A DNA stretch of 64,000 bases from the NCBI GenBank assembly GCA_018715595.1, contig DVLI01000026.1, positions 870-64,869 on the forward strand, given 5' to 3'. This DNA comes from Candidatus Caccoplasma merdavium. GTDB lineage: Bacteria > Bacteroidota > Bacteroidia > Bacteroidales > UBA11471. Of the stretch, positions 1 through 64,000 are shown piece after piece. The translations under genes were made by a program, and so were the position numbers. Each line of letters starts with the position of its first letter. Position 1 is the first letter of the stretch. The notes beneath the pieces were generated by a model. The model was not told where the DNA came from and did not search any database. It saw only the letters and a program-made list of their open reading frames with translations.

Positions 1-2170
1 GGTCGTTTCTCACACCAACGATGCCGTGAGCCGTCTTTCCGACTCTGTCGAGACCGCCTTTTATGAGGGCCATGGGGAGTGCCTGTTGCGCTTCTATACC
101 TCGTCGGGGGTCGAGTCGCACACCTTCTCCAATCGTTTTGAGGCCGACGGTATGACGTTTGAGGAGCCGAACGATTTGATGTTCAACTTCAACAGTCCCG
201 TGGGAGCCTGTCCCAAGTGTGAAGGATTCGGAAAAGTTATCGGTATCGACGAAGATTTGGTCATACCCAATAAGTCGCTTTCGGTTTATGACGATGCCGT
301 CGTGTGCTGGAAGGGGGAGAAGATGAGCGAATGGAAAAAGGCCCTGATAAGTGTGGCCGAGGCGTCGCGTTTCCCGATACATCGTCCCTATTATCAACTG
401 ACCGAAGCCCAGAAGTCGCTTCTTTGGAACGGGAATGCCCTGTTCCATGGAATCAACGATTTCTTCCGCATGGTCGAAGAGAACCAGTATAAGATACAGT
501 ATCGGGTCATGTTGGCCCGCTATCGCGGGAAAACGACCTGTCCCGAGTGTCATGGAGGCCGGTTGAAGCCCGAGGCTCAGTATGTAAAAGTCGGCGGCAA
601 GTCCATCTCACAGTTGGTCGAGATGTCCATCGGCGAGTTGAGACGCTTCTTTGGCGAACTTCAACTCGACCCATACGATGCCGCGGTGGCCAAGCGTTTG
701 CTCACCGAGATAAACAACCGTCTCGAATTCCTTTCTGATGTCGGGCTCGACTATCTGACGCTCAATCGTCTCTCATCGACGCTCTCCGGCGGTGAGAGTC
801 AGCGCATCAACCTGGCTACCTCTTTGGGCAGCAGCTTGGTCGGTTCGCTTTATATACTCGACGAGCCGAGCATCGGATTGCATTCGCGCGACACGGCATT
901 GCTCGTGCGGGTGTTGCGGCGTTTGCAACAGTTGGGCAACACGGTGATTATCGTCGAACACGATGAAGACATCATTCGGGCGGCCGACTACATCATCGAC
1001 ATCGGCCCGCAGGCCGGACGCCTGGGCGGGGAGGTTGTCTATCAAGGAACTTTTGACGGCCTCGAAAAGGCCGAGCATAGCTATACGGCCAAGTACCTTA
1101 CCGGCCAGGAGACAATTCCCGTACCGGCACACCGGCGTTTGTGGCATAACTATATCGAGATCGAAGGAGCCGTGCATAATAACCTGAAAAATATCAATGT
1201 GCGTTTCCCGCTCTATGCCATGACGGTTGTGACCGGTGTGAGCGGCTCGGGCAAATCTTCGTTGGTGCGTGATGTCTTTTACCGTTCCTTGGCCCGTTGT
1301 TACGACGAAGAAGGCGAGATGCCGGGCACTTATGGACGTTTGTCGGGCGATGTGTCGCTGATGAAGCACATCGAGTTTGTCGACCAAAATCCCATCGGGC
1401 ACTCTTCCCGTTCCAATCCGGCGACCTATCTGAAAGCCTTCGACGAGATACGCAAGCTCTTTGCCGAGCAGCAGGCCGCCAAGCAGATGGGCTTCTCGCC
1501 CGCCTATTTTTCGTTCAATGTCGAGGGTGGCCGTTGTGAAGAATGTAAAGGCGATGGTACCATCACGGTCGAAATGCAATTCATGGCCGACCTTGTTCTC
1601 CCTTGTGAGTCTTGTCACGGAAAACGTTTCAAGCCCGATATTCTCGAAGTGGAATACCGCGGGAAAAATATCGCCGATGTGCTCGACATGACGGTCAACC
1701 AGGCTGTGGAGTTTTTCTCCGAGGCCGGAGGTTCGACCGAGAAAAAAATCGTCCGCCGGCTCAAACCCTTGCAGGACGTGGGCTTGGGGTACATCAAGAT
1801 GGGGCAGACCTCATCGACCCTCTCCGGCGGTGAAAACCAACGGGTGAAACTGGCCTATTTCCTGAGCAACGAGAAACAGGAGCCTACCATCTTTGTCTTT
1901 GACGAGCCGACGACCGGGTTGCATATACATGACATCAAAACCCTGATGGCCGCATTCGATGCTCTTATTGCCAACGGACATACGGTGGTCATTGTCGAGC
2001 ATAATATGGAGGTTATCAAGTGTGCCGACCACATCATCGACATGGGACCCGAAGGGGGCGATGCCGGCGGTCATTTGGTCTGTTGCGGTACGCCTGAGGA
2101 GGTAGCGGCTTGTGCCGGGTCATATACCGGGCGCTTCCTTCGCGAGAAATTGGGCTTGCCTCCGTTGTAG
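1..2170 (+). CDS. uvrA: Excinuclease ABC subunit A (UvrA), 5'-truncated by window edge
   Basis: The frame is open from nt 2 (VVSHTNDAVSRLSDS...), so the gene begins upstream; the listed ORF is 26..2170. It has two ABC modules (Walker A GVSGSGKSS; signatures LSGGESQR and LSGGENQR; Walker B ILDEPS and VFDEPT). UvrA-type zinc modules are present (CPKCEGFG, CPECHGGR, CEECKGDG..CESCHGKR). Stop is TAG. Confidence 0.92.
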   Translation, partial: VVSHTNDAVSRLSDSVETAFYEGHGECLLRFYTSSGVESHTFSNRFEADGMTFEEPNDLMFNFNSPVGACPKCEGFGKVIGIDEDLVIPNKSLSVYDDAVVCWKGEKMSEWKKALISVAEASRFPIHRPYYQLTEAQKSLLWNGNALFHGINDFFRMVEENQYKIQYRVMLARYRGKTTCPECHGGRLKPEAQYVKVGGKSISQLVEMSIGELRRFFGELQLDPYDAAVAKRLLTEINNRLEFLSDVGLDYLTLNRLSSTLSGGESQRINLATSLGSSLVGSLYILDEPSIGLHSRDTALLVRVLRRLQQLGNTVIIVEHDEDIIRAADYIIDIGPQAGRLGGEVVYQGTFDGLEKAEHSYTAKYLTGQETIPVPAHRRLWHNYIEIEGAVHNNLKNINVRFPLYAMTVVTGVSGSGKSSLVRDVFYRSLARCYDEEGEMPGTYGRLSGDVSLMKHIEFVDQNPIGHSSRSNPATYLKAFDEIRKLFAEQQAAKQMGFSPAYFSFNVEGGRCEECKGDGTITVEMQFMADLVLPCESCHGKRFKPDILEVEYRGKNIADVLDMTVNQAVEFFSEAGGSTEKKIVRRLKPLQDVGLGYIKMGQTSSTLSGGENQRVKLAYFLSNEKQEPTIFVFDEPTTGLHIHDIKTLMAAFDALIANGHTVVIVEHNMEVIKCADHIIDMGPEGGDAGGHLVCCGTPEEVAACAGSYTGRFLREKLGLPPL

Positions 2171-2245
2171 AGAAGGGATTCCTTGAAAATAAAATGGAGG
2201 ACGTCCGTGCGGGCGTCCTCCATTTTTGTTGTCTGTCAATACGCA

Positions 2246-3895
2246 TCAGGCATTCTGGTAGAGATAGCGTTTGATACTGCGTTTGGGCGTTTTTTCAAAT
2301 TCTTCATAGAAGAGTTTGATTTTGGTGATTTGGCTGTATCCCGGCAGGCTTTTGTTTACTGCGATGCGGTTCTCTTCCATCAATTCTTCGATACTCGAAG
2401 CCAATCCCTGTTTTTCAGCGTTCTCGAAATCGGGGTAGATGAGGGCGACGAGTTTCCCGTTCTGCTCGATGACAATCGACTCGTTTACATAGGGTAAGTT
2501 GTTGATGCGGGCCTCTATTTCCTCGGGGTAGATGTTTTGTCCCGAGGGACCCAAAATCATGCTCTTGCTGCGACCTTTGAGGTAGATGTAGTTGTCCTTG
2601 TCGAGAACGGCCAAGTCGCCGGTGTTGAGCCAGCCGTCTTTCAAAACGGCATCGGTGGCTTCTTGGTTTTTATAATAGCCCAGCATCACGCTGTCGCCTT
2701 TGACGTGGAGTTCCCCGACGATGTTCAAGGGGTCGGCCGAGTCGATGCGGGCTTCGGTGCGGTCGATGACCTTTCCGCAGGAGCCCAGACGGGCTTTCTG
2801 CCACGGGGAATAGGAGATGAGGGGGGCACATTCGGTCATGCCGTAACCGATTGTAAAGGGGAATCCGATTTTGTGCAGGAACAATTCGATTTCGTGGTTG
2901 AGAGCAGCTCCACCGATGATGATTTCTTGCATATTCCCGCCGAATGCCTCTTCGAGTTTGGCGCGAATCTGTTGTTGCAGTTGGGTGTTGAGAAACGGGA
3001 TTTTCATCATGAGTTGCATGAGCGGTTTCTCTAACAGGGGGAATACCTTGCCGCGGACGATTTTCTCGATAATGAGCGGTACCGAGATGACGACGCGTGG
3101 CTTCACTTCGGCAAAAGCGTCCATGATGATTTTCGGCGATGGTATGCGGGTAAGGAAATGTATGTGGCAGCCTTTGGCAAAGCAGTTGCACAGCTCGACC
3201 ATGAGTCCGTACATGTGGGCCATGGGCAACATCGACACCACTTGGTCGCCGGGATTGATGTAGGTCATGTTGTCATAACAGAATTTCAGGTTGGTCCACA
3301 AGCTGCGGTAGGGGAGCATCACGCCTTTTGAGAATCCGGTCGACCCCGATGTGTAGTTGATGAGAGCCAGTTCATCGGGCGAATCTTTGTGGTAGGAGAC
3401 GTCTTCACGACGGAAACGCTCGGGGTATTTGTCGCCGAAATATTGGTTGAGGTGTTCTCTGGCATCGATGAGTTTCTTGCTTTGGCTGTGCAGTACCGAG
3501 AAATCGTTGATGAGAATGATGCCGGTAAGACCGGGCATTTTGCTCTTGTCGATGTTTTCATACACGACGTCGCCCACGAAAAGGAGTTTCGACTCGGAGT
3601 GGTTTACGATGTGGTGTATGTTGTCGGGCTTGAATTCGTGCAGTATGGGTACGACCACCGCTCCGTAGGTGAGGGTGGCGAAGAAGGCGACGGCCCAGTG
3701 GGAGGAGTTGCGGCCGCAGATGGCAATCTTGTCGCCTTTCTTTACACCGGCAGCTTCCATCAAGATGTGCATTTTTTCTATCTTGCGGGCAATGTCTTTA
3801 TAATTGTAAGACACACCCTTGAAGTCGCTAAGTGCCGTCAGTTCCCAGTTTTCACGAATGGAGTTCTCGATATATGCGTTGAAACTTTTGTCCAT
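2246..3895 (-). CDS. AMP-dependent synthetase / long-chain-fatty-acid--CoA ligase
   Basis: 549-aa ORF with adenylate-forming enzyme motifs YTSGSTGFSKGV, GYGMTE and TGDLAVLDKDNYIYLKGRSK. It ends in TGA, which shows TGA is a normal stop in this genome. Confidence 0.85.
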   Translation of the reverse strand: MDKSFNAYIENSIRENWELTALSDFKGVSYNYKDIARKIEKMHILMEAAGVKKGDKIAICGRNSSHWAVAFFATLTYGAVVVPILHEFKPDNIHHIVNHSESKLLFVGDVVYENIDKSKMPGLTGIILINDFSVLHSQSKKLIDAREHLNQYFGDKYPERFRREDVSYHKDSPDELALINYTSGSTGFSKGVMLPYRSLWTNLKFCYDNMTYINPGDQVVSMLPMAHMYGLMVELCNCFAKGCHIHFLTRIPSPKIIMDAFAEVKPRVVISVPLIIEKIVRGKVFPLLEKPLMQLMMKIPFLNTQLQQQIRAKLEEAFGGNMQEIIIGGAALNHEIELFLHKIGFPFTIGYGMTECAPLISYSPWQKARLGSCGKVIDRTEARIDSADPLNIVGELHVKGDSVMLGYYKNQEATDAVLKDGWLNTGDLAVLDKDNYIYLKGRSKSMILGPSGQNIYPEEIEARINNLPYVNESIVIEQNGKLVALIYPDFENAEKQGLASSIEELMEENRIAVNKSLPGYSQITKIKLFYEEFEKTPKRSIKRYLYQNA

Positions 3896-3918
3896 TTTGT
3901 TCGATTGTCAGAGTGTTT

Positions 3919-4269
3919 TTAGATAAGTTGCAGTTGCTTGATGTAGTTTATGTATTCCTCATTTTGCATATCGAAGGCTCGGTCGATATAATGAGCATAA
4001 TCCTCGAAATAATCACTGGCAATATCGGCGACAATATCCTCACCGGGCAGTTGGTGTGCGGTGAGCACCTGCTCGATTTTGTGCCGGAACCAGGCGACGG
4101 TCTCGCATTTCCGTTCCCACATTTCCGACTTTTCCTGTTCCCACTCGTGTCCGTTGCGCACGATGAGGTAACAAGTAGCATAAAAAGCGTCGATGGTGGG
4201 AAATATGCCGTTGAATGAGGAGAGTATGGCAGCCTCTTTTTCTTTGAGGGCGACTTCGGTCGGGGTCAT
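3919..4269 (-). CDS. Hypothetical protein (116 aa)
   Basis: The listed ORF 3919..4374 is trimmed to the ATG at 4269 (MTPTEVALKEK...). A consensus -7 box (TATATTTG, 4305..4298) lies inside the longer ORF, about 28 nt upstream of this ATG. I recognise no motif. It sits 23 nt upstream of the acyl-CoA ligase gene. Confidence 0.5.
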   Translation of the reverse strand: MTPTEVALKEKEAAILSSFNGIFPTIDAFYATCYLIVRNGHEWEQEKSEMWERKCETVAWFRHKIEQVLTAHQLPGEDIVADIASDYFEDYAHYIDRAFDMQNEEYINYIKQLQLI

Positions 4270-4297
4270 TTGATGATTGATATCGAAAAAAACTGCA

Positions 4298-4305
4298 CAA
4301 ATATA
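4298..4305 (-). promoter_or_regulatory. Bacteroidetes -7 promoter box TAtaTTTG
   Basis: The reverse complement of caaatata is tatatttg, an exact match to TAnnTTTG. It is positioned upstream of the 4269 ATG. Confidence 0.5.
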
Positions 4306-4568
4306 GGGCATTTTGTGCAATAAATCATACGATGCCGATTTTTTTCTCTTCGGCCTTGCCCGAATATATGACACGCAAGTGTGTTTATGTCTTTAAAATA
4401 AGTACATTACGGCGCGTTTTCGTTTGAATCCTATTCGTAATATAGAACAACAATCGCACTATTTTGTTGAATACGGCCTTTCAAGAAGTCTCTTTTTCCT
4501 GACTTTGTTTGTTTGAAAGAAAAGAAAGTCCTATCTTAGCCCACATTATATAAAAACAGTCATAGACA

Positions 4569-5627
4569 ATGGCAGTAGAGGCACATCTCGTCATTATGGC
4601 CGGAGGCATCGGCAGCCGTTTTTGGCCGATGAGTACCCCCGAGGTTCCCAAGCAGTTTATCGATATTACCGGTTGTGGCCGTACCCTGATACAACTTACG
4701 GCCGACCGTTTCGCATCGCTCGTATCTCCCGAGAACATGTGGGTGGTGACGTCGAAGCGGTATGAAAATTTGGTTCGGGAACAACTTCCCGGAGTGCCGC
4801 CGTCGAATATCTTGCTCGAACCCTGCATGCGTAACACAGCCCCCTGCATCGCTTATGCCGGTTGGAAGATAAAGACGAAAAATCCCGACGCCGCCATTGT
4901 CGTTACGCCGTCGGACCATGTGGTGACCAACGTGTCCGAATTCCAGCGGGTGATAGCCCGATCACTCGATTTCGTCACCCGTCGCCCTGCCATACTCACG
5001 TTGGGCATGAAACCCAGTCGGCCTGAAACCGGGTACGGGTATATTGCTGCGCGCAATGGCGACATGCCGGCAGGAGAGGAGATACTTCCCGTCGATTCGT
5101 TCCGGGAAAAGCCCTCCCTTGAAGTTGCGCGCCAATATGTCGCCGCCGGAAATTATTTCTGGAACTCGGGTCTTTTCTTGTGGAGCGCTGCGACGCTCGA
5201 AAGGGCATACCGTTCTTATTGTCCCGGAGTGGCCGATATATTCGACCGCCTTTCTCCGCAATTCTACACATCGGGCGAACAGGCGGCTGTCGATGAAAAT
5301 TTCCCGCTTTGCGAAAATATATCGGTCGATTACGCCATTATGGAAAAAGCGGCCGACATGTATGTCTTCCCGGCCGATTTCGGTTGGTCCGACTTGGGTA
5401 CCTGGGGCTCCCTTCACACGCTGTTGCCGCATGATGATTCCGACAATGCCTGTGTCGGCGATGGCGCGAGGTTGGTCGATTCCCGTAATTGCATTGTGCA
5501 TGTCCCGTCGGGAAAACGGGTTGTCGTGCAGGGACTCGACGGTTATATCGTGGCCGAGAAAGATGGAACCTTGCTCATCTGCCGGTTGCAAGATGAGCAA
5601 CACATAAAAGAGTATTCTAAATTATGA
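4569..5627 (+). CDS. Mannose-1-phosphate guanylyltransferase-like sugar-phosphate nucleotidyltransferase
   Basis: The N-terminal IMAGGIGSRFWPMS matches the GxGxRxxPxS nucleotidyltransferase signature. The 352-aa length fits the short ManC-type without an isomerase domain. The W/G-rich C-terminal part (DFGWSDLGTWGSL) is typical of this family. Confidence 0.82.
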   Translation: MAVEAHLVIMAGGIGSRFWPMSTPEVPKQFIDITGCGRTLIQLTADRFASLVSPENMWVVTSKRYENLVREQLPGVPPSNILLEPCMRNTAPCIAYAGWKIKTKNPDAAIVVTPSDHVVTNVSEFQRVIARSLDFVTRRPAILTLGMKPSRPETGYGYIAARNGDMPAGEEILPVDSFREKPSLEVARQYVAAGNYFWNSGLFLWSAATLERAYRSYCPGVADIFDRLSPQFYTSGEQAAVDENFPLCENISVDYAIMEKAADMYVFPADFGWSDLGTWGSLHTLLPHDDSDNACVGDGARLVDSRNCIVHVPSGKRVVVQGLDGYIVAEKDGTLLICRLQDEQHIKEYSKL

Positions 5628-5648
5628 ATCGAAAAAATATATTTAAGA

Positions 5649-6785
5649 ATGGAAAAGAAAAAAGTCTTTGTTTCGGGGTGCTATGACATGCTCCATAGCG
5701 GTCATGTAGCTTTCTTTACTGAGGCGGCGTCGCACGGAGACCTCTACGTCGGCATCGGTTCGGATAAGACGATATTCGAGTTGAAAGCCCGTAAAACCAT
5801 CAATACCGAAGCCGAACGCCTTTATATGGTAAAGGCGCTGCGCGTGGTCAAAGATGCGTGGATAAACAGCGGTAGCGGTCTGCTCGATTTCGAGAAAGAG
5901 TTGCGGGAGTTGAAGCCCGATATCTTCTTTGTCAATTCCGATGGCGCTACGCCGTTGAAAGAACAGCTATGTAAGGAATTGGGAATCGAATACATGGTGA
6001 GTACCCGGCTTCCCCATAGCGGATTGCCCACGCGCTCCACGACCATGCTGCGTCGTGAGTGCCGCATACCTTACCGCATCGACCTTGCCGGCGGTTGGCT
6101 CGACCAGCCCTTTGTGAGCAGTTGCTATCCAGGTCCGGTATTGACCATATCGATTGAACCCGAATATGAATTCAACGACCGAAGCGGCATGTCTACATCT
6201 TCCCGTAAAAAAGCCATAGAGTTGTGGCAGACCGATATTCCCGAAGGCGATAAGGAAAAACTGGCCAAGACACTCTTCTGCTTTGAGAATCCCCCCGGAA
6301 CAAAATATGTAAGCGGGTCGCAAGACTCGTTGGGCATTGTCATGCCGGGGCTGAACAAGTTCGAATACAATGGCGGTTATTGGCCCGAGAAAATCGATGG
6401 CAATACCGACCCCGAACTCTTGAAATGGATAGAAGAGCGTCTTTGGCTCTATCCGCTCTATCCCCGGCGGGCTTCCTACGACGTCCTGGCCGATACACAG
6501 GTCAATCCCGAAAACGCCAAAGCACTGAGCGATGCCGCCCATGCTTGTTGGGACGCCATTCATGCCCGTGATGCCAAAGCCTTTGGCGAACAGGTGCGAA
6601 AAGCCTTTGAAGCCCAGATTGCCATGTTTCCCCACATGATGTATGACGATATTCAAGTCGAGATAGATCGTCACAAAGACTCTGTCCTGGGTTGGAAATT
6701 GAGTGGAGCGGGAGGCGGCGGCTATCTGATATTTGTCAGTGAAAAGCCTGTCGAAAAAGCCATTCAGATACATATTCGCCGATAG
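5649..6785 (+). CDS. Bifunctional cytidylyltransferase-like / GHMP (fucokinase-like) sugar kinase fusion protein
   Basis: The N-terminal ~130 aa have the HxGH motif of the cytidylyltransferase fold (GCYDMLHSGHVAFF). The C-terminal ~240 aa carry GHMP/fucokinase-type motifs (RIDLAGGWLDQP, SGMSTSS, GWKLSGAGGGGYLIF). It starts 21 nt after the nucleotidyltransferase gene. Confidence 0.75.
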   Translation: MEKKKVFVSGCYDMLHSGHVAFFTEAASHGDLYVGIGSDKTIFELKARKTINTEAERLYMVKALRVVKDAWINSGSGLLDFEKELRELKPDIFFVNSDGATPLKEQLCKELGIEYMVSTRLPHSGLPTRSTTMLRRECRIPYRIDLAGGWLDQPFVSSCYPGPVLTISIEPEYEFNDRSGMSTSSRKKAIELWQTDIPEGDKEKLAKTLFCFENPPGTKYVSGSQDSLGIVMPGLNKFEYNGGYWPEKIDGNTDPELLKWIEERLWLYPLYPRRASYDVLADTQVNPENAKALSDAAHACWDAIHARDAKAFGEQVRKAFEAQIAMFPHMMYDDIQVEIDRHKDSVLGWKLSGAGGGGYLIFVSEKPVEKAIQIHIRR

Positions 6786-6804
6786 AGATTTATTCCTTTA
6801 TAAT

Positions 6805-6846
6805 AAAAAACGAGGAGACACCGGGAAACGGGTCTCCTCGTTTTTT
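6805..6846 (+). terminator. Rho-independent terminator
   Basis: The stem pairs cgaggagac (6811..6819) with gtctcctcg (6832..6840), and an extra ccg/cgg pairing extends it. It is flanked by an A-run and followed by T6, 20 nt after the stop at 6785. Confidence 0.75.
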
Positions 6847-7113
6847 CATGTGGCCGATTGCTCCCTTGTGAGAACAATTGGCCCCAATGTGTATGATTTT
6901 AGGGGATTTTCCCGTCCGGACAAAAAATCCACGAGATTTTACCATAGAATCCACATCATTTCAGGTGTGAAAATCTACTTTTATCGCAGATTCTTCCACG
7001 GGAAATATTGGCGAGAGAAGCATGATACAGATTGCGCATCGGTAAATTTGAAGGTGGAAAGAAGGGAATTTACACAGATACCTTGACGCGAAAAAAGAAC
7101 CTTAAATCATATA

Positions 7114-7422
7114 GTGATGAAAAATATTCTGAAAAACTTTTTGGCTGTCCTGCTCATTGCGACGACAGCAACAACAGCTCGGGCTGTTGACGATTCGTTC
7201 GGCTTCGAACGCACAAAAGATGCGTCGAGCGGACTGTTTTCAGACTTCGCGTTGGAGTCGAGTTATGAAAAGATTTCCTTAAATTGGATAGAGAGTTTTG
7301 AGAGTGGCCGCATACAACCGCTGACCGGAGTGTTTAAGTACACAATCGACGGGGTGGAATATTCGACTTCCAACGGACAGACGGCCTATAAATACTATGG
7401 CGTCTTGGAAGAAGCCGAGTGA
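7114..7422 (+). CDS. Fragment 1 of disrupted pectin methylesterase gene (signal peptide + N-terminal module)
   Basis: Carries the signal peptide MMKNILKNFLAVLLIATTATTARA. It ends at TGA 7420..7422, and the same frame stays open through 7423..7455 into the next ORF. Confidence 0.7.
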   Translation: MMKNILKNFLAVLLIATTATTARAVDDSFGFERTKDASSGLFSDFALESSYEKISLNWIESFESGRIQPLTGVFKYTIDGVEYSTSNGQTAYKYYGVLEEAE

Positions 7423-7455
7423 GGTTATCTCGATACCGACTATTTCGGCTTTACG

Positions 7456-8907
7456 ATGACCATTCCCGCCGGCGTAACGCTGGAACCGACCCGCTTCTAT
7501 TCGTCGATAGTGCTTGGCGGAGGCCGTATCGTTTACAAGGTCGTGTTGCAAGACGCCAATGGCGAAGAGTTGTATAAGATAGGAGAGACCCCGCAAGACA
7601 AAGAGGCCATCAAGAATCTCGATGTGGATTTGTCGGAAAGCGGACTCCTCCTTACCGAAGGAACTTATCGCCTTTTGCTGTATAGCTACCAGTGGTATGG
7701 CTCGGTCAAGACCCATTTGCCTGTCTCCTTCATGTTGCAAGGCAAGGTTGCCGACGAAGACCCTATTGAATATACGCAACTTACCGATTTGACGGTAGGT
7801 GGAGTCTCTTGTTTCGACCGTCTTGTCGACAACAGTTGCACGGTGGAGTTGCCCTATGGTACCACCTCGTTCCCCGAAATTGCTGCGACGGCCGATGACA
7901 AGGGCCGCGTGGAAATCGTGCAACCTACCGGCGACACGATGAAGGCCGAAGTGCAATTGATAGATAATGGTACCGACAAGTTGGTGGCGACTTATACCAT
8001 AAATTTTGTGCCTGGTGAGCCGGCACAAGGAACCGTGCTCCGTGTCGAAGGCGGTGATGCTGCCACCGGTTCGGTGCAAGACGGGGTTTATACCGACGGG
8101 ACGGTAGCCATATCGCCCGCACCGACCATACAGTCGATGAATGGCATTTGGGGCTTGAAGATGGGGTTCAATGCCGATTATAAAATCTCGGTACCGGCCG
8201 ATTTTACTATCGATGAGATACGATTTGTCGGAGCTCCTGTCTATGGTAACTGCAAAATACCTTATGTCATCACTTCGCACGAAACGACCCGGACGACGGC
8301 CGCCGATTCGCTCTATCTCTCCGAAGAGAATCAGACCGTTGCTTTCAAGCTGCTTGATTACAAGGCCGGAGATACCGTGGCTCTTACAATCGACTTGTGG
8401 GGTGAGGTAATCAATTACATCGAACTGACGTCTGTGGCCGATAAGAAAGTCGTCGCTACTCCTTCGATATATGTGGAGGAAGGCCATGTCTCCGATACGA
8501 TAACCCTGACGTCCGATACCGAAAATGCCATCATATATTATACGCTCGACGGTACCGAACCTACCCCCTCGTCGAACCGCTACACGGGTCGCTTCATGAT
8601 TTCCGGCAACTGCACGATAAAAGCGATTGCCACGGCACGGGTGTTCAACTTCGAAGATTCCGAAGTGGCCGAGAAGGTTGTCGACCATTTCAAGACCCAA
8701 GGCGGATTTTCCTTTACGTTTGCTCCCGGCGATGGAACGACGGTCGACTTGACGGGTGACCCCAAATATAAGTATGTCAGAGTTTCCGACCTCAATCCTG
8801 CCTTCCAAATCAAGGGCGAGAATACCGTATATTCCGATTCCCGCTTTAAAATAAAATGGCTGCGGGCAGTGAGTTTGCCATTTGTGTCCCCGCGAATGCG
8901 ATTGTGA
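7456..8907 (+). CDS. Fragment 2 (beta-sandwich modules and chitobiase/hexosaminidase-C-like Fn3-associated module)
   Basis: It is in the same frame as 7114..7422 and has no signal peptide of its own. It contains the IIYYTLDGTEPTPSSNRYTGRF...CTIKAIA module. The frame is lost in the a-rich tract near 8850. Confidence 0.7.
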   Translation: MTIPAGVTLEPTRFYSSIVLGGGRIVYKVVLQDANGEELYKIGETPQDKEAIKNLDVDLSESGLLLTEGTYRLLLYSYQWYGSVKTHLPVSFMLQGKVADEDPIEYTQLTDLTVGGVSCFDRLVDNSCTVELPYGTTSFPEIAATADDKGRVEIVQPTGDTMKAEVQLIDNGTDKLVATYTINFVPGEPAQGTVLRVEGGDAATGSVQDGVYTDGTVAISPAPTIQSMNGIWGLKMGFNADYKISVPADFTIDEIRFVGAPVYGNCKIPYVITSHETTRTTAADSLYLSEENQTVAFKLLDYKAGDTVALTIDLWGEVINYIELTSVADKKVVATPSIYVEEGHVSDTITLTSDTENAIIYYTLDGTEPTPSSNRYTGRFMISGNCTIKAIATARVFNFEDSEVAEKVVDHFKTQGGFSFTFAPGDGTTVDLTGDPKYKYVRVSDLNPAFQIKGENTVYSDSRFKIKWLRAVSLPFVSPRMRL

Positions 8908-9848
8908 CCAAGTTGACATTCGTAAATGCGTGCGACAACTATTACAATGCCGAGACCGGGGCAAATACCGATTCGGAATGGGATTATATCAAGTCCGAAG
9001 GTGCCACGGTTATCGTCTCCGATGACATGAAGATTACTTCCGCGAAAAACATTACGGCTTCGATACAAAACCATACGGCCGGAACCCCCATTTTGTTCCG
9101 AATCAAGAAATGTGCCCAGTTCGCATGTGGAAGTATTATCGTTGAATATGCGCAGATGAACGATGATGCCGTCGAGTATGTCGGTGCTTCTGTCGAAGAG
9201 GACGCGGTTCTCGACGCATCGGGCAGTTTCACCCTCTCGTTCGACCGTGAGGTAACCTTGAACGAAGGGGCCCGAATGCAAATCGACGGCGAATCGATAC
9301 GAACCGTTTCCAACGGTACGGCCGTTACCGGATATTATTGGGAACTTCCTTATGGGTCGACCCACACCCTGACCCTGCCGGCCGCTGCCGTGTCGGATAT
9401 TTTCGGCAATACCTATGATGAGGATATTACCATACGGTTCAGCATCGGTGAGAAGCCGGTTGTAGAGATGAGCCGTTTCGATTACATCGTGGCCAATGTC
9501 GATGAGTTGAATGCCGCTCTCAGTGAAATCGCTCAAAGCAATACCTCGGCCGAATCGCCTCGCAAACGCATCTTGCTCCTGAACGGCGATTATTACATGG
9601 GGCAGGTACAAACGGCAGTCAAAGGGTATAACATCTCGATGATTGGACAGAGCAAATCGGGCGTACGCATCTACAATGACGGTCTCGATGGCATAAAAAC
9701 ATCATCGACCATCAACAATGAGAGTGAGCAACTCTATATGCAGGATCTCACGATAGAAAATGCCGAATCTCTCCGTAAAGGCAATTTCCGCGGCGTGTAT
9801 GTCGCTTACAGCGGAGGTAACAAGTCCATATTGAAAAACGTCGAATAG
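8856..9848 (+). CDS. Fragment 3 (Ig-like module and N-terminal half of the pectinesterase beta-helix)
   Basis: It overlaps fragment 2 by 52 nt in another frame. It ends ...SILKNVE-TAG, directly before IGGQDTY (9849..9869). Confidence 0.7.
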   Translation: MAAGSEFAICVPANAIVTKLTFVNACDNYYNAETGANTDSEWDYIKSEGATVIVSDDMKITSAKNITASIQNHTAGTPILFRIKKCAQFACGSIIVEYAQMNDDAVEYVGASVEEDAVLDASGSFTLSFDREVTLNEGARMQIDGESIRTVSNGTAVTGYYWELPYGSTHTLTLPAAAVSDIFGNTYDEDITIRFSIGEKPVVEMSRFDYIVANVDELNAALSEIAQSNTSAESPRKRILLLNGDYYMGQVQTAVKGYNISMIGQSKSGVRIYNDGLDGIKTSSTINNESEQLYMQDLTIENAESLRKGNFRGVYVAYSGGNKSILKNVE

Positions 9849-9869
9849 ATAGGCGGACAAGATACCTAT

Positions 9870-10388
9870 GTGACCGGTACCCGGGCTTGTCACGAAGATT
9901 GTACCATACACGGGACCGTAGATTTTATCTGCGGCGGAGGTGATAACTATTTCTATCACACCGATTTGCTCATCGAGGGCGATGCCGTCATCGCGGCACC
10001 CGGTCACGAGGTCTCTACCGAGTGGGGCTATGTATTCCGGGATTGCACCGTAAAACCCGGTACCTATGCCGAGACGACACCCGATAAAAGTTATTCGCTC
10101 GGACGTCCCTGGCAGAATGAGCCGCGTTGCTATTTCCTCAACACCGTCATGGAGATTCTTCCCACCGACATAGGTTGGGCGTCCATGGCCGAGATACCGA
10201 CCCATTTTTATGAGTATAAGACCTTACGCTTTCCCGCCGCAGTACGGGAACCGGTGAAATTGTGGCGAGCCGTACTGCTCCCACTTATATCGACACTTTG
10301 GCTTTCCGCAACTGTGACATATTGGAGTTCGGCCGTTGGCCTTACCGGTCGATCTGCCCCGGAGGAAACATCAATTACTTCGAGGTAA
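9870..10388 (+). CDS. Fragment 4 (C-terminal half of pectinesterase catalytic domain)
   Basis: It is in the same frame as fragment 3. It carries the CE8 signature motifs GTVDFICGGG and YSLGRPW. The QDT motif lies just upstream of the first possible start (GTG at 9870). The tail after ...HFYEYKT looks out of frame. Confidence 0.75.
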   Translation: MTGTRACHEDCTIHGTVDFICGGGDNYFYHTDLLIEGDAVIAAPGHEVSTEWGYVFRDCTVKPGTYAETTPDKSYSLGRPWQNEPRCYFLNTVMEILPTDIGWASMAEIPTHFYEYKTLRFPAAVREPVKLWRAVLLPLISTLWLSATVTYWSSAVGLTGRSAPEETSITSR

Positions 10389-11095
10389 CGAACTGTTCTA
10401 TCCACAATGCCGACGGTGAACAGGAGATGTTCCGCTTCTCCCAAAGCATCGTCGAGGCTGTCATCGTCAATAACACCTTTTATAATTTGCCCAATATAAA
10501 AGCCATCTTTGCCTTGACGCGTGTCCCCGATGAGACCAGCAAAATGAATCTGATATTTACTTTTGAAAACAACGATGTCTTTGTGGCCAATGCGCAGACG
10601 ATACCTTTGTTGCAATTCGGACAATGTGCCGGTATGTTGTCGGAGTATTACATCAATAATAACATTATCCTGTACCCCAGTTGGGAAAACGAGTGGAACA
10701 AAGCTCTGCCCGAAGGCACACAGCCCCGCATATTCAGCGGCTCGTATGGTTCGGTTTATGCTTCTAACAACGTGATGGAGAATTTCCAGCCCTGGACGTC
10801 GGGCATGCAACTCGATGCAGAAGGCGAGGGCGCTTGGCTCAATTATGACGAAGCGACCGGTGAAGTGCTGGGTATCTCCGACAATATGACGATGGCCGAG
10901 GCTCATCTCGAATGGAGCGACTTCGCGTCGTGTGAAAGCGGTGACTTTTCGATATGGAACGGTCATTATCTCTACACGGCCGGTGTGGAGGGCGCTTGTG
11001 TAGGCCCCCGAAAGCTGGTACACCGATGCCCAGAAAGTGAAAGCCTCGTTCTCTTGCAGTGTCGAGGGGTCCCAGTCGGCCAAAGTGATTGTTGA
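10262..11095 (+). CDS. Fragment 5 (right-handed beta-helix-like domain of the type found in pectin-utilisation proteins)
   Basis: The ORF overlaps fragment 4 in a different frame. It has N-rich repeat strands (NCSIHN, VIVNNTFYN, FENNDVF, YINNNIILY, SNNVMEN). The frame is lost after ...GACVGP at the C5 run. Confidence 0.6.
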   Translation: MASRTAPTYIDTLAFRNCDILEFGRWPYRSICPGGNINYFEVTNCSIHNADGEQEMFRFSQSIVEAVIVNNTFYNLPNIKAIFALTRVPDETSKMNLIFTFENNDVFVANAQTIPLLQFGQCAGMLSEYYINNNIILYPSWENEWNKALPEGTQPRIFSGSYGSVYASNNVMENFQPWTSGMQLDAEGEGAWLNYDEATGEVLGISDNMTMAEAHLEWSDFASCESGDFSIWNGHYLYTAGVEGACVGPRKLVHRCPESESLVLLQCRGVPVGQSDC

Positions 11096-12017
11096 CCCGG
11101 TGAAAGATCAGTATTTTGTCGGTGATGAAATAAAACTTACCGCCGATTGCAACGGCCTGAATACGTTTGAAGGTTGGAGCGACGGCAATACCGAAGCGCA
11201 ACGCACCATTACCTTGGAAGGCGATTTGTCGATAACGGCCCGTTTCACCGAAACCGATTATTTGGCTGCATGGAATCTCGACCAACTTACCCAGAACAAT
11301 GCCGTCCTTACATCTCCGTTGGCAGCCAATTATGTCACCGGCGAAGGCGAATATGTATTGAATTATGCCAGCAACGACGGTACCGACATGGACTATGTGA
11401 ATACCCGCACCAATAAATTCTCTTCCCGCGTTTTGGACCTTCGCAACTGTTTCGCTATCAGAGAAAGTTCGGGAATGCTCGATACCACTTCGACACCCGG
11501 ATATATCTATGTGAAGTTCCCGACCGTAGGTCTCTCCTCGGTGAAATTCCATGCTGTGGTAGGTACCGACGGATATTGCTCCGATAAAATCAATTTGGAA
11601 TATTCTCTCGATGGCGTTCTGTGGACCACCCTTACCTCAGCTACGATAGAAGAGGCGGCCGATTCTCAGAATCCCGATATGATGGGACAGGCTCTTTGGT
11701 TCCCGCTCGATGCCCAACTGCCTTCGGCTCTGGAAGGCAAAGAGGTAGTTTGGTTGCGTGTGATTGCCGATGTTTCGGCCGGCCGGACGATGACCCCGGC
11801 CCAGGCTTCTGGCGATGCCGACATCAATACTTATTTCTTGTATGTGGCCGATATGCTCCTCTCGGGTGAGACCGAAGGCTCCGCGATAGAATGTGTTGAA
11901 AATGATGAAGTGTTGACGAATGATGAACCCATATATGATATAATGGGACGCAGGGTCTTCCAAGTCGAACCTAATCGCATCTATATACAGAAAGGGAAAA
12001 AATTCATACAAAAGTAA
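11037..12017 (+). CDS. Fragment 6 (Listeria/Bacteroidetes-type repeat, beta-sandwich, T9SS C-terminal sorting domain)
   Basis: It contains the repeat FVGDEIKLTADCNGLNTFEGWSDGNTEAQRTITLEGDLSITARF. The C-terminus ...EPIYDIMGRRVFQVEPNRIYIQKGKKFIQK matches the T9SS CTD pattern. The frame is already open from 11004 (APESWYTDAQK...). Confidence 0.7.
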   Translation: MKASFSCSVEGSQSAKVIVDPVKDQYFVGDEIKLTADCNGLNTFEGWSDGNTEAQRTITLEGDLSITARFTETDYLAAWNLDQLTQNNAVLTSPLAANYVTGEGEYVLNYASNDGTDMDYVNTRTNKFSSRVLDLRNCFAIRESSGMLDTTSTPGYIYVKFPTVGLSSVKFHAVVGTDGYCSDKINLEYSLDGVLWTTLTSATIEEAADSQNPDMMGQALWFPLDAQLPSALEGKEVVWLRVIADVSAGRTMTPAQASGDADINTYFLYVADMLLSGETEGSAIECVENDEVLTNDEPIYDIMGRRVFQVEPNRIYIQKGKKFIQK

Positions 12018-12066
12018 AGTGGTGTATGAATGATTTCATGACTCTTTGATGAGGAGTTTTTATGGG

Positions 12067-12098
12067 AAAGGCGGGTAAACATGATTTACCCACCTTTT
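12067..12098. terminator. Bidirectional hairpin between convergent genes
   Basis: aaaggcgggtaaa (12067..12079) pairs with tttacccaccttt (12085..12097) with one mismatch. T-run on the + side. Confidence 0.55.
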
Positions 12099-12150
12099 AT
12101 ATATGCAAGAAAATGGGATTCTCGTATCTAAGCGGAAGGTCGCTTCCCGG

Positions 12151-13644
12151 TTATTTTTCCTTATGCATATCATTGAGGTATTCACGCGGAGATTTCCCGG
12201 TGTGCTTCTTGAAGCAGCGGCTGAAATAACGCGGGTCGTTGAATCCCGAGCAATAAGCGATTTCGGAGATGCTCATCTCCTTGTCTTTCTGCATGTATTG
12301 AAGGGCCCGCGTGATGCGTGTGGCAATGATGAAGTCTATCGGCGTGCAGTTGAAAAGCTGTTTCATTTTTTTTACGAGGAGTTTCCGATTCATGCCCAAA
12401 TGCAATGCCAAGTCATCGACTTTGAGTTCGCTGTCGTTGATGTGTGTGTCCAAGTAAGCCAGCAGTTTGCGACTGAACGTGTCGTTCTTGTCGGTTATGG
12501 CGGGTTCGGGCAACTGGTGGTTGATTGCCGCCGGAGCGGTATCGGGAGCGCTTACTTCTTGTTGCAGCGCACGGAGTTTTTCCATGGCTTTTTGCGTCTG
12601 TTTCTTGATGTATCGGTCGATAAGCCAACCGATACCGACCAGTAACAGAAGGAAAAGAATGGCCATGCACCAGCGTATGCCTGTTTTTTCGTACCAATAT
12701 GGCAGAATCTTGATATGCAGATGGTGTTCGTTGTCGACCCATTGTCCGTCTCCGTTTGTCGAGCGTATGGCGAACGTGTATGTTCCGGCCGGTAAATCGA
12801 CATATGGATTGGTATGGCTTTGGGAGGTGTAAATCCAGTTGCGGTCATTCCCTACGATGCGATAGGCATACCATATCGGCGATGTGCGGTTATAATCGAG
12901 AACCGAGAAATGTATGGTAAATTCTCTTTGTTCGGCATTCAACGTAATGAGGGTATCCATATCGACCGTGATGGAATGCCGGCTCTTGACCGGCTGAATA
13001 TGGGAAATGTAAATGGGGGCTGAATGGCTCTTTTTGAATACTTTGTGTGGGTCGAATTGTATCCAGCCCTCGCGGCACCCTTTCATGAGACAAGTGTCGT
13101 TCAACTTGAAGAAGGGGTTGAACGAGAAGTGCCTCATCTCTTTTTCGTACAGAGGTGGGTAGTGGCACAGATTTTTTGTCTCGGGGTCGTAACTGAATAT
13201 CGAGCGGTCGGTAACACCCCACACTAGGCCGTCGGTGTCGTTATAGAGGGCGGCGACAGTCGGAGTAATCAGTTTCGTGTCGACCGTTTTGAAACGTAGG
13301 GCCTCGGAGAAAAAGTCGGTTCCTTCAATCTCGCACAACTGGCCTCCGCATGAGAGGACAACGGTCCCGTTATCGCTTTGGGTCATGCCGAAGATGTTGT
13401 TTTGAGGAAGCGATGCCTCGTCGTTGTCGTCCTGTGTGTAATGGCGGAAGCGGAGGCTGCTGAAATCTTCGAAGTCGGTGTTGCATATATACAATCCGTT
13501 GGCCGATGAGATGATCATGCCGCTATCCCGCAGTTCCAGAAAGTTCTGCACATAGTCGGGCAAGTCGCCTTGTACCCGGCTCAACCCGGTCGATGTATAT
13601 TTCATAAACATTCTCCAATTCGGGGCAATGGGGGTCGGTGGCAT
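12151..13644 (-). CDS. C-terminal fragment of the sensor-regulator (propeller blades, Y_Y_Y, TM helix, AraC HTH)
   Basis: It has the TM segment WCMAILFLLLLVGIGWLI. The AraC-type HTH tail reads ...IATRITRALQYMQKDKEMSISEIAYCSGFNDPRYFSRCFKKHTGKSPREY. Confidence 0.75.
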   Translation of the reverse strand: MPPTPIAPNWRMFMKYTSTGLSRVQGDLPDYVQNFLELRDSGMIISSANGLYICNTDFEDFSSLRFRHYTQDDNDEASLPQNNIFGMTQSDNGTVVLSCGGQLCEIEGTDFFSEALRFKTVDTKLITPTVAALYNDTDGLVWGVTDRSIFSYDPETKNLCHYPPLYEKEMRHFSFNPFFKLNDTCLMKGCREGWIQFDPHKVFKKSHSAPIYISHIQPVKSRHSITVDMDTLITLNAEQREFTIHFSVLDYNRTSPIWYAYRIVGNDRNWIYTSQSHTNPYVDLPAGTYTFAIRSTNGDGQWVDNEHHLHIKILPYWYEKTGIRWCMAILFLLLLVGIGWLIDRYIKKQTQKAMEKLRALQQEVSAPDTAPAAINHQLPEPAITDKNDTFSRKLLAYLDTHINDSELKVDDLALHLGMNRKLLVKKMKQLFNCTPIDFIIATRITRALQYMQKDKEMSISEIAYCSGFNDPRYFSRCFKKHTGKSPREYLNDMHKEK

Positions 13645-14518
13645 CGGGCTTCAACAACTGAATGTCGAAGTTGTTCCCTTGGTCTTTCGGTCGCAGGAGC
13701 ACCACGCCGCAATCCCTGCCGGCCATCAGGATTTGGCCGAAACGGTCATGCTTGATGGAGCGGATAGGATAGGGGAACTGCACGTCCTCTCTTACGATGT
13801 TGCCGTCGGCCGAGAGGTAGCCCAGCAGGTTCATGCCGGTATCGTGGATTCTCAGTCGGCCGTCGGTCGATACGGACCAGATGCGGTTGTAGTTGTCCCG
13901 GAAGAATGAAACCACTTCGGCTTTTTGGTCGACGTTCTCAAAAAAAGAAAGACGTTGCGTGATGAGCCACAATCCTTTGCTGGTTCCCACCCACAGGTTG
14001 CTGTCGCGGTCGTAGTGGTGCATGTAGATGCGGTCTACCTCGGGGCAATCGAGAGAGGCGATGATTTCCTTCCACGGGTCGTTGTGAACAGGAACCGGGC
14101 GTTTGTAATCCCTCACGTCTTTTATCCATTTTAATTCTTCGGGGAGCTCCTCGAATCTCTCGTTTTCCCTGTCGAACAGGAATAGGATATTGCGTTGCTG
14201 GCACACGATGTCGTGCGTGGTATATTCTTGTATCCGGTCGACGCGGTTGAATTTTGAGATATGTGGCGATACGGTTTCGGTCGGATAATAAGCCTTGATG
14301 TTGTTCCCGTCGTACCGGAACAGTCCCTCGTTTGTCCCCAGCCATATCAGTCCCACACTGTCCTGCATGACACCCTTGATGACATAATTGGGCGTTTCGA
14401 TGATTTGCAGATGCCAGAATTTTTCTTGGCCGTGGCTTGTGGGTGATGCCATAATGAGAAACAGCATCGTGCAGGATAGTTTCAGGAGTGTCTTGTGAAT
14501 GACGGTGGGCATATCCAT
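13523..14518 (-). CDS. N-terminal fragment of the sensor-regulator (signal anchor + two-component-regulator propeller repeats)
   Basis: It has the N-terminal hydrophobic segment LSCTMLFLIMASPTSHG. Propeller-blade motifs include IWLGTNEGLFRYDG, LWVGTSKGLWLI and IWSVSTDGRLRIHD. Confidence 0.75.
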   Translation of the reverse strand: MDMPTVIHKTLLKLSCTMLFLIMASPTSHGQEKFWHLQIIETPNYVIKGVMQDSVGLIWLGTNEGLFRYDGNNIKAYYPTETVSPHISKFNRVDRIQEYTTHDIVCQQRNILFLFDRENERFEELPEELKWIKDVRDYKRPVPVHNDPWKEIIASLDCPEVDRIYMHHYDRDSNLWVGTSKGLWLITQRLSFFENVDQKAEVVSFFRDNYNRIWSVSTDGRLRIHDTGMNLLGYLSADGNIVREDVQFPYPIRSIKHDRFGQILMAGRDCGVVLLRPKDQGNNFDIQLLKPDATDPHCPELENVYEIYIDRVEPGTRRLARLCAELSGTAG

Positions 14519-14771
14519 GACTTGTGTGTTTATAGGTGTCTGAAAGGCATCTCACGGTGAGACGCGGTAGGTGTCGATGCCGGAACAGGCCGGTGTGCCG
14601 GGAGCCGACCATGCTTTTGTGCGATGAGGGTCGGCAGGACTGTCAATGAGGCTTTTATGTGATGAATGAGCCATCTGCCACATCTCTCCAAATATACGGA
14701 TAAATTTTTTGAACACGCTCTGCCTTGTGGCATATATTTTAGGCCGGCGTGGGAGCAATTTATCAATAATG

Positions 14772-14800
14772 AAAGAGGGGGTTCCGAGAACCTCCTCTTT
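14772..14800 (-). terminator. Possible terminator hairpin after fprA
   Basis: aaagagggggttc pairs with gaacctcctcttt in a 13-bp stem with one G-U pair. It sits 11 nt after the fprA stop. The U-tract is weak. Confidence 0.35.
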
Positions 14801-14810
14801 CGTGATGGAT

Positions 14811-16007
14811 TTATTCGTTTTCTTGCAGCCGTTGTGCGATGGCTTTTGCCAACTCCCGGCATTGTTGCATCGAGGCTTCGCAACCGCCTTGTTTCATCTC
14901 GACGGGGCAGCCGGGCATTTCCCAGTGCATTTGTTCGGCAAATGCCGTCAGCTCCTTTACCGAACGGCAAGCCCAACTGTATGAGCCGAAGCAACCGAAG
15001 ATGCGCGATTTGATTTCGCGGTTGCGCAGAGCCGATACCAGCAACTCTACATCGGGGAAGAGCAGCGTGTTGTAGGTGGGGCTGCCTATAATCAAGGCTT
15101 TGTATTTGAAGATGTCTCGCAAGATATATGATTTGTCCGACACCGACACGTCGTGCATCACGATGTTCTTGATGCCGTTGGCGGCCAGTTCGCGGGCAAT
15201 CTCCTCGGCCATCTGGGCCGTGTGCCCGTACATGCTGCCATAGGCGATGACAACACCGGTCTCGGCCTCATAGCGGCTGAGACGGTCATAGATGCCGATG
15301 ACTTTTGCCACATTTTCTTTCCACACCGGACCGTGTGTGGAACATATCGTCTCGATGGCGACGCCGGCCAGTTTCGACAGGGCTTTTTGTACGGGAGCAC
15401 CGTATTTGCCCACGATGTTGGCATAGTAACGCACCATTTCGTCCCAGTAGATTTCACAATCGAGCTGGTTGTCGACGATACCTCCTTCGAGGGCGCCGAA
15501 ACAGCCGAAGGCATCGCCCGAGAAAAGGACTTTTTCTTGCGGGCAATACGATACCATGGTCTCGGGCCAGTGCAGCATGGGAACAAGGTAGAACACCAGC
15601 TCTTTTGTGCCCAGCGAGAGCGATTCGCCCTCTTTGACGGTTATGGTGTCCCGGTCGATGCCATAAAACCCTTTGACCATGTCCAAGGTCTTGGCATTCC
15701 CCACAATCTGCATGTCGGGGTATGCCCGCTTCACGGCGGCGATGGAGGCCGAATGGTCGGGCTCCATGTGGTTGATGACCAGATAATCGATGGCGCGGCC
15801 GTCGAGTATGTGGCGAATGTTTTCGAGGTAGGCTTCGGTGCAGCTGGCCTCTATGGTGTCGATGAGAGCTACCTTTTCGTCTACAATCAGATAGGAGTTG
15901 TAGGAGACTCCATAAGGGAGGGGCCACAGTGCCTCGAATTTGTGGGTTTTGCGATCGTTGGCTCCCACATAGTAGATGTTCGGTGCAATTTCAGCAAAAT
16001 GGTTCAT
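14811..16007 (-). CDS. FprA-family A-type flavodiiron protein (O2/NO reductase)
   Basis: It combines a metallo-beta-lactamase-like diiron domain (INHMEPDHSAS) with a C-terminal flavodoxin-like domain (VVIAYGSMYGHT). The start is moved to the ATG at 16007 (MNHFAEIAPNIYYVG), which removes the 38-nt overlap with aguB. Confidence 0.85.
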   Translation of the reverse strand: MNHFAEIAPNIYYVGANDRKTHKFEALWPLPYGVSYNSYLIVDEKVALIDTIEASCTEAYLENIRHILDGRAIDYLVINHMEPDHSASIAAVKRAYPDMQIVGNAKTLDMVKGFYGIDRDTITVKEGESLSLGTKELVFYLVPMLHWPETMVSYCPQEKVLFSGDAFGCFGALEGGIVDNQLDCEIYWDEMVRYYANIVGKYGAPVQKALSKLAGVAIETICSTHGPVWKENVAKVIGIYDRLSRYEAETGVVIAYGSMYGHTAQMAEEIARELAANGIKNIVMHDVSVSDKSYILRDIFKYKALIIGSPTYNTLLFPDVELLVSALRNREIKSRIFGCFGSYSWACRSVKELTAFAEQMHWEMPGCPVEMKQGGCEASMQQCRELAKAIAQRLQENE

Positions 16008-16029
16008 ATGATTGAGGTTTATTTTGAGA

Positions 16030-16932
16030 TTAGTCGATAAATCGGCGGGAGATGTTTTCATAAGCATCGATACGGCGGTCGCGCAAGAAGGGCCACCAGC
16101 GTCGCACGGTCTCGGAGCGGGCGAGGTCTATTTCGACCGTTTGCACGCAATCTTCGTCGCAGGGAGCCTGCCATAATATCTCTCCTTGCGGGCCTGCCAC
16201 GAAACTGCTGCCCCAGAATTGTATGCCGCGGGTTTGTCCGCTTGGGTCGGGTTCATGACCTACGCGATTGACCGAGACGACCGGCAATCCGTTGGCAACG
16301 GCGTGACCGCGTTGTGAGATGATCCAGGCGTTGCGTTGCCGCTCTTTCTCTTCGGGGGTGTCGCTGCTCTCCCAGCCGATGGCGGTGGGATAGATGAGCA
16401 GGTCGGCGCCGCGCAGGGCCATGAGTCGGGCGGCTTCGGGATACCACTGGTCCCAGCATACCAGCACGCCGAGACGGCCTATCGAGGTCTGAATCGGTTC
16501 AAATCCGAGGTCGCCGGGGGTGAAATAGAATTTCTCATAATAGGCAGGGTCGTCGGGTATGTGCATTTTGCGGTATTTCCCCGCTATCGAGCCGTCCTTG
16601 TCGAAGACGACGGCCGTGTTGTGATACAGCCCCGGGGCGCGACGCTCGAAGAGCGACGTGACCAGCACGACGCCCGATTCTCGGGCAATGTTGCCGTAAA
16701 ACTCGGTCGATGGGCCGGGAACAGGTTCGGCCCAATCGAAACAGTCGGTATTCTCGGTCTGACAGAAATAGAGGCTGTTGTGCAGCTCTTGGAGCACGAC
16801 GAGCCGGGCGCCTTGTCGGGCACACTCTTCGATGCGGCTTTTCAGACGGTGCATGTTTACTTCCCGATCGGGAGTATTCGATTGTTGTATGAGACCTGCT
16901 ATGATTTTCTTTTCCATAATCTGCGATGTCAT
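16030..16932 (-). CDS. aguB: N-carbamoylputrescine amidase (carbon-nitrogen hydrolase)
   Basis: The nitrilase-superfamily Glu-Lys-Cys contexts are present (VVLQELH, YRKMHIP, VLVCWDQWYPE). It is coupled to the agmatine deiminase gene by an ATGA overlap at 16929..16932. Confidence 0.85.
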   Translation of the reverse strand: MTSQIMEKKIIAGLIQQSNTPDREVNMHRLKSRIEECARQGARLVVLQELHNSLYFCQTENTDCFDWAEPVPGPSTEFYGNIARESGVVLVTSLFERRAPGLYHNTAVVFDKDGSIAGKYRKMHIPDDPAYYEKFYFTPGDLGFEPIQTSIGRLGVLVCWDQWYPEAARLMALRGADLLIYPTAIGWESSDTPEEKERQRNAWIISQRGHAVANGLPVVSVNRVGHEPDPSGQTRGIQFWGSSFVAGPQGEILWQAPCDEDCVQTVEIDLARSETVRRWWPFLRDRRIDAYENISRRFID

Positions 16933-17969
16933 ATTTTTAAAACACCTTGCGGATATTGCATGGTGACACAGTGTAACGACCCGTGTTGCTTGATGAGAGC
17001 CCGGCAGTCGATGCCGATGATTTCATATCCGGCAAAAGCCTCTTGCAAGATGCGTGCCGCGGCAGCGTCATTGTCGGGCTGAGCATAGGTGGGGTAGAGC
17101 ACGGCATCGTTGAGGATGAGGAAGTTGGCATAGGTGGCCGGCAACCGTTCCCCTTCGTTGAAGATGGGGGCGGCCATGGGCAATGGCAGGAGCCGGAACG
17201 GCTTGCCGTCCCGCGTCAGGAAAGAGCGGAGTTGCTCTTCCATTTTGGCGAGTTCAGAGTAGTGCATGTCGGCTTTATCGTTGCATTGCACATACACGAT
17301 GGTGTCGTCGGGGCACAGACGGGTCAAGGTGTCGATGTGGCTGTCGGTATCGTCGCCGGCCAGGAAACCGTGGTCGAGCCACAAAATCTGTGCGACCGAG
17401 AAGGTCTCGTGCAGGTATTGTTCGATTTGGGAGCGGTTCCACTCTCCGTTCCGGTTGGGGGAGAGCAGGCATTCCGAAGTGGTGAGCAAGGTCCCTTTCC
17501 CGTCCGACTCGATGGAGCCGCCTTCGAGAACGAAGTTCAGACGGTTCACGTATTCACCGTTGAGCCGTCCGTTTTGATACATGGCTCTCGTTATCAGGTT
17601 GTCGAGATTGGCCGCGAATTTCAGTCCCCAACCGTTGAATGCGAAGTCGAGAATCCGTGCTTTCCCGCTATTCCCTTCAACAAGGGTGATGCCTCCGTGG
17701 TCACGGGCCCAAGTATCGTTGGTGGGGCAGGTGAGGTATCCGATGTTTTCAGCGGTCGTTTTCCCTTCGAGATGACGGCGCACCTTGTCGGTGTCGGGCG
17801 CGACAATCAGCAACGGTTCCCGCTTGGAAATCTCCCGGGCGATGGTGGTAAAGCACGCCTCGACCTCGTCGAGCATGTCGCACCAGTCGGTTCCGGCGTG
17901 AGGCCAAGTGAGTTGTATGCCCGATTGCGGGTACCATTCGGCCGGCAATCTATAATCGGAGGTTTTCAC
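16929..17969 (-). CDS. aguA: Agmatine deiminase
   Basis: It starts LPAEWYPQSGIQLTWPH, contains WARDHGGI, and has a C-terminal catalytic Cys context GSLHCVTMQ. The start is GTG, overlapping the upstream stop (GTGA). Confidence 0.88.
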   Translation of the reverse strand: MKTSDYRLPAEWYPQSGIQLTWPHAGTDWCDMLDEVEACFTTIAREISKREPLLIVAPDTDKVRRHLEGKTTAENIGYLTCPTNDTWARDHGGITLVEGNSGKARILDFAFNGWGLKFAANLDNLITRAMYQNGRLNGEYVNRLNFVLEGGSIESDGKGTLLTTSECLLSPNRNGEWNRSQIEQYLHETFSVAQILWLDHGFLAGDDTDSHIDTLTRLCPDDTIVYVQCNDKADMHYSELAKMEEQLRSFLTRDGKPFRLLPLPMAAPIFNEGERLPATYANFLILNDAVLYPTYAQPDNDAAAARILQEAFAGYEIIGIDCRALIKQHGSLHCVTMQYPQGVLKI

Positions 17970-18502
17970 TTGTTCTCTTTGGGTTTACGGTCGAAGAAGG
18001 GGTTCTTTGAGGAGGCACTGATGGGTATGGCGATACATTGTCGGCAATCTTTCAGCAGTCCCAACTGTTCAACGGCCCAACCAGCCGAGAACATGACCCG
18101 GCTGTCGACTCTCAGGTCGGCGGCCTTGGCACAGGCCGAGCCCACAGCGATGCCTACATCTATCGAGTTGATGGCGCAGGGTGTAGCCCACGGTTTTTCG
18201 GCGCATGTGGCAAATCCGCAATAAGCGCAGTTGAGCCCTTGCGGAGCCTGACGGGTGCCGATGACAATCATGGCATCGGCTTGTTGTATGTTTTCACTGT
18301 CCCTGATGAGGAATTTCATGCCGGTCTCTTCGGCCAGTTGCAACATCTTTGCCGACACGGCGTCGATGTCTTCGTCGGTCAGCGTGACGATTTCGATAAT
18401 GTCCACACCTTTCCCTTTGGGGGCTGTCCGGGCTGCCAGCATTATCTGTTTGGCTGCTTGGAGCATGTACTCTTTGCGTGCGTCTCTCTCGTTGATAATC
18501 AT
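17966..18502 (-). CDS. DUF2148-like ferredoxin-domain protein
   Basis: 178 aa with a Cys cluster GLNCAYCGFATCAEK plus later Cys residues. It is the first gene of the aguA-aguB-fprA transcription unit. Confidence 0.65.
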   Translation of the reverse strand: MIINERDARKEYMLQAAKQIMLAARTAPKGKGVDIIEIVTLTDEDIDAVSAKMLQLAEETGMKFLIRDSENIQQADAMIVIGTRQAPQGLNCAYCGFATCAEKPWATPCAINSIDVGIAVGSACAKAADLRVDSRVMFSAGWAVEQLGLLKDCRQCIAIPISASSKNPFFDRKPKENK

Positions 18503-18524
18503 AATATATGTAATTTACGCGATG

Positions 18525-18532
18525 CAAATATA
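18525..18532 (-). promoter_or_regulatory. -7 promoter box TAtaTTTG for the DUF2148-aguA-aguB-fprA operon
   Basis: The reverse complement of caaatata is an exact TAnnTTTG match. It lies 22 nt upstream of the ATG at 18502. Confidence 0.5.
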
Positions 18533-18658
18533 ATAATTCTTGGTGATACTTTGCCGGTGAGGATAAAATATGGGTGCTGATTCTTCTCACTGTCTTTTGT
18601 TGCTATTTTTGTAACAGAAATGTAACATGTTTGTTATTTTTCCCTCATATAATGCGTT

Positions 18659-18666
18659 TATCTTTG
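18659..18666 (+). promoter_or_regulatory. -7 promoter box TAtcTTTG for the phosphate transporter gene
   Basis: Exact TAnnTTTG match, 17 nt upstream of the ATG at 18684. Confidence 0.5.
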
Positions 18667-18683
18667 CGGCAAAATTTAGTAGT

Positions 18684-20930
18684 ATGGATTCAATATTTTT
18701 AGGATTTGTCGTCTTCTTGTTCCTCTTGGCCGTTTTTGATTTGTGGGTCGGGGTGAGCAATGACGCCGTAAACTTCCTCAACTCGGCAATCGGAGCGAAA
18801 GCGGCCAAGTTCAGGACCATAATCATCATCGCCGCCATCGGTGTCTTCTGTGGAGCATCGATGAGTAACGGTATGATGGATGTCGCCCGGCATGGAATAT
18901 TCCGTCCCGAGCAATTCTATTTTAATGAACTGATGTATATCTTCTTGGCGGTGATGGTGACCGACATTGTTTTGATTGATATATTCAATTCGTTGGGAAT
19001 GCCCACATCGACCACCGTTTCGATGGTGTTTGAATTGTTGGGTGCATCGTTTGCGGTAGCCATGGTGAAACTGGCTTCCGATACGACGGGGCTTACCTTT
19101 GCCGATTTGCTCAATACCGAGAAGGCTTTGTCGGTGATATTGGCAATCTTCTTTTCTGTTGCCATTGCGTTTTTCTTCGGAGCCTTGGTGCAGTATTTGA
19201 CGCGTATCATATTTACGTTCAACTACAAGGCCAAGATGCGCTGGAAAGCCGGATTGTTCGGCGGAGTGGCAGTGACGGCCATCGTCTATTTCATGCTTAT
19301 CAAAGGAGTGAAGGACCTCTCTTTCATGACACCTGAAAATAAATTGTGGGTGCATGAAAACACGGCACTCATCATGGTGGGTTGCCTGGTGTTCTTTACC
19401 GTCCTGATGCAAATATTGCATTGGTGCAAGGTGAATGTATTCAAGGTTGTCGTCCTTATCGGGACTTTTTCCCTGGCGATGGCATTTGCCGGTAACGACT
19501 TGGTCAATTTCATCGGAGTGCCGTTGGCCGGATTTTCTTCCTACCAGGATTATATGGCAAACGGAGCCGGTGATCCTACGGGATTCTTGATGGGGTCATT
19601 GAACGGACCGGCCAAGACGCCTCTTGTTTTCTTGGTGGCATCCGGAGCCATTATGGTCTTTTCGTTGGCAACGTCAAAAAAGGCACATAATGTGGTGAAG
19701 ACTTCGGTCGACCTTTCTCGTCAGGAAACCGGCGATGAGGTGTTCGGTTCCTCCCGTGTGGCTCGCAGCTTGGTGCGCTGGTTTACCACGGTGAGTGCAT
19801 GGGTGGTCGATGTCACCCCCGAACGGGTGCGTTGCTGGGTCAACAGCCGTTTCAATCAAGATGAGATGCAAATCGAGAACGGGGCGGCTTTCGACATGGT
19901 AAGAGCTGCGGTCAACCTGGTATTGGCCGGCCTTCTCATCGCATTGGGTACGTCGCTCAAATTGCCTCTTTCGACCACTTATGTGACATTCATGGTGGCG
20001 ATGGGCTCTTCTTTGGCCGACCGGGCTTGGGGTCGAGAAAGTGCCGTCTACCGCATTACCGGGGTGCTATCGGTCATCGGGGGTTGGTTCATAACCGCCG
20101 GGGCGGCCTTCCTGATAACGTTTGTCATCGCCCTCATCATGTATTTCGGCGGTGTGTGGGCCTCTATTGCCATCGTGGCACTTGGAGTGGGCATACTCAT
20201 TCGCAGCAACATCGTTTATCGCAAGAAATCGAAAACTGAGAAAAAAGATACGATTTTCAGCGAAATGTTGGCCACCAAGGACAAAACGGAGGCCTGGAAA
20301 CTGCTCCATCAGCACATTGTCGAGAACCGTTGCATATTTATTTCCGATACGATGCAGATATACTATTCCATTACCGACGGTTTCATGTATGAAGAGTTGC
20401 GCTCCTTGCGCAAGGCCGACTCCTCGTTGCGTCAGGAAAAAAGTATCTTGAAGAATCTCCGGCGCAAAGAGACGTTGGGAATGCATCGGGTATCGAAAGA
20501 GATTGCCATCGAAAAGAATACTTGGTTCCACTTGGGTTGCAACAGTTGCGAACAGATTATGTATTGCATGCGCCGTATTTGCGAACCCTGTCTTGAACAT
20601 GTCGACAACAATTTTACCCCCCTGCCTCAAAAATTCGTCGACGAATTCATTCCGATGAGGAACGGTGTCATGCTGCTGTTCGAGCAGGCTCTCGCGATTT
20701 TGCGGAACGGCCGTTACGAAGAAACCATCGCGTTGCGCGCCGATTGCGAGAAAATGAAAGACCTTTTCTCCCGGAAACGAAAGAACCTCGTGGAGGAAAT
20801 ACAAAATGAGGAGCGGAGCGAATACATCAGTGTCCTTTATGTCTACCTCAACTTGTTGCAAGAATCCCAGGAAAGCGTCTCCTTGTTGAGACACATGCTT
20901 CGAGCCGACCGTAAACTGAATCAAGCATAG
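18684..20930 (+). CDS. Inorganic phosphate transporter (PiT/PHO4 family) with long C-terminal cytoplasmic domain
   Basis: It has duplicated PiT signatures (GVSNDAVNFLNSAIGAK and AGNDLVNFIGVPLAG) and many TM segments. A soluble helical tail of about 240 aa follows. The start is set to MDSIFLGF (18684), downstream of the -7 box. Confidence 0.82.
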   Translation: MDSIFLGFVVFLFLLAVFDLWVGVSNDAVNFLNSAIGAKAAKFRTIIIIAAIGVFCGASMSNGMMDVARHGIFRPEQFYFNELMYIFLAVMVTDIVLIDIFNSLGMPTSTTVSMVFELLGASFAVAMVKLASDTTGLTFADLLNTEKALSVILAIFFSVAIAFFFGALVQYLTRIIFTFNYKAKMRWKAGLFGGVAVTAIVYFMLIKGVKDLSFMTPENKLWVHENTALIMVGCLVFFTVLMQILHWCKVNVFKVVVLIGTFSLAMAFAGNDLVNFIGVPLAGFSSYQDYMANGAGDPTGFLMGSLNGPAKTPLVFLVASGAIMVFSLATSKKAHNVVKTSVDLSRQETGDEVFGSSRVARSLVRWFTTVSAWVVDVTPERVRCWVNSRFNQDEMQIENGAAFDMVRAAVNLVLAGLLIALGTSLKLPLSTTYVTFMVAMGSSLADRAWGRESAVYRITGVLSVIGGWFITAGAAFLITFVIALIMYFGGVWASIAIVALGVGILIRSNIVYRKKSKTEKKDTIFSEMLATKDKTEAWKLLHQHIVENRCIFISDTMQIYYSITDGFMYEELRSLRKADSSLRQEKSILKNLRRKETLGMHRVSKEIAIEKNTWFHLGCNSCEQIMYCMRRICEPCLEHVDNNFTPLPQKFVDEFIPMRNGVMLLFEQALAILRNGRYEETIALRADCEKMKDLFSRKRKNLVEEIQNEERSEYISVLYVYLNLLQESQESVSLLRHMLRADRKLNQA

Positions 20931-20950
20931 CTCGCCCGAAATAGACAACT

Positions 20951-21961
20951 ATGATGAAAAATCTTCTCTTGTGTGCAAGCCTCTTATGGGGGCTTGCAGG
21001 GGAGATGTACGCTCAGAAAAAGAGTGAATACATTCCCGAAATTCACGGTACGATACGCGGAAAGTACGAATATCAGTTCGAAGATAACAAGGGGCGCTTC
21101 CAAGTGCGCAATGCCCGTTTCAGCCTCTCGGGCAAAGTGGCGCCGATTGTCTCTTACAAGGCCGAAATCGACCTCTCTGACGAGGGCGCGATAAAGATGC
21201 TCGATGCATACGCCCGCATTACTCCTTTGCCGACATTCGACATCACCATCGGTCAGATGCGCGTCCCCTTTACCATAGACGCTCATCGTTCGCCGCACCA
21301 ACAGTATTTTGCCAATCGCTCGTTTATTGCCAAACAGGTGGGAAATGTGCGCGATGTGGGGGCGACGTTGGCTTATACCTGGAAAATCGGTATCCCCGTC
21401 CGTCTCGAAGCGGGCATTTTCAACGGTTCTGGATTGACCAACCAGAAGGATTTCTGGACCAACCGCATCAATTACTCGGCCAAGGCTCATTTGCAGTTGC
21501 CCAAGGGGTTCAACTTGGTTGGGAGCGTGCAGAAAATATCGCCCGAAAACATTTCGATTCAGATGTACGACATCGGTGCCTACTATCATGCCGGCCGTTG
21601 GCATGTCGAGGCCGAGTTTTTGCGGAAGCACTATGCAGGAGGCGCTTTCAAACCCGTCAATGCTTTCGATGGTTTTGTTTGTTACGACCAACCCTTGCCC
21701 AAGGTCTTTGAGAAAATCTCATTCCTCGGTCGTTTCGATTGTATGAGCGACCACAGCAATGGCGAAGCGGGAGAGGGGGGGACCCTTGTCGTCGATGATG
21801 CTGCCCGCAAGCGCCTCACCGTGGGTACGACATTGAGCTTGGTCAAACCGTTCGTTGCCGACCTCAGAGTCAATTACGAAAACTATTTTTACGATAACAA
21901 CGCGTTGGCCGCGGTCTCGGAGCGTGACAAAATCGTGGTCGAATTGATGGTGCGCTTCTAA
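20951..21961 (+). CDS. Phosphate-selective porin O/P-like outer-membrane porin
   Basis: It has a signal peptide ending EMYAQ and an alternating beta-strand pattern. The C-terminal strand ends in Phe (ELMVRF). It lies 20 nt after the PiT gene. Confidence 0.7.
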   Translation: MMKNLLLCASLLWGLAGEMYAQKKSEYIPEIHGTIRGKYEYQFEDNKGRFQVRNARFSLSGKVAPIVSYKAEIDLSDEGAIKMLDAYARITPLPTFDITIGQMRVPFTIDAHRSPHQQYFANRSFIAKQVGNVRDVGATLAYTWKIGIPVRLEAGIFNGSGLTNQKDFWTNRINYSAKAHLQLPKGFNLVGSVQKISPENISIQMYDIGAYYHAGRWHVEAEFLRKHYAGGAFKPVNAFDGFVCYDQPLPKVFEKISFLGRFDCMSDHSNGEAGEGGTLVVDDAARKRLTVGTTLSLVKPFVADLRVNYENYFYDNNALAAVSERDKIVVELMVRF

Positions 21962-22066
21962 TGGCTTCGTATGTCAACACCGGGCTCCTTCCCGTTGTCG
22001 ATATGTCCTATGGCGTTTTGTTTGAAAATCTTCGGCAGAATTATGTGGAAATCGATAGATTTTGCG

Positions 22067-22074
22067 TATATTTG
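22067..22074 (+). promoter_or_regulatory. -7 promoter box TAtaTTTG
   Basis: Exact TAnnTTTG match, about 75 nt upstream of ORF 22150. Confidence 0.4.
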
Positions 22075-22149
22075 AAACCGAAACCTTGAATTACTGAACA
22101 AAATGGGGCAAAAGGTGTTTCATTAACTGATTTCTATGAATCTTAATTT

Positions 22150-22413
22150 TTGCTTATGGACTATTTTGACATGGAAGAACTGCTGGTGGATATTGTAAAA
22201 AAATATCCCGATATAGAATCGGCCGAGGCCCATTTCCAATCCCTGCTCGATACCGATGACGAGTTGAAAGATACCTACACCGAGTGGTGTGTGGCCAAGG
22301 GTTACCATGAAAAACGAGGATTTTCGATATTTTATCAAGAGTATATTTCCCGGGAAGATACCATTTGGGACAGTATTTTCCCTAACCGGGAAGAATATGA
22401 TGGATATAAGTGA
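22150..22413 (+). CDS. Hypothetical small acidic protein (87 aa)
   Basis: The ORF has genome-typical codon usage. I recognise no motif. Confidence 0.5.
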   Translation: MLMDYFDMEELLVDIVKKYPDIESAEAHFQSLLDTDDELKDTYTEWCVAKGYHEKRGFSIFYQEYISREDTIWDSIFPNREEYDGYK

Positions 22414-22506
22414 TTTATCAACCACATTTCTAACACCGAAATATTAAATAATGTTAATATATGGAATTTTATGCCCGAAAAATATGTTTTACAACATAAA
22501 ATGCCC

Positions 22507-22514
22507 TATATTTG
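22507..22514 (+). promoter_or_regulatory. Orphan -7 promoter box TAtaTTTG
   Basis: Exact TAnnTTTG match in an intergenic region. A strong terminator follows 40 nt downstream. Confidence 0.45.
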
Positions 22515-22519
22515 CATCG

Positions 22520-22585
22520 TGTTTTTCATGGTATTAGATTTAAGGTTAACAGAGATTGATTGTCGTGAGACAATCAATTTTTTTT
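22520..22585 (+). ncRNA. Candidate small RNA (~65 nt) bounded by a consensus promoter and an intrinsic terminator
   Basis: The TSS is inferred about 6 nt after the -7 box. The terminator is attgattgtc-gtga-gacaatcaat (22555..22578), a perfect 10-bp stem followed by T7. The only ORF inside uses TTA codons that real genes here avoid. Confidence 0.35.
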
Positions 22586-22734
22586 GTCCCTATCCTTGGG
22601 TAGAGAATGGCGTGGAGGGGAGGGCTGAAAATATATAGGGAGTCATTTATCCCCGTCGAAAAATTTTGAGATTCTCGCGAAACTCGTTATCTTTACTCTC
22701 CACAAACCTATAACCCAAGACAACGAAAGATAAC

Positions 22735-24375
22735 ATGAAAAGACGAGGTTTACTTACCCTTATGATGATGTTTGCCGCCACAGCGGCAGTCTATGCCTGC
22801 ACCAGTCTCCTGGCCGGCCGCAAGGCAACAACCGACGGTTCGACGATGATTACCTATGCCGCCGATTCTCATACCCTATATGGAACACTCTCCTTTACCC
22901 CCGCAGCCGATTATCCTGTGGGCACCGAAGTCGAGATACGCGATTGCGATACCAATAAACCGTTGGGGAAAATCCCCCAGGTCGCCCATACCTATAAGGT
23001 CGTAGGACACATGAATGAACATCAGGTTTCGATTACCGAATCCACATTCGGTGGCCGTCCCGAGTTGGTCGACACCACGGGCATGATCGATTATGGTTCG
23101 CTCATGCAGTTGGCCTTGCAACGTGCCACCACGGCGCGCGAAGCCATTGCGGTCATGACCGATTTGGTGCAGAAGTATGGCTATTACAGCAGCGGGGAGA
23201 GTTTCTCGATAGCCGACCCCCAAGAGGTGTGGATTCTCGAAATGATAGGTAAGGGTGGCCTGTCGAAGGGCGCCGTGTGGGTGGCCGTGCGCATTCCCGA
23301 CGATTGCATCGCGGCTCATGCCAACCATTCCCGCATTCATCAGTTCCCGCTCGATGACCCCGAGAACTGCCTCTATTCACCCGATGTCATCTCTTTTGCC
23401 CGCGAGCAGAAATATTTCAACGGCCTCAACCGCGATTTCAGTTTCTCCTCGGCCTATGCCCCGGCCGGTTTTGAGGAATTGCGGGCCTGCGAAGCGCGCG
23501 TATGGAGTTTCTACAACCGATACGACTCGACCATGACGGCCTATCTCCCCTATATCTATGGCGAGTCGTCGCAACCGTTGCCTCTCTATATCAAGCCCGA
23601 TCGCAAGTTGTCGGTGCAGGACATGAAAGATGCCATGCGGGACCATTTCGAGGGGACTCCTTTCGACATGACCCGAGATGCAGGTGCCGGCCCTTTCAAG
23701 GTGCCTTATCGTTTCCGTCCCATGACATTCGAGGTCGACAGTCAGGAATATATCAATGAGCGTGCCATTGCCACCCAGCAGACCGGCTTTTCTCTTGTTG
23801 CCCAGCAGCGGGAGTGGTTGCCTTCGGCACTCGGAGGCGTGCTGTGGTTTGGTGTCGACGACGCCAACACGTCGGTCTATGTACCCATCTATGTGGGTGC
23901 CTTGACCGAGGTGCCACTCTGTTTCCGTGAAGGGAACGGTTCGCTTTACAAGGTGTCTTGGACATCGGCTTTCTGGATTTACAACTGGGTGGCCAACATG
24001 GCTTATGCCCGTTATGACCAGATGATAGAAGACATACGGCCCTTGCAGCGGCAAATCGAGACGGCTTTCAACGAGCAACAGCCGAAACTCGAAAAAAGCG
24101 TCCTCGACATCTTTTATGACGAACCCGCGAAAGCCCTTGCCACCCTCGACCAATACAGCCGAGAGGCAGCCGATTCATCGACCGTGCGTTGGCGCGAATT
24201 GGGCGAATATCTGATGGTGAAATACCTCGACGGGAATCGCAAGCGCGAAAAAGACGGCCAGTTCCTCTATAATCCCTACGGACTTCCCGAGTATCCCGAT
24301 TTCCCCGGATACTCCGATGATTACTATCGAGCCATCGTAGAAGATGCCGGAGAGCGTCTCAAAGTCTCTTTTTGA
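22735..24375 (+). CDS. C69-family dipeptidase (secreted)
   Basis: The signal peptide is followed by the nucleophile context YACTSLLAGRKATTDGS, typical of peptidase C69. 546 aa. Confidence 0.82.
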   Translation: MKRRGLLTLMMMFAATAAVYACTSLLAGRKATTDGSTMITYAADSHTLYGTLSFTPAADYPVGTEVEIRDCDTNKPLGKIPQVAHTYKVVGHMNEHQVSITESTFGGRPELVDTTGMIDYGSLMQLALQRATTAREAIAVMTDLVQKYGYYSSGESFSIADPQEVWILEMIGKGGLSKGAVWVAVRIPDDCIAAHANHSRIHQFPLDDPENCLYSPDVISFAREQKYFNGLNRDFSFSSAYAPAGFEELRACEARVWSFYNRYDSTMTAYLPYIYGESSQPLPLYIKPDRKLSVQDMKDAMRDHFEGTPFDMTRDAGAGPFKVPYRFRPMTFEVDSQEYINERAIATQQTGFSLVAQQREWLPSALGGVLWFGVDDANTSVYVPIYVGALTEVPLCFREGNGSLYKVSWTSAFWIYNWVANMAYARYDQMIEDIRPLQRQIETAFNEQQPKLEKSVLDIFYDEPAKALATLDQYSREAADSSTVRWRELGEYLMVKYLDGNRKREKDGQFLYNPYGLPEYPDFPGYSDDYYRAIVEDAGERLKVSF

Positions 24376-24556
24376 CAGATAAAATAAAAACAAACCTTTG
24401 GCGATTTAGAAAAAAATTCACTATATTTGTAGAATGTAGGAACCGGTTTGGCAGGGTCAAACGTGAAAACTCGATTTCCTTCTTGTCTTTGCTTTTGCCT
24501 GTCACTGCATTTTTGAAAATAACCGATGACACAAATTTTTTAAATCTCAATACGAT

Positions 24557-26305
24557 ATGGAAAACGAAGCATTGCTCAAAGAAGTAACCGCCAAAGCACA
24601 AGTGTGGCTGGGCGAAGGATATGATGCCGAAACACGCGCCGAAGTGCAGCGTATGCTCGACAACGAAGACAAGACCGACCTGATAGAGGCTTTCTATAAG
24701 GACCTCGAATTCGGAACCGGCGGATTGCGCGGTATCATGGGCGTCGGTACCAACCGCATGAACATTTACACCGTAGGAGCCGCCACGCAAGGTTTGGCCA
24801 ATTATTTGAAGAAGGAATTCGCTTCGTTGCCCCAGATCAAGGTCGTTATCGGACACGACTGCCGCAACAACAGCCGTAAGTTTGCCGAAATATCGGCCGA
24901 TATTTTCTCGGCCAACGGCATCAAAGTCTATCTCTTCGAGTCGTTGCGTCCTACCCCCGAGATGTCTTATACCATTCGCGAACTGGGTTGCCAGAGCGGT
25001 ATTATCCTCACCGCATCGCACAATCCCAAAGAATACAACGGATACAAGGCCTATTGGGACGACGGCGCACAGATGATTTCGCCGCACGACAAGAACACCA
25101 TCTCCGAAGTAAACAAAGTGCGCTCGGTATCCGACATCAACTTCAACGGAAATCCGGCTCTCATCGAGACGATAGGGGAGGAAATCGACCAAAAATACAT
25201 TGCCCGCATCAAGGCTCTGTCGCTCAATCCCGAAGTCATTGCCCGCCAGAAAGACCTGAAAATCGTTTACACCCCCATTCACGGTACCGGTGTGAAACTT
25301 ATCCCTCGTACTTTGGCCGCCTTCGGGTTCACCAACGTGATACACGTCCCCGAACAAGACGTCATCAGTGGTGACTTCCCCACGGTAAAATCGCCCAACC
25401 CCGAAGAGCCTGCCGCACTCGATTTGGCCATCAGCAAGGCCAAGGAGGTCGAGGCCGACATAGTCCTTGCCTCCGACCCCGATGCCGACCGCATGGGTAT
25501 TGCCATCAAGAACGACAAAGGCGAGTGGATACTTGTGAACGGTAACCAAAACGCCCTGCTCTTTACCAACTACTTGATTTCGCAATATAAGGCCACCGGC
25601 CGCATCGAAAAGGGCGCATACATGGTGAAGACCATTGTCACCACCGAATTGATAAAGAAAATTGCCGATTGCAACGGTATCGAATGCTTCGATGTCTATA
25701 CCGGATTCAAGTGGATTGCCGCCATCATGCGTGAACTCGAAGGCAAACGCCAGTATATCGGTGGCGGTGAGGAGAGCTACGGGTTCTTGGTTGAAGATTT
25801 CGTGCGCGACAAAGACGCCGTGTCGGCATGCGCCATGATGGCCGAGATTGCGGCCTGGGCCAAGGACAACGGCAAAACCATGTATGAAATGTTGCAAGAC
25901 ATCTATGTGGAATATGGATTCTCCAAGGAAAAAGGCATCTCGGTTGTGCGCAAAGGAAAATCGGGCGCAGAAGAAATCGAGGCCATGATGAAGAATTATC
26001 GTGAAAATCCCATTACCGAGCTGGCCGGTTCAAAAGTAATCTTGGCCAAGGATTATGCCACATTGGTTGCACAAGATTTCGTGGCCGGAGAAAAATACAC
26101 GCTCGATATGCCCACCACTTCGAATGTGCTGCAATATTTCACCGAGGACGGAACCAAAGTTTCGATTCGTCCTTCGGGAACGGAACCCAAAATCAAATTC
26201 TATATTGAGGTTAGCGGTGAACTCCCGTCGCGTGCCGACTACGACAAAGTGGTTGCTGCCGCCGAAGAGAAAATCAAGGCCGTTGCCGCCTCACTTGGTG
26301 TATAG
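24557..26305 (+). CDS. Phosphoglucomutase/phosphomannomutase-family phospho-sugar mutase
   Basis: It has the phosphoserine loop TASHNPKEYNGYK, the Mg loop SDPDADRMG and the sugar loop GGGEESYG. 582 aa. Confidence 0.9.
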   Translation: MENEALLKEVTAKAQVWLGEGYDAETRAEVQRMLDNEDKTDLIEAFYKDLEFGTGGLRGIMGVGTNRMNIYTVGAATQGLANYLKKEFASLPQIKVVIGHDCRNNSRKFAEISADIFSANGIKVYLFESLRPTPEMSYTIRELGCQSGIILTASHNPKEYNGYKAYWDDGAQMISPHDKNTISEVNKVRSVSDINFNGNPALIETIGEEIDQKYIARIKALSLNPEVIARQKDLKIVYTPIHGTGVKLIPRTLAAFGFTNVIHVPEQDVISGDFPTVKSPNPEEPAALDLAISKAKEVEADIVLASDPDADRMGIAIKNDKGEWILVNGNQNALLFTNYLISQYKATGRIEKGAYMVKTIVTTELIKKIADCNGIECFDVYTGFKWIAAIMRELEGKRQYIGGGEESYGFLVEDFVRDKDAVSACAMMAEIAAWAKDNGKTMYEMLQDIYVEYGFSKEKGISVVRKGKSGAEEIEAMMKNYRENPITELAGSKVILAKDYATLVAQDFVAGEKYTLDMPTTSNVLQYFTEDGTKVSIRPSGTEPKIKFYIEVSGELPSRADYDKVVAAAEEKIKAVAASLGV

Positions 26306-26324
26306 AACCCGATTTCGTAAGCAA

Positions 26325-26362
26325 AGAAGCCCGAAGATTTTCTTCGGGCTTCTCTTTTTTTT
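26325..26362 (+). terminator. Rho-independent terminator
   Basis: agaagcccgaaga (26325..26337) pairs with tcttcgggcttct (26341..26353) in a perfect 13-bp stem. A T-rich run follows. Confidence 0.8.
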
Positions 26363-26433
26363 GTTACCTGTCGGCAGAAAGGTTTGCAGCCGATGCAAAA
26401 ATATATTTCGGTTACCGGCGAGGTAAAGGTCGC

Positions 26434-26817
26434 TTACTTTGTAAACTCGATGATTGTTCCATGAGCCGTTACGGTGCGCTTTACAAACAAGGGCGTAATG
26501 ATTTTGACATTTTCATTGACCGACACGTTGATGACAGCTTTTGAACCGCTCATCAACCCCGGATTTTTCTCGCGGGCCTCTTGCATCATTTTGTCGACGG
26601 CATTGTTTCTCAGTGCGCTGCGTCTCAATCCGCCAAAGCCCAAGACGTAGGTTTGAGAAACCTCTCCCGAGACGTTCCCTACAAATTTGAAGTTCGCTTC
26701 GTTCAGCACGACACTCGTTTGATTCTGATTCTGGTTGCTTGTCATGTTTCCATATACACCGCAACCCGGCAAGGCAAGCACTGCACACAGTGCTGCTCCT
26801 GTAATGATTTTTTTCAT
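26434..26817 (-). CDS. Hypothetical lipoprotein (127 aa)
   Basis: The start is set at MKKIITGAALCAVLALPGCGVYG, a lipobox (LPGC). The longer listed ORF (to 26943) adds an implausible AT-rich N-terminus. Confidence 0.6.
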   Translation of the reverse strand: MKKIITGAALCAVLALPGCGVYGNMTSNQNQNQTSVVLNEANFKFVGNVSGEVSQTYVLGFGGLRRSALRNNAVDKMMQEAREKNPGLMSGSKAVINVSVNENVKIITPLFVKRTVTAHGTIIEFTK

Positions 26818-26928
26818 ATTCCTTCGTTTTTGTGTTTGTATTGCAAAGATAAATATATACAAATAACACAAAGAATTAAATATTAAATTTTTGCAATAAT
26901 TAACATTGCGTGGGTGGCACAGTGGTGC

Positions 26929-26965
26929 AAAAAAAGCCTCCACGAATCAACGCGGAGGCTTTTTT
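26929..26965. terminator. Bidirectional terminator (serves ppdK on the minus strand)
   Basis: gcctccacg pairs with cgcggaggc, flanked by A7 on one side and T6 on the other. It lies 20 nt after the ppdK stop. Confidence 0.7.
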
Positions 26966-26985
26966 GATTGGTAGGAGAGCAGACC

Positions 26986-29697
<2,712 letters not shown>

Positions 29698-29863
29698 ATA
29701 AAAATAAGGTTGGTTTTATGTTTCGTAATAACAAATGAGCTATAAAAAATGATATATAAAAGTTCGTTTTTTTATTTTCGAAAAGACAAAAATATAAGGA
29801 ATATCGAGATGTGCAAAAAATAGTTTCGGCTATTTGTGAATAATGTTGTTTTTTGTCTGATAT

Positions 29864-31339
29864 ATGCGGATAATTGAAGAAATATCGCTACCTTTGAGCG
29901 AATTTGTTTTTATTCAAAATCTGTTTATTTTGGCTCGAAAAAAGAAAGAACTGCCTGTCTTTGAGCAGGTGGAGATAACCGATATAGCTGCCGAAGGAAA
30001 AGCGGTGGCGCGCGTCAACGATTTGGTGGTCTTTATTCCATACGGAGCCCCCGGAGATATTGTTGATTTGCAGATATTCAAGAAGAAACACAAGTATGCC
30101 GAGGGCCGCATCATTCACATGCACAAGAGTTCACCGTTGCGGGTAACCCCTTTTTGCGAGCATTTCGGCGTGTGTGGCGGTTGCAAATGGCAACACATTC
30201 CCTACGAATATCAATTACAGTATAAGCAGAAACAAGTTTTCGACAATCTTACACGCATCGGCAAAATACCCCTGCCCGAGTTCGACCCCATCAAAGGTTC
30301 GGCCCGCACGGAGTTTTACCGGAACAAGTTGGAGTTTACCTTTTCCAACAAATCGTGGTTGACGACCGAAGAGCTGGCCGCTGCCGATGAAGGCACCGAC
30401 CGCAATGCCTTGGGTTTTCATATCCCCGGCATGTTCGACAAGGTGCTCGACATCAAGAAATGCTGGTTGCAAGATGATATATCAAACCGCATACGTCTGG
30501 CTGTGAAGCAGTATGCACTCGACCACGCTTATCCGTTTTTCGATTTGCGGGAGCAGTCGGGACTCATGCGCAACATCATCGTGCGCACGGCGTCGACGGG
30601 CGAGATCATGGTCATTGTTGTCTTTTTTGAAGATGATGCCGAACGCATACGACCGCTCATGCAACACTTGGCCGATACTTTCCCGCAGATTACTTCGCTG
30701 CTTTACATCATCAATACCAAGGCCAACGATACCATCACCGACCGAGAGGTCATCACCTTCCGCGGGCGAGATTACATTCTCGAAGAGATGGACGGCCTCC
30801 GATTCAAGGTTGGGCCCAAATCATTCTATCAGACCAATTCGGCCCAGGCACATGAACTCTATAAGGTGGCGGCCGATTTTGCCGCCCTTACCGGAGAAGA
30901 ATTGGTCTATGACCTCTATACCGGTACCGGGACGATAGCCAATTTCGTGGCGCGCAAAGTGCGCAAAGTCATCGGCATCGAGTATGTGCCCGAAGCCATC
31001 GAAGATGCCAAGGCCAATGCGGCTTTCAACGGTCTCGACAATACGCTTTTCTATGCCGGTGACATGAAAGACTTGCTCACGCCTCAATTTATCGAAGAGC
31101 ACGGGCGCCCCGATGTCATCATTACCGACCCGCCCCGGGCCGGCATGCACGACGATGTGGTGAAGACAATTCTTTTTGCCGCTCCCCGTCGCATCGTGTA
31201 TGTGAGTTGCAACCCCGCTACGCAAGCCCGCGACCTGGCCTTGCTCGATGCCGATTATCGGGTGGCTCGCGTGCAGCCGGTCGACATGTTCCCGCACACG
31301 CACCATGTCGAGAATGTCGTGCTTTTGGAGCGAAAATAA
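29864..31339 (+). CDS. rlmD: 23S rRNA (uracil-C5)-methyltransferase RlmD/RumA family
   Basis: It has a TRAM domain (ITDIAAEGKAVARV), an Fe-S Cys cluster (CEHFGVCGGCKWQH), the SAM motif DLYTGTGTI and the catalytic Cys context VYVSCNPAT. The start is uncertain; the true N-terminus is probably near ...ARKKKELPVF. Confidence 0.85.
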   Translation: MRIIEEISLPLSEFVFIQNLFILARKKKELPVFEQVEITDIAAEGKAVARVNDLVVFIPYGAPGDIVDLQIFKKKHKYAEGRIIHMHKSSPLRVTPFCEHFGVCGGCKWQHIPYEYQLQYKQKQVFDNLTRIGKIPLPEFDPIKGSARTEFYRNKLEFTFSNKSWLTTEELAAADEGTDRNALGFHIPGMFDKVLDIKKCWLQDDISNRIRLAVKQYALDHAYPFFDLREQSGLMRNIIVRTASTGEIMVIVVFFEDDAERIRPLMQHLADTFPQITSLLYIINTKANDTITDREVITFRGRDYILEEMDGLRFKVGPKSFYQTNSAQAHELYKVAADFAALTGEELVYDLYTGTGTIANFVARKVRKVIGIEYVPEAIEDAKANAAFNGLDNTLFYAGDMKDLLTPQFIEEHGRPDVIITDPPRAGMHDDVVKTILFAAPRRIVYVSCNPATQARDLALLDADYRVARVQPVDMFPHTHHVENVVLLERK

Positions 31340-31346
31340 GAAAAGG

Positions 31347-31386
31347 AAAAGAGAGGTTTTTGCCGAGACCTCTCTTTTCTCTGTTT
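31347..31386 (+). terminator. Rho-independent terminator
   Basis: aaaagagaggt (31347..31357) pairs with acctctctttt (31368..31378). A T-rich tail follows. Confidence 0.7.
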
Positions 31387-31411
31387 TAGGAAATCAAAAA
31401 CAAGAAAGAAT

Positions 31412-32782
31412 ATGACCGAATTAATCAGAAAAAAACTCAACGACAGTCCCGTAGCACGCTGGACAGCCATGTTTATCGTTTCCTTTACCATGATGTGCGG
31501 CTATTTTATCACCGACGTGATGGCTTCACTCGAAGTGATGTGTACCGCACCTGTTGCCGAAGGCGGCTTGGGGTGGAGCAGTTCTGAATATGGATTCTTC
31601 TCCGGAGCCTACGGGTACATCAACGTCTTCCTGTTGATGCTCTTCTTCGGCGGTATCATTCTCGACCGTTGCGGCGTGCGCTTCACCGGCGTGATGAGTT
31701 CTTCGCTCATGTTGGGGGGAGCCTTGCTCAAATGGTATGCCCTCTCTACCGATTTTGGTGATGCGACCTTCCTGGGCTATCATCTGCAAGTCGTTTTGGC
31801 GGCCTTGGGATTTGCCATCTTCGGTATGGGCGCCGAGATTACGGGTATCACGGTGACCAAGGTGATTGTAAAATGGTTCCAAGGAAAAGAGATGGCTTTG
31901 GCCATGGGATTGCAGGTGGCGATGGCTCGCATCGGTACCGCGGTGGCTTTGGCATGCAGCCTGCCATTGGCAAAAGCCATGGGGCATGTTTCTTATCCGG
32001 TGCTCTTTGGTGCCATCTGTCTGTGTGTGGGATTGTTGGCCTACCTTGTATATTGCGTGATGGACAAAAAGCTCGACCGTTCGCTCGAAGCTGTCGACAG
32101 TGACCCCGAAGAACGTTTCCACCTCAGAGACCTGAAACTTATTTTTACCAACAAGGGTTTCTGGTTGATTACGTTGTTGTGCCTCATGTTCTATGCCGGG
32201 GTGTTCCCCTTCCTCAAATTTGCCACCAAACTCATGATTGCCAAATATCATGTAGGAGAAGAGATGGCGGGTCTTATTCCGGCCATGTTGCCGTTTGGTA
32301 CAATTCTGCTCACCCCGCTATTCGGTTCTCTCTACGACCGCATAGGCAAAGGTGTCACGCTCATGATTATCGGCTCGGTGATGCTGACGCTTGTGCACTT
32401 GTTGTTTGCCTCACCGTTTTTGCCCACCTGGTGGTTTGCCATTTTTGTAATGGTGATTTTGGGTATCGCCTTCTCGCTGGTACCTTCGGCCTTGTGGCCC
32501 AGTGTGCCGAAGATTATACCCATGAAGCAACTCGGTTCGGCTTATGCCACGATTTTCTACATTCAAAACATCGGTCTCTCCATGGTCCCGGTACTCATCG
32601 GTTGGGTCATCGAGACCTTTTCGACTCATACGGCTGCCGACGGGCAGGTATCTTATGATTATACCTTGCCCATGCTTATCTTTGCCTCATTCGGAATCAT
32701 TGCCATATTCCTCTCTTTGATGTTGAAAAAAGAAGATGCCCGTTCGCACTATGGTCTCGAAGAGTTGAAAGCAAAAAAATGA
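31412..32782 (+). CDS. MFS transporter (substrate unknown)
   Basis: 456 aa with about 12 hydrophobic segments in a 6+6 layout and a central charged loop (DKKLDRSLEAVDSDPEERFH). Confidence 0.75.
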   Translation: MTELIRKKLNDSPVARWTAMFIVSFTMMCGYFITDVMASLEVMCTAPVAEGGLGWSSSEYGFFSGAYGYINVFLLMLFFGGIILDRCGVRFTGVMSSSLMLGGALLKWYALSTDFGDATFLGYHLQVVLAALGFAIFGMGAEITGITVTKVIVKWFQGKEMALAMGLQVAMARIGTAVALACSLPLAKAMGHVSYPVLFGAICLCVGLLAYLVYCVMDKKLDRSLEAVDSDPEERFHLRDLKLIFTNKGFWLITLLCLMFYAGVFPFLKFATKLMIAKYHVGEEMAGLIPAMLPFGTILLTPLFGSLYDRIGKGVTLMIIGSVMLTLVHLLFASPFLPTWWFAIFVMVILGIAFSLVPSALWPSVPKIIPMKQLGSAYATIFYIQNIGLSMVPVLIGWVIETFSTHTAADGQVSYDYTLPMLIFASFGIIAIFLSLMLKKEDARSHYGLEELKAKK

Positions 32783-32861
32783 TTGAGTTCCAAATGTAAA
32801 TGACTCGGCGACGAAAAGCATTTTTATTATCTATGAATCCCTTTTGTAAGCAGACTGCATT

Positions 32862-34058
32862 ATGAAATTTTATCTCGTTCCCATGTTGATCGGGCTCTTG
32901 GTGATTATTGGTCCGGATATATGGATTTATTTCAAAATCCGTAAACGCATAGCTCATTCCTATTTGCGTTATGTATATTGGTTGCCGGCATTCTTTTTTG
33001 TGCTGTTTTTCTGTGCTATGCGCCTTTTTTCCAATGATGTGCCCGACTATAAGCTCATGTCGCGCATAACCTGGCTGTTGTGGCTGTTTGCCCTCATATA
33101 TATCCCCAAGACCCTGTTTACGATATTTGATATTGCAGGCAGGGCGTTTCGTCGAGTCAGTGCGAAGGTGGCACGTTGCATTTCCGGCGTAGGATTCGGA
33201 CTTGCTATTGTCATGTTCGTGCTGTTTATATATGGGGCGTTTATAGGTCGCACGCGGGTGCATGTCAAAGAGGTCGAGATGACCTTTGTGCGCCTGCCCG
33301 AGCAACTCGACGGTCTCAAAATTGTGCAAATTTCGGATTTGCATCTCGGTAATTGGGGCGATTATACCCGTGTCGTACGCAAGACCGCCGAGTTGATAGA
33401 TGGTTGTCGCCCCGATATATTGGTTCTCACCGGCGATTTTGTCAATAATTTCTCGGCCGAGATTACGCCGGAGATTATAGATATATTTACCTCGATTGCT
33501 CCGCCGAAGTATGGCTCTTATGCCATATTGGGCAACCATGACTATGGCGACTATTTTACATGGAAATCAGAAGAAGAAAAGTCTATCAATCTCGAACAGA
33601 CGAAGAGCCGGATTAGAACGTGCCGGTTTGATTTGCTGCTCAATGAGTCGCGAACGATTGCCGTGGGCGATACGTCGTTCCTGTTGGTGGGCGTTGAGAA
33701 TACCGGCAAACCGCCTTTCCATCAATATGGCGATTTGTCGCAAGCCCTTTCGGGTGCCGATACCACGCAGTTTACGGTACTCCTTTCTCATGATGCGTCG
33801 CATTGGCGGCAAGAGGTTCTCCATCATGATTTTATCGACCTTACCCTCTCAGGCCATACTCATGCTGCACAGTGCGGCATTTCCTGGGGCGGACTGCATT
33901 GGTCGCCTTCGTCTTGGATTTACGATGAGTGGGACGGCCTTTACCGTGAAGGAGAGCAGTTGCTGTATGTCAATCGTGGATTGGGGTATGTCGGCGTTCC
34001 CATGCGCATGGGCATGGAGCCCGAGGTTACTTGCATTACATTGCGGTGCGCTCGTTGA
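32862..34058 (+). CDS. Membrane-anchored metallophosphoesterase
   Basis: Several N-terminal TM helices precede the calcineurin-like motifs ISDLHLG, LTGDFVNN, LGNHDYG and LSGHTHAAQ. Confidence 0.82.
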   Translation: MKFYLVPMLIGLLVIIGPDIWIYFKIRKRIAHSYLRYVYWLPAFFFVLFFCAMRLFSNDVPDYKLMSRITWLLWLFALIYIPKTLFTIFDIAGRAFRRVSAKVARCISGVGFGLAIVMFVLFIYGAFIGRTRVHVKEVEMTFVRLPEQLDGLKIVQISDLHLGNWGDYTRVVRKTAELIDGCRPDILVLTGDFVNNFSAEITPEIIDIFTSIAPPKYGSYAILGNHDYGDYFTWKSEEEKSINLEQTKSRIRTCRFDLLLNESRTIAVGDTSFLLVGVENTGKPPFHQYGDLSQALSGADTTQFTVLLSHDASHWRQEVLHHDFIDLTLSGHTHAAQCGISWGGLHWSPSSWIYDEWDGLYREGEQLLYVNRGLGYVGVPMRMGMEPEVTCITLRCAR

Positions 34059-34077
34059 AGATTCTTCCCTATAACGG

Positions 34078-34113
34078 CCGTGGGGCAATCCTTTATCGAG
34101 GATTGCCCCACGG
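34078..34113. terminator. Perfect 15-bp palindrome between convergent genes
   Basis: ccgtggggcaatcct pairs with aggattgccccacgg around a 6-nt loop. The flanking U-tracts are weak. Confidence 0.5.
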
Positions 34114-34142
34114 TGCTTTATGCCGGTTTTGTAAGGCCGTAA

Positions 34143-34409
34143 TCAATTGCCCGCTGAGTCATTGCCATTCTCTTTTTCCTCTGCGGCTTTTTGGGCGAGG
34201 GCATTGTCGCGTTTTTTCATCTCTTCACGGAATTTCTCACGGCGTTTCAATACAAAACGCAGTAACACGATGACCACGATGTTGGCCGAGAGAATGCCGA
34301 AAAATTCGGCAGGTTTCCCCTCGAATTGATGCCAACCGAATATTGCCAGCACGAGTGTGTAGATAAGCAATAGAAGCGATATGAGGTTGTATTTTCTCAA
34401 TTTTTTCAT
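34143..34409 (-). CDS. Small membrane protein (88 aa), hypothetical
   Basis: Two predicted TM helices (LISLLLLIYTLVLAIFGW and FFGILSANIVVIVLLRFVL) are followed by a charged tail. Confidence 0.5.
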   Translation of the reverse strand: MKKLRKYNLISLLLLIYTLVLAIFGWHQFEGKPAEFFGILSANIVVIVLLRFVLKRREKFREEMKKRDNALAQKAAEEKENGNDSAGN

Positions 34410-34415
34410 GGCGTG

Positions 34416-35060
34416 CTATTTTTGGATAAAACGTTTCTCGCTGTTCCTTGTTTTCTTGATGGGCCATATTTCGCGATATTCGGCGGGCAGCTCTTCGCCT
34501 TTGAGCGCTTTGTAGATGTGCAGGCAGGCCCAGGCATCGGTGGCCGCGTATAGTTGTTGCGCGGTCGAGAGTTCCGGCGCTTCCCAGTTGGAGAGTTGTT
34601 GGTTCTTGGAAATCTTCTTCCCGAAAAGCAGGGCATAGATTTTTTGGAGACTCATCTCTTCGATGCCGAACGCCGTGGCATATTGTTGCAGTTCGAGGTA
34701 GTGGTGTGGTGTGAGGGGGGTGAGACGGCGCAATCCTGTGAAATCATCATTTAGTGACAATCCTATTTTCAGAATATCGGTCGATTCGAGAATCTGCCGT
34801 ATGCCGCAGACGTCTTTCATGCGGCATATCCTGAACAGGTAGCATACGTCCCATGTCGATATTTGCACCAAGGCGACACTGTGTATCACTCCTTTCTTGA
34901 ATGATGGACGCGTCTCGGTGTCGATGCCCACAACGCTCTCCTTTCTGAGGCTTTCCACGGCTGAAAAGGCTTCGTTTTCGGTATTGACGGTGACGATTTT
35001 TCCTGGAAATTTGATGATTTCCATGGCCGCCAGACTTTCTGTGCTGATTTGTGATGCCAT
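34416..35060 (-). CDS. 3'-5' exonuclease (DEDDy, RNase D/WRN-like domain)
   Basis: It has the DxE motif VGIDTETRP and the terminal YxxxD motif YAATDAWA. The start is trimmed to MASQISTES (35060), because the listed N-terminal extension overlaps the upstream gene and is low-complexity. Confidence 0.78.
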   Translation of the reverse strand: MASQISTESLAAMEIIKFPGKIVTVNTENEAFSAVESLRKESVVGIDTETRPSFKKGVIHSVALVQISTWDVCYLFRICRMKDVCGIRQILESTDILKIGLSLNDDFTGLRRLTPLTPHHYLELQQYATAFGIEEMSLQKIYALLFGKKISKNQQLSNWEAPELSTAQQLYAATDAWACLHIYKALKGEELPAEYREIWPIKKTRNSEKRFIQK

Positions 35061-35079
35061 GTCGGGGAACGTGTGTGAT

Positions 35080-35733
35080 TTATAACCAGCGGTCGGCATC
35101 TTCATCATCGTCCGACCATGCCGATTGTCTTTTTTGATAGAAGTTCTCGTTCTCGTCGTGATGATGGTCGTGCCCGTGATGATGGCCGCATTCACATTCA
35201 TATTCGTCGTCGAGGAGGTCCGACGTGTTGTAATAGATGCGGTGCAGGGCTGCCAGGGCATTCAACAGTTTCGACCCCCAATAACTGGCAAACTCTTCCC
35301 GGCACTCGGTGAGGGCGGCGCGCATCGTATCTTCGTTTTCGGTGCGATAAGCCGAGATGCAGTCTTTCACGGCCTGATACAGGTCGGCCATGTCTTCGGC
35401 GATGCTGGCACCCAGCGGCAGGTCGCTGTATTTCATGTCGTCGCTTTGCACCACGAGGTAGGCGTCGTTTTCTCCCATCAGGCGTTCGATGTCGCCTCGC
35501 AGGTAATCATATTCGTCTTCGGTGACAAAGTGTTCGGGGGCGTCGAGATAGTCTTCGTTTTCTTCGTCGATGGGAAGAAGCGTGGCTTTGAGATAGAGCA
35601 ACGGTAGCAGTTTGATGGCTGTCGATGCGAACTCTTCTTGCGTGAGTTGTTCCACGCGTTCGAGAAACGCGCAGAATTCGACGCCGACGGTCACGAACTC
35701 GACACTGTTTTTGGCGTATATGTATTTGTCCAT
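35080..35733 (-). CDS. DUF5063-like protein with acidic/His-rich C-terminal tail
   Basis: 217 aa. The N-terminus NSVEFVTVGVEFCAFLE...LLPLLYLKA resembles the Bacteroidales DUF5063 family (recalled from memory, not searched). The tail is ECECGHHHGHDHHHDENE. Confidence 0.6.
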   Translation of the reverse strand: MDKYIYAKNSVEFVTVGVEFCAFLERVEQLTQEEFASTAIKLLPLLYLKATLLPIDEENEDYLDAPEHFVTEDEYDYLRGDIERLMGENDAYLVVQSDDMKYSDLPLGASIAEDMADLYQAVKDCISAYRTENEDTMRAALTECREEFASYWGSKLLNALAALHRIYYNTSDLLDDEYECECGHHHGHDHHHDENENFYQKRQSAWSDDDEDADRWL

Positions 35734-35734
35734 G

Positions 35735-36325
35735 TTACTTCAAAATGTGTGTATATAATTTGTGTTCTTTGATGTATTTTTCGACGGGTTGGGGGAGGAG
35801 CCCTGCCGTTGATTGACCGTTGGCAATAAGAGCCCTTATTCCGGTCGATGAAATTTCCATCATGGGCGCCTGCGTGAGGTGCACCCGGCTCGGCAGGGTG
35901 GTGGCATCGACCTCATATCCGGGACGGGGATAGATGTATATGGGATAGTGGGCGATGATTTTTTCGGCCGACTTCCAGCGGTCGAAAATGGCCCAGTTGT
36001 CCGACCCGATGAGCAGCACGAAATCGACATCTGGATTTTGCCGGGTGAGTGCTTCCAAGGTGGTGATGGTGTATGAGGGGCGGGGCAGATGCATCTCGAT
36101 GTCGCAATAACGGAGTTTCGGGTTGTCGCCGATGGCCAGTTGCACCATGTGCGCTCTGGTGGCATCGTCGAGCAGTGCGTCGTGTGATTTCAGCGGATTT
36201 TGCGGAGATGCGATGAACCATATTTCATCAAGGTCTTCTTTTTCGAGCATATAACGGGCTATGGCGATGTGCCCGTTGTGTATGGGATTGAATGACCCCG
36301 AGAAGATGCCCACTTTTCTGCCCAT
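35735..36325 (-). CDS. nadD: Nicotinate-nucleotide adenylyltransferase
   Basis: It has GIFSGSFNPIHNGH (HxGH) and a C-terminal ISSTGIR motif. 196 aa. Confidence 0.9.
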   Translation of the reverse strand: MGRKVGIFSGSFNPIHNGHIAIARYMLEKEDLDEIWFIASPQNPLKSHDALLDDATRAHMVQLAIGDNPKLRYCDIEMHLPRPSYTITTLEALTRQNPDVDFVLLIGSDNWAIFDRWKSAEKIIAHYPIYIYPRPGYEVDATTLPSRVHLTQAPMMEISSTGIRALIANGQSTAGLLPQPVEKYIKEHKLYTHILK

Positions 36326-36337
36326 GATGACTTGTGC

Positions 36338-36907
36338 TTATTTACCCAGGAAATCCTGTATGATGTTCAATGCTTCGTTTTCGGCTGTTGTCAGGTCGTC
36401 GTTGATGATGACCCGGTCAAACTTTGATGCGAAACTCATCTCATATTCGGCTTTGGCCAGTCGGCTTTCGATGACTTCGGGCGCATCGGTGGCACGGCCC
36501 ACGAGGCGGCGACGCAACTCTTCGACGCTTGGCGGCTGGATAAATATCGACAACGCCCGTTCGCCGTAAAAACGTTTGATATTGACTCCGCCCACGACAT
36601 CGACATCGAAGATGACATTCTTTCCCAATGCCGTGAGTCGTTCGACTTCGCTTTTGAGGGTGCCATAGAATTTGTCGGTATAGACCTCCTCATATTCCAG
36701 GAAATCCCCGTTGGCGATGCGTCGGCGAAATTCGTCGGGTGTGAGGAAATAGTATTCGACTCCGTCTTTTTCGGTGCCGCGGGGGGCTCTCGATGTGGCC
36801 GAAATCGAGAAGGCAAGATTCAGCCCCTGTGTGAGCAGGTATTGAATGATGGTCGATTTGCCCGAGCCCGATGGGGCTGAGAATATGATAAGTTTTCCTG
36901 TTTGCAT
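36338..36907 (-). CDS. gmk: Guanylate kinase
   Basis: It has the P-loop SAPSGSGKST and the GMP-binding context TSRAPRGTEKDGVEYYF. Confidence 0.93.
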   Translation of the reverse strand: MQTGKLIIFSAPSGSGKSTIIQYLLTQGLNLAFSISATSRAPRGTEKDGVEYYFLTPDEFRRRIANGDFLEYEEVYTDKFYGTLKSEVERLTALGKNVIFDVDVVGGVNIKRFYGERALSIFIQPPSVEELRRRLVGRATDAPEVIESRLAKAEYEMSFASKFDRVIINDDLTTAENEALNIIQDFLGK

Positions 36908-36911
36908 GGCC

Positions 36912-37787
36912 TTACATGACGTTGAGGATTTGTTCCTTGATTTGTTCCAACTCGTCTTTCATGCGAACGACGATTTTTTGCAGTTCGGCATGGTTGGCTT
37001 TTGACCCCATCGTGTTTACTTCACGGCCTATCTCCTGGCTGATAAATCCCAACTTCTTGCCTTGGCCATATCGGCCTTCCATTGTTTCGATAAAGTAACG
37101 CAGGTGGTTGTCGAGGCGGTTTTTCTCTTCGTTGATGTCGAGTTTTTCGATGTAGAAAATCATCTCCTGCTCCATGCGGTTTTTGTCGTAGTCGAAGTTC
37201 TCGATTTTTTTGAGTGCTTCGATGATGCGGGCTTTGATTTTTTCGGTGCGTTCCTTTTCATAGGGCTCGACTTCGGCGAGCAGGCGGGCAATGTTGCCGA
37301 TTTTCTCGGTAAAGAGTTTTTGCAGCATAAGACCCTCTTGGGCTCTGAATTCGATGAGATGGGCAATGGCTTCATCGACTGCTTTTTTCACGGCCTGACT
37401 CTCTTCTTCCGAGACCTCGACCACGTCGCTTTTCAAGGCGTCGGGGAGTCGCAGCAGCGTTTGTAACCAGTCGGCCGGTTCGGGAATCTGCAACGATTGG
37501 GTGAGACTTTGAAGTTGAGTGTAATAGCTTTTGATAATGTCGACATTGAATCCGGCGTTGCTGTCGGCATTGTTTTTATTCTCGATTTGTATCGAGAAGT
37601 CGACTTTGCCGCGTTCGAGTTGTCGGGCTATTTCACTGCGAATGTCCATTTCCAACTCTTTGTATATTTGGGGAATGCGAGTGGAAAGGTCGAGTTGCTT
37701 GCTGTTGAGCGACTTGATTTCGACAGTGATTTTTCGGTGTGGAAGTTCGACAATGGCTTTGCCGAATCCGGTCATGGAATATATCAT
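36912..37787 (-). CDS. YicC-family stress-induced protein
   Basis: It starts MIYSMTGFG. The 291-aa coiled-coil body and the C-terminal EIGREVNTMGSKA motif are typical of YicC. Confidence 0.88.
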   Translation of the reverse strand: MIYSMTGFGKAIVELPHRKITVEIKSLNSKQLDLSTRIPQIYKELEMDIRSEIARQLERGKVDFSIQIENKNNADSNAGFNVDIIKSYYTQLQSLTQSLQIPEPADWLQTLLRLPDALKSDVVEVSEEESQAVKKAVDEAIAHLIEFRAQEGLMLQKLFTEKIGNIARLLAEVEPYEKERTEKIKARIIEALKKIENFDYDKNRMEQEMIFYIEKLDINEEKNRLDNHLRYFIETMEGRYGQGKKLGFISQEIGREVNTMGSKANHAELQKIVVRMKDELEQIKEQILNVM

Positions 37788-37883
37788 ATCAGTGAGATTA
37801 TTTCTGCAAATTTAATTCATATTCCGCGGATACACAAGCGGGCATGGGAAAACTCAGATTCCAATTCGGATTTACTTTTTGGC

Positions 37884-37921
37884 AAAACATCATCGGCCGG
37901 ATTCCCGGCCGATGATGTTTT
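37884..37921 (-). terminator. Perfect 17-bp hairpin after ilvA
   Basis: aaaacatcatcggccgg pairs with ccggccgatgatgtttt around a 4-nt loop. It lies 25 nt after the ilvA stop. Confidence 0.6.
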
Positions 37922-37946
37922 GAAAATGAGTGGATCTCCTTTCCTG

Positions 37947-39143
37947 TTATAAAATGACATGATAGCCCGATTTGATGAGTTCCTGCAAGATGTTGTCGAT
38001 GTGTTCCTGGTTGCGGGTTTCGAGCACGACTTGCAGGTAGCAGGCGTTGATGTCGGTCGCTTTCCCGGCACGGTCGTGATGTACCGAGATGACGTTGGCA
38101 CCCATGCGGGCGATGATGCTGGTCACGCCAACCAGTTGGCCGGGGCGGTCCATCAGTTCGACGGTTAATACATAAGAACGACCCGACTTCTGCAAGCCTC
38201 GGTTGATGACCCGGGAAAGAATCGTGACGTCGATGTTGCCACCAGAAACCAAACAGATTGTCTTTTTCCCGGCAATGGGGAGTTTCCCAAACATGGCGGC
38301 GGCCACCGAGACGGCACCGGCACCCTCGGAAACAAGTTTTTGTTGCTCGATGAGCGAGAGAATCGCCGTCGAAATTTCATCGTCCGATACCGTTACGATG
38401 TCGTCGACATAGTGGCTGCAAATGTCGAATGTGTGTGTGCCCGGCTCTTTCACGGCGATACCGTCGGCAATGGTGCGCACCGAGTCGAGGCGTTCGATTT
38501 TTTTGTGGTTCAGCGACTCCACCATGCTGGCTGCGCCGCTGGCCTGTACGCCGTAGACTTTTATGTTTGGATTCAGACTTTTGATGGCAAAGGCCACGCC
38601 CGAGATGAGTCCGCCGCCACCCACGGGCACGATGACGGCCTCGACATCGGAAAGTTGGTCGAGTAGCTCGATGCCGATGGTTCCTTGTCCGGCAATGACG
38701 TTCTCATCATCGAAGGGGTGAACGAATGTGTATCCTTTCTCCTCTTTCAGTTGCAGGGCTTTCTGGTAGGCATCGTCATACACACCGTCGACGAGGCACA
38801 CCTCGGCGCCGTATTTCTTGGTGGCTTCGACCTTGGAAATGGGGGCTCCCGAGGGGAGGCATATCAGCGATTTGATGCCGTTTTTGGTGGCACCCAAGGC
38901 AACTCCTTGCGCATGGTTGCCCGCCGAGCAGGCAATCACGCCTTTGGCTTTTTCCTCGTCGGAGAGTTGTGAAATTTTATAGTAGGCTCCTCGCACTTTG
39001 AACGAACCTGTGAGTTGCAGGTTTTCGGGTTTCAGAAATATCGGAGTGCCGGGAAGAATTTGGGGGGCGGCGATCAGATCGGTACGTCGCAAGACCTCTT
39101 TCAAGACAAAAGAGGCATGATAGATTTTGTCGAGCGTAAGCAT
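37947..39143 (-). CDS. ilvA: Threonine ammonia-lyase (threonine dehydratase) with C-terminal ACT-like domain
   Basis: It has the PLP-lysine motif TGSFKVRGA and the Gly loop PVGGGGLISG. 398 aa. Confidence 0.88.
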   Translation of the reverse strand: MLTLDKIYHASFVLKEVLRRTDLIAAPQILPGTPIFLKPENLQLTGSFKVRGAYYKISQLSDEEKAKGVIACSAGNHAQGVALGATKNGIKSLICLPSGAPISKVEATKKYGAEVCLVDGVYDDAYQKALQLKEEKGYTFVHPFDDENVIAGQGTIGIELLDQLSDVEAVIVPVGGGGLISGVAFAIKSLNPNIKVYGVQASGAASMVESLNHKKIERLDSVRTIADGIAVKEPGTHTFDICSHYVDDIVTVSDDEISTAILSLIEQQKLVSEGAGAVSVAAAMFGKLPIAGKKTICLVSGGNIDVTILSRVINRGLQKSGRSYVLTVELMDRPGQLVGVTSIIARMGANVISVHHDRAGKATDINACYLQVVLETRNQEHIDNILQELIKSGYHVIL

Positions 39144-39355
39144 AGGTCCAGGTAATTTTTATGGGTGCAATATTACAAAAAAAGAATCAAAAATTTCTTT
39201 TTGCGTCCCCTCAGTTTTGAATGAATTTTTGCGAGTCGGAGATAAGGCAATGTGAAATTCCTGCACGGTACTCCTTTTGGGAAAATATCGTTAAAATATC
39301 GCTTCTCGTTTGGACAGGCCGAGGAAAGGAGCTATCTTTACTCAAAACTGTTCCT

Positions 39356-40777
39356 ATGTATAACGACAAATGGTGGAGGGGCCTTTGCGCCCTGGGTATT
39401 ATCGCGGCACCTCATATCGATGCCGAAGCACAGAATCCAGCCGGGAATCCCCTCGGCGGTAATGGTGAAAAACCCAATATCATCTTTATCTTGGCCGATG
39501 ATTTGGGATATGGCGACCTTTCATGTTATGGAAACCGGCATGTCGAGACGCCACACATCGATGGCTTGGCCGAGACCGGGACCCGATTTACCCAGTGTTA
39601 TGCCGGCTCGGCCGTGAGCTCGCCATCGCGTTGTTCCCTCATGACCGGGCGCAACACGGGCAATACCACGATTCGCGACAATTTTGCCCAAGCCGGCGGC
39701 ATCGAAGGAAAGAAGGGCGAGCAGACGATCCGTCGCATGCACCTGCTTCCCAACGATACCACCATTGCGGCCGTATTGGGCGCCGGCGGCTATCGCACCT
39801 GCTTGGTAAACAAGTGGCATCTCGATGGCTTCAATCCCGAAGCGACGCCGCTAAACCGTGGTTTCGACGAGTTTTACGGTTGGCTCATCAGCACCTCATA
39901 TTCCAACGATCCCTACTATTATCCCTATTGGCGGTTCGACAACGAACGATTGGGGCATATCGAGGAAAATGCCGATGGGCGTCACCTCCGTCACAATACC
40001 GATATTTCGACCGACGATGCCATCGCTTTCATTCATCGCAACCGGGAGAATCCGTTCTTCCTCTATCTGGCCTATGATGCTCCGCACGAGCCCTACAACA
40101 TCGACGATACCCATTGGTACGACGACGAGAGTTGGGACCCCAATACCAAACGCTACGCATCGCTCATTACCCACATGGACAAGGCCATAGGCCGTCTCCT
40201 TGCCGAGCTCGATAGCCTGGGCTTGCGGGAAAACACGCTCGTCATCTTTGCCTCGGACAATGGCGCCGCCAAGCAGGCCCCGCTTGCCGTTGTGGAGTGC
40301 AACGGCAATCTGAGAGGCATCAAAGGCCAACTTTACGAGGGTGGCATACGCGTGCCTTTTATTGTGAACTGGCCGGGGCATGTGCCCGTGCGGCAACTCG
40401 ACAACTTGATATACTTCCCCGACGTCATGCCTACCTTGGCCGCTGTGGCGGGAGCCAGCGAATACCTGCCGTCGCGACGCGACGGCATCGACCTGTGGCC
40501 GTTGATACTGGGAGGACAACTCGATACCGACGACCGGTTGCTCTACTGGGAGTTCCCCGGCAAGCAACGCGCTGCACGTCGCGGCGATTGGAAAGCCGTG
40601 AGTGTGAAGAAAAATGCCCCGCTCGAACTTTACAACATTCGGGAGGACGAGACCGAGTCGAACAATCTGGCCGATAAGTACCCCGAGAAGGTGGCCGAAT
40701 TTGAACGGCAGATGCAACAGGCACGCACCCCGTCGCCTTATTGGCCTTTACCCGGAGAACAACCCGCCAAGGAGTAG
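39356..40777 (+). CDS. Ser-type sulfatase (arylsulfatase family), secreted
   Basis: The start is set at MYNDKWWRGLCALGIIAAP (signal peptide). It has the metal site ILADDLGYGD. The formylglycine motif reads S-S-P-S-R-C-S-L-M-T-G-R, so Ser rather than Cys is the modified residue. Confidence 0.88.
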   Translation: MYNDKWWRGLCALGIIAAPHIDAEAQNPAGNPLGGNGEKPNIIFILADDLGYGDLSCYGNRHVETPHIDGLAETGTRFTQCYAGSAVSSPSRCSLMTGRNTGNTTIRDNFAQAGGIEGKKGEQTIRRMHLLPNDTTIAAVLGAGGYRTCLVNKWHLDGFNPEATPLNRGFDEFYGWLISTSYSNDPYYYPYWRFDNERLGHIEENADGRHLRHNTDISTDDAIAFIHRNRENPFFLYLAYDAPHEPYNIDDTHWYDDESWDPNTKRYASLITHMDKAIGRLLAELDSLGLRENTLVIFASDNGAAKQAPLAVVECNGNLRGIKGQLYEGGIRVPFIVNWPGHVPVRQLDNLIYFPDVMPTLAAVAGASEYLPSRRDGIDLWPLILGGQLDTDDRLLYWEFPGKQRAARRGDWKAVSVKKNAPLELYNIREDETESNNLADKYPEKVAEFERQMQQARTPSPYWPLPGEQPAKE

Positions 40778-40783
40778 TGCCGC

Positions 40784-42040
40784 ATGTCGCTTTGTCGCCC
40801 TTTTGCCCGTCCGCTTTATGTGATGTTGAAACCGGCAGGTGCCCGTTGCAACTTGGCCTGCTCATACTGTTACTATACCGGGAAAGACTCGCTCTACGAT
40901 GAGAAGACGCCTCATTGTATCTCTGATGATTTGCTCGAACGCTTCACCCGCGAATACATCGAGTCTCAGACACAGCGTGAAATTCTTTTTACCTGGCATG
41001 GGGGCGAACCGCTTCTGCGGCCGTTGTCGTTCTACCGCAAAGCCGTGGCTTTGCAACGCCGATATGCCCGAGGACGGGTGATTGATAATTGCATACAGAC
41101 AAACGGGACCCTGCTCACCAACGACTGGTGTCGCTTCTTCAAGGAGCAGGGGTGGCTGGTCGGCATCTCCATCGACGGTCCCCGGCGTTTCCATGACGCC
41201 TGCCGCTGCAATCATCGGGGAGAACCCTCGTTCGCTCAGGTGATGCGAGGCATCGAGCTTTTGAACAAGCACGGAGTGGAATGGAATGCCATGGCCGTTG
41301 TCAATAGACTCAATGCCGATTATCCGTTGGAGTTTTATCGTTTCTTCAAGGAGATAGGGTGCAGATACATACAGTTTGCGCCCGTTGTGGAGCGAATCAA
41401 ATCCACCCCGCACGGTCTTGCTTTGGCCCATGTGGGAGAAGCCGACGGTTGTGCCTTGACCCCACTTTCGGTGACGCCCCGGCAATGGGGCGATTTCCTG
41501 TGCGCCCTTTTCGACGAGTGGGTGCGAGCCGATGTGGGGCAGTATTTCATTCAGCATTTCGATGCCACCTTGGCCAACTGGGTGGGTGAACCGCCCGGCG
41601 TTTGCACGCTTTCTTCCTCGTGCGGACATGCGGCCGTGATGGAGTGGAACGGAGATGTCTATGCCTGCGACCATTTCGTTTTCCCTGCCTACAAGCGCGG
41701 AAACATAACTACCCATACTCTGGTGGAGATGCTCTATGGGGAGGAACAGTTGCAATTCGGTCGGGACAAAACCGGAACGCTGCCGGCACAATGCCGTTCT
41801 TGCCGATACCTTTTTGCCTGTCACGGCGAATGCCCGAAGAATCGTTTTGTGCGCACTTCATCGGGAGAGCCGGGGTTGAATTATCTCTGTGACGGATATT
41901 TCCGGTTTTTCGAACATGTGGCACCCTATATGAATTTCATGCGTGACGAACTGTTGGCCGGGAGAGCACCGGCCGGGGTCATGCGGGTTGTCGACAAGAT
42001 AGACCGTGCAACGGGAAGCAGCCGTGATGAAATAGCATGA
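40784..42040 (+). CDS. Anaerobic sulfatase-maturating enzyme (radical SAM/SPASM)
   Basis: It has the radical-SAM cluster CNLACSYCY. SPASM-type auxiliary Cys motifs are present (CGHAAVMEWNGDVYACDHF and CRSCRYLFACHGECPKNR). It starts 6 nt after the sulfatase stop. Confidence 0.9.
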   Translation: MSLCRPFARPLYVMLKPAGARCNLACSYCYYTGKDSLYDEKTPHCISDDLLERFTREYIESQTQREILFTWHGGEPLLRPLSFYRKAVALQRRYARGRVIDNCIQTNGTLLTNDWCRFFKEQGWLVGISIDGPRRFHDACRCNHRGEPSFAQVMRGIELLNKHGVEWNAMAVVNRLNADYPLEFYRFFKEIGCRYIQFAPVVERIKSTPHGLALAHVGEADGCALTPLSVTPRQWGDFLCALFDEWVRADVGQYFIQHFDATLANWVGEPPGVCTLSSSCGHAAVMEWNGDVYACDHFVFPAYKRGNITTHTLVEMLYGEEQLQFGRDKTGTLPAQCRSCRYLFACHGECPKNRFVRTSSGEPGLNYLCDGYFRFFEHVAPYMNFMRDELLAGRAPAGVMRVVDKIDRATGSSRDEIA

Positions 42041-42053
42041 ACAAACCCGACAA

Positions 42054-42599
42054 ATGAAAAACAGTGAAAATGTCATACGGATACGCCCCTACACGTCACC
42101 TTGCGGGACGTTGCTGTTGGGAAGCTATCACGACAGCCTTTGCCTGTGCGACTGGGTCGAAAGTCGACACCCCGGCCGCACGCGGCGGCGTTTGCAGTCG
42201 TTGCTTGGTGCTGAATGTGTCGAGGCCGACTCGCATGTCTTGCGTGAGGCCGCCCGCCAGCTCGATGATTATTTTGCACATGGACGCACCCGTTTCGACC
42301 TCCCACTTCTTTGGGTCGGAAGTGATTTCCAGAAAAAGGTATGGCAGGCTCTGCTCGGAATACCTTACGGGCAGACAATCTCATATAAGGAACTTGCCAT
42401 CGGCATCGGAGCCCCCTCTGCCGTGCGTGCTGTGGCCAATGCCAACGGAGCCAATGCCCTCTCTATCATCGTCCCTTGCCACCGCGTCGTCGGAGCCGAC
42501 CATTCCCTCACCGGATATGCCGGTGGCCTCGCCGCCAAAAAATTTTTATTGAAATGGGAGCAAAACGGGGAACCCGGAGCGTTTGGGACGGTTTTATAA
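42054..42599 (+). CDS. ogt: Methylated-DNA--protein-cysteine methyltransferase
   Basis: It has the active site IVPCHRVV and the preceding IPYGQTISYKELA motif. Confidence 0.9.
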   Translation: MKNSENVIRIRPYTSPCGTLLLGSYHDSLCLCDWVESRHPGRTRRRLQSLLGAECVEADSHVLREAARQLDDYFAHGRTRFDLPLLWVGSDFQKKVWQALLGIPYGQTISYKELAIGIGAPSAVRAVANANGANALSIIVPCHRVVGADHSLTGYAGGLAAKKFLLKWEQNGEPGAFGTVL

Positions 42600-42660
42600 A
42601 TGCACCTTTTTCTCAAATCAGAAAAAATGGCTACCTTTGTCAGGTAAAAGAGAGAAGAAT

Positions 42661-43362
42661 ATGCCCGTAATACTTAACATAGAAACATCGACCGATGTCT
42701 GCTCTACCGCCTTGACTTGCGACGGAGAGGTCCTGTTCAATCGGGAAAATTACAAAAGCATGTCGCACGCCTCGTCGTTGGGCGGGTATGTGCAGGAAGC
42801 CTTGTCCGAGGCCAAAAGTCGGCATCTGACTCTCGATGCTGTTGCCGTGAGCCGGGGGCCCGGTTCCTATACCGGCCTGCGCATCGGCGTTTCCGAGGCC
42901 AAGGGGCTCTGTTTCGGTCTCGATGTTCCCCTCATCGCCGTCGACACGCTGGCGGTGATGGCATGTGCCGTTATGTTTAGAAAGAATATCGACGAAACGG
43001 CTTTGCTTTGCCCCATGATCGATGCCCGTCGCATGGAGGTCTATTCGGCCGTGTATGACCGGGCATTGAATCCCGTCAAGCCGGTATCGGCCGAAATTAT
43101 CGATGCAAATTCCTATGCCGATATTCTGGCCGAGCGACCCGTCCTGTTTTTTGGCAACGGAGCCGAAAAGTGCCGCGACGTCATTGTCGGGGAACATGCC
43201 CATTTCATCGACGGCATACACCCCTTGGCGTCTGATATGTTGGCTCTTTCGGAGATGGCTTTCCGGCAGTCTCGTTTTGAGAATGTGGCCTATTTCGAGC
43301 CCTTCTATCTCAAAGAGTTTGTCGCCACGAAACCTAAAAATAAAGTCCTTTCAAACGAATAA
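42661..43362 (+). CDS. tsaB: tRNA threonylcarbamoyladenosine biosynthesis protein TsaB
   Basis: The start is at MPVILNIETSTDVCS. It carries the GPGSYTGLRIG motif. 233 aa. Confidence 0.85.
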   Translation: MPVILNIETSTDVCSTALTCDGEVLFNRENYKSMSHASSLGGYVQEALSEAKSRHLTLDAVAVSRGPGSYTGLRIGVSEAKGLCFGLDVPLIAVDTLAVMACAVMFRKNIDETALLCPMIDARRMEVYSAVYDRALNPVKPVSAEIIDANSYADILAERPVLFFGNGAEKCRDVIVGEHAHFIDGIHPLASDMLALSEMAFRQSRFENVAYFEPFYLKEFVATKPKNKVLSNE

Positions 43363-43371
43363 TCCCTTCTC

Positions 43372-43986
43372 ATGGAACAAGAAGATTTGCTCGCATACAA
43401 TACCCAAAAGAAAAAAATGGTCCTTCCCGAGTATGGACGTAACGTGCATCGCATGATTGAGTATTGCATGAGTCTCGAAGACCGAGACGAACGTACCCGT
43501 TGTGCCAATGCGATTGTGAACATCATGGGAAACCTCTTTCCCCATTTGCGCGACATCGACGATTTCAAGCACAAGTTGTGGGACCACTTGGCCATCATGT
43601 CCGATTTCAAACTCGACATCGATTATCCCTATGAGGTTATTCGCCAGGAGAAGCTTCACGACAAGCCCGAGAACGTGCCATACACCACCGGCAACATGCG
43701 CTATCGTCATTACGGCAAGTTGCTCGAACTGATGCTGCAAAAGTGGCAGGAAATGCCCGAGGGAGAGGAGAAAGACCAGTTGATCGTCTACTTGGCCAAT
43801 CACATGAAAAAAGCGCTCACTTCGTGGAACAAGGAGGCCGTCGATGATGAGAAAATCCTCAAAGACATCTTGGAATATACCCACCATGAAGTGCCGCTTA
43901 CCTTGGAACAACTTCACCTCAAAGAGGTACCCAAGGAAAATGTGCAGAGAAAAAATAAAAATAACGGAAGAAAAGCGGGACGATAA
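43372..43986 (+). CDS. DUF4290-like conserved hypothetical protein
   Basis: 204 aa. The motif PEYGRNVHRMIEY resembles the family found upstream of murA in Bacteroidetes (recalled, not searched). Confidence 0.6.
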   Translation: MEQEDLLAYNTQKKKMVLPEYGRNVHRMIEYCMSLEDRDERTRCANAIVNIMGNLFPHLRDIDDFKHKLWDHLAIMSDFKLDIDYPYEVIRQEKLHDKPENVPYTTGNMRYRHYGKLLELMLQKWQEMPEGEEKDQLIVYLANHMKKALTSWNKEAVDDEKILKDILEYTHHEVPLTLEQLHLKEVPKENVQRKNKNNGRKAGR

Positions 43987-44022
43987 CCGCTTTTTTTGTA
44001 TATTGAGCAAAAATTCTCTCAC

Positions 44023-45330
44023 ATGGCATCATTCGTTATAGAAGGCGGCCGCCGCATGCACGGCGAGCTGATACCGCAAGGCGCTAAAAACGAAGCCTTG
44101 CAGATATTGTGTGCTACGTTGCTCACCCCCGAGGCCGTAGAAGTGTATAACCTGCCCGACATTCTCGATGTCAACAACCTCATACAACTTCTCCGGGACT
44201 TGGGCGTGGAGACCACCAAGATAGGGGAGGGAGCCTATCGTTTCAAGGCCGAGAATATCGACTTGAATTATCTGCAAACGCCCCAGTTCCTCAAACAGAG
44301 CGCTTCGCTGCGCGGTTCGGTGATGATTGTGGGCCCGTTGGTAGCCCGTTTCGGGAAAGCCGTAATTGCCAAACCCGGTGGAGACAAAATCGGTCGCCGG
44401 CGTCTCGATACCCACTTCCTGGGAATTCAGAAATTGGGCGCCGAGTTTTCTTACAATCCCCAAAAACAGATTTATGAAATATCGGCCAAGGAACTCATCG
44501 GTACCTATATGTTGCTCGATGAGGCATCGGTCACCGGCACGGCCAATATCTTGATGGCGGCAGTGCTGGCCAAAGGGAAGACCACAATATACAATGCGGC
44601 TTGCGAGCCTTACCTGCAACAGCTCTCGAAGATGCTCAATGCCATGGGAGCCCACATATCGGGTATCGGTTCGAATCTGCTCGAAATCGAAGGCGTCGAG
44701 TCGCTCGGCGGTTGCAAACACACCATCTTGCCCGACATGATAGAGATAGGTTCCTTCATCGGCATGGCAGCCATGACCGGCTCCGACATACGTCTCAAAA
44801 ATGTATCGGTCAAGGATTTGGGTATCATACCCGACAGTTTCCGCCGACTTGGCATTCGTGTCGAGCAAGAAGGCGATGACCTTTACATACCGCAACAAGA
44901 CAGTTACGAAATAGAAACCTTCATCGACGGCTCCATCATGACCTTTGCCGATGCCCCCTGGCCGGGTCTTACGCCCGACCTCCTCAGTGTGTTCCTCGTG
45001 GTGGCCACGCAGGCCAAGGGCAGCGTGCTGATACACCAGAAGATGTTCGAGAGCCGCCTTTTCTTTGTCGACAAACTCATCGACATGGGGGCACAAATCA
45101 TTCTCTGCGATCCGCACCGTGCGGCCGTCATCGGCCAGGCCAAAGCCTATCCTTTGCGGGCTGCTTCCATGGTGTCGCCCGACATTCGTGCGGGCATTGC
45201 CCTGCTCATCGCCGCCATGTCGGCCGAGGGTACCAGCACGATACACAATATCGACCAAATCGACCGAGGATACCAGCGCATCGACCTGCGGCTCAACGCC
45301 ATAGGCGCTTCCATCACCCGTCAGTCCTGA
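44023..45330 (+). CDS. murA: UDP-N-acetylglucosamine 1-carboxyvinyltransferase
   Basis: The start is at MASFVIEGG. The active-site loop KPGGDKIGRRRLDTH has Asp where E. coli has Cys115. 435 aa. Confidence 0.92.
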   Translation: MASFVIEGGRRMHGELIPQGAKNEALQILCATLLTPEAVEVYNLPDILDVNNLIQLLRDLGVETTKIGEGAYRFKAENIDLNYLQTPQFLKQSASLRGSVMIVGPLVARFGKAVIAKPGGDKIGRRRLDTHFLGIQKLGAEFSYNPQKQIYEISAKELIGTYMLLDEASVTGTANILMAAVLAKGKTTIYNAACEPYLQQLSKMLNAMGAHISGIGSNLLEIEGVESLGGCKHTILPDMIEIGSFIGMAAMTGSDIRLKNVSVKDLGIIPDSFRRLGIRVEQEGDDLYIPQQDSYEIETFIDGSIMTFADAPWPGLTPDLLSVFLVVATQAKGSVLIHQKMFESRLFFVDKLIDMGAQIILCDPHRAAVIGQAKAYPLRAASMVSPDIRAGIALLIAAMSAEGTSTIHNIDQIDRGYQRIDLRLNAIGASITRQS

Positions 45331-45334
45331 AAAT

Positions 45335-45862
45335 ATGATTCAACGCGACGAACTTATCAAAATAGGCACCTTCAACAAGCCTCACGGGGTGCAAGGCGAG
45401 TTGGCCTTCACGTTTACCGACGACATTTTCGACCGTTGCGAATCGCCCTATGTCGTGTGCGAAATCGACGGGATATTCGTGCCTTTCTTTATCGAAGAGT
45501 ATCGGTTCAGGAGCGATACAACGGCCCTCATGAAACTCGAAGATGTCGATAGCGAAGAAGAGGCACGCCCCTTTACCAATCTCGATGTTTACTATCCAAA
45601 GGCTTATATCACGAACGATGAAGATGGCGGATTGTCGGCACCGGGAGATTTCTTCCTTCACTTCTCGGTTTATGATACCGAGAAAGGCTTTTTGGGACAT
45701 ATTGTCGATGTCGATATGTCGACGGCCAATGTGCTCTTTGTCGTGGAGCGGGAGAAAGGCGGAGAATTGTTGATTCCCGCTATCGATGATTGGGTCGTTT
45801 CGGCTGATGAGCAGGAGAAGAAGTTGGTCATGAACATTCCCGAAGGACTGCTCGACCTCTGA
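45335..45862 (+). CDS. rimM: Ribosome maturation factor RimM
   Basis: It has IGTFNKPHGVQGEL at the N-terminus and a PRC-barrel-like C-terminal half. 175 aa. Confidence 0.85.
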   Translation: MIQRDELIKIGTFNKPHGVQGELAFTFTDDIFDRCESPYVVCEIDGIFVPFFIEEYRFRSDTTALMKLEDVDSEEEARPFTNLDVYYPKAYITNDEDGGLSAPGDFFLHFSVYDTEKGFLGHIVDVDMSTANVLFVVEREKGGELLIPAIDDWVVSADEQEKKLVMNIPEGLLDL

Positions 45863-45996
45863 CGTAATGTGTCGGAGAATTTTTTTCGATAAAGATAAGT
45901 CGTTGATGTCGAATGAGTACCGATGCGCGACAAATGCCTGTGTCAAGATTTTCCATAAAAAACGGCAAAGAGAAACGCAGATAAAAATAAAATTCG

Positions 45997-46004
45997 TATA
46001 TTTG
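45997..46004 (+). promoter_or_regulatory. -7 promoter box TAtaTTTG for tRNA-Ser
   Basis: Exact TAnnTTTG match, 25 nt upstream of the mature tRNA 5' end. Confidence 0.55.
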
Positions 46005-46029
46005 CACTCGATTTTGAGAAAACCACTTT

Positions 46030-46117
46030 GGAGTGATGCTCGAGTGGTTGAAGAGGCACGCCTGGAAAGCGTGTAATCGGCAAAACCGGTTCGGGGGTTC
46101 GAATCCCCCTCACTCCG
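46030..46117 (+). tRNA. tRNA-Ser (anticodon GGA)
   Basis: The acceptor stem pairs GGAGTGA with TCACTCC. The anticodon stem pairs CACGC with GCGTG, with loop CTGGAAA. It has a long variable arm and a T-arm GGGGG-TTCGAAT-CCCCC. CCA is not encoded. Confidence 0.93.
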
Positions 46118-46118
46118 C

Positions 46119-46162
46119 AAGCAGTGTCGGTAATCATCAATGATTACCGACACTGCTTTTTT
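46119..46162 (+). terminator. Rho-independent terminator after tRNA-Ser
   Basis: gcagtgtcggtaatca pairs with tgattaccgacactgc in a perfect 16-bp stem with a 4-nt loop. T6 follows. Confidence 0.85.
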
Positions 46163-46490
46163 ATACCCTTCTGATGGAGAGATTTTTCGAGGTATCGGTA
46201 AAGCATCGGGCGTATGGGGAATCCTTTTATAAGATATGATACCTCTCTGTCCGGTGTTGAAGCTCTCTATTCTTTTCTGCGAGTTGAGCTTTTATTCCCA
46301 TTGGACTCGGCTTCGAATACCTGTGCGATTTGTGCGTGCATTCCGTTCCCGGGAATGAGTTCCGTCGTTTCCTTTTTCGACAGGGAAGTCTTCGATGTGC
46401 TTTGCTGAATCCATGCGTCGAAAACTGAGTTTCTCTTTGTCTCTGCTTCGGCTTTTTCGTATCTTTGCCAACGATTTAGGTCGATAGGTT

Positions 46491-48746
46491 ATGATAAGAA
46501 ACATATTCTCTCTTGTTTTCGTTCTTGTTTATGTATCGAAGGCGTTGGACGTTTGTGCCTATGATTTCGAGAGCGATGACATTTATTATACGATAAAGAA
46601 TACAAGGCAGGTTGAGGTTGCAATTCCTCCACACGAGTCTGCATATAGTGGAGAGGTGGTCATTCCGGCTTCGGTTGTGTACGAAGGAAAAAGCTATGCG
46701 GTGACAGCCATTGCCAGACATGCTTTCCAAGGGTGTTCACGACTTGCCTCACTTACGGTTCCGGCCTCTGTGGTTGAAATCGGCGATTCGGCCTTTTTTG
46801 CTTGTTCCGCCCTCAAATATTTGGTGTTGGAAGATGGCGACAAACCGCTTCGTGTGGGCTGCAACAGTTATCAAGGTATTGCGGCCGGAGAGGCCATCTT
46901 CAACGATTGTCCGCTCGAAACCCTCTATCTCGGGAGAGAATTGCAGTATGAAGGTGGATTTTTTTACGGCTATTCGCCCTTTTACAAGAAAAGACATCTC
47001 TCGTTGGTGATAATCGGCGAGGGCGTGCGCCGGTTGGAAAACCGGGCTTTCTACGGTTGTGAGGATTTGACTTCGATAACCCTGGGCGGTCGGGTGGCTT
47101 CGATAGGCAATTACGCTTTTTACGCCTGCAAGTCGCTCAAAGAACTGGTGATAAAAGAGGGGGAGGTCCCACTTGAAATCGGCACCAACGGGACGGGTAA
47201 AAATTTCCTGAGTGACGCCCCGGTGGAAGTCCTTTATTTGGGACGGGACTTGCAATATCCCGAGAGTGTGGGGCAGATATACAATCCCTTTTTTCAGAAA
47301 GAGACGCTGCGCACCGTCACGATAGGCGAGGCGGTGAGAGAGATTCCCTCTTCGGCTTTCCAGGGGTGTCGTTCCATTGTTTCGTTCACGGTGGGGAGCC
47401 GAGTCGAGCGCATTGGCAATTATGCCTTTTCGGGTTGTAAATCTCTGCGTGAACTTTTTATCAAGGATGGCGATTCGACCCTGTTGCTGGGCGTGAATCT
47501 CCATACCACATCGAGAAAGGGCGAAGGGCTCTTCTTCGATTGTCCGCTCGAAACCCTCTATCTCGGGCGCACGCTCGACTATTCGACCAGTTATTTCGAC
47601 GGCTATGCCCCCTTTTACGACCAACAACGCTTGCAGTCGGTTGTCGTGGGCGAGCATGTCGTGTCGTTGGGCGACCGTCTTTTTTTCGGGTGTCATTCGT
47701 TGGCGCATGTGACGGTGGGCGGCTCTGTGGAGTTCATTGCCAATTATGTATTCAAGGAGTGTGCCGCTCTTACCGAAGTCGTGTTCCGAGACGGGGTGTT
47801 GCCCCTCTATGTGGGGTATAACAAATTCGCTTCCGATGGGATAGGGGAGCCGCTCTTCTCCGACAGCCCGTTGCACACGGTTTATTTGGGGCGGACCTTG
47901 TCTTATAACGTGAGCCGTTTCTATGGTTTCTCGCCTTTCTATCAGCAGGCGGCTCTTTCGTCGGTGACGTTGGGCGATTGTGTTACGCTCCTCCCGCAAA
48001 ATCTTTTTTACGATTGTACGTCACTCACCGAACTTTCCATTCCCGGCGGCGTGTCGGCTGTCGGCCATTCGGCATTCTCGGGTTGCACGGCGTTACGGAA
48101 ACTGGTGTTCAAAGATGGTACCGAACCGTTGGCGTTGGGATATAACCACTTTTCACAAGTCGGCGGGAAAAATCTTTTCCATGACACGGCGGTCGAGACT
48201 CTCTATTTGGGACGAGACGTGCAGTTTCTCTCCGGTATCGAGTATGGCGGGGCTCCTTTTTCATCGTTGAAGACATTGCGCCGTGTCGAGGTGGGGGCGA
48301 CTGTCACCACCATACCCGATGACCTCTTTGCCCGTTGCAGCCAGCTCGAAACTGTCACGATAGGAGGGCGTGTCGCGACAATCGGAAATCGTGCCTTCCA
48401 GGGGTGCCATAGCCTTTCGCGTCTGATTTTCAACGATGGAGACACGCCATTGTCGTTGGGTTGCGACCTGTATGAGCCGGCCGGTGTGGGTCATGCCCTT
48501 TTTTATGACAATCCCATTCGGGAGCTTTACCTCGGTCGCGAGTTGCGCTATCCCGAAACCATCTATTCGGGGTATGCCCCCTTTTACCGCAAGGAGACTT
48601 TATCCCAGGTGACCTTGGGTAAAGGCGTGACAACGGTAGGCCCCCGCCTTTTCTACGGGTGTGCGCAGTTGCGGCAACTCGTCGTCGAAGGTACCCTGAC
48701 GCACATCGGGGCGTATGCTTTTTACGGTTGTGGAGCAAAACCCTAA
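46491..48746 (+). CDS. BspA-type leucine-rich-repeat surface protein
   Basis: It has a signal peptide. Six super-repeats of ~105 aa each contain ...AFxGCxxLxxxTIGxxVxxIGNYAFxxCKSLKELVxKDG...LYLGRxLxY...GYAPFY... Confidence 0.85.
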   Translation: MIRNIFSLVFVLVYVSKALDVCAYDFESDDIYYTIKNTRQVEVAIPPHESAYSGEVVIPASVVYEGKSYAVTAIARHAFQGCSRLASLTVPASVVEIGDSAFFACSALKYLVLEDGDKPLRVGCNSYQGIAAGEAIFNDCPLETLYLGRELQYEGGFFYGYSPFYKKRHLSLVIIGEGVRRLENRAFYGCEDLTSITLGGRVASIGNYAFYACKSLKELVIKEGEVPLEIGTNGTGKNFLSDAPVEVLYLGRDLQYPESVGQIYNPFFQKETLRTVTIGEAVREIPSSAFQGCRSIVSFTVGSRVERIGNYAFSGCKSLRELFIKDGDSTLLLGVNLHTTSRKGEGLFFDCPLETLYLGRTLDYSTSYFDGYAPFYDQQRLQSVVVGEHVVSLGDRLFFGCHSLAHVTVGGSVEFIANYVFKECAALTEVVFRDGVLPLYVGYNKFASDGIGEPLFSDSPLHTVYLGRTLSYNVSRFYGFSPFYQQAALSSVTLGDCVTLLPQNLFYDCTSLTELSIPGGVSAVGHSAFSGCTALRKLVFKDGTEPLALGYNHFSQVGGKNLFHDTAVETLYLGRDVQFLSGIEYGGAPFSSLKTLRRVEVGATVTTIPDDLFARCSQLETVTIGGRVATIGNRAFQGCHSLSRLIFNDGDTPLSLGCDLYEPAGVGHALFYDNPIRELYLGRELRYPETIYSGYAPFYRKETLSQVTLGKGVTTVGPRLFYGCAQLRQLVVEGTLTHIGAYAFYGCGAKP

Positions 48747-48817
48747 TCTTGCTTGTTTTTTAAACTTATCGACCCCTTTTCTTGTTTGGGAAGAACAACC
48801 CCTAAATAAGAAAAGAA

Positions 48818-49879
48818 ATGAAACGTGTTTTTATCTTGGCCCTATCGCTCTTGGCCTGTTGTGCAGTGCTTCCGGCACAGAATTACAACAAAAAAGAGGT
48901 AAAGAGTTTGCAACAATTTCTCAATCAGCCGTCGGCCAAAGAGAAGCCCAACTATGCCCTCTTCAAACGTACCAATCTCAACGACCCTTCGACATGGGAA
49001 GGCGTCACTTGGGAGAATGGTCATGTGACTGTCATCGATTGGCGGGGAAGAGGCTTGGCCGGAGACCTTTCGCTCGACAACTTCACCCAATTACAGCGGG
49101 TCGATGTGACCGCAAACCAACTGACCACGCTTTCGGCCTCAGGTTGCAAGGCATTGACGAACATTGAGGCGGGGCGCAACAAACTTACCGGGATAAACCT
49201 CTCGGGCTGTACGGCTTTGCGGACATTGAATTGTTTTAAGAACCGCCTTTCCGACATCGACCTCTCCTCGTCGATGGGCATCGTGTCGCTCAATTGTGCC
49301 GACAATCTTTTTGTCGAACTTTCGGTGGCTCATGCCGACTCGTTGACCTCGCTCAATGTGCAGGGGTGTCATCTCGAATGGCTCTCGGTCGACAGTTGCA
49401 CGCAACTCAAAAATCTGTATTGCGGATACAACCGCATTTCGGAGTTGCACCTCATCGATGTCCCGGCTCTCGAAACATTGAACATGGACAACAACAGCAT
49501 TGCCCAATTCTACGCCTCGGGCCAGTCCAACCTGTATTATTTCTCGTGCAGCGGCAACAATATGTCGGTATTGAAAATGACAAACTGCGGAGCACTCTCG
49601 ACGGTGGATTGTTCGTACAATAATCTTTCGTCGCTCGATTTTTCGGGTTCGAGCAATCTGACGACGGTCAATTGCTCCAATAACAACCTGACGCGTATCG
49701 ATTTGAGCAATCTCCAAATGTTGCAGAATGTAGATTGCAGCCAAAACCAGCTGAGTATCATCGACGTCTCGTATTGTCCCAATCTTATGTCGCTCAATTT
49801 CAGGGGGAATCCGTTGGTAACCCTTTATACGATGGGCGATTACAACCTGCGTATGATTTCGGGTGTGTGGAGTTATTGA
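48818..49879 (+). CDS. Leucine-rich-repeat protein (about 22-residue LRRs), secreted/lipoprotein
   Basis: The signal peptide is MKRVFILALSLLACCAVLPAQ. About a dozen LxxLxCxxNxLxxLDLS-type repeats follow. Confidence 0.82.
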   Translation: MKRVFILALSLLACCAVLPAQNYNKKEVKSLQQFLNQPSAKEKPNYALFKRTNLNDPSTWEGVTWENGHVTVIDWRGRGLAGDLSLDNFTQLQRVDVTANQLTTLSASGCKALTNIEAGRNKLTGINLSGCTALRTLNCFKNRLSDIDLSSSMGIVSLNCADNLFVELSVAHADSLTSLNVQGCHLEWLSVDSCTQLKNLYCGYNRISELHLIDVPALETLNMDNNSIAQFYASGQSNLYYFSCSGNNMSVLKMTNCGALSTVDCSYNNLSSLDFSGSSNLTTVNCSNNNLTRIDLSNLQMLQNVDCSQNQLSIIDVSYCPNLMSLNFRGNPLVTLYTMGDYNLRMISGVWSY

Positions 49880-49926
49880 GTAGCGTGAAAAATTGGGAGA
49901 TAGGAGTTTGTTCCGCTATTCAAAAA

Positions 49927-49956
49927 GACAGGCCGTCCATTTTTGGACGGCCTGTC
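49927..49956. terminator. Hairpin terminator (U-run on the minus strand, serves pgk)
   Basis: gacaggccgtcca pairs with tggacggcctgtc in a perfect 13-bp stem with a 4-nt loop. The A5 on the + side gives U5 for the minus-strand transcript. Confidence 0.7.
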
Positions 49957-49978
49957 GCATATAAGAAGGGTTGATTGC

Positions 49979-51241
49979 TTATCCGCGAATGGCTTTGATA
50001 CCGGGAAGTTCGCGACCCTCGATGCATTCGAGCAGGGCGCCGCCGCCGGTCGATACATAGCTTACCTTGTCGGCCATGCCGAATTTGTTGATGCAGGCAA
50101 CCGAGTCACCACCACCGATGAGCGAGAAGGCTCCTGCCGCGGTGGCATCGACGATGGCTTGTGCAATGGCACGCGAACCGGCTTCGAAGTTGGGGAACTC
50201 GAATACGCCGGCAGGACCGTTCCACAGAATGGTCTTCGACGATTTGATGACTTCGGCAAGTTTCTTGGCCGATTCGGGACCGAGGTCGAGGCCCATCCAG
50301 TCATCGGGTATTTCGCTGTTTTTGCAAGCCTTGGTTTGGGCATCGTTCGAGAAGCTGTCGGCGATGATGCAGTCGGTGGGCAATACGAGATTTACGCCCA
50401 ACTCTTTGGCTTTGTTCATGATGCTGATAGCCGTTTCGAGCATGTCGTCTTCGCAGAGTGAAGTACCGATTTTTCCGCCCATGGCTTTGGCGAAGGTGTA
50501 GGCCATGCCACCGCAGATGATGAGGTTGTCGACTTTGCTCAGCAGGTTCTCGATGATGGTGATTTTCGACGAGACTTTCGAGCCACCGATGATGGCGGTT
50601 ACGGGGTGTACGGGATTTTTCATCACTTTCTCTACGGCTTCAACCTCTTTCTGCATCAGGTAACCGAACATTTTGTTCTCGGGTGAGAAGTAGTCGGCGA
50701 TGAGGGCTGTCGAAGCGTGAGCGCGGTGGGCGGTACCGAAGGCGTCGTTCACATAAACGTCGGCGAGGTCGGCGAGGTTTTTGGTGAATACCTTCTGGCT
50801 CTCTTTGACGGCTTTCTTGGCAGCGGCTTTTTCTTCGTCGCTGGCATCTTCGGCGAGTCCTCTGGGTTTACCCTCTTCTTCGGCATAGAAGCGGAGGTTT
50901 TCGAGAACGAGCACTTCACCCGGTTTCAGTTCGGCAACAGCGGCTTTTACGGCGTCGCCTTGGCAATCATTGACAAATTTGACGGGTTGTCCCAGCAGTT
51001 CGGAAAGGTGGTTGACGATGTGTTTGAGGGAGAATTTGTCTTCCGGACCTTTTTTTGGGCGTCCCAGGTGCGAGCCGATAATGATGCTGCCGCCATCGGC
51101 CAGGATTTTTTTCAGCGTAGGCAGAGCTGCGCGCATACGGGTATCGTCGGTGATATTCAAGTTCTCATCGAGAGGTACGTTGAAATCGACACGAACAAAC
51201 GCCTTTTTACCGGCGAAATTGAAGTTGTCAAGTGTTTGCAT
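49979..51241 (-). CDS. pgk: Phosphoglycerate kinase
   Basis: It has [21 protein letters not shown] and [10 protein letters not shown]. 420 aa. Confidence 0.95.
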
Positions 51242-51283
51242 ATTCTTATCTTTTTAATGAGACTCTTTTTTCCTTTTTCGGCT

Positions 51284-51291
51284 GCAAAAGT
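51284..51291 (-). promoter_or_regulatory. -7 promoter box TActTTTG for pgk
   Basis: The reverse complement of caaaagta is an exact TAnnTTTG match. It lies about 42 nt upstream of the pgk ATG. Confidence 0.45.
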
Positions 51292-51373
51292 ATAAAATAT
51301 TTTTGTTTTGAGTTATCAATTTGTTGCAAAACGGAGGCTTGATTTTAACTATTTTAGCACCTCGGCGTGCACC

Positions 51374-52207
51374 TTAATCCAATAACCCTTTTTGAGCCAG
51401 TAATGTTTCCATTTCCCGGCTGATTTTTTCGGCTTCGCGGCGTGCCGCCTCGGCAAAAGCCTCGCTCTTGTCGGCGTAGATGATGCCGCGTGAGGAGTTC
51501 ACCAGCAGACCGCACCGGTCGTTCATGCCATATTGGGCCACCTCTTGCAGGCTGCCGCCTTGGGCTCCCACGCCGGGAACCAGCAGGAAGTGGTCGGGGG
51601 CGATGCGGCGCACGTCGGTGAAGAGCTTGCCCTGCGTGGCGCCCACGACAAACATCAGCTGGTCGTCGGTAGCCCAGGTTTGCGTGACGCGCAGCACCTT
51701 CTCAAAGAGGCGTTCGCCTTGTGCGTCGGTGGTGAACTGGAAGTCTTGCGACCCCTTGTTCGAGGTCAGTCCCAGCACGATGACCCAGTGTCCCTCGTAG
51801 TTGAGAAAGGGTTTCACGCTGTCTTCGCCCATGTAGGGAGCCACCGTTACGGCGTCGATGTCGAGGTGCTCGAAGAAGCTGCGGGCATACATTTCCGAGG
51901 TATTGCCTATGTCTCCGCGTTTGGCGTCGGCGATGATAAACTGGTCGGGGTGATTCTCTTTGAGGTAACGGACGGTTTTCTCAAAGGCTTTCCACCCTTC
52001 GAGGCCGAGGCTTTCGTAGAAGGCGAGGTTGGGCTTGTAGGCCACGCAAAAGTCGGCCGTGGCGTCGATGATGGCCTTGTTGAAGGCGAAGATGGGATCT
52101 TCTTCCGTCAAGAGATGTTGCGGTATCTTCTTGATGTCGGTATCGAGACCTACGCAGAGGAAAGATTTCTTGCGGCGGATATTCTCAAAAAGTTGTTGCT
52201 TGTTCAT
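51374..52207 (-). CDS. pyrF: Orotidine-5'-phosphate decarboxylase (long type)
   Basis: It has the catalytic loop [12 protein letters not shown] and FLCVGLDTD at the N-terminus. 277 aa. Confidence 0.9.
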
Positions 52208-52236
52208 ATGCGAAGAATGTTTATAGATGCTGTCGG

Positions 52237-53346
52237 TTAGAGTTCGCTTTCTTTCAGGCGTTCGGCATTTTCGGCCACGATGAGGTGGTCGATGCAGTCC
52301 TGTATGTCACCGTCCATGAAGGCGGAGAGGTTATAGATGGTGTAGTTGATGCGGTGGTCGGTGATGCGCCCTTGCGGATAGTTGTAGGTGCGTATCTTGG
52401 CCGAGCGGTCGCCGGTCGATACCATCGTCTTGCGTTTGCTGGCGATGTCGTCGATGTATTTCTGGTGTTCCTTGTCGTAGATGAAGGTGCGGAGGCGGGA
52501 GAGGGCCCGTTCCTTGTTCTTGGGCTGGTCGCGGGTCTCGGTACACTCGATGAGAATCTCTTCGACTTCGCCCGTGTTGGGATTTTTCCAGTTGTAGCGC
52601 AGCCGCACGCCCGACTCCACCTTGTTGACATTCTGTCCGCCGGCGCCGCCGCTGCGGAAGGTGTCCCACTTGATTTCGCCTTCGTTGATGACGACGTCGA
52701 ACTCTTCGGCTTCGGGCAGTACGGCTACCGATGCGGCCGATGTGTGTACCCGTCCTTGGGTCTCGGTGGCGGGGACACGCTGCACGCGGTGCACGCCCGA
52801 TTCGTATTTGAGGGTGCCATACACCTTTTGTCCCGATACTGAGCAGATGACCTCTTTGAAGCCGCCTGCGGCGCCTTCGCTGGCGCTCGATATTTCGAGT
52901 TTCCACCCTTTCATTTCGCAATATTTGGCATACATGCGGAAGAGGTCGCCGGCAAAGAGGGCGGCTTCGTCGCCGCCTGTCCCGCCGCGTATTTCGAGTA
53001 TGGCGTTGCGGTCGTCCTGCGGGTCGGCGGGCACGAGCAGGAGTTTTATCTCCTCTTCGAGTGCCGGTATCTGGGCTTGGCTCTCGTCGAGTTCTTCACG
53101 GGCCATTTCCCGCATTTCGGGGTCGCTTTCGCTGTCGAGTATTTCGCGGGCTTCATCGATGTTTCTCAGCAGGCCGGCATAGCGTTTGCGGGCGTTGTCT
53201 ATTTTTTCGAGGTCGCTGTATTCTTTGGTGAGTTTGGCAAAGCGTTTGCGGTCGTTGATGACTTCGGGGTCGGTGATAAGTGTGCTTACTTCCTGAAAAC
53301 GCAATGACAAACCGTCTAACTTCTCTAATAATTTGTTGTCGCTCAT
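52237..53346 (-). CDS. prfA: Peptide chain release factor 1
   Basis: It has the PAT tripeptide ([12 protein letters not shown]1-type PxT) and the GGQ motif ([11 protein letters not shown]). The start is set at [10 protein letters not shown]. Confidence 0.92.
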
Positions 53347-53476
53347 AGATTGGCAATTTGAGCGCAAATATACAAAATCGTGACGGAACTTTTTGTATGA
53401 CGCCGGTACAAATTCGACGCTATTCTTTCCTGTTTCCGAGATGAAGTGCCGGTGGTGGTCGTGCTTTCCCTCCCGA

Positions 53477-55771
53477 TTATTCTTCTTCGTGGAATTTGTG
53501 CTTCTTGTTTCCGAACGTGAAACGGTAATTGATGGTGAGGCCGAATATGTTTCCCGTCTCGACCCGTGGACGGCTTATGTGCGATGTGTATTCGTATTCC
53601 GATTGTTCATATACCATGTCGTACGCATTTTTGAAAAACGGATTGTAGGCATACAGTATGAAGTTCCAGCTATTGATAGCGTATGCAACTTGCATATTGA
53701 TTTGAAAATCCCGCGATGTGTAGACCGCCGTTGTGGGATCGAAATTCCTGCTCAGACAGACGCAATTCACGCTGGCCGAGAATCCTTTATACATAAATGT
53801 CGAATATCCGCCCGCAGCCACGACGTCGAGTGTGAAGTTTTTCCATAATGAGACGTTTAAATGACCGTACACGCCAGCCAATCCTACGGAAAATCGTTGG
53901 GGTATGATGTCGTATTGTATATTCAGTCCATATTGTTGTGTCGCGGAAATTTTTCCGTTCTCTTTTTGTTTGATAAAAATTTGTCGCTCTCCGATAAAAT
54001 CGACTTTGTCATAAATGATATGGGAATATCCGTGGACTTGCAGGTGTGGCATTATCGATAACCGCCCGTGTGTCCAAGTGTAGCTGATCTGGTTTTTGAA
54101 TGACCAGACGTTTTTTAAATCGGGATTTCCTCTTCTTACCATGTATTCATTTTCCTTGTATTCGGGGGTGGTCATGTCGGATACATCGGGTTGTGTGCTG
54201 CGGAAGGTGGATTTTATCCTCAGGTTGTGTGCTTTCCGGGTATAGGTGAGTTGGAAAAACGGTATGAACTGGTGCTCGACGGTTGTGCTCTTCTCTGTGC
54301 GCGAGAAGGATAGCTGTTCGGCCAGGCGGACTTGCAAACTCAACTTGTTTTTTATTTTGTAGTTATAGGTGGCATACAGCCGCGTGTAGCCCCGGCTCAG
54401 AAAGACGTTCGATGCGCTACCTTCCCGAGTGTTGCGACTGTCGGTGCGGGTGAAGTCCTGATAACCTTCCACACTGAGCGAAGAGCGGTTTTTGAACGTT
54501 TTACTGTAATTGGCCTTGAAACTGGTGTGCCAGCTTTTCTCGTCGGTGGCATTGTTGTAGGTCGATGATGTCTCGTCGTCGGTGCGGTAGGCATACCAGC
54601 GTTTGTAATGGTTGGTGCCCCGGTTGCCATACCACTCCAACCGCACCTGCTGCTCGTTTTTCAGTACACGGTTATACCGCATTCTCACGGCGGGCAGGAG
54701 GTCGAGTGTGTGGGTCTTTTCCTGTCGGGTATAATTTTTTGTGTCGTTGCTGAACGTTTCGCGACTCCATGTGTCGCGCTCTTCCATCGTCCGGTTCATG
54801 CGGAGCGAGGAGTAGAAGGTCTGCTGCTTGTCTTTGTAGAGGTAGTTGAAATAGCTGCTGAGGTCGTTGGCGTTCTCGTCCGACGGGAGAGCCTCGGTCG
54901 TATTTACAACGACACGCTCGGGAAATGTGTAGGTGGTTATCGTGTAGTCTTCGTTGTGATTACGCGCATGGGTATATTGGTCCGAAACAGAGAGGGCAAA
55001 CTCCGATTTGTCTTGGAAGTATTGAGCCGTTCCGCGACCGCTGCCGTAAGGACGGTTCAGTTGTTGTTTCCCGTTGAAGGCCACAGCTCCGGCATAGTCG
55101 CGCTCTTTCAATATATAGTCGAGTACGACATCGGCTTCGGGGTAATCGGGTAGACCGTTGGGGTAGAAGTCCACCCGTTTGATGTCGCGCGGGTTCAGCG
55201 TGTTGATTTCTTCTTCCGACGCCTCCATGCCGTTGATGCAGAAAAAGATGTCTTGGTCCATATAGGTGGGGGCCGACTGGAATGTCTGTGTTCGCACTCC
55301 CGGTATCATGAGGGCGGCCAAGGCGCTGTATCCGTCGTAGGCGTGGCGCATTTGTTCGCGGGTGGGGTAGACCATGGTCTTCTCCTCGGTGCTTACCGTC
55401 TGGCTGCCCACGACGGTAACTTCTTGCATGAGTATGGCGTTTGTGCTCAGTGTGATGTCGCCGAGCCGTATGAGCTTTTCGTCGGTCGGGTTCAGTACGA
55501 GGGTCATCTCTTTGTAGCCGATGTAATTGATGCGCAGGAGATGTGTCTGTCTCTTTGCCGGCAGTTCCAGTGTAAAATTGCCTTGGCTGTCGGTTGTCGT
55601 GTTTGCGATGAGTAGGCTGTCGGCCTCGTAGCAGCGTATGGTTGCCCCGATGAGGTCGTAGCGCTTTTCGTCTTGCAGGTGCCCTTCGATTTCGATGCTC
55701 GCCTCTTGGGCCGAGAGGGGAAAGGTGAGTAAAAAAATGCAGCAGAGAAACGCCGGTATGAATCGTATCAT
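53477..55771 (-). CDS. Outer-membrane beta-barrel protein with N-terminal carboxypeptidase-regulatory-like domain (TonB-dependent-receptor-like)
   Basis: It has a signal peptide and a CarboxypepD_reg-like module (IEGHLQDE...GATIRCYE...TTDSQGNFTLEL). A long alternating beta-strand region ends ...LTINYRF before a short tail. Confidence 0.75.
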   Translation of the reverse strand: MIRFIPAFLCCIFLLTFPLSAQEASIEIEGHLQDEKRYDLIGATIRCYEADSLLIANTTTDSQGNFTLELPAKRQTHLLRINYIGYKEMTLVLNPTDEKLIRLGDITLSTNAILMQEVTVVGSQTVSTEEKTMVYPTREQMRHAYDGYSALAALMIPGVRTQTFQSAPTYMDQDIFFCINGMEASEEEINTLNPRDIKRVDFYPNGLPDYPEADVVLDYILKERDYAGAVAFNGKQQLNRPYGSGRGTAQYFQDKSEFALSVSDQYTHARNHNEDYTITTYTFPERVVVNTTEALPSDENANDLSSYFNYLYKDKQQTFYSSLRMNRTMEERDTWSRETFSNDTKNYTRQEKTHTLDLLPAVRMRYNRVLKNEQQVRLEWYGNRGTNHYKRWYAYRTDDETSSTYNNATDEKSWHTSFKANYSKTFKNRSSLSVEGYQDFTRTDSRNTREGSASNVFLSRGYTRLYATYNYKIKNKLSLQVRLAEQLSFSRTEKSTTVEHQFIPFFQLTYTRKAHNLRIKSTFRSTQPDVSDMTTPEYKENEYMVRRGNPDLKNVWSFKNQISYTWTHGRLSIMPHLQVHGYSHIIYDKVDFIGERQIFIKQKENGKISATQQYGLNIQYDIIPQRFSVGLAGVYGHLNVSLWKNFTLDVVAAGGYSTFMYKGFSASVNCVCLSRNFDPTTAVYTSRDFQINMQVAYAINSWNFILYAYNPFFKNAYDMVYEQSEYEYTSHISRPRVETGNIFGLTINYRFTFGNKKHKFHEEE

Positions 55772-55854
55772 GGTATCCTTTATGGGTCGGTTGAATAAAT
55801 GTTTTGTCGTTTGACGTGTCGGATACCGAAAAGGTTACAACGGCTCTTCGGAAT

Positions 55855-55892
55855 AATAAAAAACGGCGTTGCCTTTTGTGGGGCAACGCCGT
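55855..55892 (-). terminator. Rho-independent terminator after lon
   Basis: acggcgttgcc pairs with ggcaacgccgt in an 11-bp stem. A U-run follows on the minus strand (A-run 55858..55863 on the + strand). Confidence 0.75.
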
Positions 55893-55918
55893 GGTAAAGT
55901 GGCGGAAGTCGGTTCTTG

Positions 55919-58405
55919 TTATTTGTTCTCCTTCTCTTCGCTCTCCTTGGTTTTGACGGACAGGTCGACGGGGTGGGCGACCTTTTCGGGGAGCAGGGCG
56001 ATGTCGAGCACCTCTCTGATGTCGTGGACATAGTGGAACTGCAATCCTTTGAGGTAACTGGGCTTGATGTCCTCGATGTCTTTGCGGTTTTCGTCGCAGA
56101 GAATGATTTCTTTGATACCGGCACGTTTGGCGGCCAGTATCTTTTCCTTGATACCGCCCACGGGCAGCACCCGGCCCCGCAAGGTGATTTCGCCCGTCAT
56201 GGCCAGGTGGGCGCGCACCTTGCGCTGGGTAAACGACGAGGCGATGGAGGTCACCATGGTGATGCCGGCCGACGGGCCGTCCTTGGGTATGGCTCCTTCG
56301 GGGACGTGTATGTGCAGGTTCCAGTGGTCGAACACCTGACTGTCGATGCCCAGTTCGTCGGCGTGGGCCTTGACATATTGCAGGGCGATAATGGCCGACT
56401 CTTTCATGACATCGCCCAGATTTCCCGTGAGGGTGAGTTTCTCGCCTTTGCTGCGGCTGAGGCTCGACTCGATGTAGAGAATTTCTCCGCCCACGGCCGT
56501 CCAGGCCAGGCCCGTGACCACTCCGGCATAATCGTTCCCTTCGTAGCGGTCGCGAGTGTATTCTTTCATGCCGAGATATTCGGTCAGGCTGTCGACCTGC
56601 AACTCGTGTTCCCACTCTTCGTCGGCCGCTTTTCTACGAGCCACCTTACGCATGACCTTCGCGATTTTCTTGTCGAGCTCGCGCACGCCCGATTCGCGGG
56701 TGTAGGAGTCGATGATGGCGGCCATCGTTTTCTTGGGAATGTCGATGTCGTCTTTGCTCAACCCGTGCTCTTCGAGTTGCTTGGGCACAAGGTGGCGCCG
56801 GCCAATCTCGATTTTCTCCTCCTGAATATATCCCGAGACCTCGATGAGCTCCATGCGGTCGAGCAGGGGGCGGGAGATGGTGTTGAGGTTGTTGGCCGTG
56901 GCGATAAAGAGTACCTTGGACAAGTCGTAGTCGATGTCGAGGTAGTTGTCGTGGAAGGCGTTGTTCTGTTCGGGGTCGAGCACTTCGAGCAGCGCCGATG
57001 CCGGGTCGCCCTTGAAGTCGTTGCCTATCTTGTCGATTTCGTCGAGGACGAAGACAGGGTTCGACGACCCCGCTTTCTGTATGCCTTGAATGATGCGGCC
57101 GGGCATGGCTCCGATGTAGGTGCGGCGGTGTCCGCGTATCTCGGCCTCGTCGTGCAGACCACCCAGTGAAACCCGCACATACTTGCGGTTCAAGGCTTCG
57201 GCAATCGACTTGCCCAGCGAGGTTTTTCCCACTCCCGGAGGGCCGTAGAGGCAGATGATGGGCGCCTTCATGTCGCCGCGCAGTTTCAGTACGGCAAGAT
57301 GCTCGATGATGCGTTCTTTGACTTTTTCGAGACCGTAGTGGTCCTTGTCGAGTTGACGTTGGGCGTTTTTGAGATTGAAGTTGTCGGCCGTGTATTCGCA
57401 CCAAGGCAGGTCGGTGAGCGTTTCGAGGTAGTTGTACTGTACCGAGAAGTCGGGCGACTGCGGGTAGAGACGTTCCAACCGGCGCAACTCCTTGTCGAAG
57501 ACCTCCTGCACCTCTTTGCTCCATTTCTTTTGGGCGGCTTTTTGCGTGAGCTCTTCGATGTCCTGCTCCTGACTGTTGCCTCCCAGTTCGTCCTGTATGG
57601 TTTTTATCTGTTGTTGCAAGAAATGTTCCCGTTGCTGCTGGTTGATGTCGGCTCGGGTTTTCGATTGGATATCGGCCTTTATTTCGAGCAACTTGGCCTC
57701 TTTGCGCAGGGCGGCATAGAGGGCGAAGGCCCGTTCCTTTATCGTGGCGGCATCGAGAAACTCTTGCTTTTGTTGGGGCGTGAAAGGTATGTTGGTACAC
57801 AGGAAATTGACCAGATAGAGCATATTTCCCATGTTGCGGAGGGCAAAAATCAGTTCGCGGGGCGGCTCGGCCATCGATTTCAGCACATCGAGCGTAATAT
57901 CTTTCAAGGCGTCGAGCAACGCTTCAAACTCTTTGTCGTTCTCGGCGGGGAGCACTTCGGGGTGAAGCGAGATGTTGCCTGTGATATAGGGGTAGAACGA
58001 GGTTATTTCGTCGAGGTGAAAACGCTGTTTCCCTTGCAAAATTACCGTCGTGTTGCCGTCGGGCATTTCCAGTATCTTGACGATTTCGCCCAGCGAACCG
58101 ACCGTGTAGAAGTCGTCGATGTCGCTCGGGTCATCGTTATACATGTCTTTCTGACAGACAACGCCTATGAGGTGTTTTTTCCGTGCGGCTTCACGCACAA
58201 GTCGCAACGATTTCTCCCTTCCCACGGTGATGGGAAGCGTCACGCCGGGAAAAAGCACCATGTTGCGCAATGGCAGAATGGGCAGATTCGTTTCGTTGAG
58301 ACCCGGACATTCGATATCGGGTGAACCATCGATCTCGGCAAAGATGGTGCCGATGCTGGTATTCTCGTCGGTATCAAAAAAGAGGTTCTTATCAGATGAA
58401 AGCAT
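55919..58405 (-). CDS. lon: ATP-dependent endopeptidase La (Lon protease)
   Basis: It has a LON N-domain, the AAA+ Walker [10 protein letters not shown] and the protease Ser context [11 protein letters not shown]. 828 aa. Confidence 0.95.
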
Positions 58406-58578
58406 AGTTTGTCGTATTTGTCATTTTGTCAGATTGCGGCTTGTTTTAGCACTTGACTGCCTCATGTAGCAGGTCTTATTTTATACTGCAATTGACGTGC
58501 CAAAGTTAATGATTCTTTATCGACTATGGATATTATTATATATTTTTGTTTATTTGCCGACCGAAAACTCTTCCCGAC

Positions 58579-59301
58579 ATGAGCAATCCCTATTTCCGAT
58601 TCAAACAGTTTACCGTGTGGCATGACCGTTGTGCCATGAAGGTGGGAACCGATGGCGTGTTGTTAGGAGCCTGGTGCGATGTCGCCGCGTCGCATCGCAT
58701 TCTCGACGTCGGTTGTGGTACCGGACTTATTGCCCTCATGGTGGCCCAGCGCACGGCTGGCGACGTGACCGTCGATGGCCTGGAAATCGATGCGGAAGCG
58801 GCCGGGCAGGCTGCCGAGAATGTTGCCCGTTCGCCGTGGAGCGACAGGGTGTATGTCACGAAGGCCGACTTCCTCGATGTCGTTGCCGCCGGTGCGGCAC
58901 CCCGTTATGACCTGATTGTCTCCAATCCGCCCTATTTCGAGCACTCGCTCCTTCCCGAGGACGAGGCTCGTCTCACGGCCCGGCATACCGAACGGCTCAC
59001 CTATGCCGCTTTGCTGCAAGGGGCTGCCGATTTATTGCTCCCCGAGGGGCGGGTGGCACTTATTTTTCCCGCATCGCTCTATCCTGCGGTCAATGCCCAA
59101 GCCCGGCGCTACGGCCTTTATCCCCGCCGGCTTACCTGGGTGAGCGGTCGTGCCGGATTGCCGCCCAAGCGGGTGATGGTCGAGTGGAGTCGGGAGGCAG
59201 CCTCCATATGCGAGGAATCGCATCTTGCCATCGAGACCGCCCCTTTGCAATGGACGCCCGAATATAAGGCGCTCACACGCGATTTCTATTTGCAGTTGTA
59301 G
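58579..59301 (+). CDS. tRNA1(Val) (adenine37-N6)-methyltransferase (YfiC/TrmN6-like)
   Basis: It starts MSNPYFRFKQF. It has the SAM motif ILDVGCGTGLI and the NPPY motif IVSNPPYF. Confidence 0.82.
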   Translation: MSNPYFRFKQFTVWHDRCAMKVGTDGVLLGAWCDVAASHRILDVGCGTGLIALMVAQRTAGDVTVDGLEIDAEAAGQAAENVARSPWSDRVYVTKADFLDVVAAGAAPRYDLIVSNPPYFEHSLLPEDEARLTARHTERLTYAALLQGAADLLLPEGRVALIFPASLYPAVNAQARRYGLYPRRLTWVSGRAGLPPKRVMVEWSREAASICEESHLAIETAPLQWTPEYKALTRDFYLQL

Positions 59302-59304
59302 AAC

Positions 59305-59345
59305 AAAGAAGAGGGCTCGTATGTGTCACGAGCCCTCTTCTTTTT
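59305..59345. terminator. Bidirectional terminator between convergent genes
   Basis: aaagaagagggctcgt pairs with acgagccctcttcttt in a perfect 16-bp stem with a 7-nt loop. Confidence 0.75.
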
Positions 59346-59361
59346 GCCAGGGAAACGGCCA

Positions 59362-60135
59362 TTACTTGATATTCTCCCGCATGGCGGTGAGGTATTGTTG
59401 CATGGCCGCACTGTCTTTGCGCGTGACGATGTCTTGTAGCTTGGCCAGATTTTCCTGAATCTTTTCCAGTTGCTCGCTGGTGTGCGGGTTGAAAAGAATT
59501 TCGGTAATCAGGTAATCATCTTCCGAGAAGAGGCCCCGGGCGATGTTCATGTGTTTCTTGAACGTGGTACCGGGAGCGTCCTGGTGCTTCATAATCGAGG
59601 CAAACACCATGGTCGAGGCAAACGGTATCGAGAGCGAGTAGGCTATCGTCTCGTCGTGCTGCTTGAAGGTGTACTCGAAGATGTTGAGATGCAGCCGGCT
59701 ATACAGGTCTTTGAAAAAGACTTTGCCCAAATGATTCGACTCGGTAATGATGATGGTGTTTTCCTCAGACAAGTTGCTCAGGTTGGCAAACGTGGGACCG
59801 AACATGGGGTGGGTCGACACAAACGGACGTTTCACCTTGGCATAGAACTCGGGCAGACCGGTTTTGACCGAGGCGATGTCCGATATGATGCAACTCTCGG
59901 GGATATGGGGCAAAACCGCTTCGAACGCCGGAATCGTGTATTTCACGGTGGCGGCGTTGATGAGCAGTTCGGGCTTGAACGCCTCGATTTCCTCCATCGT
60001 TGTCATGCGTTGGGTGTTGAAGGTGAAACGCAAGCGTTGAGGGTCGGTGTCGTATATGCCCACTTCGTGCTCGAAACTGAGTACATCGGCAAAGAACGAG
60101 CCCATTTTGCCGGCACCCAAAATCAATATCTTCAT
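59362..60135 (-). CDS. tyrA: Prephenate dehydrogenase
   Basis: The start is at MKILILGAGKMGSFF (Rossmann GxGxxG). It has the HPMFGP motif. It is the last gene of the aromatic operon. Confidence 0.85.
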   Translation of the reverse strand: MKILILGAGKMGSFFADVLSFEHEVGIYDTDPQRLRFTFNTQRMTTMEEIEAFKPELLINAATVKYTIPAFEAVLPHIPESCIISDIASVKTGLPEFYAKVKRPFVSTHPMFGPTFANLSNLSEENTIIITESNHLGKVFFKDLYSRLHLNIFEYTFKQHDETIAYSLSIPFASTMVFASIMKHQDAPGTTFKKHMNIARGLFSEDDYLITEILFNPHTSEQLEKIQENLAKLQDIVTRKDSAAMQQYLTAMRENIK

Positions 60136-60153
60136 TTTTCGGTTCCTTTTCAC

Positions 60154-61230
60154 TTATTTGTTGATGATGACCATTTGTTGGCGTATCGACTCTTCGTGGA
60201 TAGCCGCCAAGATGGTTTGCATAAATTCTCCGTCCATATCCATGTCCTGGGCTTGACTGACCCGTTTGCTGAGGATTTCGTCATATCGGGCTGTCTGCAA
60301 GACGGGCATGTCGTGTTCTTTCTTGTATTGGCCGATTTCGCGTGATACGCGCATGCGTTTGGCCAACAGGTCGAGCAGTTGGTTGTCGAGTTCGTCGATT
60401 TGACGGCGCAATTCGTTGAGGTTTTCTGTGCTTTGTGAGGTTTCGCGTACGATGAGCATGTCGAGAATGTAGGCTAATACATCGGGTTTTACTTGTTGTG
60501 AGGCGTCGCTCCATGCGTTGTCGGGGTTGCAGTGCGACTCGATGATGAGACCGTCGAATCCAAGGTCCATGGCCTGTTGGCTGAGCGGAGCGATGAGGTC
60601 TCTTTTCCCGCCGATGTGGCTGGGGTCGCAGATGATGGGCAGGTTGGGGAAACGCCGGCGCAACTCGATGGGAATGTGCCATTGCGGCAGGTTGCGGTAG
60701 ATGCGTTTGTCGTAGGCGCTGAACCCGCGGTGTATCACGCCGATTTTGCGGATACCGGCATTGTAGATGCGCTCTACTGCACCTATCCACAATTCGAGGT
60801 CGGGATTCACGGGATTTTTGATGAAGATGGGAATGTCGACTCCTTTCAGGGCATCGGCGATTTCCTGCATCGAGAAGGGGTTGGCCGCGGTGCGGGCTCC
60901 TATCCACAGAATGTCGACACCGTATTTGAGGGCTTCAAACACATGGTATTGGTTGGCCACTTCGGTGGCGACATACATGCCGGTTTCTTCTTTTACGCGT
61001 TTGAGCCAGGGTAGCCCCACGGTTCCCACGCCTTCGAATCCTCCCGGTTTGGTGCGAGGTTTCCATATCCCGGCACGGAATATCTTGATGCCTTGTGCGG
61101 CCAGCTGTTTGGCCGTTTCAAGTACTTGTTCTTCGGTTTCGGCACTGCATGGACCGGCAATGACGAGCGGGCGTTTGTTTTCGATTCCCGGTAAAGTAAT
61201 CGGTTCGAAATTCATGATTGTGTCAGCCAT
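60154..61230 (-). CDS. Bifunctional 3-deoxy-7-phosphoheptulonate synthase / chorismate mutase
   Basis: The start is at MADTIMNFEP (61230). It has a DAHPS I-beta core (PLVIAGPCSAE, CDPSHIGG). The C-terminal AroQ chorismate mutase segment reads LRRQIDELDNQLLDLLAKRMRVSREIGQYK. Confidence 0.88.
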   Translation of the reverse strand: MADTIMNFEPITLPGIENKRPLVIAGPCSAETEEQVLETAKQLAAQGIKIFRAGIWKPRTKPGGFEGVGTVGLPWLKRVKEETGMYVATEVANQYHVFEALKYGVDILWIGARTAANPFSMQEIADALKGVDIPIFIKNPVNPDLELWIGAVERIYNAGIRKIGVIHRGFSAYDKRIYRNLPQWHIPIELRRRFPNLPIICDPSHIGGKRDLIAPLSQQAMDLGFDGLIIESHCNPDNAWSDASQQVKPDVLAYILDMLIVRETSQSTENLNELRRQIDELDNQLLDLLAKRMRVSREIGQYKKEHDMPVLQTARYDEILSKRVSQAQDMDMDGEFMQTILAAIHEESIRQQMVIINK

Positions 61231-61249
61231 ATTTTTGATGTTTTTTTGA

Positions 61250-62446
61250 TTATTGACAAATGTGTTTTTTGATGCGTTCGAGCGATTCTTCCAGCTCCTT
61301 TTTGTCGGCACAGAGGGAGATGCGCACATAGCGCTCGCCTTGACTGCCGAATATGATGCCGGGCGTGATGAAGACGTGTGCATCGTAGAGTACCTTGTCG
61401 GCCAATTCGGTGCAACTGCTCATCGAGTCGGGTATTTTGGCCCAGAGGAACATGCCCCGTTGTCTGGGGTCGAACGTGCAACCCAGTGACTTGGCAATCT
61501 GTTCGGCTATCACACGGCGTTCGCGGTAGACGATGTTGTTGCCTTCATACCACGAAGCGGGCAGTGACAGCGAGTGGGCGGCTGCTTCTTGCATGGGACG
61601 GAACGTCCCCGAGTCGATATTGCTCTTGACCCGTAACACCCACGATACGAATTGGGCGTTCGAGGCCAGCATGCCCACGCGCCAACCCGGCATGTTGTGC
61701 GATTTGCTCATCGAGTTCATTTCGATGCAAATATCTTTGGCACCCGGTACCGAGAGCAGGCTCAGCGGCGTGTCGTTGAGGATGAAACTGTATGGGTTGT
61801 CGTTGACGATGATGATGCTGTGGCGCATGCCGAAGTCGACCAGCTTTTCGAACAGCTCGCGAGAGGCCGGAGCTCCGGTCGGCATGTGCGGATAGTTGAC
61901 CCACATAAGTTTTACGCCCGAGAGGTCGCATTTTTCGAGGGCTTCGAAGTCGGGCTGCCAGCCGTTCTCTTCGCGCAGCTCGTAGGGAATGATGCGGGCT
62001 TCGGCCAAGCGGCTCACCGAGGTGTAGGTGGGGTAGCCGGGGTTGGGTACCAGCACGCTGTCGCCGGGGTTGAGAAATGCCAGGGAGATGTGCAGAATAC
62101 CCTCTTTTGAACCGATGAGCGGTTGTATCTCGGTCGCCGGGTCGAGCTCTACGTCATACCATCTCTTATACCAGTCGGCAAATGCCTTTCGCAGTTCGGG
62201 AATACCCACATAGGGTTGGTAGCCGTGGGTATTGTCTTTGCGGCTCTCGCGGCAGAGTGTCTCTATCGTTTCGGGGTGGGGCGGACGGTCGGGACTGCCG
62301 ATGCCGAGACTGATGACATTCAGCCCCCGGGCATTCATCTCGGCGACTTCTTTCAATTTTTTCGAAAAGTAGTATTCGCTGACCTGGTTCACCCGATTGG
62401 CCGGTGTGATGTTACAGGTTGTTTTTTGATTCGGCATATTCTCCAA
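61250..62446 (-). CDS. Class I/II PLP-dependent aminotransferase (probable aromatic/prephenate aminotransferase)
   Basis: It has the PLP-lysine context SMSKSHNMPGWRVG and an NPGYPTY motif. It sits between pheA and DAHPS/CM. Its start overlaps the pheA stop by about 26-35 nt. Confidence 0.82.
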   Translation of the reverse strand: MENMPNQKTTCNITPANRVNQVSEYYFSKKLKEVAEMNARGLNVISLGIGSPDRPPHPETIETLCRESRKDNTHGYQPYVGIPELRKAFADWYKRWYDVELDPATEIQPLIGSKEGILHISLAFLNPGDSVLVPNPGYPTYTSVSRLAEARIIPYELREENGWQPDFEALEKCDLSGVKLMWVNYPHMPTGAPASRELFEKLVDFGMRHSIIIVNDNPYSFILNDTPLSLLSVPGAKDICIEMNSMSKSHNMPGWRVGMLASNAQFVSWVLRVKSNIDSGTFRPMQEAAAHSLSLPASWYEGNNIVYRERRVIAEQIAKSLGCTFDPRQRGMFLWAKIPDSMSSCTELADKVLYDAHVFITPGIIFGSQGERYVRISLCADKKELEESLERIKKHICQ

Positions 62447-63254
62447 GTATTTTAAGTTCTTTGATCAGGGGGGTGATGGCATCGACGGCCTGGCGATAAC
62501 GCAGGCGGTCTTCATACACGACATCGATGTAGAATTGGTATTCCCATTCACGACCGATGATGGGCAGCGACTGTATTTTGGTCAAATTCATTTTATAGAA
62601 CGACAGTATCGAGAGCACTTGTGACAGGCTGCCTTCGGTGTGCGGTAGGGTAAATACGAGACTGGCTTTGTTGCAAATCTTATCCTTGCGCAACTCGTCG
62701 GCATGCCAGCGGTTGGCGATGACCAGGAAACGGGTGGAGTTGTGTTTGTTGGTTTCGATGCCTTCTTCCAAGATTTTCAGGCCATACATGGCGGCCACGT
62801 CTTTCCCGCAAATGGCGGCGTGCCCGTGAAGTTTGTTCTTGAAGATGTCTTCGGCACTTTTGGCCGTGTCTTCGGCCTCCACGGCTTTTATCTCGGGGTG
62901 GGCATTGAGGAATTCCCGGCACTGCATGAGGGCGATGGGGTGGGAGCTGACTTCGTGAATGTCTTTCCAGTCATCTTCGGGCAGACACATGATAGAGTGC
63001 GAGATGTGCAACCGGGCTTCCCCTATGATTTGCGAATCGCTTTCGCGCAGCAGTTCGTGGTTTTGCAGCAAGCTGCCGGCAATGGTGTTTTCGATGGCCA
63101 TCAGGCCGATGACCGTGTCGTCTTTCTTTATGGCGGTGAAAATGTCCTCGAAGCGGGCACAATAGAGAATTTCTATTTCTTCTCCGGCAAAGTAGCGATG
63201 AGCGGTTATATCGTGAAAGGACCCTTTGGCTCCTTGTATGGCTATGCGTTTCAT
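62412..63254 (-). CDS. pheA: Prephenate dehydratase
   Basis: It has IAIQGAKGSFH, NSTRFLVI and a C-terminal ACT domain (SLVFTLPHTEGSLSQVL). 280 aa. Confidence 0.9.
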   Translation of the reverse strand: MKRIAIQGAKGSFHDITAHRYFAGEEIEILYCARFEDIFTAIKKDDTVIGLMAIENTIAGSLLQNHELLRESDSQIIGEARLHISHSIMCLPEDDWKDIHEVSSHPIALMQCREFLNAHPEIKAVEAEDTAKSAEDIFKNKLHGHAAICGKDVAAMYGLKILEEGIETNKHNSTRFLVIANRWHADELRKDKICNKASLVFTLPHTEGSLSQVLSILSFYKMNLTKIQSLPIIGREWEYQFYIDVVYEDRLRYRQAVDAITPLIKELKILGEYAESKNNL

Positions 63255-63273
63255 AATCTGTGTTTTTGGTCGT

Positions 63274-63310
63274 AAAAAAAATTCCCACTCTTCCGTGTCA
63301 GAAGGTGGGA
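63274..63310 (-). terminator. Attenuator terminator 2 (directly upstream of pheA)
   Basis: On the minus strand the hairpin reads TCCCACCTTC-tgacacg-GAAGAGTGGGA (10 bp with one bulge), then A and U8. It ends 19 nt before the pheA ATG. Confidence 0.7.
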
Positions 63311-63420
63311 TAACATATCATCGAGCTTTTGAGGCATGTGCGATTGCCTCCCACCTTGACGCATTGGTGCATAAAGTAGAAAAAATAAAAGCCGTAAAAT
63401 CGTACAAATAAATTTTTCAT
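63298..63420 (-). CDS. Candidate leader peptide 2 (MKNLFVRFYGFYFFYFMHQ..., 40 codons)
   Basis: 9 of the first 16 codons are Phe or Tyr. The ORF runs through the anti-terminator segment AAGGTGGGA (63357..63349). It stops (TGA) in the terminator loop. Confidence 0.5.
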   Translation of the reverse strand: MKNLFVRFYGFYFFYFMHQCVKVGGNRTCLKSSMICYPTF

Positions 63421-63433
63421 ATTTCCGTATATT

Positions 63434-63460
63434 AAAAAATCCCGTCTTGTGAACGGGATT
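63434..63460 (-). terminator. Attenuator terminator 1
   Basis: On the minus strand the hairpin reads AATCCCGT-tcacaag-ACGGGATT and runs into U6. No coding gene lies upstream on this strand. Confidence 0.7.
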
Positions 63461-63500
63461 TCTTTATTTCGTAAATTGTCAGCCATACAGAATCCCGTTT

Positions 63501-63557
63501 TTACTTATTGTTAAAGTAAAAATAGAAAAAATAGGTATGACCAAAACAATGTTTCAT
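63501..63557 (-). CDS. Candidate leader peptide 1 (MKHCFGHTYFFYFYFNNK)
   Basis: It is an 18-codon ORF in which 8 codons are Phe or Tyr, seven of them consecutive. The TAA stop abuts the anti-terminator arm AACGGGATT (63499..63491). Confidence 0.6.
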   Translation of the reverse strand: MKHCFGHTYFFYFYFNNK

Positions 63558-63580
63558 TTCGTTTGTCTTTAATACGGCAA

Positions 63581-63588
63581 CAAAGATA
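63581..63588 (-). promoter_or_regulatory. -7 promoter box TAtcTTTG for the pheA operon leader
   Basis: The reverse complement of caaagata is an exact TAnnTTTG match. It lies 23 nt upstream of the leader-1 ATG. Confidence 0.5.
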
Positions 63589-63758
63589 TGAAAAAGTAGG
63601 AAAAGAAAAAAGTATTTTGCGATTTTTTTTGTCAAAAAGAAAAATAAAACTTCGTCCTGTGGTAAAACTGTAAAACGAAACGCGAAAATTCTGCCTATTT
63701 TCCTTCCGTGGCCATAAGCCCCTTTTGTCGCAAATAGGTTTGTATCGCAGAATATGCG

Positions 63759-63766
63759 TATATTTG
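63759..63766 (+). promoter_or_regulatory. -7 promoter box TAtaTTTG for mscL
   Basis: Exact TAnnTTTG match, 23 nt upstream of the ATG at 63790. Confidence 0.5.
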
Positions 63767-63789
63767 TGGGGAATAAATACTGTGTCTTA

Positions 63790-64000
63790 TGAAAAAATTT
63801 CTTCAAGAGTTCAAAACATTCGCCATGCGGGGAAATGTAATCGACATGGCTGTCGGCGTCATTATAGGAGGAGCTTTCGGCAAGATTGTCTCTTCATTGG
63901 TTTCCGATATCATCATGCCGCTCATCGGAGTGCTCATCGGCGGGGTCGATTTCCAAAATTTGAAGTGGACTTTTCGCTCCCCTTCCATGGGAGAGGGAAT
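63790..64000 (+). CDS. mscL: Large-conductance mechanosensitive channel MscL, 3'-truncated by window edge
   Basis: My own translation gives [52 protein letters not shown]..., which matches the MscL N-terminal/TM1 signature. It is absent from the ORF track because no stop lies within the window. Confidence 0.88.

Follow-up and report, generated by a model that had tools for sequence, protein, structure and literature searches.

The minus strand of the window, by which we mean the whole 64-kb stretch of DNA that was analysed, carries an operon for aromatic amino acid biosynthesis, preceded by a leader in which two short ORFs rich in Phe and Tyr codons are each followed by overlapping anti-terminator and terminator segments (Table 1). 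The four downstream genes, prephenate dehydratase, an aminotransferase, DAHP synthase/chorismate mutase and prephenate dehydrogenase, bear out the first-pass annotation of an operon containing both pheA and tyrA; note that all of their NCBIfam matches lie below the curated equivalog cut-offs and thus give a family name rather than an exact assignment. The order pheA-aminotransferase is kept in relatives. On its other side, the leader region is bounded by mscL, which is also called at the equivalent position in two related loci (L089 and L090). Since this upstream neighbour is divergently transcribed, the terminators serve no upstream gene, as had been proposed.

The box TATCTTTG at the start of the leader is a candidate promoter of the Bacteroidetes type. 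The TAnnTTTG pattern occurs 48 times in 128 kb (both strands), so that about 0.2 matches would be expected in the intergenic region, and in seven tandem relatives the box is kept with 7/8 positions invariant, the lone change falling on an "n" position. A search for TAnnTTTG on the minus strand between the modules found no second promoter, and the ORF list of the window holds no ORF there besides the leader ORFs. Both modules probably lie on a single transcript.

Table 1. Features of the tandem leader, the operon behind it and the neighbouring gene
Feature	Position	Strand	Basis or remark
Tandem Phe/Tyr leader	63590..63255	minus	5' leader of the pheA-aminotransferase-DAHPS/CM-tyrA operon; two modules behind one Bacteroidetes-type box
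Putative -7 promoter box, TATCTTTG (TAnnTTTG), Bacteroidetes-type	63588..63581	minus	no other minus-strand match in the intergenic region
Leader ORF 1, 18 codons + TAA, MKHCFGHTYFFYFYFNNK	63557..63501	minus	sequence and ORF list
Module 1 regulatory codons 9-15 (YFFYFYF)	63533..63513	minus	17/21 positions invariant in clade
Module 1 region 2, anti-terminator 5' arm, AACGGGAUU (AACGGGATT)	63499..63491	minus	TAA, one base, then the arm
Module 1 intrinsic terminator, AAUCCCGU-ucacaag-ACGGGAUU + U6	63460..63434	minus	5' arm 63460..63452 is region 3
Leader ORF 2, 40 codons + TGA, MKNLFVRFYGFYFFYFMHQCVKVGGNRTCLKSSMICYPTF (begins MKNLFVRFYGFYFFYF)	63420..63298	minus	sequence and ORF list
Module 2 regulatory codons 8-16 (FYGFYFFYF)	63399..63373	minus	21/27 positions invariant in clade
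Module 2 region 2, anti-terminator 5' arm, AAGGUGGGA (AAGGTGGGA)	63357..63349	minus	invariant in all tandem relatives
Small hairpin GAGGC-aaucgcacau-GCCUC	63350..63331	minus	in minimum-energy folds; overlaps 3' end of region 2
Module 2 intrinsic terminator, UCCCACCUUC-ugacacg-GAAG(A)GUGGGA, then A + U8	63310..63274	minus	5' arm 63310..63302 is region 3
Presumed regulated operon	59362..63254	minus	NCBIfam model matches
Prephenate dehydratase (pheA), ATG at 63254	62412..63254	minus	NCBIfam match
Aminotransferase	61250..62446	minus	NCBIfam match
DAHP synthase/chorismate mutase	60154..about 61230	minus	NCBIfam match
Prephenate dehydrogenase (tyrA)	59362..60153	minus	NCBIfam match
mscL, divergent, 5' part, runs off the window	63791..64000	plus	NCBIfam MscL, E 1e-31; bounds the leader region

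Architecture of the two modules

Reading the minus strand anew together with the ORF list, we found all coordinates and sequences of the first-pass annotation to be correct. Eight of the 18 codons of ORF1 encode Phe or Tyr, seven of them consecutively, and a short leader ORF of this 18-aa type is also present in many other Bacteroidales. Region 2 of module 1, AACGGGATT, is a perfect 9-nt complement of region 3, AATCCCGTT (63460..63452), with a duplex energy of -12.8 kcal/mol. The terminator, which at the DNA level reads AATCCCGT-tcacaag-ACGGGATT with a U-run to 63434, has a hairpin energy of -13.8 kcal/mol and aligns with the family terminator in the covariance-model match described below. In addition, the free-RNA fold contains a 1:2 hairpin in which UUUUUACUU, within the regulatory codons, is paired to AAGUAAAAA.

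In module 2, Phe and Tyr account for 9 of the first 16 codons of ORF2, whose TGA stop (63300..63298) lies inside the loop of terminator 2. Region 2, AAGGTGGGA, and region 3, TCCCACCTT (63310..63302), again form a perfect complement of 9 bp (-15.9 kcal/mol). Terminator 2, TCCCACCTTC-tgacacg-GAAGAGTGGGA in DNA letters, is a 10-bp hairpin with one bulged A (A or C among relatives) and an energy of -16.6 kcal/mol, and its U8 tract ends at 63274, 19 nt upstream of the pheA ATG. The small hairpin at the 3' end of region 2 has an invariant stem and a variable loop across the clade and may act as a competitor of the module 2 anti-terminator. Module 2 shares 64% identity with module 1 and 66-72% with other members of the family, values that do not allow its origin to be assigned to a recent duplication or to a given donor lineage.

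Only 3 of the 1323 ATG-started ORFs of 10-70 aa in the window contain at least 6 Phe/Tyr per 10 residues, namely ORF1, ORF2 and one unrelated ORF. The latter (44032, minus strand) crosses a terminator-like hairpin between long ORFs, has no attenuator parts and was set aside as a chance occurrence. The 321-nt leader folds with a z-score of -6.4 relative to dinucleotide shuffles. A simple terminator scan missed both minus-strand hairpins because its rules allow no bulge and because the stem of terminator 1 enters its own U-tract; an exact-stem hairpin search also missed the terminators of the window, and an RNAfold-based search was used instead. When the window's leader (in a permissive search) and seven related loci (at the gathering threshold) were compared with Rfam, no family reached that threshold, and the sub-threshold matches of the window's leader with a shared architecture were leader-peptide families only (the Thr, Phe and Trp leaders).

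The pheA leader family and the tandem clade

A covariance model (R1) was made with 69 leaders of the single-module type, all preceding pheA in other Bacteroidales and none from the window's own clade. On the minus strand of the window, R1 matched at the two modules only, scoring 69.1 bits for module 1 (E 5.4e-13) and 30.2 bits for module 2 (E 3.5e-4); both matches are full-length (model positions 1-160) and lie 8 nt apart. The score of module 2, far below that of module 1 (30 versus 69 bits), is a point against reading both modules as sensors.

At least one module is present at every related locus with enough upstream sequence, including those of Bacteroides, Phocaeicola, Prevotella and Paraprevotella. 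In its single-module version, a Phe/Tyr leader precedes pheA almost throughout the Bacteroidales, gut members included. This leader family is absent from Rfam 15. Its motifs occur in the order UUUUACUUUUACUUU, then GAAGCGGGA, UCCCGCUUC and GAAGCGGGAUUUUU. An ATG-started ORF with a Phe/Tyr run is found in about 74/80 related loci, while the other codons are variable, and the spacers between regions 2 and 3 are conserved in neither length nor sequence.

Both alternative helices of the family show compensatory changes. The RNAalifold consensus is the anti-terminator, which is 93% paired (0/500 shuffles match the observed score, and slid controls all reach at most 51%), with column 78:174 being AU in 33 and GC in 28 sequences. 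The terminator is 91.5% paired, column 166:198 being AU in 44 and GC in 20, and column 174:190 UA in 27 and CG in 15. A 1:2 hairpin is seen in free-RNA minimum-energy folds, but in the family the outer 1:2 helix is paired at no more than 64%, which counts against the attenuator reading. Together with the R1 matches to both modules, the compensatory changes uphold the earlier proposal that each module possesses the three parts of an attenuator. In the window, regions 2, 3 and 4 form a matched triple specific to each module. A pair which is C:G in 69/69 family members reads U:A in the module 2 anti-terminator and A:U in its terminator, and in the module 2 of one tandem relative (L083) the corresponding anti-terminator and terminator pairs are both wobbles. 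Note that the paired segments are near-invariant inside the tandem clade, so that the covariation comes mostly from the wider family.

Among about 90 loci, the tandem form is confined to the window's clade (Candidatus Caccoplasma and relatives, with PheA 77-99% identical), which agrees with the initial impression that two modules in series are unusual. It is retained in lineages whose PheA is 84-92% identical to that of the window. A nested subclade (L004, L084 and L087) has lost module 2 and kept the module-1 type alone, and module 2 is therefore dispensable. Across seven independent tandem leaders, 111/136 element positions (82%) are invariant, compared with 46/200 other positions (23%; Fisher p = 2.5e-27); the constraint on module 2 equals that on module 1, while the loops and spacers of module 2 vary. 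Both modules are under purifying selection, and the tandem doubles, in this one lineage, a mechanism that is itself known and widespread.

The unusual course of ORF2 deserves separate comment. The first-pass annotation had called it odd that this ORF reads through its own anti-terminator and stops inside the terminator loop. Reading through the anti-terminator arm to the terminator is indeed conserved in kind: ORF2 has 36-40 codons in the tandem relatives, and its stop, although varying in exact position, falls in every tandem lineage either within the loop of the terminator or just 5' of its arm, including L083 despite an internal frame shift there. Read-through of region 2 as such, however, is the commoner form in the family (27-31 codons), and only the extra length of ORF2 is special. 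Because the peptide beyond the Phe/Tyr run is frame-shifted in L083, this segment of ORF2 is conserved at the RNA and not at the protein level.

Folding of the nascent leader

As a test of switching, nascent RNA was folded under a ribosome mask. For module 1, the predicted anti-terminator probability is 1.0 as long as the A-site is at codons 3-16 and drops to 0 with it at codon 18 or the stop; region 2 is free when the ribosome stalls at the Phe/Tyr codons and covered with the ribosome at codon 18 or the stop. In module 2, codons 7-18 give 0.84-1.0 and codons 20-28 give 0. The masked folds reproduce, for both modules, the behaviour expected of an attenuator, with a stall giving the anti-terminator and a ribosome further on covering region 2, although the ribosome of module 2 then runs on to the terminator rather than halting close to region 2. 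From A-site codon 34 of ORF2 onward, the ribosome covers region 3, and neither the anti-terminator nor the terminator of module 2 can form. A ribosome close behind the polymerase on ORF2 would accordingly prevent termination whatever the supply of Phe and Tyr, a point against the two-sensor reading.

Equilibrium folding of the full-length modules under the same mask always returned the terminator and was discarded as a switch test, since it says nothing about a kinetic switch. In nascent RNA that is not translated, the anti-terminator is still the favoured fold, at a probability of 0.98 for module 1 and of 0.67 for module 2. Since the full-length equilibrium prefers the terminator and the ribosome-free nascent RNA of module 1 prefers the anti-terminator, the switch would depend on kinetics. 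Duplex energies range from -12.8 to -16.0 kcal/mol within modules and from -6.7 to -8.5 kcal/mol across modules, so the modules should be largely insulated from each other. Overall, the modelled folds of both modules are consistent with a stall-dependent switch.

Two proposed attenuators in series and their relatives

We consider it likely that one promoter drives a leader of about 320 nt containing two serial ribosome-mediated transcription attenuators, both sensing charged tRNA-Phe and tRNA-Tyr. The sensor of each module would be its short ORF, which contains a stretch of Phe and Tyr codons. A stalled ribosome would cover region 1 and leave region 2 free to form the 2:3 anti-terminator, allowing RNA polymerase to continue, while an unstalled ribosome would occupy region 2, so that the 3:4 hairpin with its U-tract would end transcription. 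Only a polymerase that clears both checkpoints would reach pheA, and read-through would therefore be the product of two Phe/Tyr-dependent probabilities, with lower basal expression and a sharper response as the expected outcome. Actual termination, the response to Phe and Tyr, and the multiplicative action of the modules are predictions from the sequence.

One competitor to this scheme is that module 1 is the sole working Phe/Tyr sensor, with module 2 being a decaying or re-purposed copy that serves as a constant partial terminator or does nothing. The weak family match of module 2 (30.2 bits), the lack of the usual stop in ORF2, which instead extends to the terminator, and the clean loss of module 2 in a subclade that retains the module-1 type would all fit. 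Yet module 2 shows the same invariance as module 1 in its Phe/Tyr run, its regions 2, 3 and 4 and its U-tract, with loops and spacers that are free to vary, its matched but non-consensus region 2/3/4 triple requires coordinated changes, and a stall at the Phe/Tyr codons of ORF2 yields the anti-terminator in the nascent-RNA fold; we regard this explanation as unlikely. Alternatively, module 2 might follow a different logic in which a fully translating ribosome masks region 3 and blocks termination, so that the module would report the pace of translation relative to transcription and not, or not only, Phe/Tyr supply. The loss of both module 2 hairpins at A-site codon 34 and beyond, and the stop at or in the terminator in every tandem lineage, even the frame-shifted L083, speak for such a role. 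It would, however, render the strictly conserved Phe/Tyr run and anti-terminator arm needless, and an ORF that stays open across about 24 AT-rich codons is not very improbable, and the lineages are not independent; to us, a pace sensor is a decidedly unlikely account.

That something other than the ribosome is the sensor (a riboswitch, a T-box-like tRNA contact or an RNA-binding protein), with the Phe/Tyr ORFs being incidental, seems very improbable. Spacer hairpins without an assigned role would leave room for it, but no Rfam family was matched at threshold and the sub-threshold matches in architecture are leader-peptide families; moreover, the Phe/Tyr-run ORF with its ATG persists in about 74/80 loci while other codons vary, and the region 2-3 spacers are unconserved in length and sequence. 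As for a chance resemblance in T-rich intergenic DNA, such DNA does easily encode Phe, and one unrelated Phe/Tyr-rich ORF exists at 44032 on the minus strand; given the R1 E-values, the covariation, the conservation contrast and the fold z-score of -6.4, this reading is effectively refuted.

To our knowledge, leader-peptide attenuation, though a textbook mechanism, has been characterised almost solely in Proteobacteria; attenuators in Bacteroidetes were reportedly predicted by Vitreschak et al. in 2004. The E. coli leaders pheL-pheA (Rfam Phe_leader, RF01859), trpL and thrL likewise consist of a cognate-codon ORF, a terminator and an anti-terminator sharing the terminator 5' arm, and in pheL and trpL the stop codon lies at the start of region 2, as in module 1. 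The Rfam models of the Thr, Phe and Trp leaders give end-to-end alignments with module 1, albeit below threshold; the Phe_leader match on 63431..63548 reaches 19.9 bits (E 1.7) against a gathering score of 55. Unlike the leaders of Proteobacteria, the window's leader mixes Phe and Tyr codons, matching an operon with both pheA and tyrA, and has two modules in series. Its host phylum is not known to use Shine-Dalgarno-led initiation, unlike Proteobacteria.

The single-module pheA leaders of Bacteroides, Phocaeicola, Prevotella, Paraprevotella and Mediterranea share the architecture and motifs of the window, from which they differ in having one module rather than two, in lacking the changed region 2/3/4 triple of module 2, and in ORFs of 18 or 27-31 codons rather than the 36-40 of the ORF2 type. 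A transcriptome paper on B. thetaiotaomicron treats leader-like sORFs in general terms only, and its supplements contain neither an FYFYF peptide nor a prephenate dehydratase entry. For Flavobacterium, leader-peptide attenuation has been described upstream of amino acid operons, as has a conserved 5' element that precedes pheA (PMC9723704).

Our search for tandem leader-peptide attenuators of amino acid operons in the literature retrieved only mgtCBR, two erm leader peptides, the rimP tandem terminators and synthetic constructs. The Salmonella mgtCBR leader contains tandem attenuators with the ORFs mgtM and mgtP, which respond to different signals (PMC3641672). It resembles the present case in that two short ORFs in one leader each control alternative stem-loops that decide entry into the coding region. 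Its ORFs, however, are unrelated in sequence and read different signals, whereas the modules in the window are homologous, have similar codon mixes (5 Phe + 3 Tyr and 6 Phe + 3 Tyr) and each end in a canonical intrinsic terminator. Riboswitches and T-boxes also occur in tandem arrangements that sense one ligand. These, the rimP leader with its tandem terminators (PMC2965389) and synthetic tandem pT181 attenuators (bioRxiv 10.1101/003335) have in common with the window two complete sensor-plus-terminator units in series, from which lower leak and a steeper response would be expected. Compared with tandem riboswitches, T-boxes and pT181, sensing here would be done by a translating ribosome in place of an RNA aptamer, tRNA contact or antisense RNA.

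A bolder claim would be that this is the first natural pair of homologous, same-signal, serial ribosome-mediated attenuators on an amino acid biosynthesis operon, selected across a genus-level clade, whose modules have diverged into insulated pairing sets and whose ORF2 has been deliberately extended into its own terminator so as to read both Phe/Tyr-tRNA charging and the closeness of ribosome and polymerase. We put this forward tentatively and regard it as unlikely.

With covariation in both alternative helices, the pheA leader family merits a curated family of its own, which would improve the annotation of many gut genomes. Multiplied repression together with a sharper response has been proposed for tandem riboswitches. 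Close relatives with one versus two modules offer a natural experiment on what serial attenuators achieve, be it multiplied repression or a sharper response; both have been shown for synthetic tandem attenuators (bioRxiv 10.1101/003335). In addition, the long ORF2 ending in its own terminator could reveal the distance between ribosome and RNA polymerase in Bacteroidota. We know of no study of transcription-translation coupling in this phylum, and module 2, if its dual readout is true, would be a built-in probe of it.

Two modules in series ahead of pheA

Reading the minus strand from 64000 to 63100 and listing its ORFs, we found all the elements that the first-pass annotation had described as two Phe/Tyr leader-peptide attenuators, at the positions it had assigned them, including a second leader ORF that stops inside the loop of its own terminator. 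ORF1 contains five Phe and three Tyr codons, ORF2 six Phe and three Tyr; sharing this mix, the two would sense the same signal, with no division of labour between them. These two apart, just one of the window's 1323 small ATG-started ORFs, at an unrelated site, reaches a similar Phe/Tyr content. The leader folds with z = -6.4 relative to shuffled sequence, its minimum-energy fold containing both terminator hairpins; the second has a stem of 10 pairs with one bulged A, and its U8 ends 19 nt before the pheA ATG.

Elements of the intergenic region between mscL and pheA
Feature	Sequence or product	Position	Strand	Remark
Putative promoter box (TAnnTTTG)	TATCTTTG	63588..63581	minus	read in sequence
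ORF1	MKHCFGHTYFFYFYFNNK	63557..63501	minus	ORF list; stop TAA
Module 1 region 2 (anti-terminator 5' arm)	AACGGGATT	63499..63491	minus	one base after ORF1 TAA; exact complement of AATCCCGTT (63460..63452)
Module 1 terminator	AATCCCGT-tcacaag-ACGGGATT	U-run to 63434	minus	5' arm is AATCCCGTT
ORF2	begins MKNLFVRFYGFYFFYFMHQ	63420..63298	minus	starts 13 nt past module 1 U-run
Module 2 region 2	AAGGTGGGA	63357..63349	minus	exact complement of TCCCACCTT (63310..63302)
Module 2 terminator	TCCCACCTTC-tgacacg-GAAGAGTGGGA	A + U8 to 63274	minus	5' arm is TCCCACCTT
TAnnTTTG box	TAGGTTTG	63735..63742	plus	candidate for mscL
TAnnTTTG box	TATATTTG	63759..63766	plus	candidate for mscL

Downstream lie four ORFs with matches to models for prephenate dehydratase, class I/II aminotransferase, a DAHP synthase-chorismate mutase fusion and prephenate dehydrogenase. 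Upstream, mscL starts near 63791 on the opposite strand, the same arrangement being called in relatives, and therefore neither terminator can serve an upstream gene, in agreement with the first-pass annotation. The box ahead of ORF1 is the sole TAnnTTTG on the minus strand of the intergenic region and is conserved in relatives. The two plus-strand boxes, 25-55 nt upstream of the mscL start, are likely mscL promoter candidates sharing this region with the pheA leader. At its 3' end, pheA overlaps the aminotransferase ORF by 35 nt as listed (62412..62446, minus; TTG start at 62446), the overlap in relatives' called genes being 26 nt (e.g., 1721 versus 1746 in L081); this suggests translational coupling or a true start further downstream.

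A Bacteroidales family of pheA leaders

Scanning PheA relatives, one genome per species, yielded 80 loci. An ATG-started mini-ORF with a Phe/Tyr run lies 145-265 nt upstream of pheA in about 74 of them; the others mostly have too little upstream sequence, and the family model still detects a module in L008, L075 and the cut-off loci L039 and L040. The leader ORF comes in an 18-codon form, which stops at the start of region 2, and a 27-31-codon form, which reads through it (...YFYFSNKVKREFVCVR), and in nearly all family leaders a strong hairpin with a U-tract follows 7-41 nt before pheA. Practically all the Bacteroidales loci examined (L005-L080) have a predicted Phe/Tyr leader-peptide attenuator ahead of pheA, with Bacteroides, Phocaeicola, Prevotella, Paraprevotella and Mediterranea among the genera represented (examples: L019:2326-2486, L033:2329-2488, L074:2338-2481).

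Aligning 69 distinct single-module leaders, with the window's clade excluded, revealed four conserved blocks (UUUUACUUUUACUUU, GAAGCGGGA, UCCCGCUUC, GAAGCGGGAUUUUU) and an RNAalifold consensus structure that corresponds to the anti-terminator. Pairs were counted for named structures, with shuffled and slid controls. For the anti-terminator, 93% of cells are paired, none of 500 shuffles reaches the score and slid controls stay at or below 51%, with compensatory change at pair 78:174 (AU 33, GC 28). The terminator, with 91.5% of cells paired, shows compensatory changes at 166:198 (AU 44, GC 20) and 174:190 (UA 27, CG 15). In a joint test, the terminator and the outer 1:2 helix together outscore all 500 shuffles (slid controls at most 55%); compensatory support for the outer helix itself (64% of cells paired) is weaker. 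Rfam returned no family at threshold on the window leader or seven related loci, the sub-threshold matches spanning the module 1 architecture being Thr, Phe and Trp leaders only. The single module is an ordinary example, widespread and uncurated, of a known type of element.

A covariance model built from this alignment (R1) matched both modules over its full length: module 1 at 63557..63428 (69.1 bits, E 5.4e-13) and module 2 at 63420..63273 (30.2 bits, E 3.5e-4), with no other match on the window's minus strand. The reverse reading of the palindromic terminator 1 accounts for a plus-strand match of 21.9 bits. Regions 2, 3 and 4 (the last being the terminator 3' arm) read ACGGGAUU / AAUCCCGU / ACGGGAUU in module 1 and GGUGGGA / UCCCACC / GUGGGA in module 2. 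Where 69/69 family members have a C:G pair, module 2 pairs U:A in its anti-terminator and A:U in its terminator, and L083 carries a wobble intermediate there. Such coordinated change in three strands is what a mutually exclusive switch would predict. Duplexes within modules (-12.8 to -16.0 kcal/mol) are about twice as stable as those across modules (-6.7 to -8.5 kcal/mol).

The third Phe/Tyr-rich small ORF, MMPCERIFAQYTKKAVIVPLFFRYFYFFSAHFPWVPL, starting at 44032 (minus), has none of the attenuator parts and was judged a chance occurrence. A terminator-like hairpin (AAAAAAAGCGG...CCGCTTTTCTT) lies between long ORFs at this site, and R1 gives a weak plus-strand match at 43886..44002 (15.3 bits, E 0.83).

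Predicted switching by ribosome position

In equilibrium folds of the complete modules the terminator is always favoured, as a kinetic switch expects; we therefore folded the nascent RNA instead, taking all sequence before region 4 and masking 28 nt around each A-site codon. In module 1, the anti-terminator has a probability of 1.0 with the A-site at codons 3-16, which include all Phe/Tyr codons, and 0 once the ribosome has reached codon 18 or the stop and lies over region 2. In module 2, it is 0.84-1.0 at codons 7-18, covering the Phe/Tyr codons 8-16, and 0 at codons 20-28. As modelled, both modules would follow classical attenuator logic. The masked folds proposed in the first-pass annotation, together with the R1 matches and the conserved mini-ORFs and compensatory changes that its proposed alignment brought out, support its reading of two leader-peptide attenuators, and we infer this function for both. 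Read-through probabilities in series would then multiply, giving a lower leak and a steeper response.

ORF2 runs about 24 codons beyond its Phe/Tyr run, stopping in the terminator loop in the window, L001, L002, L081 and L083 and directly 5' of the terminator arm in L003 and L089. In L083 the frame past the run differs while the end stays in place, so the extension is not kept as a peptide. With the A-site at codon 34 onward the ribosome sits over region 3 and terminator 2 therefore cannot form; if polymerase were closely trailed by ribosomes, complete translation of ORF2 would suppress this terminator. With a ribosome lag of about 70-100 nt, however, the decision would be made earlier and the extension would be irrelevant. 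Suppression by close-following ribosomes is an alternative reading of module 2.

Upstream, an ATG at 63486 in frame with ORF2 gives a 62-codon ORF reading through terminator 1, and is present in the window, L001, L002 and L088 and absent in L003, L081, L083 and L089. Because this ATG belongs to the outer 1:2 helix, within its conserved GUAUGG strand, the extension looks incidental. At 63331..63350 (minus), a small hairpin (GAGGC-10 nt-GCCUC) shares bases with the 3' end of the module 2 anti-terminator arm and may compete with it; across the tandem clade the hairpin stem never changes but its loop does.

Distribution of the tandem

The arrangement in series had been called unusual, and among the 80 species-level loci it occurs only in L001-L003 (PheA 90-92% identical to the window's), the closest genome being Candidatus Caccoplasma intestinavium (92%). 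A search of a large protein collection for intermediate relatives, with contigs fetched, added two-module leaders in L081/L082 (85%), L083 (84%), L089/L090 (89-90%), L085 and L088, and single-module leaders in L004, L084 and L087 (83-84%), where one module of the module-1 type directly precedes pheA. In a neighbour-joining PheA tree, drawn without support values, tandem and single-module loci are together monophyletic, the latter forming one nested subclade; one gain and one loss is the most economical history. Module 2, 64% identical to module 1 and 66-72% to other family members, is no closer to the former and points neither to a recent duplication nor to any donor lineage. L085 (1-2135) has a leader almost the same as that of L003, and L088 (1-1977) one almost the same as the window's, but the PheA proteins beside them share just 77% and 81% identity, respectively, with that of the window. 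Possible causes of this mismatch are a chimeric assembly, errors from low coverage (1.3 in L085) or recombination where leader and pheA meet, and both loci were left out of the independent tandem leaders.

Attenuators in Bacteroidetes were reportedly predicted by Vitreschak et al. in 2004. The B. thetaiotaomicron transcriptome map mentions leader-like sORFs, and that of Flavobacterium psychrophilum gave strong clues to leader-peptide attenuation ahead of amino-acid operons and showed that a conserved 5' element, with no Rfam match, precedes pheA (PMC9723704), so that such attenuation in Bacteroidota was already inferred in earlier work. With pheL, trpL and thrL the window modules share their predicted mechanism, although they fall outside those Rfam families. 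Tandem riboswitches and tandem T-boxes with the same ligand exist. Other tandems are natural, as in the terminators of the rimP leader (PMC2965389) and in mgtCBR, whose two ORFs answer different signals (PMC3641672), unlike ORF1 and ORF2 with their common codon mix, or synthetic (bioRxiv 10.1101/003335). In a literature search of incomplete coverage we found no amino-acid operon reported to carry, in series, two homologous leader-peptide attenuators that respond to the same signal.

In the seven tandem leaders counted as independent, 111/136 positions in predicted elements are invariant versus 46/200 elsewhere (p = 2.5e-27), the constraint on module 2 equalling that on module 1. We regard the tandem as a new variant, confined to this clade and maintained by purifying selection. 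The Bacteroidales pheA leader as a whole, covered by no family in Rfam 15 despite covariation in both alternative helices, is a candidate for a new curated family.
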